From Sphaerodactylus townsendi (lineage: Eukaryota), in contig NC_059425.1 of the NCBI RefSeq assembly GCF_021028975.2, positions 74,152,001 to 74,216,000 on the forward strand: a stretch of DNA of 64,000 bases, written 5' to 3'. This document shows positions 1-64,000 of the stretch, one piece after another. Position numbers and translations under genes: made by a program. Each line of letters opens with the position of its first letter. Within the stretch, counting starts at the first letter, position 1. The notes below the pieces were generated by a model that saw only the letters and a program-made list of their open reading frames with translations, did not search any database and was not told the origin of the DNA.

Positions 1-38
1 AAGAAGATTTACAGTGCAATCATGGGGGGGAGAGATAG

Positions 39-259
39 CAGTGGCGTACCGGGCCTAAATGGTACCCAGGGGTGGGGCGCTGCAGCTGCCCACCATTGAG
101 CCGGCCTACAGGGAGCGAGCCTCAAGGGAGGCCGGGGGGAAGCCTTGGCAGCTCAGGCACATGCCGTTTCATCATTTTGCCAAGCCCCCCCCATGAGACA
201 AAACAGTGTGCGCCCAGGGACATGGGATACCCTATGTCCCCATTAGCGGTACACTACTG
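39..259. mobile_element. hAT-type MITE
   Basis: Ends CAGTGGCGTACC ... GGTACACTACTG form imperfect TIRs; 8-bp flanks AGAGATAG / GGAGATAG match 7/8 (TSD). Confidence 0.75.
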
Positions 260-409
260 GGAGATAGTCATAAGGAGCAGCATGACCACAACACCAGTAT
301 AAACAGGACTTACACTGGCATAAAGGAGTCTTATGAGGGTGGGACCCCCATATATGCTGACAGCAGAGTCATAGCTGGGCCAAACTGCGCCCGGTGCGCA
401 GTCTATATT

Positions 410-645
410 TCTAACCAATAATGATGACCTGATTAGTGGAGTGGAAGTGGTAGGAATAGGATCCTTAGGTGGGAGTGATCATGCTCTCCTGGAGTTTGTA
501 ATACAGTGGAAGCGGGATGCTAAGCATAGTCATACATGCATTCTAGATTTTAAGAAAGCAGATTTCAATAAGCTTAGGAATCTACTGGGTAAGATCCCGT
601 GGTCAAAAATACTAAAGGAGAAAGGAGTGCATGGTGGCTGGGACT
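410..645 (+). mobile_element. CR1 LINE ORF2 fragment (endonuclease C-terminus/linker)
   Basis: Translates to EVVGIGSLGGSDHALLEFVI...ILDFKKADFNKLRNLLGKIPW, typical of the CR1 APE endonuclease SDH motif and following linker. Confidence 0.85.
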
Positions 646-649
646 CTGC

Positions 650-1241
650 TAGCCTAAAAATGCGCCACCTGCAGGCCGAAAACTGAAAAAACACTAAAAT
701 TAGAAAACACACTCCAACGAACCTGAAAATTTTGCACCCTCCACTAGGGGGGGCACCCGGGGAATAGGGTACCCCATGTCCCTAGGCCAGGAGTAGGGAA
801 CCTTTAACACTCAAAGAGCCATTGGGACCCGTTTTCCATGGCAAAAGAAACACTTGGAGCCACAAATAATTTTTGACATTTAAAATAAAGATAACACTGT
901 ATATATTGGGGGTTTTTTACCTTTCACTCCGCTCATTCTGATAAGCGCATGGATACGTCCGCCCTGCTGCCTGCAGGGTGGGCAAGGATGGGGCCAGCAG
1001 CTCGGCCTCGCCAGCCGCCAGGAAAGCGCCCGCTCCGCTCAAATGGGGCGGGCGAGAGGGGAAGCCCGCAATGCGGCCCAGCCAGCCGTGGGCAGTTGGT
1101 GCACCTGCCCTGCTGCCTGCAGGGCGGGCAAGGATGGGGCCGGTGGCTCGGCTCGGGGAGCTGCAGTGCAAGGGCAGAAGAGCCGCATGCGGCTCTCGAG
1201 CCGCAGGTTCCCTACCCCTGCCCTGGGCAAATACGCCACTG
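650..1241. mobile_element. hAT-type MITE (related to 39-259) interrupted by a second hAT MITE
   Basis: 762-786 is the reverse complement of the subterminal motif at ~214-237; the end TACGCCACTG (1232-1241) is the complement of the CAGTGGCGTA TIR. Left boundary uncertain. Confidence 0.55.
788..1220. mobile_element. hAT MITE (CAGGGGTAGGGAACC TIR family)
   Basis: TIRs CAGGAGTAGGGAACCT / AGGTTCCCTACCCCTG; TSD CCCTAGGC / CCCTGGGC (7/8). Confidence 0.85.
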
Positions 1242-1380
1242 GCTGGGAGTTTCTTAAAAGTGAGATCTTGAGGGCACAATTTCAAACAATTCCAATGAGG
1301 GGGGAAATGGGAGGTGTCTCAGGAAACCAGGGGGAGGAGTCTCAGGAAACCCCTCCCCCCACTCCCTTCCCCCCACGGTG

Positions 1381-1690
1381 CCCCCTTGTGGCGCCCCCAC
1401 CCCCTTCCCACACTTACCTTAGTTCCTTTCCTTTTCCTAGAACTTTTTCAGGTTGAAAAAAGGCCTGTTCTAAGTACAGGCTTAAAATGGCCTGAGGAAC
1501 TACAGACAAGGTCTCCTGGGAAGTATAGTTCCCATCAAGCTGTTTTTAAGCCTGAACTGTGAATAGGCCTTTTTTTCAGCCTGAAAAAGTTCTAGGAAAA
1601 GGAAAGGAACTAAGGTAAGTGTGGGAAGGGGAAGAGGGAAGAGGAATGGGTGGGGTGGGGCTGGGCTGGGCTAGGCGCCACAGGGGGGCC
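1381..1690. repeat. Long inverted repeat (foldback/MITE-derived palindrome)
   Basis: ~1402-1470 is the near-exact reverse complement of ~1561-1631, with weaker pairing extending inward and outward. Confidence 0.8.
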
Positions 1691-2613
1691 ATGGGGGTTA
1701 TCTAAAGAACTTTCAATTGAGCTAAGATTTTAAAAGGACATGTGCAAGAAATGAAAAAGGGGGGAAATCACCAAAGAGGGGGAGTCATGCCAAGGCCAGC
1801 CCCCATTGCCCCAGCTTGGATACTCCAATGTGACACCCATGTGACCCACTAGTATACCAGCCCTGGTGGCCAGCTGAGACTGAGGATTTAGCCCCCCTGC
1901 CAGGCCAAAGGCATGGGGAAAGAGCCTTGTTCAGCCAGTCCTCTCACCCTTTTATCCATGTGAGCAGCTATCAAGTGCAAACAGCTAGACAACCAAAGGC
2001 AGTGGCAGGAATCCTTTGCCAGGACCCACAGTGGATGAAGGGGCTGTCTAAATGTCTGAACTGCTGTGACAGTAACTTCTGACAACCTGGAGAAGCTGCT
2101 GAATATCACCCAGGGACTGGGAGAGGAGCAGAAATGTGTTGAGAGGCTCTTGGGGGACCACACTCAGGCAATGCTGATGGCCACCTGCAAACTGTCCCAC
2201 CAGGTCCTCTGCCAGCTCCATGGTGGGCAGGGGTTGCACGCCATTTGGCATGTGGCCACATCAGGTATTGCAGATGTCCTTCCACCTGGTAGGGTTGTTG
2301 GTGAGCATTAGACAGCCATCAACTCCCCTTCTAGGTATCCTTGCCTCCCCATCTTGCACCACTCCCCATATGATCTCCGTTCATTCAATTCAATTAAACA
2401 CATGAGTCTTTAATCATGTAGGTTTCCACCTTCAGTCTAAAGCTGTGCAGTCCAGGCACAGGTGAACCATCTCATATGTGCTTCATGAGAATGAAACTTT
2501 TGCCAGCAGCTGTTGATTCACTGAATTATCTTGGGATAACATCAATGTCCCACAATTCCAGAAAAAAGCCTACATTATATGGATTTGCTCCAAGATACAT
2601 TTTCTGCTAGACG

Positions 2614-2761
2614 CAGGGGTAGGGAACCTGCGGCTCTCCAGATGTTCAGGAACTGCAATTCCCATCAGCCTCTGTCAGCATGGCCAATTGGCCATGCTGG
2701 TAGGGGCTGATGGGAATTGTAGTTCCTGAACATCTGGAGAGCCGCAGGTTCCCTACCCCTG
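2614..2761. mobile_element. 148-bp palindromic hAT MITE
   Basis: The whole element is a near-perfect palindrome centred on GGCCAATTGGCC; same TIR as 788-1220; flanks TGCTAGAC / TGCTAGAG. Confidence 0.85.
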
Positions 2762-5700
2762 TGCTAGAGGAATAGACTTCTGCCCATGGAATGGAACTCT
2801 CCTCCTTCCCTCTCCTGCAAGCACACTTAAAATGATGCTCTTGAGGGATAGGGGACCCTCAGAGACATCATGAGGGGCAAATTAGAGGTATGCAGGGAGA
2901 GGAGGAAACATCAAAATTGCCCTCCTTTGTTTTTTTAGTCCAATGATACCACTCTGCAGGCTGCATTATCCTTCATTTGTATGAATCCTGTAGACAAATC
3001 ATGTAATTATGAATAATCATCTTGCGAACATAGGAACATGACTCAGTATTACATTTATTTAAAAACTATTTTGTCCTGCGTTCACAAAACTATAATTCCA
3101 AAAAAATGTCTGAGATGGGTTCACCCAAGGTGTTTATCCTGGGAAACCCTGAGCAGGAGTATTCTGTGTTCTGCCCTTTATCACACCAACTTCCCCCTCT
3201 TTGGACAAGGGTGAATGGTGGTGAATGCTAAATTCTGTGATTTCAAAACTGTAGCTGCAGCACAATTAGTGTGATTAATGATAAAAGATACAAGGAAAGT
3301 CACATTTTCATTTGAAGATTTGGTTTGTTAACAACTGGCTTAATAATGAAAGCATACTGCATATATGTGTTATAATAAGGTATTTAAACCTTCTCAGAGG
3401 ACTGCCCATGTCAACCCTGTAATAATCCCAGACTTCTTAGGATGCTAGTGCCAGCCTCCTACTCCTCCTTGACTTTTGGGGGTAGCAAACATCACCATTT
3501 ACTGTTTTCCTATGCAAGAATTTTATGTACCGATAAATCTGGTATTTTGGCAAGGATGATCACTTGAATGAGTGATACATTTCCTGAGAATTTCAGTTAC
3601 AGGGTCAAGTGACTGTTTTCTACTGAAACCAAAGGGAAATGAAAGTGAATCAATGCAATACAGTTGAAATGAAATAGTTTGGAAATAGATTGGAAACAAA
3701 ATGAAAATGTTCAAAAAACCCTGTTTGCACATACCTTTGTGTGTTGTGTATGAATGCAATAATTGAAACTGAGTGACATTGGTTTCCCCTACTCTTTTCA
3801 GGAGATTCTAAAACAGATGCAGCTGGGCTGGGGCCAAGTTGGCATGGAGTCTGCATGAATCTTGAGACACTTTATGACCTTAACACTACCAGTCTGGAAT
3901 AACTGAAGTTGTTTACAGCTTTAGCCAAACCTAGATGAAAGCCTCCGTTATCACAGTCATTGGAACATAAATCAGCTCTGTCATCTTGCCTCTCTGTCGT
4001 TGACCTTTCTGCTAGGAATAGTGAAGGAATTATACACACACAGAGAGAGAGAGAGAAACACACACCTCCCCACATATATATACACTCACTTCCCTTTACT
4101 GACTCTTTCTATTATTGACTGCTCCAATAATAATATGCCCCAATTAACTTTCCACTGAGAATTCATTAAAAGGGCAATCTAGATTTTTTTTGGGGGGGGA
4201 GGTGTGTGCTGTGGCGGCTGTGGATGGCACATGATGGCAGTGCTGCATCACCTTCACAGGGTCCTTGGGCAACATGGAAAGGAGGGGAAGTTTAAATCCC
4301 TCTAGCCATTTGAATCACCCCATTGAACAACCAGGCACGAAAATGCTATGTAACTCTGGAGAGCTAGGAGGCGACATTCCTGGGCTGGAATGCCAGTGGA
4401 GTTTGACTAAAGTTGACTCCACCCCCAGGAACATCCCAGCCCACCCACCCCCCACCCCATGCTGGCATGTAGGAGGCCAGTAATGCTCTGTGCTGGCCCT
4501 GATTTCCAGGTTTCACTGCCGCAATGCTGAGGGGCACCCAGCTGCTTGCACCTTTCCCCTCTCTGCTGATGTGGGTGCTCCTTGGTGGGGTAAATGTAGC
4601 AGCACTGCCCTCTGCTGATCCCAAAGCCCATTTGGCCCCCTGTCTGGATTGAGGTGCCCCTCTTCCATGGTTGGGATACAATTCTTTGACATTTTAATGT
4701 TCAATATGAACTGTGCACAGTGTGAAAAAATTGCATGTTTTTGAAAGCATCACAGCCAAGATTCCCTTGGATAAAGACACAACTTGAGCCTGCAAAAATG
4801 CTATGCTGCTATAGGGTTTTTTGTCCCAGAAAAACAAATGTCAGAAACCCTGAAATTTACTTCACATTGCTTAATTGAGGGTCATTTTACGGTTCTAGGA
4901 ATTGCATCAACAAATATACATTCATTTCAGCTAAGTCCTACATTTTGCTTTATCATTTTACCAAATGCAACTTGTAAATATGTTGGGATCCAGCTGGACT
5001 AATAGGCTCCTATCATTTCATTCAAGCAGAAACTCAGTTTTTCGACTGTAAAACATCAGAAAGTAGAGCAACAAATTTGATACTGACTTTGGCATGCTGT
5101 GAAATAAGCCAACTCATCTAACTTTTTGCATAGGCATATAGTTGCATGCAATTTTTTGGCCTTACTATAAAGCATAGCATAATTTGCAACTATATGGAAG
5201 TCCATTAATAAAATATTTAATCAAAAAGTAATGGAGACCACCTGGCCTTTATTGTTTTTGGATTTCTCATTCACACTTTTCAGTCCATCTCCTCAGTCAT
5301 ATATAAATAATTCCATGACTGAACAATGCAATGAGGGTCTTTAGAAGCTCTACATAAAATCATATGAACCATCCTAAAATATTTTAAAGAGAATGTTGAG
5401 GCAATAACATTCTGGAATTATCGACATAGACAGAAAATATAGAATCCCATGGAACTCTGATTTAGTAAATTATAGGTCAAGCAAAGGATTTAAGATTGGA
5501 ATTTTTTTTTTAAAAAGCGCCAAGTAGAAGCAATAGCAAAACTTACACATGAAGAAAACTAAGTACTAGAAACAACTGAGGAAGCTAGTTATTTAACAAA
5601 AGCTTTGAAATCAAGACCTTGCAGTTTAGTTTGGTTGCATCATTAGTAAAAGAATTATTGAACTAGGATCCAAAGGATGTTGCGATTAATTAGGGATGTT

Positions 5701-7413
5701 GTTTTCTTCCCTGTGGAACCAGTAAGTGAAACACAAATTCAGCAGGGTTTTTTAAAATGGTTTTGTTTCAATATATTCTTTTTTCATTGTAAGCCCCATC
5801 TCATCTTTCTCTATCGTGGTATGAATTGCTTTTATAATAACAAATATATATTTTCCTTGTTTAAAGCATATGGATTTTCTTAAAGCACCATGAAGTTCAT
5901 TGCTGGTGTAATGGCTTTCATTGATATATGCATGAAATAATTGTCAGCACTAGGGTTACCAATTCCAGTTTAGAGAATTCCTGGAGATTTGGGGGTGGAG
6001 CTTTACAAGAGTGATGTTTATTTATTTATGATATTTATACCCTGCCTCGTACTAGCATCTCTAGGCAGCTTACAAAAATTAAAAAAAACAATAAAAACCA
6101 CAATGAAACACCATGAATAAAATGTAACAATTAAAACAGCAATAATATCACATTAAAATAAACCCCACTCCCACCTCCCAGTTAAGTAGCTGTAAAGAAG
6201 GTTTCTAGGAAGGCTAACCAAATGCCTGCGTGAAGAGGAAGGTCTTTGCCACGCACCTAAATCCATAAAGAGTAGGCCCAAGGGGAAATTTCAAGGGGGA
6301 ATATTCCAGAGCCTGAGGGTAATCTTGGAAAAAGTCCTCCCATGTGCCCTTGCCCCCTAGTACCACCAGAAGTACCTTGCCCTGTGATCTCAATGCCTGG
6401 GCAGATGCATGCAGGCACAGGTACTCCTTCAGGTAGGCAATGCCCAAGCCACTTAAAGCTTTGTACATCAACACCTTGGATGGGGCTGGGAGTGAATTGG
6501 GAGCCAGTGCAGTTCCTTAAGGACCAACATATGTGTCCGGCCAAATGTGCCGGATATCAGCTTAGCTGCCGCATGCTATACCAACTCCAGTTTTCAGACC
6601 ATCTTCAAGAGCAGCACCACATAGAGTGTTCTATGGAAATCCAATTTGGAGGTTACCAGAACTTTTAACACTCTCACCAGTTCTCCTTGGTCCAAAAATA
6701 GGTGGAGATGGCAAACCAGACAGAACTGTTGGAAGGCTGTAGTGACCACTGCCATCACTTGAGACTCAAAGGACAGTAATAAAATCCAAGAGAAGCCCCA
6801 GATCTCACACCCAGTCTTTCTGGGGCAATACAACCCAATCCAGAACTCAGTGCCCATGATCTTGAAGACTCAAGAGACTGGAACACAGAGAACCTCCATC
6901 CTGTCTGGATTCCTCCTCAGTTTGTTGGTTCTCATTCAGTCCATATCTGCTTCCAAGCAGTACTCGAGCACACTAAGTGCCTCTCCTGACTCTGATGAGG
7001 TGGAGAGATAGAACTGGATGTCATCCACATATTGATGACAATTGACTCCAAATCCCTGGATGGCCACTCACCAGGTGAGTGGGGGGTGCAGGAGGAGGAG
7101 GAAGTGGTGGCAGGCAGTGAGGCACAGGCTGTTTTGTCTCAGGTTGCCTTTCTGGCCTGCAGAGGGGATCGAGAGGATGAGTGGCCAAATGCTCCCCCCA
7201 TGTGACCCACGCAAGTGGTGCCTGGGACTCAATGTGGGCTGAGAAATACACCTTCACTAATGCCATTATCACTTTGTAGGTCCAATAACGGACTCTCACT
7301 GTGTCCAGTCAGATCCATACTGTGATTTCCAGTACCCACACTCAAGCCATCACCCCTCCTGCTTCATTGCCCTCAGATCCCCACTATACCATGGGGCCAG
7401 AAGGGAGTGAGGG

Positions 7414-9268
7414 TATTGTATTGCAATTAATTAACAGAGTAAATAATAGAGTAGAGGTGAGTGTGAGATGTTTTTAAAACTTTACTAGATAACAAAATAA
7501 AGTTACACTAAATATAGGAACAGCAAACTCTATCTATTCAAGTGCTCAGTCTGGGTGTCTGTTCAGTCTATCTGTGCCTGTGTGCCTGTCTCTCCTTTTT
7601 TGCTGGAAGAAGCGGAGACATCTTTCCAGGAACATATGTGATTCCAATCATGTGACTTCAGCCGTTAACTGTTGCTTGACTGAAGGAAGCAGGCACTTGC
7701 AAAATCCCAACAGACCTCTTCTCAAGTGTCAGCTACAGAAATCAACAAGGCATGATTTCTGAGATAGAGTCTCAAATTTAATCTTGGTATGTGCTTTTGG
7801 CAGTATGTCCAATATCATTTTCTTGTGTCAGCAGTCTAATTCTTCTTTTACTGTCAACATCCATTTTTATTTTTCATGTGGAGGCAACTTCATTATTTCA
7901 TCCCAGTTTATGGGTTGGTTATGGCTTTGCATATTCATGTGGTAGGTGTATCTCTTTAGTGCTACCCCCTTTGTGCTTCTTTCTGATCTCCTTACAGTTA
8001 CTACAGTCTCACCTTCTGTTGGTTTGGCTCCATCTTATTCCCCTTCTGGTTGGGAAGTCTCTTACTGGAATGCAGTACAGGCAGACAAAGCTGTTACCCA
8101 CTCTGTAAATGTGACTTTTTTAGTATCATGTCTGCTTTGTTTTGTGGCATCATATTGTTTTGAAGCACACAGAATGCTTCTTTCATCTACATAGACAATG
8201 TTGCATATTTTGACATGATAGGTCTTAAGGATCCATGACTCTGCAACCTCTTGAATTTGGATTAAAGCCAACTAATATTCCAACTTCAGCTCCTGGATCT
8301 AGCTTTTTTCTTCTCTCTTTGGGAAATTGTGCATATGTTTTTGCTCCAAATAGTTTCAAGTTTTTAAAACCAGGTTACTTCTCATGCCATATTTCAAATG
8401 GAGGCATTCCAATGGGTTTTCATGGTCTTCCGTTGTAGAGATATAGCTGCATTGACTGGCTGCACCCGCATAAAAAAAGAAAAGAAAAGGGAACAGCCAG
8501 GCAATGACAGGTGGCTTCTCCCTTACTGTGGAGGGTGTGGTGGAAGGGAAGCAAAGAAAGCACCTCCTGCCTGACGGATCACTTGGGATCAGCTCCAAAC
8601 CAGGATTTTTCAAGAGAATCACTTGTTTAGCATTTTGAAAAAACCCGGGTTGGGGGAAATAAAATGGGGCAGACTCATTTTGGGGGCAGATGCAGATTGG
8701 TAATGTGTTTTGCCAAAAAGTTGCACAAGCAACCAGGCACTGGGGAAACACGGGATAAGGGGGAGGGGGAGCGACAGAGCCAGGATTGATCTGTGTTCCG
8801 CAGTTCGGCAGTGAGGAGACCGTGAGGAAACCTGGATAATTCAGGTGACTATCCCAGGATTAATCATTGGTGGGAAATCGCCCTAAGCCATGGAGCATTT
8901 AGAAAGTGCAAAAACAGCCGAAGAGAAAAACATATGCAATGGAAACTTATGTGCCCTTAACCTTTTGTTGTATTGCAATGAATTAGCAGAATAAATAATA
9001 GAGCAGAGGTGCAAATGAGTTGTTTTGTAAAACTTTACCAGATAACAAAATAAAATTACACCAAATATAGGAACAGTAAACTCTATCTATTAAAGTGCTC
9101 AGTCTGGGTGTCTGCTCAGTCTATCTGTGCCTGTGTATCTGTTTTTCCTCTCTTGCTGGAAGAAGAAGCATAGACATCTTCCCAGAAGCATATGTGATTC
9201 CAGTCATGTGACTTAAGCACTTAACTCTTGTTTAACAGAATGAAGAAAGCACTTGTAAAATCCTAATA
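7414..9268 (-). mobile_element. Internally deleted Ty1/Copia LTR retrotransposon with both LTRs
   Basis: ~300-bp direct repeats at 7414-7712 and 8966-9268; flanks GAGGG / AAGGG; PBS-like AAAGGTTAAGGGCAC after the 5' LTR; PPT GAGAAGAGG before the 3' LTR; internal PFEIWHEK*PGFKNLKLFGAKTYAQFPKERRKKLDPGAEVGILVGF matches the copia integrase C-terminus. Confidence 0.85.
8455..8883. mobile_element. Probable old MITE inserted in the Copia internal region
   Basis: Interrupts copia-like sequence; the right end GGTGGGAAATCGCCC resembles the GGCC...TTTCC.CAC TIR family. Left end unclear. Confidence 0.35.
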
Positions 9269-12200
9269 AAGGGTGCTCAGGAGTGATCATGTTGATGGCT
9301 CTCCTGACCTCACCATTCCAAAGGGAAACCAGGACCTCAACAGGACCACTGGCCACATCTCCAGGAAAATCTCCCCAGAGCTCTCAGGAATTCTTGGGAT
9401 TCCATCCTCCAATAGGGACAGACTATGTTAATTGGTCCCCCAATCCTGCAATGGGGGAGTGATATCTGATGTCCAAACTTTACCAGGTAATGATCCATCC
9501 ATGACAAGGGACAGATCTTGAATCACCTAACTAATGGATCACCTCCAAGCCACCCTGTTGCAAGCACCAGGTTGAGAGTAAATCCAGGTGAATGTGTTGA
9601 GCCAGAAACAAACTGAGACAGTCCCACAGTTGTCATGACAGCCACGAGGTCCCAAGCTGGTCTATCAGAGGCATCCTTGACATGGAAGTTGAAATCCCCC
9701 CCCCCAAACCACTGTACCAGGAGCTCCAACACTACCTCCAAGACTGCCTCCGCCAGCTCAGGCAGGGAGGCAGCTGGGCAGCAGGATGAGCAGTACACCA
9801 GCAGCAGTCCCAACTTCTCTCTCTGGGCAAGCACCAAGAACAAACTCCCTATATTGGCCACAGGGTGGGATGGTTGTCTAGTGAGGGTGATGAAACCGCT
9901 ATGGACCACAGCCACTCCACCACCCTGCCCCACCAGAGTAGACTGGTGCTGCATACAGTAATCCAGGGGGAGCAGGCTGGTTAAGCACAAGACCCCTCAG
10001 CTCGCCCACTGAGTTATCTGCGATGCACCCCAGTTTGGCCACTTCACCAAGTCCTGGATGAGGGCAGATTTATTCTGACCTGGCATTCATGAGCAGCAGC
10101 ACCACACCAGTGAGCTGGACAGCATACACCCCAGCTCTCCTAAGGTTGGGAGGGCAGAGTAGCAATGGTGATAGCATACAAACATCACAGTTTAGGGGGA
10201 GGATGGACCTCAGCAGAGTATAATGTCATAGACTCTAATATTCAAAGCTACCATTTCTCTCTAGGAGAACTGTAGTCTAGAGATCAGCTGTAATTCAGGG
10301 AGATCTCCAGGCACTAGCTAGAGATTGGCAACCCTATACTCAGCCCTCTTTTTATCCTTCCCTTGTTATTCTATCCATACCCCTCCCTCTCATTAAAAGC
10401 CCCGTCCTCAACCAAATCCCATACATCATCTGTCCCTCTGACAGACAGTTACACTAGTCTAGTGCAATGAGTAACTTCTTTTCATTGTGTTCATCATACC
10501 CTGATTCTGAACCTGTTAACTTGCCATTACATTCAATGGAAATTTCTTCCAAGGAAGCATGATTAAGTCTGCAGCCAGAAGCATTTTCCCAGCAAGACAA
10601 ATACCAAGAAAGGGATACAAGGCAGCCAAAAGTCGTTTGTTGCATGCAAATTTGTATTTATACAGCTTTCAAAGGATGTGCCCCTCCTTTGCTGCAACAT
10701 GCACAGTCACGAAATTTCTTGAACCATATGGCCTGTTTGGCTGGCATGCTTTAACACATGCCAGATTCTACAACATATGGTGTACAAGGGAAAGACAAAG
10801 CCAGAAGTCCAACCAACAGACTGGCTGCATTTGACATCCAAAGTCTAGAGATTAGAAAGGAAGCCACTTTCATGCCAGCTGTTTCAGTTTTCAGTCCCCC
10901 TGACACTATACCTCATTGATCAATGCAAAAGTCTGCTTTTTCTTCAACCCTCTCCTTCATAGTGCTATCATTAAAATCCAGTGGAGCAGTCCCTGAGGAA
11001 GTAGTAACTATCATCCCGCCTGGCTTGCAGATAGGAGTGGTTCAAAGTATTTTGTCTCTCCAAGCAAGTACACCCTCCCTTGCTTCCCTGGTAGAAGCAA
11101 GCCAAGTACCAATAGCACCAGCAATGTCATTGGAGGTCCACTCAGAGTCAGTTTGCAGAAATACAGGTCCAGGATGTGGTGATGATGATGGGCTACAGTC
11201 AACACATTCTCCTGCACAGTTGCATTCTGAGATCAAGGCCAGCCCTGGAGGCATTCCTGCACTTCAGGGGCTTGTGTCAGACCCATAGAGCAGCAGGGCA
11301 TGTTCAGAAGGCAACAGGCTTAGGCTACGCCCATTGTCTTCTCTTGCACTTCTGCTGGCTGAAGCCAGCTAATCCCTAACAGTGCTGTCAGTGTCAGTTT
11401 GAACCTGGACAGCAGCAATGTAGGTCTGAGAAACAACATACATCTGCACATGACATGGTTACATGATGCTTCCTTATTCTGAATGAGACTAGGTCTACTC
11501 AGTGAAAGTGGTTCTCCCTGCATTGAGGGAGAGATCTTTCACATCACCTATTACCTGATCCTTTTTTTAAGTGGTGGTGCCAGGGTTGGACTTGAGCCCC
11601 TCCACATGCAAAGCAAATGATCTACCAAATGAGCCATGGCCCTTCCTCAGACATGACCCTTCCCTACCTCCTCATGGATCCTGTACTAGAAAAAGGCCAC
11701 AGAGACAAGTGAGACATCTTTGTATCCACTCCTCTTCCTGTGCCACTGGTGTCCATGAACAACTGCTGCCCATGAACCCCAGTGGCCTGTTGGCATTCTC
11801 AATATTGTGCCATCTAAAGCAGCCACTTGAGTAGTTTGGAAAACTGGCCTTGAATGCAGATTGCTTTAAAGCAGTGTGTTGTGTGATAATGCCACAATGG
11901 ACTCAAATGACAGCTCTTTGTACCTCCAGTTGTTCCTATCAACTGTCCTAATTTTCTGTTTCCTGTCCCAGCTAAGTGGTTTTCTTCATTTTGTGTTTGG
12001 GGAGACTTTAAGGATGCCTTTAAAAATTGTTATGACACTCTTGATTTCAATTTCTTCTGGTTAGGAATTCTAGAAGCCCTCCTTTCACTATATGGGAAGA
12101 TGAAGCTCTGGGATAGAGGGAAGGAGTACATGTGCATCATGACTCCAGTGCATAATGCACACACACACACGGATACTAAAGGCTAAGATCTTTTGCCCTG

Positions 12201-15200
12201 GAATCTGTGGAAGCATTTCTGGGTAGGCACAGATAGGATCAGGCAGTGTAACACAGGGTAGGGTACCAACCTGTGAGACAGAGGAGGATGTGAAGCCTGA
12301 ATATTTAAATAATGGTTTGATGCTGTGTATTTAGCACAGTCCTTTTCCAGACTGCTCAGTAGTATACTTGAAGCTAAAATCTCCTTAAAACATCTTCTAC
12401 CTAGAAAGGCCATCAGTTCCTCAAGTATGAGGACATGTAGTGGTATGAGTTTGTATGCACTCTACACATACTAATTTGACATTTTCCTCATCTCATACCA
12501 GGTGCAGAAATGGGCTGTGAGACTGAGCTATTGCCCACATTACAGCTTGATTTGGATCAATGATACATAAACCCCACACTGCCGTGGAAGCTTACTAGGG
12601 GAATGTGGAACTGTCATTCTCTCTCAATTTACTCAATCTCACAGGATTGTTGTGAGGATAAAACTGAGTAGAGGAAAATGCAAGCCACTTTGGTTCTCCA
12701 ACTGAGGAGAAAAAAATTAAAGGAATTTTTAAAAAAAGATTAACAGAATGATATATTAAAGAATTGAATCAAGAAAGCAGAAGGCTGGCCTTGAATAGCT
12801 GTTGAAATTCAGTTTATGAGAAACTACAGAAGCCTGGTGTGGCCTCATGAGGGATGTGGTAGCTCTTACATCCACTGAGATTAAAATAAACCAGAATAGC
12901 TGATGCATTAGGAAATATCAGTGAGACATTTGAGGAAATATTATAACAGCCATTACTGGCTGTAGGCTATTGTACTGTCTTTAATTTACAGATACTGGTG
13001 GGTTCAGTGAGGCTGAACTTGCCTGAGGCTACTGAAGAGTAAAGGCAAATGCTTCCTCCTGATTACAGGTATCTTACATTAGCTTTCTACTGCCTACTGA
13101 TGGCAGCCTGAAAGCAGCTGAGAGGGAGATTAAATGCCCTCATTGTTCCTCTCTTTATTTTCCGAGCTCTGAGAGTAGCAGATGTCTTTGTTAACATGGT
13201 GTTCTTCATCTGCCTCCAAGCTAAGCATAATCATTGAGTCCCCCCCAAAAAAAACCACAATCAAAATGTGTCACATAATTTTTTAAATCTCCACTGATGT
13301 TTTGAAACAATGATGCAGTATGTTGTTCCAATGAGAGACCAAAACATCAACTATAAACACGCCCCCCAATAAAAACTGAAATATTTATTGCAGTGAAAAA
13401 CTAATGTTTATGTCATTTGAGTTCTCCAGGAGCTACAGAGTGCATTTGATATATGGTTCAAGTGCCAGATAGAAATCAGGTGAGAATGGAAAAGTAAAAC
13501 AAAAAATAGCAATTATAAACTTGTCCCCTTTGTTTCCGAGTTATCATAATGAGCTGCAGGATGTTTTATTTCCCTTCTGGCATTGACACAGACGCCACAA
13601 GATGCCAGGGGTTTGCACATGACAATTTCTGCCACCTGATATGCCCAGTTGGCCAGCCTGGATGTGACTTTCGGCAATCAATGTGCAAACCTAGAATCCA
13701 TGGCAAATGCTGTTGAAATTGGAGAATTGAGCAGCAGGAGTGTTTGCTGTCACAGAAACACATTGTTCCAATTTGTGGTCATTTTACAGAGAGGGGCTTT
13801 GTTGAATTAGCCACATAACAAAACTCAGCCATGTTGAAAATAATTGAACGGAATGTAAAAACCAACAGAACAACCAGCCAAAGAGAGGAGGCAGGAGGAG
13901 TGGTTGAAGGAAATGGATAAAATCTTTTGGAAGCATTCCACAGTCTTATGGCAGCAAAAAGGCTGCAGTTTTATAAACTGATGCCTGAGAATGAGGAGCT
14001 CTCTTCTACTTATCAGCATCATCCCAGTAACTCAAGGACTGAGTGTACCCTAGGAAGGCTGTAGAACTACAGAGCTGTATAACGTCACACATTTCAGCAT
14101 ATTCTGCCAATTGAACAAACAGGTTGTGATGCATTTGGGTTGCCCACAGAAAGCCCTTTCTAGCTTACCTATGAAGAGTTGCAAGGGTTATGAGCTTCTC
14201 ACATGGGTAACAGAGCTCATATACTTGAATAGAAGCATTTCGGTTTGGTGCAAGGATTTATACCACAGCTCTCTTGGGTAGAACCAGAACTAATTGATAA
14301 GTATGTCCTGTGGTTGCATAACAATTATAACATACTCATTCTGTTTACCTGAATGTGACAGAATGGCTAGTTGAGTTAATGCAATTGATGGCAGGCAAGA
14401 AGCAGGGGTTGCAGTACAGTGGATAGTCCTCAAGTAATGAAACAACAAATTTACAGGTGAGGCAGGTGTGACCAAGTGTTGACACAGCTCACAAGTAGAA
14501 GTGAGGAAAAGGAACTGGAAGAGAAGAGTCAATGGAGGAGAAAAAACAATTCCTAATCTAAGGCATACATGCAGGTCGATCCACTTGCAGTCTGGCTTTT
14601 CTCCACAGGAAGTGAGGTCACAAGGAGAGAAATTCAAATGTGGCAAAACCTAGGGCTCCCTATGTAGAAGAATCTAGAAGCAATGGAATATAGGGAAAAT
14701 ATCACAAACTACTGCAACCCGCTCTACACAAGGTCACTCTTGAATCCACTTGAAACTCCAACTCATGCAAAATGTCGCATCGAGGACCCTGTTGTGAGCA
14801 CATATACAACTGGCACTTTGCCAACTGCATTGGCTCCAGGTGGAGTACCAAATCAGATTCAAGCTTTTGGTGCTTACCTTTCAAGTGCTAAATGGCCACA
14901 TCATGCTTGCAGAACCACCTTAGCCAGAATGTCCCACAACGAGTGCTGTGTTCAGCAAATAATAACTTATTGGTAGTTTCTGGCCTGAAGGATGTCTGGC
15001 TGGCCTTGACCAGAGCCAGGACTTTTTCAGCCCTGGCGCCTGCTTGGTGGAGCACTCTGTCTGATGAGACCCAGGCTCCACAAGAACTGATGAAGTTGCA
15101 CAAGGCCTGAAAGATGAAGCTGTTCCACCAGGCATATGGTTGAGGCAGTTAAGGCAGTAACATCTAAGTGGCCTCCCTCTTCTTTGTCTCCTCAGTGGGT

Positions 15201-15253
15201 TATTTTTTATCAGGGTATGAGATAAAAGCAGGAAATACCAAATCGCTATCTGG

Positions 15254-18200
15254 GGCCGTTTCCGCACGGAGGTGGAAACGGCTAGGTTGGCGCATTGCGC
15301 GCCAACCCGACGACGCTGGGACAGTCCACACAGACGGTCCTGGAAACAGCCGGGCAGCCGGCGCCACGGAGCGCCGGCGCCCGGCCAACCCGGCATGTCC
15401 CCGGGCCTCCGGCGCGTTGCCGAGGCCTGGGGATATGCCCCCCTGGCCCTGCGCGCCTGCTCCAGCAGCGCAGGGCAGGGGGGCGTGTCCCCAGGCCTCC
15501 GGCAACGCGCCGGACCAGGGACAAGGTAAGCGCCGGGTGGGGAGGTGTCGTGAAGCACGCCAAGCCGTTAAGCACCGGCAGCGGCTTTTCACGGGCGGTG
15601 TTTCCCCAACAAGAGCGCTTCCAAAGAGGCTGGGAAAACACCGGCTTCGCAGCTTAGCCGGGCAGCGAAGCGGCGGCGCAGCTACGATGCAGCTGTTCGC
15701 GCCTGGCCATGCGAATGCATTACTCCAGAAATCTTTGGTATAACACAGTCAACATTCAGTTCTTCGGTGAAGACATAAGTCCATTTATGCTTAATGCTTA
15801 AAAATTTCCGAAACTTTACCAAGACTGGCCTCGAGAGTCTCAGAGAAGAAACAATTAAAGGCGAACTTAATTTCTTCATGCTTTGGCATCCGCTTACAGC
15901 AAAATCCACCAGGTGAGGATTTAATTCCACCTGAGCTTATTTAAAATTTTTTTTTCCAGTTGAGGTGGTCTCCAGTGTTAGCCAAAGGTATTTACTCATA
16001 TTAACAAATTTGAGAAATTTATCTTCCCCAAAGGCTGGGAAATTAAGAGTATAGTGAGTTCCAATCCACAAAAAGGTGACAAAACCCGATCCAAAGAACT
16101 ATCGACCAGTAAGCTTAAAACATTAAATATGGCACTCAAAAATCTGACGGCAAGATTTTTTTATATCAAAAAAATTAGAAGATTGGGTTTATAGACAACG
16201 CCATCTAATATATCATCCATCATCAAGCAGGTTTTAAAAGAGGACAATCTACCATTGACCACTGTCAAAGCCTTTACAATCTGGCATTTTCAGGAATAGA
16301 AAGCCCTACACCAGAGCCTATATATGTGGCTTTTGTAGATCTGGCTAATGGGGCTTTTTACGATTCAATTGACAGAAACAGACTCTGAAGGTCAAAACTA
16401 GAGAAATTAAAAAAATGCGATCAAAGCGCTTTGTTATTCGCCTTCTTCGTGAATTACATACAGACACCCAGGCTAGGATTAGAGTTGGTATGATGGGTTC
16501 CCTAAACAAACAAGATATCAATTAAACGAGGTGTAAAGAAGCAAGGCTGTGTCCACTAAGCTCCACTACTTTTTTAATCTCTATATAAGCGATATAAGGT
16601 ACAAAGGTTATCCAAGGACCAGAATACATAGCCCCCTCTATTAACCAACTAGAAGAATTTCCATCCTGTTATGTAATGCAGATGGACATGGTCCTAATTT
16701 CTCAAAACCCGCATTGGGATTAAAAAAAGACTGCTCAATAAGCTTAGGTGAATGGTATTGCAAGGAGGAAGCACTCTCCATCAATTACTATCAAGAAACC
16801 AAAGCTCCTATGAGTATTTAGGAAAAAAAAACCGAAAAAAACACTATCCTGGATCGATACACAAAGGAATTCCTATAGGAGCAATGCGAAGCTCATTTAA
16901 ATATTCATAGGGAATTAACTTTTAGTGATACCTTTAAATTGGAGAAAAGTACACTTAGGAACTTTTAAGAATCCTCGGCTATAAAAATAATGAGGGGCAA
17001 TTATGAGATTCCTATTACTCAAAAGGTGGTTTGTCTTGTAGATCCAGCTGTCTATAAAACTGTTAGAAAGTAAGAGTCATCCTCACATACTGTTATATGG
17101 AATAGAAGTTTAGGGGCTGGAATGACCTTATACTCAAGACACTCCAGAATCCATTCCAGAACCTTTTTTAAGGCGGATTTTGACTGATGCTCAAAGGGAA
17201 CACCGGCTGCACTAATGAGGGGCAGAGTTAGGTTTACCATCCAATTGAATCCAACGTGCCCATCTTGCAATCTTGAAGGCCTGGAAAAAAACGACAGCTC
17301 TCAGATAATAAAACCTTTGGTCATCAGTCTTTTACTCTCCTGATGACAAAAAATAATAAACAGCTCTACTTGCTTTTGAAAAATTTGATCTCGGTACACT
17401 ATTCCAGATGATCTATTAAGAGTTTCCAAATGTCATCCAATGCTGAACTCCGAGGACTGGGTGTACAGAGAGAGAGATGCCAAGAATAAACAGACAATTA
17501 ATATGGATTCAGACAAAAAAAGAAACTGCTCCATGGTATAAAACTATTTAAAAAGAGATCATATTAGAGCTACATATCTGGCGAGCCACTACACTAACAA
17601 GAAATCTAAGAATGAAAGCTTATAACTTCTATTAGATTTCAATCAATGCCTTCAGCAGTGCTTAGTGGCAGATACACCTGACGGAAGTACCATTTTCCTC
17701 AAGCGCTTTTGTATCTGTGGAAAACTAAAGAGCCTGAGGATCTCTTCCACTTACATACTCTCCTGTCCTTTATATTCTGAAATAAAGGAAAAGGTTTTTT
17801 TAAGAGCCAATACCTACCTAGGACCCCAGCTTTTGTCCGATGATGAGAAACTGATTTTCTTATTATCGGATATTGATTTCTATGTTTCTTATAAGATGGC
17901 TCTCTTTGCCCTGGCGGCTAGGATACTACGAGCAAAGTATTTAAAGTGCTGTTTGAACTAATGTTGTAAAGTACTGGAGATTAACTTAGACTAGCTGAAG
18001 AAACTGCAAAAACATCTGACGTATTTGATGGGGCATTTTAATTTAGAGATTGAGAACACTAATAATTTATATTTTAATGTAAAACTAAATTATTGTTTTA
18101 ATTTAAATTATTGTTTTAACTAAGTTACTGTTTTAACTGCATGTATTTTTGTATTGTTATAGCCAATGGCTCAAACAATAAATACTTGACTTGACTTGAC

Positions 18201-18280
18201 TAGCCCTGTGCGAATGGCGGCCTGGAGACGGCGTTTTTGCCGTCTCCAGGCCACCATTAATTGCCCGTGCGGAAACGGCC
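15254..18280. mobile_element. CpG-rich Harbinger-like MITE split by a LINE insertion
   Basis: TIRs GGCCGTTTCCGCAC (15254) / GTGCGGAAACGGCC (18280); 3-bp TSD TGG/TGG; homologous to 36674, 46532 and 53022. Confidence 0.85.
15718..18201 (+). mobile_element. 5'-truncated non-LTR retrotransposon, RTE-X-like
   Basis: RT motifs YVAFVDL..AF DSIDR, GV.KQGC..APLLFNL and LL.ADDMVL across frameshifts; C-terminal C-x-C...H.ILSCPLY; 3' AATAAA followed by a (CTTGA)n tail; imperfect TSD around TGCGAATG. Confidence 0.75.
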
Positions 18281-19311
18281 TGGGTTTTTATGGCTTTATT
18301 TTGAAGTTTATGTGGCCTTTTGACCCCATGCTTTATACTGTAATATTTGATATGTAGTGAGCCACCCTGAGCCCACAAGGGGCAGAGTGGCAAAAAGTTT
18401 AATAAAATGAATAAATAAAATAAAACACTACAGGTGGGAATGAATCCGCTATTGGTACTGAACAGGGTAAATAACTGAGGTAAAAATAATTGAGCATACT
18501 AGTCTGTACTTACCTTTTTTTTTTCTTGCATAAAGGACATCAATCTGCTTTCCTAACTCCAACAAAGTAGATTTATATATTTCTGGTTAATTCATGGATG
18601 GCTAAAACTTCCCACATCCATCTCAAGATCTGCTGAGCTACAGCTACCAGTAGAGTTGTAGCTCATGTCTTTGTGGTGAATTTGTTCCCTTGCTGTGAGC
18701 CTGTGAATGATTTTGACACTTGGGATAATATAAGAATTTCAGAGGGAAAAGTAGAGAGAGCTAATGGATCAAGGGCTAACATGGGCTGGGGGGATGCCAG
18801 ACAGGACTGAAGTCATTAGGAAAAATTTCACTCTGGTTGCCGGTATGAATTGCCACTTGTGGTTTTCACAAAGCACTTCACTTTCCATTCCCACTTGTGA
18901 TCCAGTCTTCTCAAACACTGATACCAATATGAAATTACCAGAAATAAAAGAGCAGGCATCTGGGAACCATTTGCACATAATGCAACAAAGTACAGGCTTT
19001 TTTCTTTTAAAGACATCATAGTAGTTCAAAAGATATTTCACAAGTCATGACATGCTGCAGTACCTAAACGAATTATATTACAAAGTTATAGCCGCAATCA
19101 AATTTTAGAACTTGAATTAAAAATGAAACACTCATCATCACATTATAAAATTGGAGAACAAACACATGAACTGGTTGCAGCCAATTCTACAATGCAATGA
19201 AGAAAACTGATGTTGGGATACTAATCACTGTGGATATCATAAGAACCTTGTCTAGGAGTATTCTAGAACTTGGCCTGAAGGCAGGTCACTCCCAGGCATT
19301 TGAAGAGAAGG

Positions 19312-20135
19312 TAAGAACATAAGAACTAGCATGCTGGATCAGACCAGAGTCCATCTAGTCCAGCACTCTGCTACTCGCAGTGGCCCACCAGGTGCCTTTG
19401 GGAGCTCACATGCAGGATGTGAAAGCCTTCTGCTGCTGCTGCTGCTCCTGAGCACCTGGTCTGCTAAGGCATTTGCAATCTGAGATCAAGGAGGATCAAG
19501 GTTGGTAGCCATAGATTGACTTCTCCTCCATAAATCTGTCCAAGCCCCTTTTAAAGCTATCCAGGTTAGTGGCCATCACCACCTCCTGTGGCAGCATATT
19601 CCAAACACCAATCACACGTTGCGTGAAGAAGTGTTTCCTTTTATTAGTCCTAATTCTTCCCCCCAGCATTTTCAATGAATGCCTCCTGGTTCTAGTATTG
19701 TGAGAAAGAGAGAAAAAAATTCTCTGTCAACATTTTCTACCCCATGCATAATTTTATAGACTTCAATCATATCCCCCCTCAGACGTCTCCTCTCCAAACT
19801 AAAGAGTCCCAAACGCTGCAGCCTCTCCTCATAAGGAAGGTGCTCCAATCCTTCAATCATCCTCGTTGCCCTTCTTTGCACTTTTTCTATCTCTTCGATA
19901 TCCTTTTTGAGATGCGGCAACCAGAACTGAACACAGTACTCTCAAGTGTGGTCGCACCACGGCTTTATATAAGGGCATGACAATCCTTGCAGTTTTATTA
20001 TCAACTCCTTTCCTAATTATCCCCAGCATAAAGTTTGCCTTTTTCACACCTGCCATGCATTGAGTTGACATTTCCATGGAACTATCAACTAAGACGCCCA
20101 AATCCCTTTCCTGGTCTGTGACTGATAGCACTGAC
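19312..20135 (-). mobile_element. CR1 LINE 3' end
   Basis: [55 protein letters not shown]; DQERDLGVLVD; reversed (TTCTTATG) tail at 19312-19325. Confidence 0.95.
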
Positions 20136-20169
20136 TCTTGTAAATAAGAAGTTTATTGATTCCTGTTCT

Positions 20170-21465
20170 GGTTGTTTTCCCCCATAAGATGGGGAAATGA
20201 CATGTCCCTTTACTTCTCTATGCAGACGATATAGTAGTTCTTTCCTGAACATATGTTGGTCTTAAATGCTATCTCCAGGCACTTATAAATTATTGCCACC
20301 ATAATTTTGTAATAGTTAATTTTGACAACACAAAAATAATGGTTTTTTCAAAAAGGTGGAAATGTTTCAAATGGAAAGCTGAAGTTACAGAGATTGAACA
20401 GTTTAAAAGTTTTAAATACCTGGGCCTGACTTTTAACTGCAGTTTGAATTGGTTACCTCATAGATCTTGAGCTATTAACCTAGCCAAATGTTTAGCATCA
20501 GCATGCAGAAGTAATCCCACAATTGCTATATGGAATACCAGTGTGGATACATGCATATAGCCATCCAGTTGAATTTTCTCAAGCCCACTTTCTCCACCAG
20601 ATTACGGAATACCTAGATGTGTCAATTACTATACAATCTGTGCAGAAATTAAACAACCTCTTGTCAAAATGGGAGCCTGGACAATTACTATGAAAAATTG
20701 TGGGAATGTGCTCTTCGGTTCCCAACAGACAAGTCTTCTCTCATCAATGTTAGAAGATAATTTCCTAACTGGCATAGAAAAGTTCTTTGATTAGATCCAT
20801 TGGAATTTACTTCAACTTTTGCTTCAGGCTGATCAATTGAGTATACTAGGGACAATTGTACAAAGAAATTGCAACATTATTTCCACATGACCCCTGAATT
20901 GATTCTCTCCAATTCTTAGGCATTCAGTTCAATTGCAATTCCAACTGATCTTATCTTTATGATCTAGAATCATTCCCCCACAGACACACCTTTATGATGT
21001 CAAGGCTGAACTCCTTCCCATAATCCATCCTTTCTGGGAGATTCCTCCATGTGCCATACTTCATGCAACTTTGTGCATGAGGGGGAGAAATGCCAGACTC
21101 TATCTCCCACATACTCTTTGACTGTCAGCTTTTTAAGGTCTTATGGGATTAACTTATTGCCCCAGTAGCCCAGGTCAACACAAAGCAAAGCAAAAAGAAA
21201 CAACTTGCTTTCCTCCTGTCTGATAGAGATCCACAACTTACAAACTTGGTTGTTCAGTACTTCTCACAGATTTCTAAAATGAAAAATGCAATTATTAAAT
21301 TTTAAACATTTTAAAATGAAGATCTGTATAAATTATAACATAATCACTAATTTTACCTTTTTATAAATCAATTTTAACCATAACAATTACCATTTTCACC
21401 TATAAATCTTTCTTACACGTATATTTTAATTTTATGCCAATAAGTTATTTGTACTTGTACCTGGT
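20170..21465 (+). mobile_element. Degraded RTE-X-like LINE 3' portion
   Basis: LLLYADDIVVL (~20210), EQFKSFKYLGL (~20395), DSISHILFDC (~21095); 3' end CCAATAAG...TGTACTTGTAC. Confidence 0.65.
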
Positions 21466-23419
21466 TACTTTCCAAGTCTCTTTGATAGAAAACTTGGAGG
21501 CAGGCAACATCACATATTACTTCTTCAGATATACACTACTGATTTTAAACTACAAGTAGCAAAAAGTCAAATAATGACCTGCCTATTGCAACTAATTAAC
21601 AGTGAGCAGAATCCAGCAGTGACCTAGGCTATCCATAACTGGCCACAGTAACAGACAGCAGCCAAGGCTACCCAGAGGCTTCTTCTCTGAGTGGGGATTT
21701 CCTTTAACAAACATAAGCCAATTGCACAGAAGGCATCTGCTGCATAATGGGTGCAAATGTGCATTGCCACAAGATTCTTGTATGGGCATATTGCCTCAAG
21801 GCCCACTTTAACGTTCTGTTTTCCTTACATCCAGTGAGACCACTTCTAGCATGAATTTAATTTTGCTTCACAGCCAGAGTGGGCAGATTTGCCAGTGTAC
21901 ACAGCTTTGCCCTGGACCTCCTCCCTCAGCCCATGGCCAGCCCTCCCACTCCCTTCCACTGCCACCCTTGCCATCCCTCTTGCCCTCCTTCCATGTTGCT
22001 GACTCCTTCCAGATGCTCCTATCAAAATTTCAATAGTATTATATTATATAATAACAGACTTGAGGAATCATGACTGACCTGCCACTGAACAACCTCTTGG
22101 CGCTCCACATGGCCAAGAACTGCCAGTTGCTGTTGCCTACTGCCCCAGGCCCCTGGAGCTTCACCTTAACCTTCAAGAAGGGCTGAGCTGTAGACCAATG
22201 CTACCTGCAGATGCCACTGGAGGAACTGGGATGAGGAGCCAGCCCCAATCATGTGGGGATGCTGTGGACAAACAACAACTCTTCTTGCCCGCCAATGGTG
22301 ATGTAGAGAACTTTGTGCCCAAGAAGCTTTGCCCACACAGCTTGCCTGTCATCTGCCTGAGCCCTGAGTGTGTATGGGGAATGGAAGGGAGGGGGCAAGA
22401 ATTCTCGGTGTGATATGCTGTGCACCTTTGAGGCTGTTGATGAGTGGAGTTAAGATACCTAGGAATTGTGATGCAGGCTGTGGGCTCCTCCTCATGTATA
22501 AACAGAAAAACATGAAGACAGTCCACTGCAAGCCTACTGCACAGAGAATAGTCCCAAGGTAAGTGTTTCATGTGTAATTGGACATAGTCTTGTTACTTTG
22601 GGGAAACAGTTCTTTGTTTGAGTGTGCCCATCAACATGCGAAAATTGTGGCTAAAGAATCTATTATGAATACCTATTATTGAAACACATTCGTTGCATGT
22701 CTCTATATCTAATTCTGAGCATTTCTCCAGTATGCATATCAAAACATCCATGCTATTTGGCCATGTATAGAATAAGGGCATTTTCTACAAATTCTGGAGA
22801 ACACAAAAGTTTGGAGTAAAATGTAATTTAAAAAAATATTTAATAAACCCTAAAACTTGTAGAACATGAAAAAATTCAACTGATATCTTAAAATATCATA
22901 TTGGGCATTACATGGAAGGTCTAAAAGAAATGCTGAAGAGAGAAATCGCTGGCAGGAAGAGGACTGTGCAATGGCTAAGGGCAGGAGGAGGAGGAGGTGA
23001 TAAGAGATGGAGGTGGGAGAAAGACAAGATGGCTGCAGCTGCAACACTTGAAGGCACCCACCCTCAATCAGCTGGGCATCACAGAACTGAAGTAGAAAGT
23101 GTATCCTCCATCTTTCTTCTTCATTCCCCCTTCCTGCTGGGGGTCTGGCGAGGGAGAAAGAGGAGATGGGGAGTAAGGGGGAGAGAAGGGAAAGAAATGG
23201 GGGTCCATGACAGGTTGGAAGGGAGAGAATGGGATGGGGCAGCTGGGATCTCCTGCACTGGAGGGTCTAAAAAATCCATCTTGCATCTGATTCTGAAACT
23301 GACCAATAACATACATCTCAAAATTTCTACACTGGGTGTAGGGACAGATAAGACAGATATTTCTGCAACCTGGCATCTAAAATTCCAGTTACAATGGGTT
23401 TTGACATGTGGTAAAAGAA

Positions 23420-24443
23420 GGGGATAGAGATGATGAAATCGTAGATGATGATGCAGAGGAAGTTCAGAGAACAAACCAAATTCCTGAACAACCCAGACAC
23501 TCATCACAAAGCAATAAAGGAATCCCAGCACCTTGATGATCTTACATGACAAAGTCAACATTGCTGAAAGAGCCAACAAGTTGGAAAGAAGAAATTGAAT
23601 AAATGCCAGCTGTGAAAGACATAGGATGGAGAATGGCAGCCGAAGAGGAAATTGAGAAATAAGAGAAAACTGCACAAGAACCAAATGAGGACTTTAGTAG
23701 AACAACCATCCAACAAGAAAGCAATTGGATGTAAAAGAGAATTTAAATCAAAACAAGATACAAATGGAAAGAGTACAACCACGCTCCAAGCACATCAGAG
23801 TAAGGTATCAGTGCGTGACTTAGTGGAACAGGATAGTGTAGAATTGAAGTACTATCATACTAACCAAGCCTCTACCAAGAGAAAGACTGGAGAAGCTACA
23901 CAGTGGACTTGGACTCATAAGTGCATGCATGCAAGTCTGAGAAGGGGTGTTGGAATATTCAGCCTTGTTTGCATGCAGCAGCAGCAGAAGCAGCAGGGAA
24001 TTCTGGAAAGCTACACGAACATTCTAAAGGTGACAGTTAAAATCTGTTGGTAGTGTTCTGTTCCCTCACTCACTGCCTCACTAGCTAGCTGACTTGACTG
24101 CCTGCCTGCCTGACTAAGTGAAAAGATGTTCTCTGTACTGATGTAAACCAAATGCTATGTAAAAGTGCTCTGACAAAGATATTGTATCGCAACCACACTG
24201 TAACAAACTATGAGCCCTGCATGTAACTATATATTTGTGATACTTTGTTAATGTGTATATACTGTATATGTTTTCTCTCTCAGTAAAGTTCTCCTTATGT
24301 TTATGAACTTCTGAGGTAAACAACTGGTCTTTTGAGAGATAACTATTCTAATTTGACATGCCGCACAATCCACATTTCTGCTCGTTATTCTGCTTGTCAG
24401 GATTATACATTCTAAATATACCTGTTGCCCTTTAAAACCAACA
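23420..24443 (+). mobile_element. Deleted Ty1/Copia element: pol remnant, PPT and 3' LTR (LTR 23948-24443)
   Basis: EPTSW, W.MAAEEEI, LVEQPSNKKAIGCK.EFKSK, PRSKHI.VRY, VRDLVE..VELKY and LTKPLPRERLEKL..LGL (copia RT start fused to the RNase H end); PPT GAGAAGGGG followed by TGTTGG...CCAACA. Confidence 0.85.
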
Positions 24444-25380
24444 TTTTTTCAGACTGCAAAAAGGAAGTGCAAGTGTGTTTTTTCCAGTGGGGATATGGAT
24501 AGGGTAACACTGCTTGTTGTATGCCTGACAATAACTGAATATGTCATATGTCAGCAGTTACAAGTGTCACAAATTTCTTTTCGAGAGTGTTCAGTGATTT
24601 TGCCTTGCTCTTTTTGCCTTGCTCTCATTTGCCTTTGTTTTCACTCCTTTCCCTCTCACTTGTTTCTCAAATTATTCTGTTTCTTATTGCTGTACCCTTT
24701 TCTATTCTTTTCATCATGACTCCTTTTTGAAGGGAAAAGTCGAGAGGGTTAAATGTTACACTGCATATGGCTGTGCCACTTCCATTAATATTTGTTGGCT
24801 TGGCTTTGAGATCTGGCACCAAGATGCTAACAGCAGTGATGATGACTAGTGTGAGAGACTGGCCAGCTACACCTGAGGGCATCACAGGAGTTGTTCCTGT
24901 CTTAACCTGTCTTAACCTGTAAGAAGGCTCAAAGCAACTTACAAACTCCTTCCCTTCCTTTCCCCACAACAGACACCTTATTAGGAAACCCTGTAATGTA
25001 CTTTTTAAAAGCCAGTAAAACTACTTGTATCACTACATTTTGGTGAACCCTAGATGAAATGCACTGGATGAAATTTTTTTGTCAGTCCTCAAACTGCTAA
25101 CAGGACCAAATAAAATTTCAGCCTTAGAAAAAGGAAGTTTTCAAATGTTTCATCCTTTCTCTTTCAGCCTGAAAAGCTCCATTTGGATTTTTTCTTTCTC
25201 TTATGAAAATCCAAGCTGTGATGCCTTATTTTTGTGCCAGTTTGCTTCTTTGCACCAGTTTTCCCTGTAAAATGCATACATGTTTCAATAGTCCTTGTGC
25301 ATTAATAAATCAGTGGTGTACATTATATGACATACCATGTACTAATTAATACTGCATACATCGCATACCAAGAAAACATA

Positions 25381-26016
25381 GGCCGTTTCCGCACGGGCGA
25401 AATATGACGTCGTGGAAACGGTAAAAGAACCGCCATAGCGAGAGCGTTCGCACGCGCAGCGGCGGAGGTGCGCATTCGCGCCGTCGCGGAAACGCTAAAC
25501 CGGCGCGAAGACGCCGTATTCAGAAAACGCTTTAAACCACTCTTTTTCCCCCTGTGACGCATCGACGCCGCACTCGTGCGAACAGCCGCAAGGGAGCCGT
25601 CTTCAAAATGGCGACTGCCAGACGGCCAAGCTGGGTCACCTTTTCCCCCCACACACACACACGTTCGTCCCTGGTGCTTTCCCTGCATGGCCAAGCACCT
25701 TTCCCAGACCCATGCACTGGGACTGACAGTAGCTGGGAGGGGAGGCACTGACAGATGGGGGATGGGCAGGACATCAGGGCAGTCACGTTGTCCATCGCAC
25801 TGCTGCGTGGGCATGACGTCGGGCCTGCACGGCTTCGCAAGTGCGCAGGCGCAACATCGCGAGACGCCGCTTCCGCAGCGCTTCAGTGCGAACCGTCACA
25901 TTTCTGCGGGGCTGCGGATGCCCGCAGCTCCGCCTGTCTGTGTGAACGCTTTTTTTCGTATGCGTCGCAATTTGCGACGTCATCGCGTCGCTGCTTTTGG
26001 CCGTGCGGAAACGGCC
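25381..26016. mobile_element. CpG-rich Harbinger-like MITE
   Basis: Perfect TIRs GGCCGTTTCCGCACGG / CCGTGCGGAAACGGCC; TSD ATA/ATA. Confidence 0.9.
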
Positions 26017-26179
26017 ATAGTGTGTGTACAAACTGATCTATAAAACCAACAGAGTACAAACATCATTTGCAAAAGTATGAATGGATAATATCAAAGAATA
26101 ACTGTGCTCATTTTTGCGGATATAGAACTAAGATTTCAAAATAGAAAGGCAGAATGAGAGCAAATATTTGATGTATGCC

Positions 26180-26605
26180 TAGCATTGCCAATCTCTGAGT
26201 GGGGCTTGGAGTTCTCCTGGCATTACAATGCATCTCCAGACAACAGTATGGCTGCCAGGTCCCCCTTGGCCACCAGTAGGGGATGTGGGGGTAGAGTTGT
26301 CAGATCCAGGTTGGAAACTAGGGTAGGACACAGACCTCAGGGTTTGTGCCATAGTGCCAAAGAATCCACCTTTAACTGAACTCTGTAGTCTGGAGATGAG
26401 CTGTAATTCCGAAGGACCGCCAGGTCCCCCCTGAAGGTTGGCATGCTTAGACAACCGAGATCAGTTCCCTTGGATAAAATAGCTGCTATGGAGGATTATG
26501 TCTCTGGAACTGTATTCTGCTGATGTCCCTCTCCAAACCCTACTTTCCCCAGCTTCTACCTCCAAAATCTTGAGGTGTTTTCCAACCCAGAGCTGGCAAC
26601 CCTAC
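26180..26605. mobile_element. Old non-autonomous DNA transposon (AGGGTTGCCA...TGGCAACCCT family)
   Basis: Ends TTGCCAA / TGGCAACCCTA; related modules at ~10200-10337, ~40700-40930 and ~50870-51085. Confidence 0.55.
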
Positions 26606-29600
26606 ATATACGCCAGGTACTTTGGTTCCTATTACAAAAACACTCATTACCTTTAGCAGACATGTTCTCTTTTACATTGATTTTGCAGACTGGTTGTCTT
26701 AAAATATTTTTATTACTCTCAATTTATGCAATGTTTAAATCATTATTATCAACATTTAAATAGGTTCTGCATATTTTCCATCTATTTTTTCTGACATTAG
26801 TCAGAAAAAAATAATTTTTGAGGTTTGATTTCCACAAAACATAACATGAAGAATGTGTGTGTGTTCTTTTTATTAGAGAAAAAGCAATTTGAAAACTTTG
26901 GTTGGCATAAGCATGTCTTAAAAGCAATGTTCTGCTAGGTCCAACAGCCCACGCACATGGATAAGTATGAAGGGAGAGTTTTGAGGGAAGACTTCCAGCC
27001 AGAGCTAGAAAATATGGTGTCCTTCTGAGATGATTTCTTAGAAGTAGTTGACCTGAGGAAAGTTTAGGTGTTGTGGGAGGAGTTGAAAAGTTCCATGGAC
27101 TTTTCACTCTACATCCTCACCTATACTGCATACTTATGATGGACAGTCCTTCCAAAATTGTCTTTATCCTCGCGCCATTTCTGTCTCTGATTTGAGCCAT
27201 GATCTAGTGTGCAGCACATTTTTCTGGATCTAGAGCCATTTAAGCTATGCAGTCTGGTGTAAAGATGTTATAGAGCATTCTAAATAAGCTACCAGTATCC
27301 TAAAAGTTCTCTTTTCTCTCAACTTGAGTAAAACTCTATACTGATTCAGGTGGCCACATAATGTCAGTTTCTCTTATTCCAGTCTGGCAAGCTCTTGTGC
27401 CTTTAAGAGCTGCTTAATTTACAGAAATTTGCACATGGTTATGTCACTCTATGCCATGAAAAGCTTCACCTGTTAATTCCTGAGATCACATCACTGACAC
27501 CAGATCCAGCTGAAAAACTGGCAATGTTAGTCTCGACAAAACTGGCAATGTTAGTCTTGACAAAAGCCTTATATTATTTAGTTATCCAAAAGAATGGTAT
27601 GAGATCAATTAAAACTACAGTATGATGTTTCACTTTTTGCAGGTCTTTAGATTTGCTTTACCCTTTGTGCCACTGGCATCTCTATGATTATCATTAACAT
27701 TTCAACTCCTGTTTTAATTTTAAAAGCTACAGGGCATTCAAAGAAGGAAGTCAGATGTAGGGATGGGTACAAATTACACCCCCTCTGGAATCCGGAAAGG
27801 AACTACACTGGCGGGCATAAGCGTTTCTAGAGTCTGCTGTTTTCCAGAGGGCTCTGGGCCAATCCAGAAATGTGGGAGGCCTCCACCACAAATTGGAGTT
27901 TTTGCCAACCTTTCCCTGCCTTGGAGGCTTTGGAACATGTGAAGGTTTCTTTTAAAAAAATTCTCCTCATAAAATTGTTTTCTGCAGAAGTGAAGACATA
28001 ATCCCACAAAGGGAAAGGTTAAACAAAAACAAAAACCTCTCCATATGTCTGCTTGAAACTCAGATGGCCAGATCTGAGGTATATCTGGTACAGCCTAGAC
28101 ATTTAAAAAATATCTGAGCACTTTTCTGTTGTTGCATGCTAATGGGGAAAAAAATAGGAAAAGACAATGGTGTGGAGCCAGTCATCTTCCGAGTAATCTT
28201 CCTCTAGCCTGAGACTTCCTCCAGCTAAAGTGGCTGTTCCTCCTATGAAAGAACCAATCTGGAGGAAGTTTGCTTTGATTAGAGGGGAGCTTAAAATTTG
28301 TGCCAAAAGAAAAGGAGGGAAAATTTTAATAATATTTTAATAAATATTTAATGAATATTTAAATAAATAAATAAATAAAAGCCAGGTTTGGTAGAATAGG
28401 TGTTGGATCCACCCCAGTACCTGCATATGATACACATATCAAAGAATTGAAACAAGCAGAAAACAGAAAAATCTCTTTTGACTCAATTGTGTAGTAATGA
28501 AAACGGAAAGAATGAGCACATGTAATATAAATGTGATTTCCTCATCCGTTGCTCCTCTCCTCTTCCTCTTTCTTTCCTGGTCCCCATTCCTTCCATTCTC
28601 TGCCACATTTACTGTGCTGATGTTACGGTACCTGGCTAAGTAGGCAGATGGCTAGTTGGCAACCTGGCAATCAGTCAGGAAGAGAGATGGGAAAAGAGAA
28701 CTGGCATCTTGGTTGCCATTTCTGATGTATCCAAAGAGCTCAGTGGTTCCTGGGGAAACGTAGGCATTAAACTGCTTGACACGTTTATTGGTGGATCAGT
28801 CTAGGTACACTTTGCAGGGAAAGAGTCCCTGTGTAGACAAAAATACAACAGCAAAAACCCATGGTAAAGCAAATATTCATGCATGCATAAATGGCCTTTG
28901 TCTTTGCCTTATAGTTGTAAGAGTTCCATTTCTGCCAATTTCTGACTTTTAAAGTTGTTCTTGCATAGCAGGCAAAACAAAAGACTTGCAGTATTGGGCC
29001 AGTACAACTTTTGCTGTCATCAAAAGATTCTATATCTGCATTCTTATTTCACCCTTAGAGATTACTTTCATATTATTCAATATCACAATTAAAAAGTCCA
29101 AACTACTATGAACATCCAGCATCATATGTCTATTCTCTGATGCCCTTTAAGTCTAGACCTACTCTCCAAAACACCTGTTTTCTCTCACATCGTTCAACCC
29201 TCTCCTCAAAACTCTCCTTTTTCTCTTTGGAAGAGCCCTGTTCTTGTAGTCCATTAATAACACTGTTATGTAACTGTAGAACAGACACAAAAGCTGTCAA
29301 ACCTATTAATAGTGCTAATGTTAATCTGCTAACCAGATGTGTACTGCTTCTGCATACAGAAATTCCGTTTAGTTATAATGGCTATTTTTTTGCCATCAAG
29401 TCACAACTGATTTATGACAACTCTGTGGGGTTTTCTGGAAAACAGACATTCAGAGGTGGTTTGTCATTGCTTGTCTTCATATCATGACTTGATTTTTAAA
29501 ATTCCAGAGCAGTGAACTCCAGTCCTTTGAAATGCAAAAGAAGATTAGAAATAGGATCTCTACCAAAATCAGTGTCTCAATTTAAACCAGATCATTGCAG

Positions 29601-30039
29601 TCCTGTACTAATTATATTGTCAGAGTATTAATTTATGCTAATTATGGGAAGACAGTCAAAGAAAAAGTGTAGATAAGTTGCCCATTTTATTTGAAATTGA
29701 TTTATAGGCTCTCCTTTCCCTGATGGGCTTAGGACGGCTTACAACAAAGTTCATTACTAAATCAATGAATAAAAAATATAAATGCCTTTTTTAGTTTGCA
29801 CTTGGTTCAGTTTCTAACAATACTGTAGTTATGTTGTTGGGCATCTCACCTTTAAGAGCAAGAATCTCCCTTTTACAGAAGGAACTGTTACCCAGCTTTC
29901 ACAGGTTGTGAACTTATTTCTAAGGAATCTCCACCAGCTGCTAAGAGTGTAACAGCACACAACTATTTTAAAGTAGCAATGGGGAAAATAACTCGGCTTG
30001 GCAATGCGAGAGGCAGACTGGGTAGAGATCTTTTTAGAC

Positions 30040-30690
30040 TATGTATACCAGAAACGGCTTGAAACGTATCTGCAGAGAATTCACAAAAGACCAAATTGCA
30101 GTTTAAATATTTTTATATAAGTTTTGATTGCAAACAATCACACAGTGAGATGTTAAGGCATGTACACACAGTTCCTAAGTATATAGATAGGGAGGAAAAG
30201 ATAGGTGGGGTGGTAGAATGGGATTTGGGGAAGCAGGGGGTCATACGTTACCTAAATTCAGCTGAAGGAGATCTTGGAGAAGGCAAGGATTCAAATGACC
30301 AGCATCTGAATCCAGGCAAAGGACAAATTCGTGTCTCACACCAACAAGACCAAGGGAGGTTCAGGTTAGCAAAGAGCACTGGAGTTGGGGTGCACAGTAT
30401 TTTTATACCCTTTTGCGCAGGTAGGGGCGGGAACAGGTAAGTTTAAGTTTCATTTTCCTAAATTCTCTGGAATTTCCCATGCTGGGCTTGCTGGCTTGAG
30501 CTAATCAAAAGCTCATCTATTGTTCTAAGTACCCGGGACAATGGAGTCAATTGCTCTTAAATTACATCAGGAAGCACAGAATGGCTTTATGCAGAGCAAC
30601 TCTTTGAAGCCTCCACTTAGGTTATTCAAATTTGGCTGAGGCATCAGATTAGGAAGGGATTGATTGGTTTTAGGAAAAGTGTATCAATAG
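30040..30690 (-). mobile_element. Possible solo LTR (ERV/Gypsy-like)
   Basis: Minus-strand GGGTATAAAAA TATA-like box at ~30400-30412 and LTR-like composition; ends not resolved. Confidence 0.3.
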
Positions 30691-33129
30691 GTTGAGGAAA
30701 TGCAAGGAAGCAACCATTTGTTGCAGAGCCATTTTCTGAAAAGGTGTAGTGAAAGGCCTGTAGCATCAGCAGATAACCAAGGAGGTTTTTCGAGATGTCC
30801 TATTGTGTCAAAGTAGTTCAGTGAGGTATGGTAATCAAGATCATGTCCATAGTTAATGAGGCTTCCAGATTCCATTCACTAGAGTAACTCATTCATTGAT
30901 TTAATCTTGCTAAACAGACCTTTTGCCTGTGGCCTGCTTCTAAGTGGGCACACTGCTACACACACAAAAATATGAGAGGTGGCTTCTGCCAATGTAGTTT
31001 AACAGGAAAATATTCTGAAATAATATATATTGGGGTGTCAAGGGCAAGGCTAACAGAACTCACCAAAGCATCTGGATCCCATGTTATTGACCCAGATTTT
31101 ACCTAAACCCATTGCTTTTATCTCTAAAATTCATAGTCACCCACTTACCCCTGCAAGATTGGTAATATAGCTTCCATCTGTCACAGAAAATATATCAGAA
31201 GAACCCTGCTCCCATTCACCAGTTTACTTGGGTTGGTCAATCTACTGGACAGAGGACAAGCCTGACTGGGCTATAAAGAGAGTCTGTTTGATAGGAAGTT
31301 GAGAAGATTCCAAACTTGTCAACTGTTACAATCTTATGAGCCATCTGACTACTAAATGTGGACTATAAACTTTTTACTTCATTAATGGCACAAAGATTAA
31401 GGAAATGCACAACAAGATTAATTCACAATAATCAGACATATTATGGAAAATATGAAAGTATAATGTAAAATATATGAAGGATAATGTTCGTTTTGTAGTT
31501 AACACAATAAAATTTGTGAAAACAGAAGAACAAAGCAGAATTTATTTTTTAGATGCAGAAAAAGCCTTTGATAATATAGCTTGGTCTTTTTTTTCTGAAG
31601 ATGCTTTGCAGCTCGAAGTTTATGAACTGGATACAAAGTATTTGTAAAAACAACAGGCAAAGATCTTAATAAATGGAGTCTTAATTGATGGATTTCAAAC
31701 TGAGAAAGAAACACATCAAGAATGTCCATTATCTGTACTCTTATTTATTCTTGTGCTATAAGTACTCGCTACTAATATCAGACAAAAATTAAAGGATGAA
31801 AAGTGGATGGAGAAGAGTTTAAAATGAAAGGCTAAGCTGATGATGTGGTACTGACAATTTCAAACCTATACCTATCATTGCAATATGTAATGGAACAAAC
31901 TGGAAAATATGCATCCTTCTTGAGCTATAAAATGAATAGGAAGACTAAAATGATTTTGAATTTTTTAACAAAGCAAGAAGAAGAAATTAGAAACATTACA
32001 GGTTGCAATGTGAGCTTACATCCAGTTAAATATTTGCGAATAAACATGATCAGACAAAATGAAACACTATTTAAAGATAATTATAAAATGACAAGGATAA
32101 TGATACAAGAGGATATTCAAAGACTGTTCAAAATAAAAACTTCTTGGTTAGACAGGATTTCTACCATAAAGTGAATATATCATCAAAGTAAAAAAAAATA
32201 TTACAAATGTTAAGTGTTTCAAATGGCAGAAACAGATAAACAAGTTTATATGGAACAACAAAAAACAAGAAACAGTTTCACACTTTTACAAGATGAAAAA
32301 AACAGAGAACTATCAGTAGCTAATATTACATTATATTATCAAGCAGCTAGTTTCAATTGCAGATTGGATTGAGAACCCAGAAAAGAAAGTAATAAAATTA
32401 GACATGACAGATTTAGAAGAAACATTATGCAATTGATTATGGACAGAACAATCAATGAGCAACCATATCATACAAAATGGAAGTCATGTAATCAGAGACG
32501 GATTGTTAAAAATTTTTGAAGTGACCCAAAAAAGAATTAGTCCTCCAATATCTCCACTACCATCATCTGTAGAGGCTAATTATAAGAAAACTAGCGTTAC
32601 CCGGCCACGCGTTGCTGTGGCTAATTGTTGTGAAATGGAAAAGGAGCAGTACCAGCAAATGAAAGGCAGATGCCAGCAGTACGTGCTCAAGGGAACACAG
32701 AGCCTGATACTATGTGATGTGATTGATATGTGTGACTGCATTCCTAGGACTTCTTTCTGGGTATATGGCAAAAAGGGACATGTCACTGGTTGTAGTCACA
32801 TAGTTCCAATGAAGTGAAGTTTTCGAACAGAGAGCTAGTAAGAGCAGAGCCACAGGTTGTGGCGAAGTGACGCAGGAGTGGAGGTGTGTAAAAGTTATGG
32901 AATGTAAGTGTCGAAGAAGCGAATGATGTGTTTGGGGTGAGGAAGGTGCCGTGGAGGGCTGACGTTGAATGGAGCATTGGTGTTCCTCCGCCAAGAACGT
33001 AGTTAAGGGGGGGTAGGATTCAAACCCCCCCCCCCTGCATGTCTGAAGCTCTGGCCCCTGTCGGAGGGTTTTTTCAGTTTTAAAGCATTTGGGGGGTTTT
33101 GGCCTGCAGGGGGCGCAGTTTTTAGGCTA

Positions 33130-35125
33130 TCGGGACCAAAATGTCAGGCTATTGTCAGGAGACATTCCTGATGATACCAGCCAAGTTTGGCGAAGTCTCG
33201 TTCAGGGGGTCCAAAGTTATGTACTCCCAGAGGGGGTGCCCCATCCCCCATTGTTTCCAATGGGAGCTAATAGTTGATCGGGCTACCCTTTTGAGGTTCC
33301 ATATCTTTGGACACCCTGAATCAAACTTCACTAAACCTAGGTGGTATCCTCAGGATAGTCTCCTTCTGATACTACCCAGGTTTGGTGAAGGTTGGTTCAG
33401 GGGATCCAAAGGGGGTGCACCCTCCCCCATTGTTTCCAATGGGAGCTAATAGTTGATAGGGCTACCCTTTTGAGGTTCCATAACTTTGGACACCCTGAAT
33501 CAAACTTCACTAAACCTAGGTGGTATCATCAGGATAGTCTCATTCTGATACTACCCAGGTTTGGTGAAGGTTGGTTCAGGGGATCCAAAGTTATGGACTC
33601 CCAAAAGGGGTGCCCCATCCCCCATTGTTTCCAATGGGAAGCTGTGGTTGACAGGGCTACCCTTTTCCAGGTTCCATAGCTTTTGGACACTCCTGAATTA
33701 AAACTTCACCCAAGCTAGTGAGTCATCATCAGGATAGTCTCCCTTCTGATACTACCCAGGTTTGGTGAAGGTTGGTTCAGGATCCAAAGAGTTATGGACT
33801 CCCAAGGGGGTGCCCCCCATCCCCCATTGTTTCCAATGGAAGCTAATAGTTGACAGGGCTACCCTTTTCAGGTTCCATAACTTTGGACACCCTGAATCAA
33901 ACTTCACTAAACCTAGGTGTCATCCTCAGGATAGTCTCCTTCTGATACTACCCAGGTTTGGTGAAGGTTGGTTCAGGGGATCCAAAGTTATGGACTCCCA
34001 AAAGGGGTGCCCCATCCCCCATTGTTTCCAATGGAAGCTAATAGTTGACAGGGCTACCCTTTTCAGGTTCCATAACTTTGGACACCCTGAATCAAACTTC
34101 ACTAAACCTAGGTGGTATCATCAGGATAGTCTCCTTCTGATACTACCCAGGTTTGGTGAAGGTTGGTTCAGGGGATCCAAAGTTATGGACTCCCAAAAGG
34201 GGTGCCCCATCCTCCATTGTTTCCAATGGAAGCTAATAGTTGACAGGGCTACCCTTTTGAGGTTCCATAACTTTGGACACCCTGAATCAAACTTCACTAA
34301 ACCTAGGTGGTATCATCAGGATAGTCTCCTTCTGATACTACCCAGGTTTGGTGAAGGTTGGTTCAGAGTTAAAGTTATGGACTCCCAAAAGGGGTGCCCC
34401 ATCCTCCATTGTTTCCAATGGAAGCTAATAGTTGACAGGGCTACCCTTTTGAGGTTCCATAACTTTGGACACCCTGAATCAAATGTCACTAAACCTAGGT
34501 GGTATCATCAGGATAGTCTCCTTCTGAGACTACCCATGTTTGGTGAAGGTTGGTTCAGGGGATCCAAAGGCATGGACTCCCAAAGGGAGTGGGCCATCTT
34601 CCATTGTTTCCAATCGGATGTAATAGAAGATGGGGGTACCGTTTTGAGGTTCTATATCTTTGGACACCCTGAATCAAATGTCACTAAACCTAGGTGGTAT
34701 CATCAGGATAGTCTCCTTCTGATACTACCCAGGTTTGGTGAAGGTTGGTTCAGAGGATCCAAAGTTACAGACTCCCAGAGGCAGTTCCCCATCTTCCAGT
34801 GTCTCCAGTGGGATATAATAGAAGATGGGGGTACCGTTTTGAGGTTTCATATCTTTGGACACCCTGAATCAAACCTCACTAAACCTAAGTGGTATCATCA
34901 GGATAATCTCCTTCTGATACTACCCCGGTTTGGTGAAGGTTGGTTCAGGGGGTCCAAAGTTATGGACTTTTAAAGGGGGTGCCCCATGTTCCATTGTTTC
35001 CAATGGGAGGTAATAGAAGATGGGGGTAAACCTTCGAAGATCCATAACCTTGGATCCCCTGAACCAAACTTCAGTAAACCTGGGCACTATCAGCAGGAGA
35101 GTCTCCTGAAGATACCATGAAAGTG
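33130..35125. repeat. Tandem array of ~10 copies of a 195-bp unit, each with an internal ~120-bp inverted repeat
   Basis: CCATAACTTTGG-like motif recurs at ~33299, 33478, 33674, 33875, 34070, 34265, 34457, 34651, 34846 and 35042; 65-aa periodicity in ORF 33762-34973. Confidence 0.95.
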
Positions 35126-35136
35126 TGGGGATGCAA

Positions 35137-35283
35137 GAGTAATGTGGAGCTTTGGCCCAAGTGGTTTTTACAAACAGGAACCTCAGAATTCAGGTTAAAT
35201 TGGCGTGCTTGCACTGTGCGTGAAAGAAGGGGGATTTGGGTTGCAGTTTGGGCAGTGGGGGTAAAGGTGGGTTGCCATCACTG
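35137..35283 (-). mobile_element. hAT MITE terminal fragment inside the Helitron
   Basis: Reverse complement CAGTGATGGC...TGCCCAAACTGCAACCCAAA...GCCAATTTAACCTGAATTCTGAGGTT aligns to the start of the 58032 MITE. Confidence 0.8.
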
Positions 35284-36673
35284 CTGTAGTGTGTCTCAAT
35301 ATGCCTCCCTGCAAACTGTATGGAGTGTTGGCATCCTCAGGCAAGTTGGTGTTGGTGGGTATAGAAATACCCCAAAGGAAAATGCAGGTTGCACTGCAGT
35401 GCTTCATAATCTCCATTCCTCATAATATGTGTGACATGTTTTTGTGTGAACAAAAGATCTGCAGCAAGTTTGCATAGGAAAGCAGAGTCTGCTAAGAGAG
35501 ATCGGAAAAGGGTGGCCATGTGGCGTGGTGTTCCTTCATGAGGGGAGGGTGGGGTGGTTTTAATGTTCATGGGTAGTCATCTCCATGTAACCCCAGTAAG
35601 GTGGAAGAAATGAAATAGCTGCAGTGAATGAGGACTGGAAAGGGTGGTGCCTTGGAGAGCTTCAGAAATGGTGGGCAGGTGTTGTTGTTTACCTTTTCGA
35701 GAGGATGGGGGGTTATGATGGCGGGCAGCAGAATAGGCAAGGTGGGTTTGCACAGAGACGGGTCGTTGAGGCAGCCGTGATGGGCAGCAGAATTGGCGGG
35801 TCCCCTGGGCGCTGAGGCGCTGTGCTGAGGCGGCGTGGAGGTGCCACAGACTTTATGAGGGAAAGTGGCTGATGAGGCGGATGGCAAAATCCGGAGGAAG
35901 GATGGCTGGTGGAGTAGGGTCGCAGGGTGGGGGTGGGGGTGGGGGGGCAGCGGGTGGCGATGCGGATGGGAGACTCGGGAGCTGGAGGCGGTGTGAGAGG
36001 CTGGTGGCGACGTGAGGCGCAGGAAGGAGAAGGCGAGGGTGCCGAAAGCAAGCTGTCAGAGGCTGCTGGCGTGAGAGCTGTTGTTTGGGCGGGAAGCGAC
36101 CAAGGGGGGAGGGAGCAGCGTGCGAGCTGTGCGTTGCGTATGAGAAGGGGAGGTTCCGTGCATGCCTATCGCAGGAGAGTGCAGCTGATGGCTGATTACG
36201 GCGAAGCATATGAGGAGGTGTTAAGTGGGAAGGGGGAAGATGCTGGCATGTCAGCTGTGTTTTGGGCTGGCAGGGAAGCGAAAGGTGGGAGGAGCCTGCG
36301 CGCCTCGCATTGCTTTTGCAGAGGGGATGAGGGAGAGTTTGGCTGGTGGTTGGGCATGCGCAGTTGGAGGTTTGGGGGGAAATCGCGTCCTATGGGGCAC
36401 AGGGAGGATTATTGTTGGGGGAAAGGAGCTGGAAACCTGGCAGCAGCCATGAGGGACGGTGTCAGGGAAATGCAGGGTGATGTGTGAAGGAATGTGGAAG
36501 GTGACCTGTCAGCAAGAAACGAACGGTTAGCTTTTTATATATATAGATGGTGGGGAACACTGACATTGGCAATATGATAGATGTTCAAGGGGAAACTACG
36601 TCTTGGTCAAAAATGAAGGATGAAGGCAAAAAAATACAATGGCTATTATACTTTCAGTTAGTTTCCAGACTAA

Positions 36674-37144
36674 GGCCATTTCCGCACGGCCATGCTGTGT
36701 GGGTGCGTTGGCATAAATGACGCCGACGCACCCGCCCAGGACTGTTCACATGGACGGTCCCAGTAGGGGTGGGGAAGATGGCACAGCCTGTGCAGAGGCT
36801 GTGCCGTCCCCCGAATGCCTTACCATCCCCGCTGGCCTTCCGGCATGTCGCACAGGCCAGGGGACACACCCCCTGCCCTGCGCGACAGCTCTGGAGTCGC
36901 AGGGCAGGAGGGCGTGTCCCCTGGCCTGTGCAACGTGCCTGAAGGCCGGAGGAGACGGTAAGGCATTCGGGAAAGGGGGTGAAATGGTGCCTTCCAGCAG
37001 CTGCCGTTCACACGGCAGCGGTTGGAAGACACTGCTTCCGAAAAACCTAGCTCAGGGGGTTTGCAGTTAACGCAACAGTTAATAATTAGCGCAATGCAGC
37101 AGTGGCGGCCATGTGAACCCCTCCCCAGGGATGCGGAAAGGGCC
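36674..37144. mobile_element. CpG-rich Harbinger-like MITE
   Basis: GGCCATTTCCGCAC ... TGCGGAAAGGGCC; flanks TAA/AAA; internal homology to 53022-53546 in opposite orientation. Confidence 0.85.
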
Positions 37145-37514
37145 AAAGACAGGAAATTAACAACTCAATCCAAAGGCACGAGTTCATGCCAGTGTGTTTG
37201 GCTACCCCACTGGCGTATTTGGCAAACAAGAATTACAAAGAGAAATGCTGGAAATGTAAAGAAGTAGGTGACTCTTGTTATCATATCTGGTGGATATGTC
37301 AAAAAGTTTAAAAATTCTGGAAAGGAATTCATGCAGATATTCAGAAAATCTTAACATCAAATTAGCAGTGGGTGCTAAGGCTATATTAGGCATATAGCCC
37401 AAAATATTCTGTGGTTTAAACTAGGATCATAGTGGGACCATGTAAACTGTGCATCCTCTATATGGGTTGTACTTCTGCTGAAGAAAAGGATATCCAGAAA
37501 GGATGGTGCTTAAG

Positions 37515-38040
37515 CATACATACATAGTTTATTTACGGTCATTGACCAGCAAGATCCAAAAGAATTAAAATAATAAAATTTACAGATATAACAAATATAC
37601 AGATTAAAACAGTTAACAAAATACAGATAATAGACCTCAGGAACTCAGAACATCAGCTCAAGATAATGAGTGAAAGGTCAGTCTAATAATAATTAATAAT
37701 AAGGATTAGCTGGCAAAGCCAGTAGTGCTCTGTCGGGCCTTCCTGATTTTACTTGATATCCAGGCATACTTGGCAACAGAATACATTAGATTTTTATTGG
37801 TATCTGATAACAGTATTTTAACCTTTTCTTTCTTAGCCAAAGGAGTGTTTGTCTGGTCAAAGGACAGAAGCATCCAACGTATCTCATCATAGTATGAGCA
37901 TTCAAATAATATATGTTCCGAGTTTTCAACACCTCCTATTTGACAACTGCAAATTCTGCCCTCAGTTGGTACTTTGTTATAAATCCCGTTGGTATAGTTA
38001 GACGAAAGGGCGTTGTAACGGAGTAGGCTGGTGCTTAAGC
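37515..38040 (-). mobile_element. RTE-X-like LINE 3' fragment
   Basis: RICSCQIGGVENSEHILFECSYYDEIR zinc-knuckle region; (TATG)n tail at ~37515-37527. Confidence 0.7.
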
Positions 38041-38400
38041 CTTCCCTTCTGTGCCATTTTTTTACCTGAAATGGTCCTCCTCTTTCCCACCACACAAACT
38101 GATAAAGGGACTGATAAAGAACCCAACACTTCTTTGCTTTTCACTGCACTCCCAATCTGAACTGAGCTTGCATGCACCTGCTATTTAAAGGAAAAAAGAC
38201 TGCCAGGAGCTCCATTCACAGAACTCTCAGAATCATATTTTGTTTGGCCCTAGGGGAAAAGATTATGTTTGGAGATTAAATTTGTGGTCTTGGAACTGTT
38301 GAATTTCAAGAAGCAGAGGCTTTTCAAAACTAGTCTGGAGTGTGGTGAGCTTGCTGCATACTGGAGTTTTCGCTGATTCTTCCTTGGTATTTAATACTGC

Positions 38401-39300
38401 AGTTGTTTCTGCACAGTCCAAATATGCCAGGTTGAGCAAGGGAAATATCCCGGTCTGGTCAAGAAGTTTGCTCATTTCCTGGTCCTAAAGCAGGTTTGCC
38501 CCACGATATTTCCCTCATCCCAGGATATTCAAAAATTACCAATTTAGCAATTCTTTTCAAAAATCCTGTGCTGAACCCACTACCATTCAAACACCGTGGG
38601 AGTAGAACCAGTTTATTTTTCCCGCCCAGCCGCCTGATCTCCCAGCCCCACCGCCCACCCCCTGATCTCCACACCTGACATCATGTCAGTCTGAGCCGCT
38701 GACCGTTGCAGCCCACCCTTCCTGAAATGTTCCCCCAAACATGTTTTCTGCTCATAGTATCAACTGGGTGCCATTTCGCCTGGGTTGATCAGGAGTGGAG
38801 TCCCAAAATGTCCCCATTTTCTTTTCTGTACATGTACTGGTTTCTCAGAGCGTATAGCTAGGAAGATATGCACTTTAGGGCAAATGTTATTGGGCACATT
38901 GTGGGGGGGGAGGAGTCTCTCATTTTCCACAAAAATAGGAGAACATAATTGGGAATGTGATGTGATGCTGTGCCTCATTGTTTTTTTGCTGCCACTTGCC
39001 ATGTTGAGGCCTGCGCCAGGCCCTATCCAGAACTGGGGAAAGGGGCCTTCGTTTCTCCTCGTTGCTGCTCAAAAACAACAGCCGATCAGAATGCAGAACA
39101 AATGGGAGGTTTGCGCCTGCATAGATATACTTGCAGTGTAAATACAAATGACCTGGGATTGTGCAAAACAAACTGGAATGTTTCCTCCCAGTCTTCACTC
39201 GATTCCTTCACAGAAATGGAGGGAGAAACCAGGATAAACTAGACCGGGATTGTAAGATACCAATTGTAATGGGGTATAATTGTGCCATGTGGAAATGGCC
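38401..39300. mobile_element. Older Harbinger-like MITE
   Basis: Degenerate TIRs AGTTGTTTCTGCAC / GTGGAAATGGCC; TSD TGC/TGC; colinear with 58910-59530. Confidence 0.7.
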
Positions 39301-39367
39301 TGCATGTGTCAAATGCTGGTTCTCAATCTGTACATTTCTAAATAAGCAACTTTTTATTAAAGCTAAT

Positions 39368-40503
39368 TGTCAGGGGCCGGCACATGGCCACGGCCCAGCC
39401 CACGGAACAACCCCAGCTCCAGACAATCTCCAGGCCAGGAATCCAGCCAGGCCAGGCAACCCCCAACAGCCACATGCCGCTCCCCCACAACTTACCAGGT
39501 GACCTCACTAGCCCAGAGGCCAAAGGAGGGAAGGGAGATGTTGCCCCTGCTGCGTCAGACCGGGACTGCACCAGACCTGAGGCGTGAGGCAGAGAAGCGG
39601 GGAGGCCCCACCACTCTGATCTGGCCTCCGGCCTCATTACCCTGTACCCTAACCAATTTAGGAAAAACCCCAGTCACCGGGGTGAGGACGGGCCTGACAT
39701 CTCCTGGGAAGGGATAGGAAGGATGGCCCTGGGCTCCCTGCTGGCGCCATGGGAGGCAAAGCGCCACACTAATAAATGTTGGAGGAAAAAATGGGATACA
39801 GAGTTACCATCCACCACATTGGAGCAGTAGGAAGGAAAGCCATGTTGTGAGGTTGCATGGACCACCATGGTTGTACTTGGGATGATGAGTCCTCATCAGA
39901 GGAGGAGGACAACTTGTCTCCTGCCTTGGCAGACCATCACTGGGAATCTGGTGACTCAGGGCTTCCCAAAAGGGATTCTGAGTCAGCACCAGTGCTGGCC
40001 CTCAAGCCAGGAACTTCAAGCATGGATCCACCCACTGTCAGATCCACTATGGTCTCCTGTAGGTCTCCAGGAGCAAAGGAGGCAAAGGGCAAGGGCTGGG
40101 GCTTGGACCAGATGCTTGGTGGCCTGAGGCTTCTTCTCTGCTGAGGGAATACCATGAGAAACCAATAAGTCATCACATGATCTGGGCCCCACTACTCCTC
40201 ATGAGTAAATGAGCTAATGCAGCTTTTGGAGAGGAGCTTAATGTGGGACCAGCCTCACCTGTAGGGAAATGACCTATACAAGGCTCCTATGAGTGTAGGT
40301 CAATTTGACTGCAGGTTTGATAAACCTAGTTGGTGACGGGCTTGCTTAACTTTTCAAATCTTATTAACAGAACCTTGCCCTTGGAATATGTGCTTTGATC
40401 TTGGACTCAGACCTTGGGCTGCCTTCTGACCTTGCATTTGGGGTGCGTTATTGGAACCTGGACTTTGGTGTTAAGACTATCATTTGAGAACCCCTATCAT
40501 ACA
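39368..40503 (+). mobile_element. Possible Gypsy-type solo LTR
   Basis: TGTCAGG start and ...CATACA end, GC-rich body with AATAAA at ~39771; TSD not confirmed. Confidence 0.35.
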
Positions 40504-41292
40504 TTGTGGTTGCTGGGATTGTATTCCTGTTAGGTGGCCGAGACAGAAGGGTAGGGATTTATTATTTATCTCTCACTTTTCTCTTACTGAGGTCTTCAAG
40601 GCAGGTTGAAACAGGTGACCATGCAGGCAGGCATCAACATATAGATTTTCCTCCCTGTACTAATGCAGTTTTAGAAGGCCAACATCCTCAACACTCTTGG
40701 GTGCTACCTACGGTTGCCAGGTTCCCACTGACAACTAGTGGGGGGTGGAGGGTAGGGTTGCCAAGTCCAGGTTGGGAAAATGGAAGACAGGAACTTCAGT
40801 GGGGTACAATTTCGTAGAGGGGCACCCTCTAAAGCATCCATTTTCTCCAGGGGAACTGATCTCTGCAGTCTGGGGGTAAACTTTAATTCCAGGAGATCCC
40901 CCAGTCCCATGTAGAGGCTGCATCCCTAATTCTTCCTGATGGTGTTACCTCAGTGGTAGTGCAACAAAGAGCAATAATTCCCTAGAAGCTTTCTCCCTCT
41001 CGTTAATCTGTGAGTGCAACAGATAATGGTTGAGCTGGGGTGGAGGGGCTGCACTTGCTACTAATTTACTCCCATAGACTTCTAGTATATTGCATCTGAA
41101 ACATGTCTCAGTAGCAGGTGTTGGTCACTATAGGCACTTGCAACTGTGCAAGTGAAGCATTATATTCAATATTGTATGAATCAAACTCTCTTCTGTTGTC
41201 ATTAACTAGTGGCAGCCAGAAAATGCACAAGATCAGCACTTAATGATGCCAGCCAGAAACAAAAACTGTGCATCCTTTACATAGACTCTGTC

Positions 41293-41393
41293 CAGTGGTG
41301 GGATTAAGCAGGTTCACATCACTTCGGCAGAACTGGTTGTTAAAATTGTGCTTGCAAACAACCAGTTGTTAAAATATTTGAATCCCACCACTG
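41293..41393. mobile_element. 101-bp hAT MITE (CAGTGGTGGGATT TIR)
   Basis: TIRs CAGTGGTGGGATT / AATCCCACCACTG; TSD ACTCTGTC / ACTGTGTC. Confidence 0.85.
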
Positions 41394-41906
41394 ACTGTGT
41401 CCCTTCTTTGTGGAGAAAAAGTTACTCAGAACTCCCCATGGCTTAAGGAAATGGCACAAAAAACCCCAGCACTGTTGTAACACAAAGCTAATTATAACAA
41501 GATCCCCTACAAGTCACACAATTCTGCAGCAGGCCAAGTCAACAGGAGGACTGAATCCATCATGCTGTCCAGTGAGTTTATTATTCATCCATTCAAGATA
41601 AACTGCAGCAGACCAAGGGCTCCTATGTATCAATTCTAGCCTCACAAATATAGAAAGCATTGAACCCCGTTGTTAAACATACACATGGTGCATAAATCTA
41701 AGAGGGTAAATAAAGCAGCACCTCAAGTTCCTGGCACATCATTCAAGTAGTGGTTTTCTGTGTTACCTGGGGAGGGGGGCTGTCTTAGAGGCAGCTGTAC
41801 AAACCAATGTGTAAATATTTTACAGAGTTGTGGATAAAAACTGCTGACTAGGGGACACACACAAAACCTCCACTTCAACATATAATTGTGTTTTGAGTCT
41901 CTACAA

Positions 41907-41930
41907 ATATATATATATATATATATATAT
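41907..41930. repeat. (AT)n microsatellite
   Basis: Read directly from the sequence. Confidence 0.9.
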
Positions 41931-43652
41931 TAAAAAATTAAAATCTAAAAATACAGGTTAAGGAACCTTTTTACATTTTCTACAATACTTTTTCCACTAT
42001 CAAGTTGTTTTAACAATAAACTTGAATGTATTATTGATTCCATATTCCAGCAGGGAAAACAATTTAACTGTGTCACCTTAAGCACAGTTACACTATGGTG
42101 TATAACTCTGCTTAGGCCTGAACTGTAAAAGGCTCAGTGGTGTCATTCCAAAAATTAGTAAACACTGTTCAGTTTTCCATGACTTTTTAATGACATTTTT
42201 ATTCATCTGCTGTTTTTCTTTGTGAACCCTGATGTTTGTTAAGTTAATCATTAAGGGAACATCTTAAATTCAGTGGTATAATTCATTGTCCCATTGTTTA
42301 CACTGGAGCACTCCTCTTCTTCCACTGATGTGTTTTCCTTTCTACAGATATTCCAGCAGGATTCAATAAAATAGGTTCTAGGAATATGCTCCGTCATATG
42401 TGTGTGCAGGTGTGATGGACAGCGACATTCTAAGAAGATGCCCCAGATGTAGGCCTTTCTGCATGAGTCGTGCACAATATATCTTGCTGCCAAATGCTAC
42501 CTTCCCCCTCTTAATTCTGCAAGCAATTCCTCTGGAAATGTTTTCCCTCCATTGTTTTCCTGAGCATTTTTACTGGGATAGTTGTTTGACCCATTTTTGA
42601 CCCAGCTTCCCTTGAGCATATGATTGGGCTAAAACAGTCTTTATTTCTCTGCTCCACCAAAAACCTGGCCCTTATCCACACTGCTATGTAGACACCCAAA
42701 CATCTTTCAGCCATTTTATCCTCCTCCTAGTTCTCCATGTTCAAAAGGATTTTTTTTTAAAAAAATCTCTTTGTCATATTGCATTAGCGATGTAATGTTA
42801 AGGCAAAGATACACTTTTATATTGCATTAGCGATACACTTTTAGTGTATCTTTGTGAAATTGACAAGGGAAATTGACAAAGGGAAATTGCTTCTCACAGG
42901 AGGAACTTGACAAGGGACTGTTGCAGTAATGATTGTGTATTACTGCAGCTCTAATTGCTGAAAAATGTGGTTCTTTGTGGGAGAGCTATGTATTTATATT
43001 CTTTCAGGTAATGGCACCTGCTCTGGAATTTTTTTTGGCTACCATTTTGTGCAAAAACCTGACTTTTCCCAACCTCCCCTTCATCCATTTTCACCTCCAC
43101 TTCTCCTCCATTTTCAAAAGGATTTTAAAAAAATCATTGTCAAATCAAACTAGCAATTTTATATTGAGATGGAGATATAAGCTAGCATGGGTGATTGTGT
43201 CAACTTTGTCAGTTTCACATAGAACTTTTGATCTTAACATTCAGGCAGAGATGAAACTAGCATGATCAACTGGACCAGCTTTGTCAATTCTATATTGAAC
43301 TACTGATGTAACATTAGGGCAGAGAGTGATTTCAAGCTGGGGACAGTTGAAAAGCATTCTAAGAGTAATCACTGCATGTAATTGGGGCCTGCTACAGTAA
43401 CAATCGTGCATTTTTGCAGAACAAATTTGACCAAAAAATGTGGTTCTTTATGGGAGGATGGCTATGTGTTTCTGTTTCTTCTGGTAATGGCGCCTGCTCC
43501 AGGAGTTGTTTTGGCTTTCATTTTGGGTTGGGAATTCTCAGTAGTAGAAATGGAGGCTGAGACAGTTTTGTGTTGCCTCTTCAAAATGTAACTGCACACC
43601 CATGAAAAAAAAGGGGGGGATGTTTATCTACATTACAGATCACTATCAGGAG

Positions 43653-43833
43653 CAGTGGCATAGCACCCATACGGCAGGGGGGCACAGCACCCCGGGCAGA
43701 GCAGCGACGAAGGTGTGGCCGGGCCGTGGAGGGGGTGTTCTGGGGGCATTTCTGGGTGGGGGCAGGCAATGCCATGGCAGGGGCACCGAGCGCGTGTGTG
43801 CCCCAGGTGCAGTTTCCCCACACTCTACCTCTG
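43653..43833. mobile_element. hAT MITE
   Basis: CAGTGGCATAG ... CTACCTCTG; TSD ATCAGGAG / ATCAGGAA. Confidence 0.7.
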
Positions 43834-44429
43834 ATCAGGAATAATATGTTTTCAGCAGTTGCATATGGAAGAATACAACTGATGAGACAAAGGGGAAAAC
43901 CCCCCAAAAGAAGGGGGTGCGGAGGTTGGCAAAATGGTTTCACAGTCCTTACCCAATGCAGTTCATGTATCAGCCTAATTCATCAGCAGTTAAAGCATCA
44001 TAGGAGATGTTGTGGACAAGCATCCTTTATCTGATCTAATATATTTTCTCCATATTTTAAAGATAGCTAATAAGTTAGCTGTAGTTTGAAGTACTATTGC
44101 TATCAGGAGAGTAGGCACATATCAATACCTTTTGAACAAGGCACAGAGTTCCTGTTTACCCTTTAGGATTGTTCCCCGAAAGCTGTGTTGCCCACTATCT
44201 GAACCACTTCTTAATATAAACTCAGATGGGCATTTTCAAGAGCAAGATGCAATTCTTTTCCATCATCACTACTTCAAGGCCATTCTCAAACATCTCTTGG
44301 CATGATCAACACTGTTCTTTCTGCTCTTCTTATATTGACTCCCTTGAACATATCTTGCTCTTCTGCAAGTACAACAGCATTAGGCCATACTTCTCTGCCT
44401 TAACCACGGTTGGGTTCTTGGATCATCCA

Positions 44430-45085
44430 ATGAAGACAAAAGTCATGACTACTGGGAAATTACACAAGTTTAAGAAAGATGATGAAGAAATTGAAAATTC
44501 AAGACTTTTTATTCCTTGTTTCCATCATCAACCAAAAGGAAGATTGCAACTAAGATATCAGAAGGAAATTGAGACTGGGCTGGGCAGCCACGTAGGAGCT
44601 ATAAGAGATTGCTAAGTGTAAGCATGTGTCACTGGCAACCAAAATCAAGTTAATTAATGCTGTAGTATTCATCATTATTATATATGGGTGTGAAAGTTGG
44701 ACAGTGAAGAAAGCTGGCAGGAATAAAGTTGATTCCTTTGAAATGTGGAAGGAGAGTTTTACAGATACTATGGATTGCCAAAAAGACAAATAAATGCATT
44801 GTAAAATCAAATCAAACCTGAACTGTTCCTAGAAGCTAAAATTACTAAACTGAGGCTATTTTACTGGTAATGTTCTGAGAAGGCTAAAGTCACTGGGAAA
44901 ACAACAATGTCAGTAAAAGTTGAAGGTAATAGAAAAAAGAAGCTCCAACTTGAGATGTATTGACTCAATTGAAGAAGCCACAGCCTTCAGCTTACATGTC
45001 CTGAGTAAGACTGTTAGGACATTTTGGTGGTCATTAATTCATAGGCCCACCGTAAGTCAGAAGTCAGCACTTCACACACAATCTT
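44430..45085 (+). mobile_element. RTE/BovB-like LINE 3' fragment
   Basis: KTKVMTT, YGCESWTVKKA.RNK.DSFEMW and SLEAKITKLRL remnants; (CA)n-like end. Confidence 0.8.
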
Positions 45086-45410
45086 TAAGAATAATGTCTC
45101 ACAGGAAAGGACTAAAATAGTGGTAGAGATTTGTTATTTCTTTGTATATCCAGATTTTATCATTCTTGCCATACAGGTCCCCTAAAGTAGATACATTATT
45201 TACCTCACACAGGGTGATGCTTCTTTATATTCTGTCAGCATTTGTTTGGTCCTTATGGTGATATGCTATCACATTAATAAAATAAAAATAAAAGATACCA
45301 AGAACTCTGTCCTTCAGGCACTCAGAAGAATAACAGAGTTGCTGTTGGAGCTTCCATTGGCAGTCTAAAACTGATTGGCAAATCATTGATCACTTTGAAA
45401 AATGATAATA

Positions 45411-45882
45411 GTGAAGGGCAACAGGTATATTTAGAACATATAATCCTGTCAAGCAAAGTAACAAGCAGAAATGTGGATTGTGCTGCACATCAAATTAGAA
45501 CAGTTATCTCTCAAAAGACCATCCGTTTTACCTCAGAAGTTCATAAAACATAAGGAGAACTTTACTTAACTGAGAGAGAAAACATATACATGGATACACA
45601 TTAACAAAGTATCACATATATAGTTACATGCATGGCTCATAGTTTGTTACAGTTTGGTTGTGATACAATATCTTTATCAGAGCACTTTTGCATAGCATTT
45701 GGTTTACAACAGTACAGAGAATATCTTTTCACTTAGGCAGGCAGTTTAGTAAGCAAGGGTGTGAGGGAACAGAACACTATCAATGGTTTTTAACTGTCAC
45801 CTTTAGAATGTTCGTGCAGCTTCCCAGAATTCCCTGCTGCTTCTGCTGCCACTGCATGCAAACAAGGCTGAATATTCCAACA
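45411..45882 (-). mobile_element. Copia LTR copy (same family as 23948-24443)
   Basis: Reverse complement starts TGTTGGAATATTCAGCCTTG and is colinear to ATATACCTGTTGCCCTT. Confidence 0.85.
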
Positions 45883-46531
45883 AATAGTATGTCAATTCAA
45901 CTTTTATTTTGTGAGAAATTTTTTAGAAAGTTATAATATAAGGCACATTTTAATATACATTGTATTATTGGAATTTATATTAAGAATGGCCACCATTGGT
46001 AATTGTTTTTTTAATTTATATATAATATTACAGGTAGATTTTGGTTTTATTTCGTAGTCTTTAGAACTATCTGTAATTATGATTTGACTTCATTTTTCTT
46101 TTTTGGTTTTGCTAATTTCTACCTACAAAAATAAAGAAAATATGATTGGTTAATATTCTGTTCAAATTCTTATGTCATGTTTAGCAATACAGTATGAAAA
46201 TACAACATTCTGCATAGCCTCTCACCTTGCAGTACAGTTGTGGTGGGTTTGTGAATATTTCTGCTGTTTCATGGAAGAATTTCTCTGCTGATGGTGGTTT
46301 TAGCTTTTAATTGCTAGAACAACCAGCACTTTTGACAGATCTGGATTTAGGTTTACTCAAATGACTATTTGTGTGAGAGAGAAAGATAAAAGTGCTGAGC
46401 AGTTGTAATATATACCAATAAAAATACTTATCACCTTTCCTACTTGGTGGCTTTGATATATACCTGCACTTTCCTGCAGCCAGCTTCCAGACTCCTCCCC
46501 TGGAAAGTGAGGCCACTTTTTAAAACACACC

Positions 46532-47067
46532 GGCCGTTTCCACACGGGCCATTAACAGCGCCCTGGGGACGGCAAAAACGCTGTCCCCAGGGAGCTGTTC
46601 GCCCGAGGGGTGCAGCTGCTGCGCAGCCGCGCCGCCCTCGTTTGCCTCGGTATTGCTGAAGCTGCTGTTTACAACCTCGCTTCCCCAGCGAGGTTTTCGG
46701 AAAACGGCGGCTTCGAGCCGCTGCCGTGCGAATGGCAGCAGCTCAAAGGCGCCCTCCCTCCCCCTCTCCACTGTTCACCTACCGTGTCTGTGGCCGTCCA
46801 GCATGTCGCCGAGGCCTGGGAACACGCCCCCCTGCCCTGTGATGCCGGAGCAGTCGCGCAGGGCAGGGGGGCATGTCCCCAGGCCTCGGCAATGCGCCAG
46901 ATGGCCACAGACACGGCAGGTCGGCTGGGTGATGGCACTCCGCGGTGCCGTCTTCCCGGCTGTTTCTGGGACCGATGCGATCGCGAAACGGTCCCAGGGG
47001 TTAATTCGGTTAATGGGATACGCCCGACCCAACCCTGACTCGTCAAGCTCATCGCGCGGAAACAGCC
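46532..47067. mobile_element. CpG-rich Harbinger-like MITE
   Basis: GGCCGTTTCCACAC ... GCGGAAACAGCC; flanks ACC/ACG. Confidence 0.85.
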
Positions 47068-47225
47068 ACGTTAGATGTTTTGGGTCATGCCATGGAGGAA
47101 TATAAAAGGCATTTTATCAGCTTCTGCAACTTTACGTTATAGCAAGATTACTGTCCTGTCTCATAACTTTTTAGCTAGCAAAGCATTAGCTATCACACTT
47201 TCATGTAAAAACGACATATAAATAT

Positions 47226-47440
47226 TTGGGTGCTGTGTGGTTTCCGGGCTGTATGGCCGTGTTCTAGCAGCATTCTCTCCTGACGTTTCGCCTGCATCTG
47301 TGGCTGGCATCTTCAGAGGATCTGAATGCCAGCCACAGATGCAGGCGAAACGTCAGGAGAGAATGCTGCTAGAACACGGCCATACAGCCCAGAAACCACA
47401 CAGCACCCAAGTGATTCCGGCCATGAAAACCTTTCACAAT
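47226..47440. mobile_element. Penelope-like element terminal remnant (inverted pseudo-LTR pair)
   Basis: ~90-bp arms form an inverted repeat over 47226-47410; perfect 12-bp TSD ACATATAAATAT (47214-47225 / 47441-47452). Confidence 0.85.
47278..47321 (-). ncRNA. Minimal type I hammerhead ribozyme motif
   Basis: Minus strand UCCU-CUGAAGA-U-GCC...GGC-GAAAC-GUC-AGGA: conserved CUGANGA/GAAA core, stem II, GUC cleavage triplet and stem I UCCU/AGGA. Confidence 0.8.
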
Positions 47441-47689
47441 ACATATAAATATGTTTGCTTTCTGCCAGTGTTCAGGATTTCCACACTGTTTTCCAAAATA
47501 AAAGAATTCTTACTAGCATCACAGCAGCTTGCTTTTCCTGCTAGAAGAATATAGTATAAATATAGGAGGTTTTAAAAATGATTACTCAGCAAGGCAGAGA
47601 ATGCATCTGGTGATTATGGGGCTTTTGGCAAAGCAGCCAGGAAAAGAACTTGGAGATGCTGCTGCAGAGGCAGGGCTGAGGGTGGGATA

Positions 47690-48590
47690 CACCCGCATTA
47701 GTAAAGCTTTTGACAAGGTGATCCATAATATTCTTTCAAGTAAGCTAGCGAAATGTGGACTAGACAATGCTACTATTAGATGGATTTCTAATTCTTCATC
47801 ATGGAGGGAAGTGACTAGTGGGTGCTACAGGGTTCTGTCCTGGGCCCAGTGCTATTCAATATTTTTATCAAGGACTTGGTGGATGGAATAGAGAGCATGA
47901 TAATCATATTTGTTTGTTTGTTTGTTTGTTTATTATATTCAATTTGATAGACTGCTCTACCCCCGAAGGGCTAAGAGTGGTGTACAAGCCAAACAAGAAA
48001 ACAATAAATTACAAATACAGGGAAAGAACAAATCGAATAATCCCAGTAAAATTGATAAAATACAATAAAATCAGTAGCAACAGTGACCCAACAATAATTA
48101 GGTGGATGGCATCCGGTCCTAACCCCGGGAGGAGACCGGCAGATTTTCAAAATTTGCAGATGACACCAAATTAGGGGGGGTAGCTAATACCCCAGAGGAC
48201 AGAGTCAGAATTCAAAATGACCTGGACAGATTAGAGAGCTGGGCCAAAACAGACAAAATAAATTTCAACAGAGAGAAATGAAAGATACTACACTTAGGCA
48301 GAAAAAATGAAATGCACAGATATAGGATAGGTGACACCTGGCTAGACAACACTACATGCGAAAGGGATCTGGGAATCTTAGTAGACCACAAACTGAACAT
48401 GAGTCAGAAGTATGATGTGGCAACCAAGAAAGCCAATGAGATTGTGATGGAGTTTCCTTCTTTGGAGGTTTTTAAAGAGAGGCTGGATGACCATCTGTCA
48501 GGAATGCTTTGATTGTGTATTCCTGCATTTCAGGGGGTTGGACTTGATGGTCCTTGAGGTCTCTTCCAACTCTATGATTCTATGATTCTA
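47690..48590 (+). mobile_element. CR1 LINE fragments with 3' tail, containing a short minus-strand insertion (~47907-48140)
   Basis: SKAFDKVIH, QGSVLGPVLFNIF, KFADDTKLGG, CERDLGILVD; (ATTCTATG)n tail at ~48570-48590. Confidence 0.9.
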
Positions 48591-51356
48591 AAGAGTACTA
48601 CAGAACTTTGAAAGTGAATTCTTAATTTGATAGAAATCAGTCTGAATTCCAAAGATTGCACATGGGCTGTGAGCACCTAACCAGATTGGGTAATGCATAT
48701 TCTCCAAGAGTTCACTGAGACATACCCTGAATTCCCTTGCAGGTAGAAACAGGATATGAATTCTGTTTCCTCTGATGAACAGGTTTTAATCACAGTGGAC
48801 CAAAATTGTTGCTTGAAATTTTATACTTGAGCATCTACTAGATTTTCAAGAACAGCAAAATCTGTTTTAAAGTTCAAGCTACTTGACGTAATAAATAAAT
48901 TATCCAGCAATCTTGAGCACACATATCCTACATAGTAATAAGTAGGTTTATCCAAATTATGCTTTCTGATTTTCCCCCCAATTATTTTAGAATTTAAAAA
49001 TTCTGTGAGGTTGCAAGTATGGATTATTATCTCCAGCAAAAGTACTAGAATTCCACTTGTATACGAAGCCTGGGAAAATCAGGAAAGCACTGTGTACAAA
49101 TTCAAGCTACTCCATGCCCTCAACCTAATAGCAATACAGGGGTAATCTCAGTTTGAACATTTGGTTTAGTTCTTTTTAATGGTGCCTGCCCAATACTGTC
49201 CTAAGATTGGTGAGCCTTAGAATTCCTGAGGAAGTACTTTTCATGGAAGAGGAATAGGCTTTAGCAAATGGGCACCACTTTGTTGGTCACCTTAATGAAA
49301 ATGACACTGCTAACCCAATAGGGTAGAATCATACTTTGATCTAATTTTTATTTTTATACCAAATTTAAGATTGTTCTTCCTGTGTCTTCCTTTTCAGATG
49401 GTAAGAAATGTGGTTGTGAGTTATTACTAACTACTTTGTCCTAGATGAGGAAGGGCACAATTGTTCTTACACTGTGAGAAGAATAAAAAATAATTAATCT
49501 GAACAAAGGGATCCACAGAATACTGAATAATCTTAACACTTCTATTCTAAGCAGGGCTACACTGTTCAAAACCCATTGACTTTAATTCAGTTAGAAGGGA
49601 GTTATCCTGGCATACAAGTTATAGCGCATGTCTGCCAGTATGGAGGGCTCATAGACTGATTTGAACTTTATTTCTGTGATGGACCACCTTATAGAGAAGG
49701 TTGCAGCTCGTGCTGATAATCTCAGAAGTACCATGCATATTAACACAAAGAAAGAAAAATGTGGCAAAAGTGCCAAGTTGGGTAGAAATGTTCATCACAA
49801 CTTCTTGAGCATAGTGGGAGTCTTTAAGAGGCAGTAAATCAGGGTGGCCTTGTACTAAGGAATGTGCCTGCTTGAGTAGGTAACACACATGTTATTGTTA
49901 GGTAAACACTGGAGATAGCAAGGAGACTATATATAACATGCTGTGTATCAGCAACATCTGAGATGCACAGTAAATCTTTGGATCAAAGTATCTCAATGCA
50001 ATCAACACCCCTGCAAATTTACAGATTCCCTTAGCTGTGGAGATTTCACTTCAACCACAGAAAACATGTACAGAGGTATTCCAGACTATTTTACTTTGTT
50101 TTCCTTTTACTATACCACATGGTGAAACAAAATATTCTGTAAATGCTTTCTTGCTCCTTTTGTAGTAGATGCAGAAGGATAAATTACAGAAGAAGAGTAA
50201 TCTTTTTTCCTACTGAAACTGAGCCAACCAAAGTAAACACATGTTCCTCTGTTGTTTGTTTTCATCTCCAGCCATTTTTGTTGCCTCCTTCATACCATAT
50301 TTCAGATTGTAAGCACCTGAAGGCAGAGACTTGTCTTCTTGTACTGTCTGTAGTACTATGGACATTTATGAGGCTGAATAGATAATATGTAATACTTATA
50401 ATGTCACTGCTACTTCTAAGTATGGATAAAACCAAAACTCCAGTGCAGCTTACGTCAGGACTGCAGCAAAATGGCTGTCAGAACAAGAAGATTGGTGTGG
50501 TACCTGTATACAGATAACTACTCCAGGTTTCTGAACAATGATTCCACTTTACTCTTTGGTCTTATGTAGCCATGTTCGTATCTTTGAGATTTCCATTTAT
50601 TATAGCAGTGTAAAAATAATCTATTTTTGTAAAACTGCATGGGACCATTCTCAGTCTATAAGGCCAGGGGTCATGAGAACCAAATTACTGTTGAAGTCTA
50701 CACAAGGCCTGATTCTGACTGAGCCAGTTGGAATTAGCTTTCGGGTGGACAAAACTATAGATTTTCAGAAAGCGTCGCAGCCAGAAGGAAATGGTCCTCA
50801 TTTCAGCATCCTCGCTTGTTCATTCTATATTGGAACATTAGAGAAGAGGCTGTACGAGGAGCCAGAATAGTGCTGCCAATCTCTAGATGGTGGCTGGAGA
50901 TCTTCCAGGATTAGAACTGATCTATAGATGACAGAGACCAGTTCCACTGGAGAAAATGGCTGCTTTGGAGGGTTGTCTCTATAGCCTTATACCCTCCTGA
51001 GATCCCACCTCTCCCCAAACCCTGCCTTCTCAAAGATCTACCCCCAAATTTCCAGGTATTTTCCAAGAGGGAGTTGGCAACCCTAAACTAGAATGACTTC
51101 CCATACTCCATAAGTATGTCTTAGGTAACTGACATCAGTGCAGGATATGGCAATCTACTAGGGTTGGAAAACCAAGAGGAAAATATCAGGTTTAAGGTGT
51201 TAACTCAGCATTGATTGTAACTCAGTGCATCACATGAAGATAAATGGAACAGTTCTGCTGCTGAAAGTCAAATCTGATTCTGTGTGTTTCATGGGTGAGG
51301 AGACTTTCAGGAATATCATGTAAGCTGCTGTGAACTTTGGAGCAAGACTAGGATAC

Positions 51357-51358
<2 letters not shown>

Positions 51359-51409
<51 letters not shown>
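51359..51409. repeat. (GA)n microsatellite
   Basis: About 25 uninterrupted GA units. Confidence 0.95.
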
Positions 51410-51411
<2 letters not shown>

Positions 51412-52457
51412 ATATGATCAGGGTCAAATTCTAAATTCTAGTATGTTCAAGGTCTAATTCTAAATCACTTGAGATCTTATATACTTAAGAGATATTGTGC
51501 TCTAAATCCCAATTTCAACTCTGTTTATATGTATGTGAGATCCATCAAATTTTACATATTGTATGGAAAGGTTATTTAGATTTGCAGATTATGAAGACAG
51601 GACACTGTGACTAGCCAGCCAGTCCTTCGGGGCTGGAGGCCTTTTGCAACTCAGTCAGAAGTAAAAATTATTGAGCCAGAAGCAGTGTAGCACTGTCAAC
51701 AGAGAGCAGAATGGGGCCCAATGGCTCAGGGACTTAAAAGCTGGCACAGAAGTCAATGGATGGGGGAGGGTTGTAGCTGGGGAGGTAGGCACAGGAGCCA
51801 GGAAAGTGAGTGTAGCTGTGGCAGCAGATATGGACACAAGCCCAGCAGTCAGGAAGGCAAGCATGGCATCCACAGAGGACCCCAAGGTTGTGGAGGCAAG
51901 CCAGGGGGATGTGAAAGATTCAAAACACCTAGCCTTGGGAAAAAGCCAGCATGGGGAAAAGCCAGCAACCCTTAGAGATGACAGTCAAACACTCAGGGGA
52001 CCAAAGGCTAAGTGGTCTTAGGGAAGGACAGAACCCTTGTCCTCCAAGGCAGCAGCAGTAGTACCAGGGGAAACACTGATATCCAAGAGGCAGCAGATGG
52101 CCAACTGAGGCCCCATGGACCCGAAAGAGGACTCACCAGGGAGGAGGGCCCAGAGTCCAAGGGCCAGGGATGGCCAGAGGAAGAAGACTTAGAGGACTGG
52201 GGCGGGGGGGACATCCTGGGGTAAGAAAGATTGGCAACTGGGAGAGGGTCAGCTCATAATTGGAAAGCACAGAGGTCTAGGTGCAGTTCTGAGAAAGTGA
52301 CATTGTCGGTCTTATATAAAATTGACACAGACTAAGTGGCCAAGGAGGAACAAGGAAGGATGTCCCCTGCATAACAGCACAGTAGAGGCCCCAATCCGAG
52401 GTCACAGTAAGAGGCAACAGTCACCTATGTGATTCAAGTTCTGAATTCATCCATACA

Positions 52458-52734
52458 GTAAAGGTAAAGGTAGTCCCCCTGTGCAAGCACCAAGTCATTA
52501 CTGACCCAAGGGGTGATGTCACATCAACATATTTACTTGGCAGACTATGTTTATAGGGTGGTTTGCCACTGCCTTCCCTAAGCTGGGTACTCATCTAACC
52601 AACCACAGAAGGATGGAAAACTGAGTCAACATCAAGCAGAGAAATTGAAACCAACTTCCGCTGGGATCAAACTCAGGAAGTGAGCAGAGTTTTGACTGCA
52701 GTACTACAGCTTACCACTCTGCCCCACTGGATCC
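52458..52734 (-). mobile_element. Sauria SINE
   Basis: Reversed (ACCTTT)n tail GTAAAGGTAAAGGTAGTCCCC; tRNA-like head at the right end; TSD TTCATCCATACA (52446-52457 / 52735-52746). Confidence 0.85.
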
Positions 52735-52789
52735 TTCATCCATACAATACAGCTACATATATAATCCCTCTTTAGAAGAAGATTCATGG

Positions 52790-53765
52790 TGTTGCCTTGT
52801 TTGCATGCAGTGGCAGCAGAAGCAGCAGGGAATTCTGGGAAACTGCACAAACCTTCTAAAGGTGACAGTTAAAATCTGTTGGTAGTGTTCTGTTCCCTCA
52901 CTAGCTCACTAACTTGTTCCCTGACTGAGTGAGTGAAAGAAAGATGTTCTCTGTACTGATGTAAACCAAATGCTATGTAAAAGTGCTCTGACTAAAAGAT
53001 ATTGTATCGCAACCAAACTGAGGCCTTTTCCGCACAGGCCAAAAACAGCGCCCTGGGGACGGCAAAAACGCCGTCCCCAGGGAGCTGTTCGCAAGGGGGG
53101 CACAGCTGCTTCGCAGCCGCGCCACCCTCGCTCCTCCCCAGCGGCGCGAAGCTGCTGTTTCCCAACCTTGCTCCCCGAGCGAGGTTTTTGGGAAACGGCG
53201 GCTTCCAACCGCTGCCGTGCGAACGGCAGCGGCTGGAAGGCACCATCCCTCCCCCCTTTCCCAAACGACCTACCTTCCCTGTGGCCGTCCGGCACGTCGC
53301 CAAGGCCTGGGGACATGCCCCCCTGCCCTGCAACTCTGGAGCGGTCGTGCAGGGCAGGGGTGTGTGTCCCCTGGCCTCGGCGACGCGCCTATCGGTCGCA
53401 GGGAAGGTAGGTCGATCGGGCGATGGTGCAGCGCGGCGCCGTCTTCCCGGTAGTTTCCGGGACTGTTCATGCGGATGGTCCAGCGGGGGTTGTGTCGGCG
53501 TCATGTACGCCGACCCGACCCCTAGCGTGGCTGTGCGGAAACAGCCTGTAACAAACTATGAGCTGTGCATGTAACTTTGTTAATATATATACTATATGTT
53601 TTCTCTCTCAGTTAAGTAAAGTTCTCCTTGTGTTTATGAACTTCTGAGGTAAAACAGCTGGTCTTTTGAGAGATAACTATTCTTTGATGTGCCGCACAAT
53701 CCACATTTCTGCTCATTACTCTGCTTGAAAGGATTATATATACTAAATATACCTGTTGCCCTTCA
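52790..53765 (+). mobile_element. Copia LTR copy interrupted by a MITE
   Basis: Colinear with ~23960-24432 apart from the 53022-53546 insertion. Confidence 0.85.
53022..53546. mobile_element. CpG-rich Harbinger-like MITE
   Basis: GGCCTTTTCCGCAC ... GTGCGGAAACAGCC; flanks TGA/TGT; the empty site in the paralogous LTR (24189-24208) has a single TGT. Confidence 0.9.
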
Positions 53766-54666
53766 TTACCTACCGCCACCACCACTATCACCCCAATTCA
53801 GGCATTCCCTTTCTTTGAGGACATGCCAAGCTCCCGGATCTTTCAGAAAACATTGAAGATTTCTTTATTAAGCATGGCTTCCAATGACTTGGATTAAACT
53901 GGTGGCATGAATTCAGATGACAATTTTAACGAAGTTTTATTGCACATTTGCACATGACTATTATTTTAAAGTACTGACATAACCCACCCTAAGCATTTAG
54001 CTAAGTATATATTGTGTACTGGGATGGGAAGCTGAACACTTCTATTATTCTATGCCAAGGCATGGCCATAGTAATGATCTCTCTTGCTCGGTTAGGCATG
54101 TGGACGAAGTATTAACTATAAACAGTCAGGTATGGACAATTTCAGGGGATAAAAATATCCTGTGGAAAGAATGCATGGGCACAAGTAAAACATTAACAAG
54201 GTTAGAATGTGTATCTTTCACAGGCCGCTCTGCATCCATCCTCTGTCAAGGTACCGGCTTTTTCCATATTACTACCTTTTCCCCCGTCCTCTCCCTTCCT
54301 GGTGATGATTACATAACAGGTTTGGTTCCCTTCCGATTATAAACTCTTTCCATTTGTGAAGAAGGAAGGGTTGTGCCCAGGCAGCATCTTGGCAGATGCC
54401 AAGATCATGTGCTAACTTGCATTGGGAGGGAATCACACAATGCCACTGAGAAGAGGAATTCACATTCTGCTAATTGCTGTACAATCCCACTTAAATACAT
54501 GAGCAATTTTATCCTTAAAGAAAAAGTGTCAATGGGCATAAATTTAGTAGGAAGTATATGCTATTCAGAAGCCTTAATATTACCCTTAGGCTTTATCTAC
54601 TAGCATTTTTATAACACAGTGATAACACTGATGATGTAGTCATTGGCACTGTTGGGTGTTGTTAGA

Positions 54667-54960
54667 GAACCAGTGTGGTGTAGTGCTTAGGAGCAGGTGG
54701 ACTCCAATCTAGAGAAGCAGATTTGATTCTCCACTCCTCCACCTGAGCAGCAGACACTTATCTAGTGGACTGGATTTGTTTCCTTTCTTCTATGCACAAA
54801 GCCTGCTGGGTGATCTTGGGCTAGTCACAGTTTTTCAAAACTCTCTCAGCCCCACCTACATCACAAGGTCTTGGGGAGAGGAAAGGAAAAGAAGTTTGTA
54901 AGCCCCTTTGAGTCTTCTTGTAGGAGGGAAAGGGGAGTATAAGTCCAAAGTCTTCTTCGT
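54667..54960 (+). mobile_element. tRNA-derived, L2-tailed SINE (Squam3-like)
   Basis: A-box-like GTGTGGTGTAGTG, GGGTGATCTTGGGCTAGTCAC core and TGTAAGCCCCTTTGAG...(CTT)n end. Confidence 0.7.
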
Positions 54961-57854
54961 CTGTTCATCTCAACGTAAGTACAAGCAATAAGTAGAAGTA
55001 GCATGGAGGATGGTGTTAAACCACCACTAGCAGGAACACAGGACTACAATCCCTTTCAAACATTCAGTTCTGACACAACAACCATGCATAATGAGAACAT
55101 GCAATACCTTGTGATCTTCCAGCTACAATCTTGATGCAATCTGTACACAGAAAAATACGTGTGTTGCCCTGACACACAAAATAGTAACAACATGTAATGA
55201 GTGCATGCTTCCATTATGTGTGCTTGGTGGGTCAACATCAAATGCCTGAAAAGGAGTTAAATCATAACAATATACCACTGATGTTGTATCTCCTATAGCA
55301 TTAACTCTCCAAAAGGAGAGTTTCCCTAATCAGTACTATCAATGTTTGTAATTCTGTTTATTGATATAACACCCACCTATCTTCTATAGAACCCAAACTG
55401 GTATATGATTCCAAGTTGAAGGATGCTGTGTCATATGCCTTTAGACCACGTCCTGGATCCAATAAGTAGTAGTGATTATTGGTGACTGTTAGATGTTAAG
55501 TACCCATCACTACCATTAACATTTCAGGAAAATGCTGTTTCGTACGTTATGGTCATAGATTTTGCTCATTAGTTTAAAAGTGAAAGATGTCTCAGTATAT
55601 GTAAATTCTTGAAACAGATTTTTGAAATATGAACCTCTCTTTCATAGATGTGGAATTGAGGAATGAAAAGTTAACATTGGACCTCTAACTAAATTTATTT
55701 TAAAGTAAGCATTGTGGAACTTCCATGAAAACAGGCTTACAGTCAATGTCGATGTGCTTTTACATGCCTTTTAAACTGTGGCAACCAGAATCTAGTTGCT
55801 GTATTCTGCAACAAGACATTATGAAAATGGGGAAATCCTATGGGGCTAGGAGCAACTAGAATCAAGCATGGGAGGCAGATCTCCACAGTGAGATTGAAGA
55901 AGAACTTGTTCTTAAGTACAGAGAGTCAGTCCAGAGCAAAGAGGATTAGAGCCTATGGTTCAAGTCATGGAATCTATTCACTTCCTTTTCAGTTTACCAC
56001 AATGGACACAAATATACAACCAGACAGTTCCTGGTCTGAACTGTGTCTAGTCTGATCCTGACAGTAAAACCAGATGCATTGGTAACAGAATGATAATTAT
56101 TGCTAAATGTAAAAGTCAATATGTTTGAATGATTTATTTAGAAGGTCACTGTAGACAGGAATACATTGTTACCATGAAGGATAACTTTCCCATGATTTCA
56201 GTGGCAAAACATTACCAAAGCTGGAGATTTGTTTGGAACTTATTCCAGCAAAGCATTTAAAGCACGTGCTTTTTTAAAAAAAAAATCATGTTTTTAATTA
56301 TGTAAATAAATTGCCTCAGTTCAAAGGAATTGTTTGCTGAGATGGGACATTTGTGAGTGGCAGACACAAGAGATTGGAAAGTGCCATTGATATGTGTTCA
56401 TTTCTGTGATTGTAACCAAACTTTGAAGGTAACTTTCCATTAGAGACTGGCCAACATAGATTACAGGTGTGTGTCCGGGTTTCTCTGTCACAGCTTATCT
56501 CTCTCATTATCACTCTGACATTTGTTTTGGCTTTGAGTTTAATTACCTCTTGAATTGAACAAAGGTTCAGATCAAGTTGAGATAATAGCAAGTCAATGAA
56601 GCTGATGTGTAGGAAATAATGACACTGGAGGTGTTGGTCCATGCAAACTGACCCTCTCTGAGACGAGAAACAAAGGCATATAGGGGAGAAAGCGATTAAT
56701 CAATCATCCAGGAAGCAGAAAGATGTGTACAAAGGTGTCTGATGTTTGCATCTGTATCCCACCTGGATGGCTACAAACAAAATACAGCCCACTTAGACAA
56801 ATTCCTGTGCACTGGAGCAAAGCCAGGTAGGAATTCAGGGAAGTCTCTGGAAACGTATCTCTGGAGCAGGAATAAACATGTAGAAATTAATCAAGTTACA
56901 AGGCACACTAAGTCTAAAACCATTCATAGCTGATAAGAGGATAAATCACCCTTACTGCAGAACAGCTTACAGACCACCAACACAATCAGACCTCCACTGT
57001 AGAAGGAACTGGAGGTAAGTCTCAAAAAGTTTATGTAGTAAGAGATCTTTGCTGCTTGAATGGCTAAACAAATCGTCAAAAGAAAGACAACATGCATAAG
57101 AACACAGAAGTAACTTGGCCAAAAAGTTGTTGGGAAGAAGTAATGGCCTGGCTCCCATGCTGCCATTTGGACTATTTAGCACAATATATCAAACTGGCCA
57201 AGCAAAAACAGGGGAACGCTCAGGCCTCCATGCCCTGCTATTAAACTTCCTGGAGACACACAGCTGGACAACGTGTAAAACAAGATGATAGACTACAGAT
57301 GAACCATTAATTTAATCTGCTAGTGTAGCTTATGTCATCTCCTGTATACTGCTTACCTATGGGATAAGCTCAAAAGCAGGATTGGATTCAGAAAATAATT
57401 TGGTTTCTGACAACATATGTAAATAATGGCACAGTGACGATGTCCCCTTGGCTGGTTTTTCTGACATTTACCTGACAGTCATTCACACTTCGGGCATGTT
57501 CCAAGAATTATGAAAGCATTTGCACTTTGTGGAAGTTGTTCTGGAGCCAAAGCTTGTCAAATGAAAATTCTTCTTCACATTATGTCCAGCAGTAAGAACT
57601 GTTCACGATTTGCAAGATGAAGGTTTTTTCACTATAGATATACAATGAATACAAAGTAGACCTGAATTTTTATTTTAAAAAAGGGTTTGTTGCCTGATTT
57701 TTTTAAAAAAAGAAAAGAACAGAACCTTTTGCCCAGAGCACAATCCATTAGAACATAGGAACAACCTGTTGGATCAGACCAGTGGTCCATCTAGTCTAGC
57801 ATACTGTCTTACATGGCAGTCAACTAGATGCCATGGAGAACCAAACAAACAGGG

Positions 57855-57990
57855 CAGTGGTGTGATTCAAATAGTTTAACAACCGGTTCCAGTAGTGGGA
57901 TTCAAATAATTTAACAACTGGTTGTTTATAAGCACCGTTTTAACAACCGGTTCTGCCGAAGTGGTGCGAACCTGCTGAATCCCACCACTG
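57855..57990. mobile_element. hAT MITE (family of 41293) with duplicated terminal segment
   Basis: CAGTGGTGTGATTC ... GAATCCCACCACTG; perfect TSD AAACAGGG; the first ~35 bp is repeated at ~57890. Confidence 0.9.
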
Positions 57991-58031
57991 AAACAGGGCA
58001 TAGATGCTCTGATGCTGCCTACCAGTTAGGG

Positions 58032-58553
58032 CAGTGATAGCGAACCTTTTCGAGACTGAGTGCCCAAATTGCAACCCAAAACCCACTTATTTATCGCAAA
58101 GTACCAACACAGCAATTTAACCCGAATACTGAGGTTTCAGTTTTTAAAAAACGGTTTGCTCCAAGGCGTGCATTACTCAGGAGTAAGCTTGGTGGTAGTC
58201 GGTGGCTTTGCTTTGAAGCAACCGTGCAACTCTTCCAACGGGTGAATCACAACCCTAGGAGGGTTTACTCAGAAGCAAGCCCCATTGCCAGCAACCGAGT
58301 TTACTCCCAGGTAAAGGATTGCACTTTAATTCTTTGCATTAAAATCAGTGGGGTTTAACAGCACTTAACAGGGTTACCTACACTGCTTCCCCAAAACTAG
58401 GTCTTAGGTTTAATGCTAATAATCGAGCCCAGCAGCCTAGGCCAGCCTAGATGTGTGTGTGTGGGGGGGGGGGGGGGACTCTATTTGCGCATGCCCACAG
58501 AGGGGGCTCTGAGTGCCACCTCTGGCACCCATGCCATAGGTTCGCCACCACTG
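58032..58553. mobile_element. hAT MITE
   Basis: CAGTGATAGCGAACCT ... AGGTTCGCCACCACTG; perfect TSD AGTTAGGG. Confidence 0.9.
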
Positions 58554-58909
58554 AGTTAGGGATACAATATCCCTCACCAGAGTCCAGTAAAACGGGATAA
58601 AGTGATGTCACACATTGCCACAATGCTCTAGCAATTTCACTCATTTCTTCAGACACCCATCTCAAAAACAGCAGCTCCAGCAGATATGTACTCTTCAGTT
58701 TCCCCAATTAAAACAGATGAAAAGAATTCATTTAGTTTCTCTGCCATCTCAACAACTTCCTTAAGCAATCATTTTATTCTTAGTCATCCAAAGGCCCAAC
58801 TGCATCACTGGGCAGTTTTCTGCTCCTAACAGGTTGTAAGACATGCTTATTGTTTGTCTTAACATTTTTGGCGATCTGCTCTTCAAAGTCTCTTTGTGCT
58901 TCCCTTTTT

Positions 58910-59530
58910 GACATTTTCTGCATGGTCCAAATATCCTGGGATGGGGCAGTGACTTATCCTTGTTTGAGCAAGATTTCTCACGGTTACCGGTCCTAAATCG
59001 GGGGCACCCCACGGAATGTCCCTTATTCCAGCATTTTCAAAATTCGCCAAATTGGTGGTTCTTTTCACATATCCCACGCTGATCCCTCTGCCATCCAAAC
59101 ACTTTGGGAGCTGGGCCGGTTTATTTTTCCCTTTAGGCCACCTAATCTCCCTGCCCCAGCAGCCTGCCTCTCTGGCCTCCTCTTTGGACATCACATTCTT
59201 CTTTTCCACCGACCGTTGCAGCCCTTCCCGACATGTCCCCCCCAAGCATGTTTCCCACTCATGGCAGCGGCCCACTGACATTCCCACTTGGTTAATGGGG
59301 AGCGCAGGTCCAAAATTTCCCTGTTCCCCTCCTTGTGCATACTGTGTGCTCAAGAGGCTGTGTTTGGGAACCCTGCTCATGTGAAAAAAATGTGAGTATT
59401 TCATCCCAATCTGAACTCGATTCCTACATGGAAATACACAGGCGTGCAAAGAGAGGAGCCGGGATAACATTGACCAGGAATTTACAATCCCGGTTGTACC
59501 CCACTGTAATTATGCCATGCGGAAAATACC
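58910..59530. mobile_element. Older Harbinger-like MITE
   Basis: GACATTTTCTGCATGG / CCATGCGGAAAATACC; TSD TTT/TTT; homologous to 38401-39300. Confidence 0.75.
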
Positions 59531-60032
59531 TTTGTCAATTTACTTTTTACTGGAACCTATCCTCTGGCAGCAAATTCCATATTTTAATCACTTACTGTGT
59601 ACAGAAGCATTTCCTTTTGTCCATCTGAACTTTACTGCTCATTAGCTTCATTGGATACCCTGGAGTTCTGGGAATTTGTGTGAGAGAGAAAAACTCTCTC
59701 CGCCCCATGCATAGCTGTATAAACGTCTGTCTTGTGCCTGCTTAGTTGACTCTTTTCTAAACTGAGCCTTGTAGGGAAGGTGCTCCAACCTTGTGATCCT
59801 CTTGGTTGCCCTCTTCTGCATTTTTCCAGCTCTGTGATGTCCTTTTTGAGATATGGTAACCAGAACTGCACACATTTTTCCCAAATGAGGCCACACCATA
59901 GATCTATACACAAGTATTATAATATCAGTAGTTTTATTTTCAGTCACTTTTCTAATAATCCCTAACATAGAATTTGCCTTTTTAACCACTGCCACCCGCT
60001 GGATTAACACGCCCATTAAGCTATCACACTAA

Positions 60033-60173
60033 GGCCCCTTCCACACACGCAAAATAATGCATTTTCAAACCACTTTCACAACTGTTTGCAAGTGGATTTT
60101 GCCATTCCGCACAGCTTCAAAGAGCACTGAAAGCAGTTTGAAAGTGCATTATTCTGCACGTGCGGAATGAGCC
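60033..60173. mobile_element. 141-bp Harbinger-like MITE inside CR1
   Basis: GGCCCCTTCCACAC ... GTGCGGAATGAGCC with subterminal inverted repeats; flanks TAA/TAG. Confidence 0.75.
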
Positions 60174-63100
60174 TAGGACCCCAAGATCTTTTCCCCTTCA
60201 GTCCCATCAAGTTCAGACCCCATTAGCCTATACTTGAAGTAAGGATTTTTTGTTATCCCAATGTCTGATAGAATCCCCTTTGGGCCTTTTGGGCCCAGCG
60301 GCTAGAATGCTAGTCATTGGTATAGAGGCTATAGATGTGACCATGGTTGTGTTCTTGTTTTCTTTTCTTCTTCAAGGGAAGGGCTTGTAGGAGGAATGGT
60401 TGCATTTAAGTAGAACTCTTGCTGCCAGTCAGACCCTTGCCAAGGGAATGAGTGGGCATCCTGTCCACCCATGGGCACCATTCTCCTACAAGGTATTAGG
60501 GTAAAACTCAGACCATGTGCTCCTGTTCAGGCTGTGCTGTCACTAGTCTTCCCTTACTGTCTTCTTGTGCTCCATGGAGAGCGTGGCATTGAGGTGCAGT
60601 GGCTGGCTGCCCTTGTGTATGCCACTCAGAGGGATGTCACTGAGTCCTACTGCCTGGCTGGTGGATATTGCTGGCATTGAAATGGGCTCCAGCCCATGAT
60701 TTCTCTGCAGTCTGTGATTTCCAGAGGGGCAGATATTGCCATTGTTCCCCTACAGAATGTCCATAGAGATTAGATCAGTGTCACTTGTATTATGTTGGTG
60801 GCTGGCCACCTCTGCCACAACAACTCTCAGGATTGGGGTACCTAATAAACAAAGTTTGGATTAAGAGTCCTTCTGAAGTGGGCATTTTCCTATCTTGTTT
60901 TATGTTTTAAGAAACCCTTTCTCTTTAGGCTGTATTCCTAAGGGGTGTAACATTACTTTAAATGTGTAATGCAAAACAGGTGGAGTAGGCATAGATACTT
61001 TGTTGATAGACATTTAGATAGATTGATATGTACAAGTGTTTAATATCTGAGTTCTTCTTTTCCTGCTGTCCAGACAGTGGTTCCAAGAGCTAATACTCTC
61101 CCCTTACCCCCGCCGTGGAACTATATTGGCATGTAGTGACTCTACAGAAAACTTTTCAGAAAAATATTACTAACCAATTTATTTAACAGCATTTTCCAAC
61201 ACAAGCTTCTTCCCTGCCACCTAATAATCAATCAGTATTATCCAGTGAGATGGCATGAAGATTGAAAATGATAAGCAAAATGTCTAGATTTTTGTTTAAG
61301 ACCATACTGAGACTTCAGAATTTATCACCAATATTTTTCATTGTAACCCTACCAAAACCAGGTTGAAACATTGTTAATTTCAAAATGAACTAAAAAGTCC
61401 TGCCCTTTTGCAGAGAAAAAAGAGAACTTTGGTATAACCCACAACAAGAGGCAGAATCCCCCCACCCCACCAAGCTTCCAAGGTTGTTTTTTTTCTGTGA
61501 ATGATGATAGATGGATGTTCTTTAGAAAATGGAAAACATGAATGGGCCTTAATATTTCAAAGGAAACATTATATAATGCAGCATTTCTTCCTCACATTGC
61601 ATCCACCATTTCTGAACTGGTTCTTCTAAATTTCCATTGCACTGCAGAGATCTACACTGTTGGCACAAATCCAGCGTCAAGAGTTTCTTCATTGCCTTGA
61701 CCCTCCAAATATTCCATAAAGGTCACCTATGAATGTCTGTTCTGTAGTCAGACCACCCTGTCTTGCCTACCCTTAGCGCCTCCTCAAAACTCAGCTTTCA
61801 GGAAATATTTTCTAGTGTCTTTCCCCTTCCTCCTCTGCTAACAAGTGAGAGAATCATAAATTCAGGGAACTTTGCATTTGTGCTTCTGGATTCCTTCTGG
61901 AAAAGCAGTTACATTATTACACTTACCAAGAAAATTAACTCTTGTGGCTCTTGATAAGGTATAATTTATTTATTTATTTATTCTCATATTTCTACCCTGC
62001 CCATTCCCCATAAAAATAATATGCTAAAAATATTTTTTTTAAAATTTAAAACCCACTAACTTTAATAAATACAATAAAATACAATCTACTAAAAGAACAA
62101 CCCAATAAAATGGCACCAAATGTGAAAAATAAAAAGTACATGGGATAGCAGCCAATTTCAGCTGCTTTTTAAAATATTCCCTGAGAGTGGAAAGAATGTG
62201 GTCTGGGGGAGACTGCACTGCAGCATAGTTTCCCAAACATGGCTTTCTATTCTAGTGCCATTTATGCAGGTATGGCCTCCTTCATTTTGAGCCTGTCAGG
62301 TCTGATTCTCAGTTACACATATGTTTTCCTACTTTCAGCATTTGCCCTCCCATCAGGCCAGAGAATCCCTGCAGTTTTCAAAAGCTCTCTGAGTGCGACT
62401 TTTTTCTCCCATTGCAGGGAAAGCAAAGGAGTGCATCATGTGTTTAGCTGTCCTCGGGTTTTCTTGCTCTTCTCTGACTTTCTTCACTCAGACCACAGTA
62501 GTTCCTCCCACTCTTCAGGACAATCAGAAAGGCTTCTTTTTATTCGATTTTAGTGGCAAAGGTCTACAACTGGAGTGATGACCCCTGTGAAATTGACAAG
62601 ACTAATCTTAAAAAGTAATGATAGACTAAAGATGGCAGCAGGCAACCTCCCCAAAGGGAGGTTGCATGGGAACAACAAAGAGGCAGTGGGAGGGGGCAAA
62701 ATGATGGATCAGCCTGGAAAGAGACACATTGGGAAATGTAAATAAAAAGACACGGGGAAGCTTCACTTTGAAGCAAAGATTGCTTCTTAGCCATGTGATA
62801 AGTGATACTTGCATAAAGGGCCTAAATTTATACCCTATAAAGCTGCTATTGCCCCTAAAGGAAAAACATTCAAGTAGCCATAACATGTATGTCAAAGAAA
62901 ATATATTAGTGCTCCAGTAAATTTATAAAGCATGCTTATTTTAAACATGTAAAAATAGACTTGAAACTAGGAACCTAAATTTAGTTTTAAATATATAACA
63001 TAGAATATCCCAAACCGTTTGAAAAAAATATATAGTAAGGAAACTGTCTCAATTATCTCAAGGTGAAGACTTTCTTTGTGAGCTATCAGTAGTCATTCCT

Positions 63101-64000
63101 ATGGTCTGAAAATAGCTGATTACATTTGTAAATGCCAGAATATCTTTAAACAAAGTTGGTTCTATTGCACCTCTACTACAAGATGTTTAGGCAGGTTCTC
63201 AAAAAAGTGTGCTTCTCATTTTAGTGGCAGTTGTGGTTCTGTCCCATGCAGAAACTACATTTCTCACTAAGGGAACAAAGTGACAGGAATGGTGGCTATT
63301 CTGAGAACTAAACCACAATCCAATGTGGACATCATTTTTGGCAAACATTTGCCCTGAATCTGTAAAAAAAGAAAGAAAAAAGAATGAATTATTTTTACCA
63401 CATTGGCAGAATCTGAAATATCATGCAGATTCCAATACATTTTTCTAAACCCGATTCTTATCTGCATAGTTTCATACTTCACTTCTCCCTGAGTGATGCT
63501 GACAGAGGCCACCTCCAGCAAACTGGAATCCTGCCAACCATGACTAATGTAATTGTGCCATGGAAAGGTGAGAGACCCTTTGGCAAAGATTATTAATGGA
63601 TCCATGGTTTAAGGGAGATTTCCTCAACAGCTGAAGGAAGTGTGTATCAGCCCAAGACAGCCAGGGACAGCACTTCAGAGGGCTTTCTGGTGGCATGGAA
63701 AAGCAGGGAAAATGAAAATAAACTCTCACCACCCGAAAACCCTCCATAGGGCTAAATGGAGCTATGCCACCTGAGCCCGAGGCTGCAGCGTACCTGTCTA
63801 CAAAGCCTGGGTGGAAGCCAACTAGGACTGTAGAAACATAGCATCATGGGTCCATTCTGCACAGCCTAAATAAGGCGTCCTGGGGATGCTAAAAAAGCAT
63901 CCTGGGAAGGCACCTTCTTCCCAAGACATTCTCCAGACACCTTATTTCAACTCAAGGTATTTTTTTAAAAAACCCTTTGGAAGTACCTTTTTCCTTAAGG

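What the first reader, a model, noticed from the sequence alone, without database searches (positions are those of the whole stretch)
32591..36547. Complete non-autonomous Helitron carrying an internal satellite array
Seen: canonical Helitron ends on the minus strand (A|TC...hairpin...CTAG|T), no TSD, insertion into an L1, and about half of the element occupied by a 195-bp tandem array. No RepHel coding sequence was recognisable. Established: Helitrons with central tandem repeats (e.g. Drosophila DINE-TR elements) seed satellite DNA. Inference: this is a reptilian Helitron family that disperses a satellite monomer and may be undescribed.
Basis: partly seen in the sequence, partly recalled or inferred. 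Interest (0 to 1): 0.8.

Follow-up and report, generated by a model that had tools for sequence, protein, structure and literature searches.

The report
Low-copy Helitron carrying an amplified palindromic repeat
This is a real but ordinary non-coding rolling-circle transposon (Helitron) sitting in an old L1; its 195-bp array is a local expansion of a far more abundant palindromic repeat, so the transposon is a passenger carrier and not the main spreader of that repeat.

Summary
Window 32591-36547 (minus strand) is one 3,957-bp insert in a decayed L1 ORF2. It has a 5' TC end, a hairpin plus CTAG at the 3' end, A|T flanks, no TSD, no TIR and no recognisable coding sequence. About 10 units of a 195-bp repeat fill half of it.

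Contigs of four related taxa show that both ends are true repeat-family boundaries. Earlier notes of this scan call the genome a gecko; I did not check that.

- The composite is single-copy or low-copy.
- Only the last 219 bp (32591-32809) belong to a high-copy family.
- Copies of that module in other contigs have different interiors.
- The monomer belongs to a hyper-abundant family whose depth exceeds the Helitron end by roughly 5- to 100-fold.
- The array's edge units match that family best, and the core units are a local amplification.
- Each 195-bp unit is an inverted dimer of about 97 bp.

One new point: a second, internal terminator-like hairpin plus CTAG lies 244 bp upstream of the real end. 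This suggests end-bypass or a chimeric 3' end.

The scan has 13 Helitron notes in this genome, none shown to be this family. I found no empty site and could not test whether the two ends co-occur elsewhere. It is a new member of a known kind, of modest interest.

The parts
36524..36547 (-). Helitron 5' terminus (TC..., A-T-rich), preceded by A
   Evidence: Read directly. Other-copy contigs lose homology at 36548/36549 (X6 record 31, X5 record 24).
35291..36523 (-). 5' body: non-coding and low-copy. Its sense strand is C-rich and G-poor (C 0.38-0.52, G 0.14-0.16).
   Evidence: Depth is about 1-4 times single copy. Composition. No Pfam hits.
35141..35290 (.). Captured fragment of another interspersed repeat. 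The BLAST core 35165-35254 is 81% identical to window 58150-58061.
   Evidence: The X1 loose end at 35220 matches the 58-kb copy.
33130..35125 (.). Tandem array of about 10 units of 195 bp. Each unit is a ~97-bp half plus its inverted complement.
   Evidence: fold z = -15. CpG o/e 0.08 and GC skew 0. Hyper-abundant in four taxa.
33065..33129 (.). Non-palindromic 'head' of the abundant repeat family. 33096-33129 is 91% identical to window 683-650.
   Evidence: Loose ends at 33097 and 33129 in all four runs.
32864..33064 (-). Low-copy linker between the array and the 3' region
   Evidence: Single-copy contigs X2 records 11 and 12.
32835..32863 (-). Internal second terminator-like motif: 6-bp hairpin GCCACA/TGTGGC, 10-nt spacer, CTAG, followed by C
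   Evidence: the pattern occurs only twice in the window, both times in this element, against 0.02 expected. Searches show similarity to the terminal hairpin region.
32591..32809 (-). High-copy 3' module shared with a large Helitron family. It includes the terminal hairpin and CTAG (32591-32621).
   Evidence: Depth 45k-207k against about 80. X5 record 18 and X6 records 25 and 26 match only this span. Hairpin fold.
31000..32590 (+). Decayed L1 ORF2 (RT through the C-terminal part), left flank of the insertion
   Evidence: RT motifs. Homologues. Alignment to P0012.
36548..36670 (+). Continuation of the same L1 ORF2, right flank
   Evidence: BLASTP to P0012 residues 302-335, E 9e-05. 0 of 500 shuffles score as well.

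Best explanation
A chimeric, non-autonomous canonical Helitron, 3,957 bp on the minus strand, was mobilised in trans by a RepHel enzyme encoded elsewhere. It integrated as one unit between A and T inside an old L1 ORF2.

Its cargo is a patchwork:
- a C-rich, low-copy 5' body;
- a fragment of another interspersed repeat;
- one copy of a hyper-abundant palindromic repeat that has been amplified locally into about 10 units of 195 bp, most likely by slippage or unequal exchange favoured by the unit's two palindromes;
- a 3' region with two terminators in tandem.

Transfer probably ran past the internal hairpin+CTAG at 32835 and stopped at the 3' module of an abundant Helitron family at 32591. That would be end-bypass or a chimeric 3' end. 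The Helitron is a carrier of the repeat in at most a handful of copies, not the agent that spread the monomer through the genome.

Shown: the anatomy, the two family boundaries, L1 colinearity, the relative abundances and the structure of the array. Inferred: trans-mobilisation, bypass and the order of events.
For: - Ends, A|T flanks, no TSD, no TIR.
- Both ends are boundaries of repeat families in other taxa, with unrelated flanks beyond: (X5 records 18 and 24; X6 records 25 and 31). X5 record 19 begins exactly at 32590.
- One insert in a colinear L1.
- No coding capacity.
- Body at single-copy depth, 3' module high-copy, monomer far higher: table 2.
- Edge units are closest to the abundant family, and the two central units are 99% identical.
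- Inverted-dimer structure of the unit.
- Second terminator-like motif, found only in this element.
- Mosaic cargo.
- Contigs across or next to the array/body junctions exist in other taxa: an X5 contig around 35135-35164 and X6 record 27 at 32952-33126. So the repeat was already in the element before those copies or species diverged.
- Helitron capture of tandem repeats and end-bypass are established: PMC12628747 and Grabundzija 2016, cited there.
Against: - No empty site was seen, either paralogous or orthologous. The window has no second L1 of this family. No 32590>36548 joint was among the 15 joints listed; 552 were not shown.
- Co-occurrence of the two ends in another copy could not be shown from short contigs.
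- Summed contig depth is only a rough proxy for copy number. How multi-mapping contigs were placed is unknown, so the monomer:terminus ratio lies anywhere between about 5 and about 100.
- The internal CTAG is followed by C, not T, and family homology starts 25 nt after it. The bypass story is therefore not clean.
- No autonomous partner was examined.
Confidence: 0.68

Rival explanations
1. This is a DINE-TR-like Helitron family whose members regularly carry the 195-bp array and have spread the monomer through the genome, seeding a satellite.
For: The array lies inside intact Helitron ends. If multi-mapping contigs were laid at every unit, the monomer:3'-module depth ratio could be as low as about 5-25. 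That would be compatible with about 10 units per element. Such families are known elsewhere (PMC7492417; PMC12628747).
Against: The sequences that link the ends to the array are single-copy in the source species. Three other copies of the 3' module break homology at 32809, and two of them show about 530 nt of unrelated interior without monomers. The abundant family resembles the array's edge units and includes a non-palindromic head found elsewhere in the window without Helitron ends. Many 'opposite strands' joints point to a free foldback or interspersed organisation.
Confidence: 0.12
2. Post-insertion nesting. The Helitron landed in the L1 without the repeat. A copy of the abundant palindromic element inserted into it later and expanded in place, so the array was never mobilised by a Helitron.
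For: The array differs sharply from the rest of the element in composition: CpG o/e 0.08 against 0.55, and GC skew 0 against +0.3 to +0.45. It belongs to an independently abundant family.
Against: No TSD or clean insertion boundaries were found around 33065-35140. Junction-spanning contigs exist in two other taxa. In X5 the 3' region contig starts exactly at the terminus, and the element's contigs lie at similar depth (71-165), which hints at several copies carrying the same interior. None of this is decisive.
Confidence: 0.15
3. Not a Helitron. This is a block of mixed repeats placed in the L1 by another route, such as DNA repair filler or segmental insertion, and its ends resemble Helitron ends by chance.
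For: Generic hairpin+CTRR motifs are frequent, about 50 in the window. The 70-nt 3' fold is not better than shuffles, z = 0.35. No RepHel, no empty site and no second full copy were seen.
Against: Both ends coincide to within 1-2 nt with the boundaries of repeat families in other taxa. TC, CTAG, the hairpin spacing, A|T flanks, the lack of TSD and the lack of TIR all hold together. The specific terminator motif recurs inside the element on the same strand.
Confidence: 0.05

Closest known systems
Canonical (Helitron1-type) non-autonomous animal Helitrons with captured host DNA, such as the bat Helibat/HelibatN families (Thomas & Pritham 2015; Grabundzija et al. 2016, cited in PMC12628747)
   Same: 5' TC, 3' hairpin plus CTAG, A|T insertion without TSD, no TIR, mosaic non-coding cargo. 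The 3' end is shared by a large family while the interior varies. There is also a possible terminator bypass.
   Different: No autonomous partner or sibling copy could be examined. Two terminator-like motifs lie in tandem. Half of the cargo is a tandemised palindromic repeat.
DINE-1 / DINE-TR1 of Drosophila and Cg_HINE of the Pacific oyster: non-autonomous Helentrons with central satellite-like arrays (PMC7492417; Dias 2015 and Thomas 2014, cited in PMC12628747)
   Same: A rolling-circle element with a central array of about 150-200-bp units between conserved ends.
   Different: Those are Helentron/Helitron2-type elements with high copy numbers, and the array is a family-wide feature. Here the ends are Helitron1-type, the composite is low-copy, and the monomer family is much more abundant than the element.
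Foldback or MITE-derived tandem arrays, such as Tetris in Drosophila virilis (Dias 2014, cited in PMC12628747)
   Same: The repeat unit is built from long inverted arms. It occurs in direct and inverted arrangements and is prone to tandem amplification.
   Different: No terminal structure, TSD or transposase link of the abundant gecko family was established here.
SINE-derived satellites of squamates, including geckos (PMC10702118)
   Same: Short dispersed tandem arrays that arise from an interspersed repeat in gecko genomes.
   Different: Those units are 139-151 nt and derive from tRNA-related Squam SINEs. This unit is 195 bp and palindromic, with no tRNA-like part.

Membership tests
Canonical Helitron (Helitron1 type) | 5' terminus TC | tested here: met
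   TCTATATA... at 36547 on the minus strand. Family homology ends at 36548/36549 in other copies.
Canonical Helitron (Helitron1 type) | 3' terminus CTRR with a short GC-rich hairpin about 10 nt upstream | tested here: met
   The stem GCCAC..GTGGC (7 bp with one bulge) is followed by 9 nt and CTAG at 32591. Family homology ends at 32589 in other copies.
Canonical Helitron (Helitron1 type) | Insertion between A and T without target-site duplication | tested here: met
   The flanks read ...AAGAAAA | TGGTGG... with no shared bases. The L1 flanks are colinear and in frame.
Canonical Helitron (Helitron1 type) | No terminal inverted repeats | tested here: met
   First 80 nt against the reverse complement of the last 80 nt: score 6, and 440 of 500 shuffles score as well.
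Canonical Helitron (Helitron1 type) | Several genomic copies that share both termini | tested here: inconclusive
   Each terminus on its own is a family boundary. The short contigs cannot link the two ends. The window holds no second copy.
Canonical Helitron (Helitron1 type) | Empty site in a paralogous or orthologous locus | tested here: inconclusive
   No paralogous L1 in the window. No 32590>36548 joint among those listed, with 552 not shown.
Canonical Helitron (Helitron1 type) | Autonomous RepHel-encoding partner with matching ends in the same genome | not testable with these tools
   The source genome cannot be searched. The element itself has no Rep or helicase domain.
DINE-TR / HINE-like array-carrying rolling-circle family | The central array is a constant feature of a multi-copy family with conserved ends | tested here: not met
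   The array-flanking body is single-copy in X2. Other copies of the 3' module have unrelated interiors.
DINE-TR / HINE-like array-carrying rolling-circle family | Helentron-type ends (T|T target, subterminal inverted repeats) | tested here: not met
   A|T target and no inverted termini.
Satellite DNA | Long free-standing arrays of the monomer | not testable with these tools
   Contigs show very high abundance and both direct and inverted joints. They cannot show array length.

The most novel reading that the evidence does not exclude
A small gecko Helitron subfamily picked up one copy of a hyper-abundant foldback-like repeat, possibly undescribed. It tandemised the repeat and moved the array to a few new loci. 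That would be a vertebrate example of a rolling-circle element seeding satellite-like arrays from a palindromic interspersed repeat.
Probability: 0.2. Interest if true: 0.5.

Novelty: new member of a known kind. Interest (0 to 1): 0.3.

Why it matters
This is a clean, fully delimited example of a chimeric Helitron in a reptile. It carries tandem terminators and a cargo that includes a tandemised palindromic repeat. It illustrates how rolling-circle elements shuffle and carry other repeats. It does not show a new mechanism, and it does not show that Helitrons created or spread this repeat. The more useful lead for repeat annotation is the repeat itself: a roughly 195-bp inverted-dimer family present in very high copy number in at least four related taxa.

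Tried and rejected
- **Second copies in the window.** I looked for either end, the L1 family or the empty-site junction and found none.
- **Metagenome scans.** Exact-pattern scans for the 3' terminus and for the monomer core found nothing.
- **Earlier scan findings.** Look-ups by sequence and by relatives were blank.
- **Protein word searches.** I searched with the ORF over the 3' module and with the ORF over the first monomer, hoping to reach other copies through predicted proteins. No candidates came back.
- **The 403-aa ORF through the array.** The period is 65 codons. The only family over Pfam's cut-off is DUF7684, at 27.4 bits against a cut-off of 26. No single stretch passes, and one monomer alone hits nothing. 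I rejected it as an artefact of summing over repeats.
- **Hammerhead or retrozyme idea.** A CTGATGA box lies in the arms, but Rfam gave no hammerhead. It gave only sub-threshold matches to miRNA-hairpin models, which reflect the hairpin shape. Rejected.
- **SINE origin of the monomer.** There is no tRNA-like part. Published gecko SINE-derived satellites have 139-151-nt units (PMC10702118). Not supported.
- **Literature.** Searches for Helitrons with satellites in lizards or geckos found nothing specific.
Full report
**What is there**

On the minus strand the stretch 36547>32591 begins with TC followed by an A-T-rich run. It ends with a short GC-rich hairpin (stem GCCAC/GTGGC extended to 7 bp with one bulge), nine bases and CTAG. 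The base before the 5' end is A and the base after the 3' end is T. The flanks share no duplicated bases. The first and last 80 nt show no inverted complementarity: 440 of 500 shuffles score as well. None of the ORFs of 60 codons or more on either strand hits Pfam, so there is no Rep or helicase remnant.

**The host site**

The left flank is a decayed L1 ORF2 on the + strand, with readable RT motifs. A 109-aa piece of it finds L1-type ORF2 fragments among 1.8 billion proteins. One of these is P0012, 452 aa, running from the RT C-terminus to the CCHC motif. The last 51 codons before the insert align to P0012 residues 239-287; 7 of 500 shuffles score as well. The first codons after the insert align from residue 302, with right-flank residue 10 at that point; BLASTP gives E 9e-05 and 0 of 500 shuffles score as well. 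The reading frame also stays open across the a|tg join. The two flanks are therefore neighbours in the L1, and the 3,957 bp are one insert with no sizeable target deletion.

**The array**

TRF reports a 195-bp period over 33406-35107: 8.7 copies at 89% matches. Anchoring on a conserved 20-mer gives ten units over 33186-35123 plus a partial leading unit from 33130, which is half of the element. Pairwise identity runs from 72% to 99%. The two central units are 99% identical, and the last unit is the most divergent.

Each period has two symmetry centres, near 34129 and 34227. It is therefore a half-unit of about 97 bp followed by its inverted complement, with arms 73-78% complementary. As single-stranded DNA it folds far better than shuffles, z = -15. 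This agrees with the scan's other note on this stretch (s1-753590).

The array also differs from the rest of the element in composition. Its CpG o/e is 0.08 against 0.53-0.56, and its GC skew is 0.00 against +0.29 to +0.45 on the window's + strand.

**Evidence from other genomes**

One read-laying run was available. It used Logan contigs of four runs from four coded organisms. Earlier follow-up notes of this scan call the genome a gecko; I did not verify that.

- Run X2 matches the window with 0-1 differences across both junctions (records 10 and 16), so it is probably the source species. Its single-copy contig depth is about 64-91.
- The Helitron body (32785-32961 and 35263-36501) lies at 76-316, which is one to a few copies.
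- The last 219 bp (32591-32809) lie at 45,000-207,000.
- The array bins lie at 0.3-5.2 million.
- Contigs of other copies match 32589-32809 only. X5 record 18 and X6 record 25 both carry unrelated sequence on both sides. X6 record 26 runs 32652-32809 and ends there.
- Contigs of other copies of the 5' region stop at 36548 (X6 record 31, with 29 further unmatched letters) and at 36549 (X5 record 24, with 293 further unmatched letters).
- X5 record 19 begins exactly at 32590.

Both proposed termini are thus real boundaries of repeat families, to within one or two bases, in different flanks and different taxa. This matters more than the anatomy, because generic hairpin+CTRR motifs occur about fifty times in the window.

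**Why the 'satellite-dispersing family' reading fails**

- The sequences that link the ends to the array are single-copy in the source species.
- All three contigs of other 3'-module copies lose homology at the same point, 32809. Two of them carry about 530 nt of interior that matches nothing in this element, although the array would start about 300 nt inward here.
- The first and last array units have the highest depth (4.6 and 5.2 million in X2) although they are the least like the array core. The loose-end consensus of the abundant copies also agrees with the variant seen in units 8-10 and not with the core units.
- The abundant family includes a non-palindromic head (33097-33129). That head recurs at window 683-650 without any Helitron end.
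- Many joints are between opposite strands. Some joints run from the first unit straight to the last, although the tool marks the letters in between as not known.

The simplest reading is that one copy of a very abundant interspersed palindromic repeat lies in the cargo and has been amplified locally.

Summed contig depth is a poor copy-number measure, and I do not know how multi-mapping contigs were placed. The monomer:terminus ratio could therefore be anywhere from about 5 to about 100.

**Further anatomy found here**

- The specific terminator pattern GCCAC...GTGGC...CTAG occurs exactly twice in the 64-kb window, against 0.02 expected. Both occurrences are on the minus strand of this element, 244 bp apart. 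The internal one (32863-32835) has a 6-bp stem, a 3-nt loop and a 10-nt spacer, is followed by C, and resembles the terminal one in its context. The high-copy module begins 25 nt after it. This looks like a bypassed terminator or a chimeric 3' end. Both are known behaviours of Helitrons (PMC12628747, which cites Grabundzija 2016). The C after CTAG and the 25-nt gap keep this an inference.
- Next to the array, 35165-35254 is 81% identical to another interspersed repeat at 58150-58061. The cargo is therefore a patchwork.
- The 1.4-kb 5' body is strongly C-rich and G-poor on the Helitron's sense strand, with C up to 0.52 and G about 0.15. I did not pursue it.

**Timing**

Contigs that cross or abut the array/body junctions exist in other taxa. 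Examples are an X5 contig around 35097-35209 with a 10-nt insertion, and X6 record 27 at 32952-33126. In X5 the element's contigs lie at similar depth, 71-165, and the 3' contig starts at the terminus. This hints at a few copies with the same interior. The repeat was therefore probably on board before those copies or species diverged. Orthology and paralogy cannot be told apart here, so post-insertion nesting remains a rival.

**Comparison with what is known**

The element meets every structural criterion of a canonical Helitron that I could test. Shared-ends copies and an empty site were inconclusive, and an autonomous partner was not testable. It does not meet the criteria of DINE-TR or HINE-like array carriers: those have Helentron ends and a family-wide array (PMC7492417; PMC12628747). 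The repeat unit works more like foldback-derived arrays such as Tetris (cited in PMC12628747) than like the SINE-derived satellites reported in geckos (PMC10702118). It has no tRNA-like part and no hammerhead.

**Verdict**

This is a new member of a known kind, of modest interest.

Noticed in passing
window 36671-37130 (also 53173-53390, 46687-46906, 15398-15511): A GC-rich repeat of about 460 bp is inserted in the same L1, 123 bp from the Helitron. It is internally palindromic: 36810-36971 is 84% self-complementary. It has high contig depth (83k-515k in X2) and three more copies in the window. One of those copies lies near the Penelope-like foldback noted by the scan at 47214-47452.
   Followed up: partly
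window 35126-36547 and 32591-33096, minus strand: The non-array parts of the Helitron are strongly C-rich and G-poor on the element's sense strand: C 0.38-0.52, G 0.14-0.16, GC skew +0.29 to +0.45 on the window's + strand. The array has no skew. It may be a family trait and not decay.
   Followed up: partly
window 33097-35140; window 650-830 (minus strand): The 195-bp unit belongs to a hyper-abundant repeat family. About 131,000 contigs were laid in run X2 alone, and the family is present in all four taxa. It consists of long inverted arms plus a non-palindromic T-rich head. Its full structure, termini and class (foldback, MITE or satellite) are not established.
   Followed up: partly
window 58020-58440 (minus strand) and 35141-35290: A SINE-like interspersed repeat at about 58 kb has a fragment inside the Helitron cargo, directly next to the array. 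The X1 loose end at 35220 matches the 58-kb copy.
   Followed up: no
window 37706-38095 (minus strand): A 129-aa ORF has a weak zf-RVT (reverse-transcriptase zinc-binding) match, E 0.19. It is probably the tail of another non-LTR retrotransposon in the opposite orientation.
   Followed up: no

Follow-up and report, generated by a model that had tools for sequence, protein, structure and literature searches.

A palindromic tandem array carried by a non-autonomous Helitron in Sphaerodactylus townsendi and its probable origin from an abundant MITE-like module

Results

We analysed a 64,000-bp stretch of the Sphaerodactylus townsendi genome (contig NC_059425.1), here called the window, in which a decayed LINE-1 ORF2 is split by a Helitron that carries a tandem array of palindromic units. 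The left part of the ORF2 (31483-32590, plus strand), the target of the Helitron, covers the reverse transcriptase and the region downstream of it; the right part (36548-37389, plus strand) is interrupted from 36673 by another palindromic repeat and ends in the CCHC region. Two word-index protein searches with these flanks gave no match and Pfam was uninformative for five flank translations; the flanks were identified by a PDB search and a full HMMER search. The left flank matched human L1 ORF2p at residues 575-713 (E 2.9e-9) and 677-881 (E 5.3e-13), and the CCHC stretch of the right flank matched residues 1121-1158 of the human protein weakly (E 0.005-0.025), as well as P0005, P0035, P0002 and P0139. 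Among 11 homologs, chosen from 150 for their coverage of the junction region, the left and right flank peptides mapped no more than about 1-6 residues apart in four (P0003, P0008, P0035 and P0101), and shuffling gave p<0.005 for this adjacency in the first three and p=0.04 in P0101. The right peptide alone had no significant adjacent match in 7 of the 11, although the alignments of P0001 and P0005 nonetheless crossed the site. Moreover, the LINE-1 reading frame is open across the Helitron site, and an open frame with collinear flanks is expected of an insertion without duplication. On these alignments, both flanks come from one old LINE-1 ORF2 of the vertebrate L1 type and are collinear in it.

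The element between the flanks is a non-autonomous canonical Helitron of 3,957 bp on the minus strand (32591-36547), as indicated by its termini, a depth step at its 3′ end, boundary contigs and the collinear flanks. Its 5′ end (36531-36547, minus strand) is preceded by A and starts with TC and a TA-rich tract. Its 3′ end (32591-32621, minus strand) carries an 18-nt GC-rich hairpin (32604-32621), which stops 13 nt short of the terminus, and then CTAG (32591-32594), followed by T; in canonical Helitrons the terminal CTRR has its short GC-rich hairpin about 11 nt upstream. The hairpin folds at -5.8 kcal/mol and was the fourth best among the 219 CTRGT sites of the window; its coordinates were taken from a bacterial promoter/terminator scan, which is inapplicable to a vertebrate and was used for the coordinates only. 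The Helitron was inserted at A^T without target-site duplication, with A and T at the flank ends and LINE-1 flanks that are collinear and in frame. The tested hallmarks of a canonical Helitron were found, namely the 5′ TC with a TA-rich tract, the 3′ hairpin with CTAG, the A^T insertion and dispersed 3′ ends. A 5′ TC, a TA-rich tract, a 3′ hairpin followed by CTAG and insertion between A and T are also the defining ends given for Helibat/Helraiser (PMC4778049), and Heli1Xen1 was described with the same canonical ends (PMC12001565).

Contigs of four public runs from three studies were compared with positions 31700-33293, on the 3′ side of the Helitron only; the summed contig depth does not give copy numbers and is read here as orders of magnitude. 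At the 3′ end of the Helitron, the summed depth in run X1 rose about 200-fold, from 1,481 to 323,261, and the step was present in all four runs (X1, X4, X5 and X6). Two 2-kb contigs (X5 record 22 and X6 record 31) matched from 32589 with an unrelated flank before it, and X5 record 23 matched from 32590. The 3′ end of the Helitron is thus shared by dispersed copies with different flanks.

Inside the Helitron, a low-copy segment of its subfamily lies at 32726-33050 (minus strand), where the summed depth in X1 falls to 85-346 at 32780-32995, with 64-85 for window-identical contigs. On the other side of the array, a fragment of another interspersed repeat (35165-35254) is 81% identical over 90 bp to positions 58061-58150 of the window, which is consistent with sequence capture by the Helitron. 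It is followed by a non-coding segment that is G-rich on the plus strand (35300-36500, GC skew about +0.2) and contains an imperfect direct repeat 177 bp apart (36064-36151 and 36241-36327, 70%). Pfam assigned no family to any of five non-array ORFs tested in the Helitron, nor to any of four tested in the G-rich segment.

A Pfam search for host exons found 0 families in 300 of 311 ORFs of at least 62 aa outside the element, a search that short exons can escape. The tRNA scan of the window gave 0 genes, and hence no tRNA-derived SINE head was found. A GC-rich, internally palindromic repeat with short inverted ends is present in four copies (15250-15690, 36673-37135, 46532-47050 and 53022-53550), of which the second splits the same LINE-1 ORF2 just past the Helitron. 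A dispersed repeat of about 500 bp with 83-86% identity occurs at 23948-24448, 45398-45882 and 52794-53020 with 53546-53768, and in the last of these the two parts are separated by the GC-rich palindromic repeat at 53022-53550. At 2687, 47318 and 60103, near-perfect palindromes of about 90 bp stand alone (41, 41 and 29 of 45 positions complementary) and are probably further small MITEs.

The array itself was found by Tandem Repeats Finder with a period of 195, 8.7 copies and 89% matches (33406-35107). A BLAST search with one unit resolved it into nine full units at 33294-35036, flanked by a partial unit that begins at 33155 and a half unit that extends to about 35117. The full units (plus strand, 179-201 bp each) start at 33294, 33473, 33669, 33870, 34065, 34260, 34452, 34647 and 34842 (u1 to u9), and each holds a hairpin of about 120 nt and another of about 67 nt; unit 1 has a 16-nt deletion and unit 3 is rich in indels. 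On the left, a terminal unit (u0, 33100-33293, plus strand) consists of an outer arm, a small palindrome, one inner arm and the second hairpin. On the right, a terminal half unit (u10, 35037-35130, plus strand) with an inner arm, a small palindrome and an outer arm mirrors it. The two array ends are accordingly mirror-symmetric: the reverse complement of the right end scored 50 against 33121-33200, and the shuffled maximum was 27 in 500. The central units u4-u6 are 96-98% alike and the outer units u7-u9 are 85-90% alike. Five diagnostic positions in the small hairpin separate u7-u9 from u1-u6 as two ordered classes. The array contains only 5 CpG (observed/expected 0.05), in a genome that is itself CpG-poor (0.26). 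Its monomers are arranged head-to-tail and homogenised from centre to edge as in classical satellite DNA, but the array is only about 2 kb long and bound to its element, whereas classical satellites form long stand-alone arrays.

Two other readings of the repeats were considered and rejected. The "linkers" between the large hairpins are homologous to each other and provide no unique spacers, so the array is not a CRISPR array, and the initial annotation was right to call that likeness superficial. On the plus strand, one frame stays open for 407 codons across six units (about 33750-34973), because 195 is a multiple of three (65 codons). Its Pfam hits to DUF7684 (E 3.3e-6) and DUF7665 are sums over the repeats; no single stretch of the frame passed Pfam alone and no credible protein family was found, so we regard the frame as incidental. 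A 22-nt motif of the unit had 0 matches in metagenome and viral contigs. On the Helitron strand, CTAG stands about 11 nt past the small hairpin in 8 of the 9 units (33340-34693, minus strand). It may loosely resemble the Helitron 3′ end, a likeness that could be due to chance; if it were recognised, Helitron copies ending inside the array would be produced.

The array shares its parts with a module that also occurs elsewhere. As reconstructed from the two array ends, the module consists of an outer arm, a small palindrome, an arm, a central hairpin, an inverted arm, a small palindrome and an inverted outer arm. Its left terminal region with the outer arm lies at 32992-33155 (plus strand), with a possible decayed transposon end at 32992, which may resemble Harbinger-type ends. 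In X1, the summed depth over the module region 33050-33293 reached 0.5-19.6 million. Loose contig ends at 33097 were found in all four runs and represent other upstream contexts for the module, and a second partial copy lies in the window at 650-681, inside a different element. That copy belongs to the right part of an element (640-1244) with the same terminal module as the left edge of the array; another element, bounded by inverted ends of its own and with an apparent duplication of 8 bp, is nested there (about 787-1220), and the end of the 640-1244 element resembles the end of an element starting at 39. The u7-u9 form of the small hairpin is nearer than the u1-u6 form to the loose-end consensus of the other module copies. 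One contig (X5 record 24, 29 differences over 32945-33159) spans the low-copy segment into the module with a short overlap on the low-copy side, which hints that the composite of module and Helitron exists in a diverged copy. Taken together, the module is short, non-coding, dispersed and very high in copy, as MITEs are, and its outer arms mirror each other; its right terminus beyond 35130 and a target duplication are missing in this copy. We call it MITE-like: it works like a MITE, but with its right end lost, its membership of a transposon class is putative. No description of the module family was found in the literature listings, a scope outside which Repbase, Dfam and most subscription journals lie, and a repeat this abundant is probably already catalogued in Repbase or Dfam.

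We then folded the units. The unit at 34065-34259 folded at -112 kcal/mol on the plus strand (z -13.3) and at -111.7 kcal/mol on the minus strand (z -13.5), and 0 of 200 shuffles folded as well on either strand. The full unit folds alike on both strands, indicating a fold far beyond chance without strand preference. In the array consensus, the two 51-nt arms of the large hairpin are Watson-Crick paired at 44 of 51 positions, which confirms the 195-bp monomers with a hairpin of about 120 bp each in the initial annotation. Several arm mismatches had been taken there for G-U pairs in plus-strand RNA; three such pairs are present among the seven non-Watson-Crick positions, but two others are G-U on the minus strand and two are true mismatches, so a plus bias is not seen. 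Folded by itself, the large hairpin gains some stability on the plus strand (-82.9 versus -77.4 on the minus strand). The linker of about 67-70 nt, previously regarded as a plain spacer of about 75 bp, is a second, more decayed hairpin (-27.2 on the plus strand, z -4.6, and -33.3 on the minus strand, z -5.9, by mononucleotide shuffles). The unit is palindromic over its full length, its halves aligning at 75 of 99 positions, and when the register is shifted by cutting at the other axis, all 195 nt form one rod of -115.9 kcal/mol. Along the array, symmetry axes alternate every ~97 bp with 22-36 of 45 positions complementary (background mean 11.6, 99.9th percentile 22). When three units were folded together, they gave a single long rod with one small hairpin instead of three separate hairpins. 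The array has nine full large hairpins and two degenerate terminal ones, and the rod does not bear out the expectation that a transcript would fold into about ten pre-miRNA-like hairpins.

We next looked for signs of selection on the fold, using nine closely related units, which gives the structure tests low power. Unit 3, whose alignment is uncertain, was left out of the substitution, event and variability tallies and included in the covariation score. One compensatory pair was found among 27 arm substitutions in the other eight units; under a null that keeps the substitution types, the probability of at least one is 0.25. Over all nine units, 2 pairs had changed on both sides, compared with 1.3 +/- 0.7 after shuffling (176/500), and 85.9% of cells were paired, compared with 85.8%. 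The covariation score was 0.051 versus 0.040 in shuffles (11/500; nine units), a weak signal toward structure that unconstrained relatives can also reach. With unit 3 left out, new substitutions made a plus-strand G-U pair four times, a minus-strand G-U pair six times and a plain mismatch eight times. The initial annotation had proposed covariation across genomic monomers as a test of the RNA reading; among the array's own units, compensatory changes are at chance level, and a fold kept by selection, as expected of a structured RNA, was not found. Rfam gave 0 matches at gathering score in the window. Of the features of a pre-miRNA or hairpin RNA, the stable hairpin is therefore present and the match to a described RNA family is absent.

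The two hairpins differ in how much they vary between units. Derived alleles numbered 8/119 in the large hairpin and 13/71 in the small one for u1, u2 and u4-u6 (p=0.024), and 17/119 and 28/71 for u7-u9 (p=0.001), p values in which the derived alleles are not fully independent. Pairwise differences among u7-u9 were 8-10% in the large hairpin versus 14-25% in the small one. Overall, the large hairpin is 2-4 times less variable between units than the small one.

Finally, we compared the internal junctions with the two ends of the module. Upstream of the axis, the junctions agreed with the right end in 17 cases, with the left end in 3 and with neither in 3; downstream of it, they agreed with the left end in 9 cases, with the right end in 1 and with neither in 4 (Fisher p=1.3e-4). 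This signal largely reflects outer arms that differ from inner arms, and two positions near the axis are truly diagnostic; these two put the switch within about eight bases. Each small palindrome nearly equals its own reverse complement; the pair, although inverted, therefore also forms direct repeats 195 bp apart. As far as these positions can tell, the internal junctions would combine the right end of the module with its left end, a pattern indicative of unequal exchange between the two palindromic ends.

Discussion

We consider it probable that the array is a tandem expansion of an abundant palindromic MITE-like module, carried as non-coding cargo of a Helitron, and that this history, not selection for an RNA, likely produced its long hairpins as a by-product. 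The hybrid junctions suggest that unequal exchange or slippage took place between small palindromes 195 bp apart, by which the right arm of one copy would have been fused to the left arm of the next to give the hairpin of about 120 nt. The long hairpin is likely a by-product because this fusion of two arms at the junction would create it. Further unequal exchange may then have enlarged the array and made its centre uniform, as the identity gradient suggests; a gradient from centre to edge is usual for unequal exchange. The Helitron would have moved the array as cargo, and the array may have grown either before or after its capture. The initial annotation had kept a passive palindrome inherited from a MITE as its fallback, and an inherited palindrome from a MITE-like element is the best fit, with compensatory changes at chance and no strand bias.

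The lower variation of the large hairpin is not predicted by plain neutral decay and counts against the by-product reading. Either conversion tracts centred on the recombining axis or constraint would explain it. The large palindrome could alternatively be a functional DNA element, kept or actively homogenised, that aids the spread of the module among non-autonomous elements, putatively as a cruciform-forming recombination hot spot or as a binding site for a transposase partner. Besides the 2-4 times greater uniformity of the large hairpin, this would agree with the folding of each full unit as DNA at -35 to -61 kcal/mol, with the extreme abundance of the module in several contexts, and with the lower variability that DTC84 core repeats are reported to show near a palindrome (PMC3879986). 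However, all seven arm mismatches are fixed or nearly so in the array and have stayed unrepaired, compensation is at chance level, and such abundance is expected of any successful MITE. We judge a functional element of this kind unlikely.

Slightly less likely still is that the array grew during rolling-circle replication of the Helitron, with structured single-stranded DNA causing template switching. The initial annotation had suggested a structured rolling-circle intermediate as a driver of expansion, and in its favour the array does lie inside a Helitron, both strands can fold as DNA, 8 of the 9 units have CTAG shortly past the small hairpin on the Helitron strand, and rolling-circle tandemisation has been described (PMC12628747). 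The mechanism described there, however, multiplies Helitron 5′ ends, and the unit holds no Helitron terminus. The graded divergence from centre to edge suggests long-term growth, not one replication event, and together with the hybrid junction this leaves expansion by that route unfavoured.

A hairpin-RNA or siRNA source was one of the initial annotation's readings, and we regard a source of miRNA or endo-siRNA kept by selection, in the manner of the MITE-derived hsa-mir-548 family, as highly improbable. The fold is very stable, the large hairpin is slightly more stable on the plus strand and more uniform than the small one, one 21-mer is present in 9 of 9 units, and MITE-derived miRNAs have a precedent (PMC1784062). 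Nevertheless, the full unit folds equally on both strands, compensation is at chance (P(>=1)=0.25), new G-U pairs are 4 on the plus strand versus 6 on the minus strand, and Rfam gave no match, so the sequence lends this reading no support. Microprocessor needs a stem of roughly 35 bp with single-stranded flanks; the 51-bp arms and multi-unit rods found here are unlike such a substrate. Nor did Pfam reveal a host exon in 300 of the 311 ORFs (at least 62 aa) outside the element. Small RNAs from the array are possible, because MITE-derived miRNAs and a piRNA-linked Helitron-borne repeat exist elsewhere, the latter in Drosophila according to the title of Dias 2015 (cited in PMC12628747), yet they would be no proof of function by themselves. 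Any such small RNAs are likely to be ordinary products of transposon silencing, putative as they are.

It is hardly credible that assembly errors account for part of the unit count: unit 3 is unusually rich in indels and the best public run contains only 0.49 of the sampled words, but the units have distinct substitutions and form two ordered classes, and X1 contigs, maybe from the source sample, differ from the window by 0-1 positions in the left flank, at the 3′ junction and in the internal segment.

Returning to the expansion of a MITE-like module, a stronger version can be put forward as a speculation, which we think rather doubtful. The module could be a self-tandemising palindrome, with quasi-palindromic ends acting as a cruciform-driven recombination hot spot that seeds arrays repeatedly and independently and keeps the large hairpin homogenised, and it would be passed among unrelated non-autonomous elements, Helitrons among them. 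If this were true, a very high-copy MITE of this vertebrate lineage could give rise to satellite DNA and long double-stranded RNA by a general path written in its sequence, a simple rule would say which MITEs seed satellites, and the module would be well suited to testing how a vertebrate genome deals with very many long inverted repeats. Independently of this, both ends and the junctions are preserved, so that the passage from one palindromic element to an array is legible in the sequence, and the array offers a clear example of tandem repeats born inside a transposon.

Arrays inside Helitrons and Helentrons, and arrays from palindromic MITEs (Xstir, Angel and miDNA4), are reviewed in PMC12628747 and PMC6947457. 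Closest in architecture, by description and not by sequence, are DINE-TR1 of Drosophila, Cg170/HindIII of the oyster and the Heli2Xen minisatellites, in which the same kind of array with units of about 150-200 bp lies between the ends of a rolling-circle element and the repeat also occurs elsewhere, as here (PMC12628747, PMC12001565). Unlike these, the carrier in S. townsendi belongs by its ends (TC...CTAG) to the canonical Helitron1 type, and the array's unit, palindromic over its full length, was apparently captured from another element. The Xstir arrays from a Xenopus MITE (Hikosaka and Kawahara 2004) and the Angel MITE of zebrafish (Izsvak 1999) likewise have repeats from inside a palindromic MITE, with stem-loop formation implicated and with MITE, array and composite forms coexisting, as here (PMC12628747). 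Loop excision between two neighbouring elements is described for them (PMC12628747), whereas the exchange here would have occurred between the quasi-palindromic ends of one module, and the array is nested in a Helitron, unlike theirs. DTC84 of Donax trunculus shares ordered variants in a short internal array and a junction palindrome in a less variable region; its palindrome is 12 nt long, whereas here the whole unit is palindromic (PMC3879986). By features, the carrier resembles Helibat/Helraiser (PMC4778049) and Heli1Xen1 (PMC12001565), with the same ends, A-T insertion and captured fragments inside, but this copy has no RepHel gene. Made1, the source of hsa-mir-548, is also a MITE palindrome that folds as an RNA hairpin; it is a single hairpin of 80 bp with demonstrated miRNA products, whereas the stems here are longer, arranged in tandem and known from DNA alone (PMC1784062). 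Taken together, the phenomenon itself, a transposon-borne, MITE-derived tandem array, is known, and this example of it is new.
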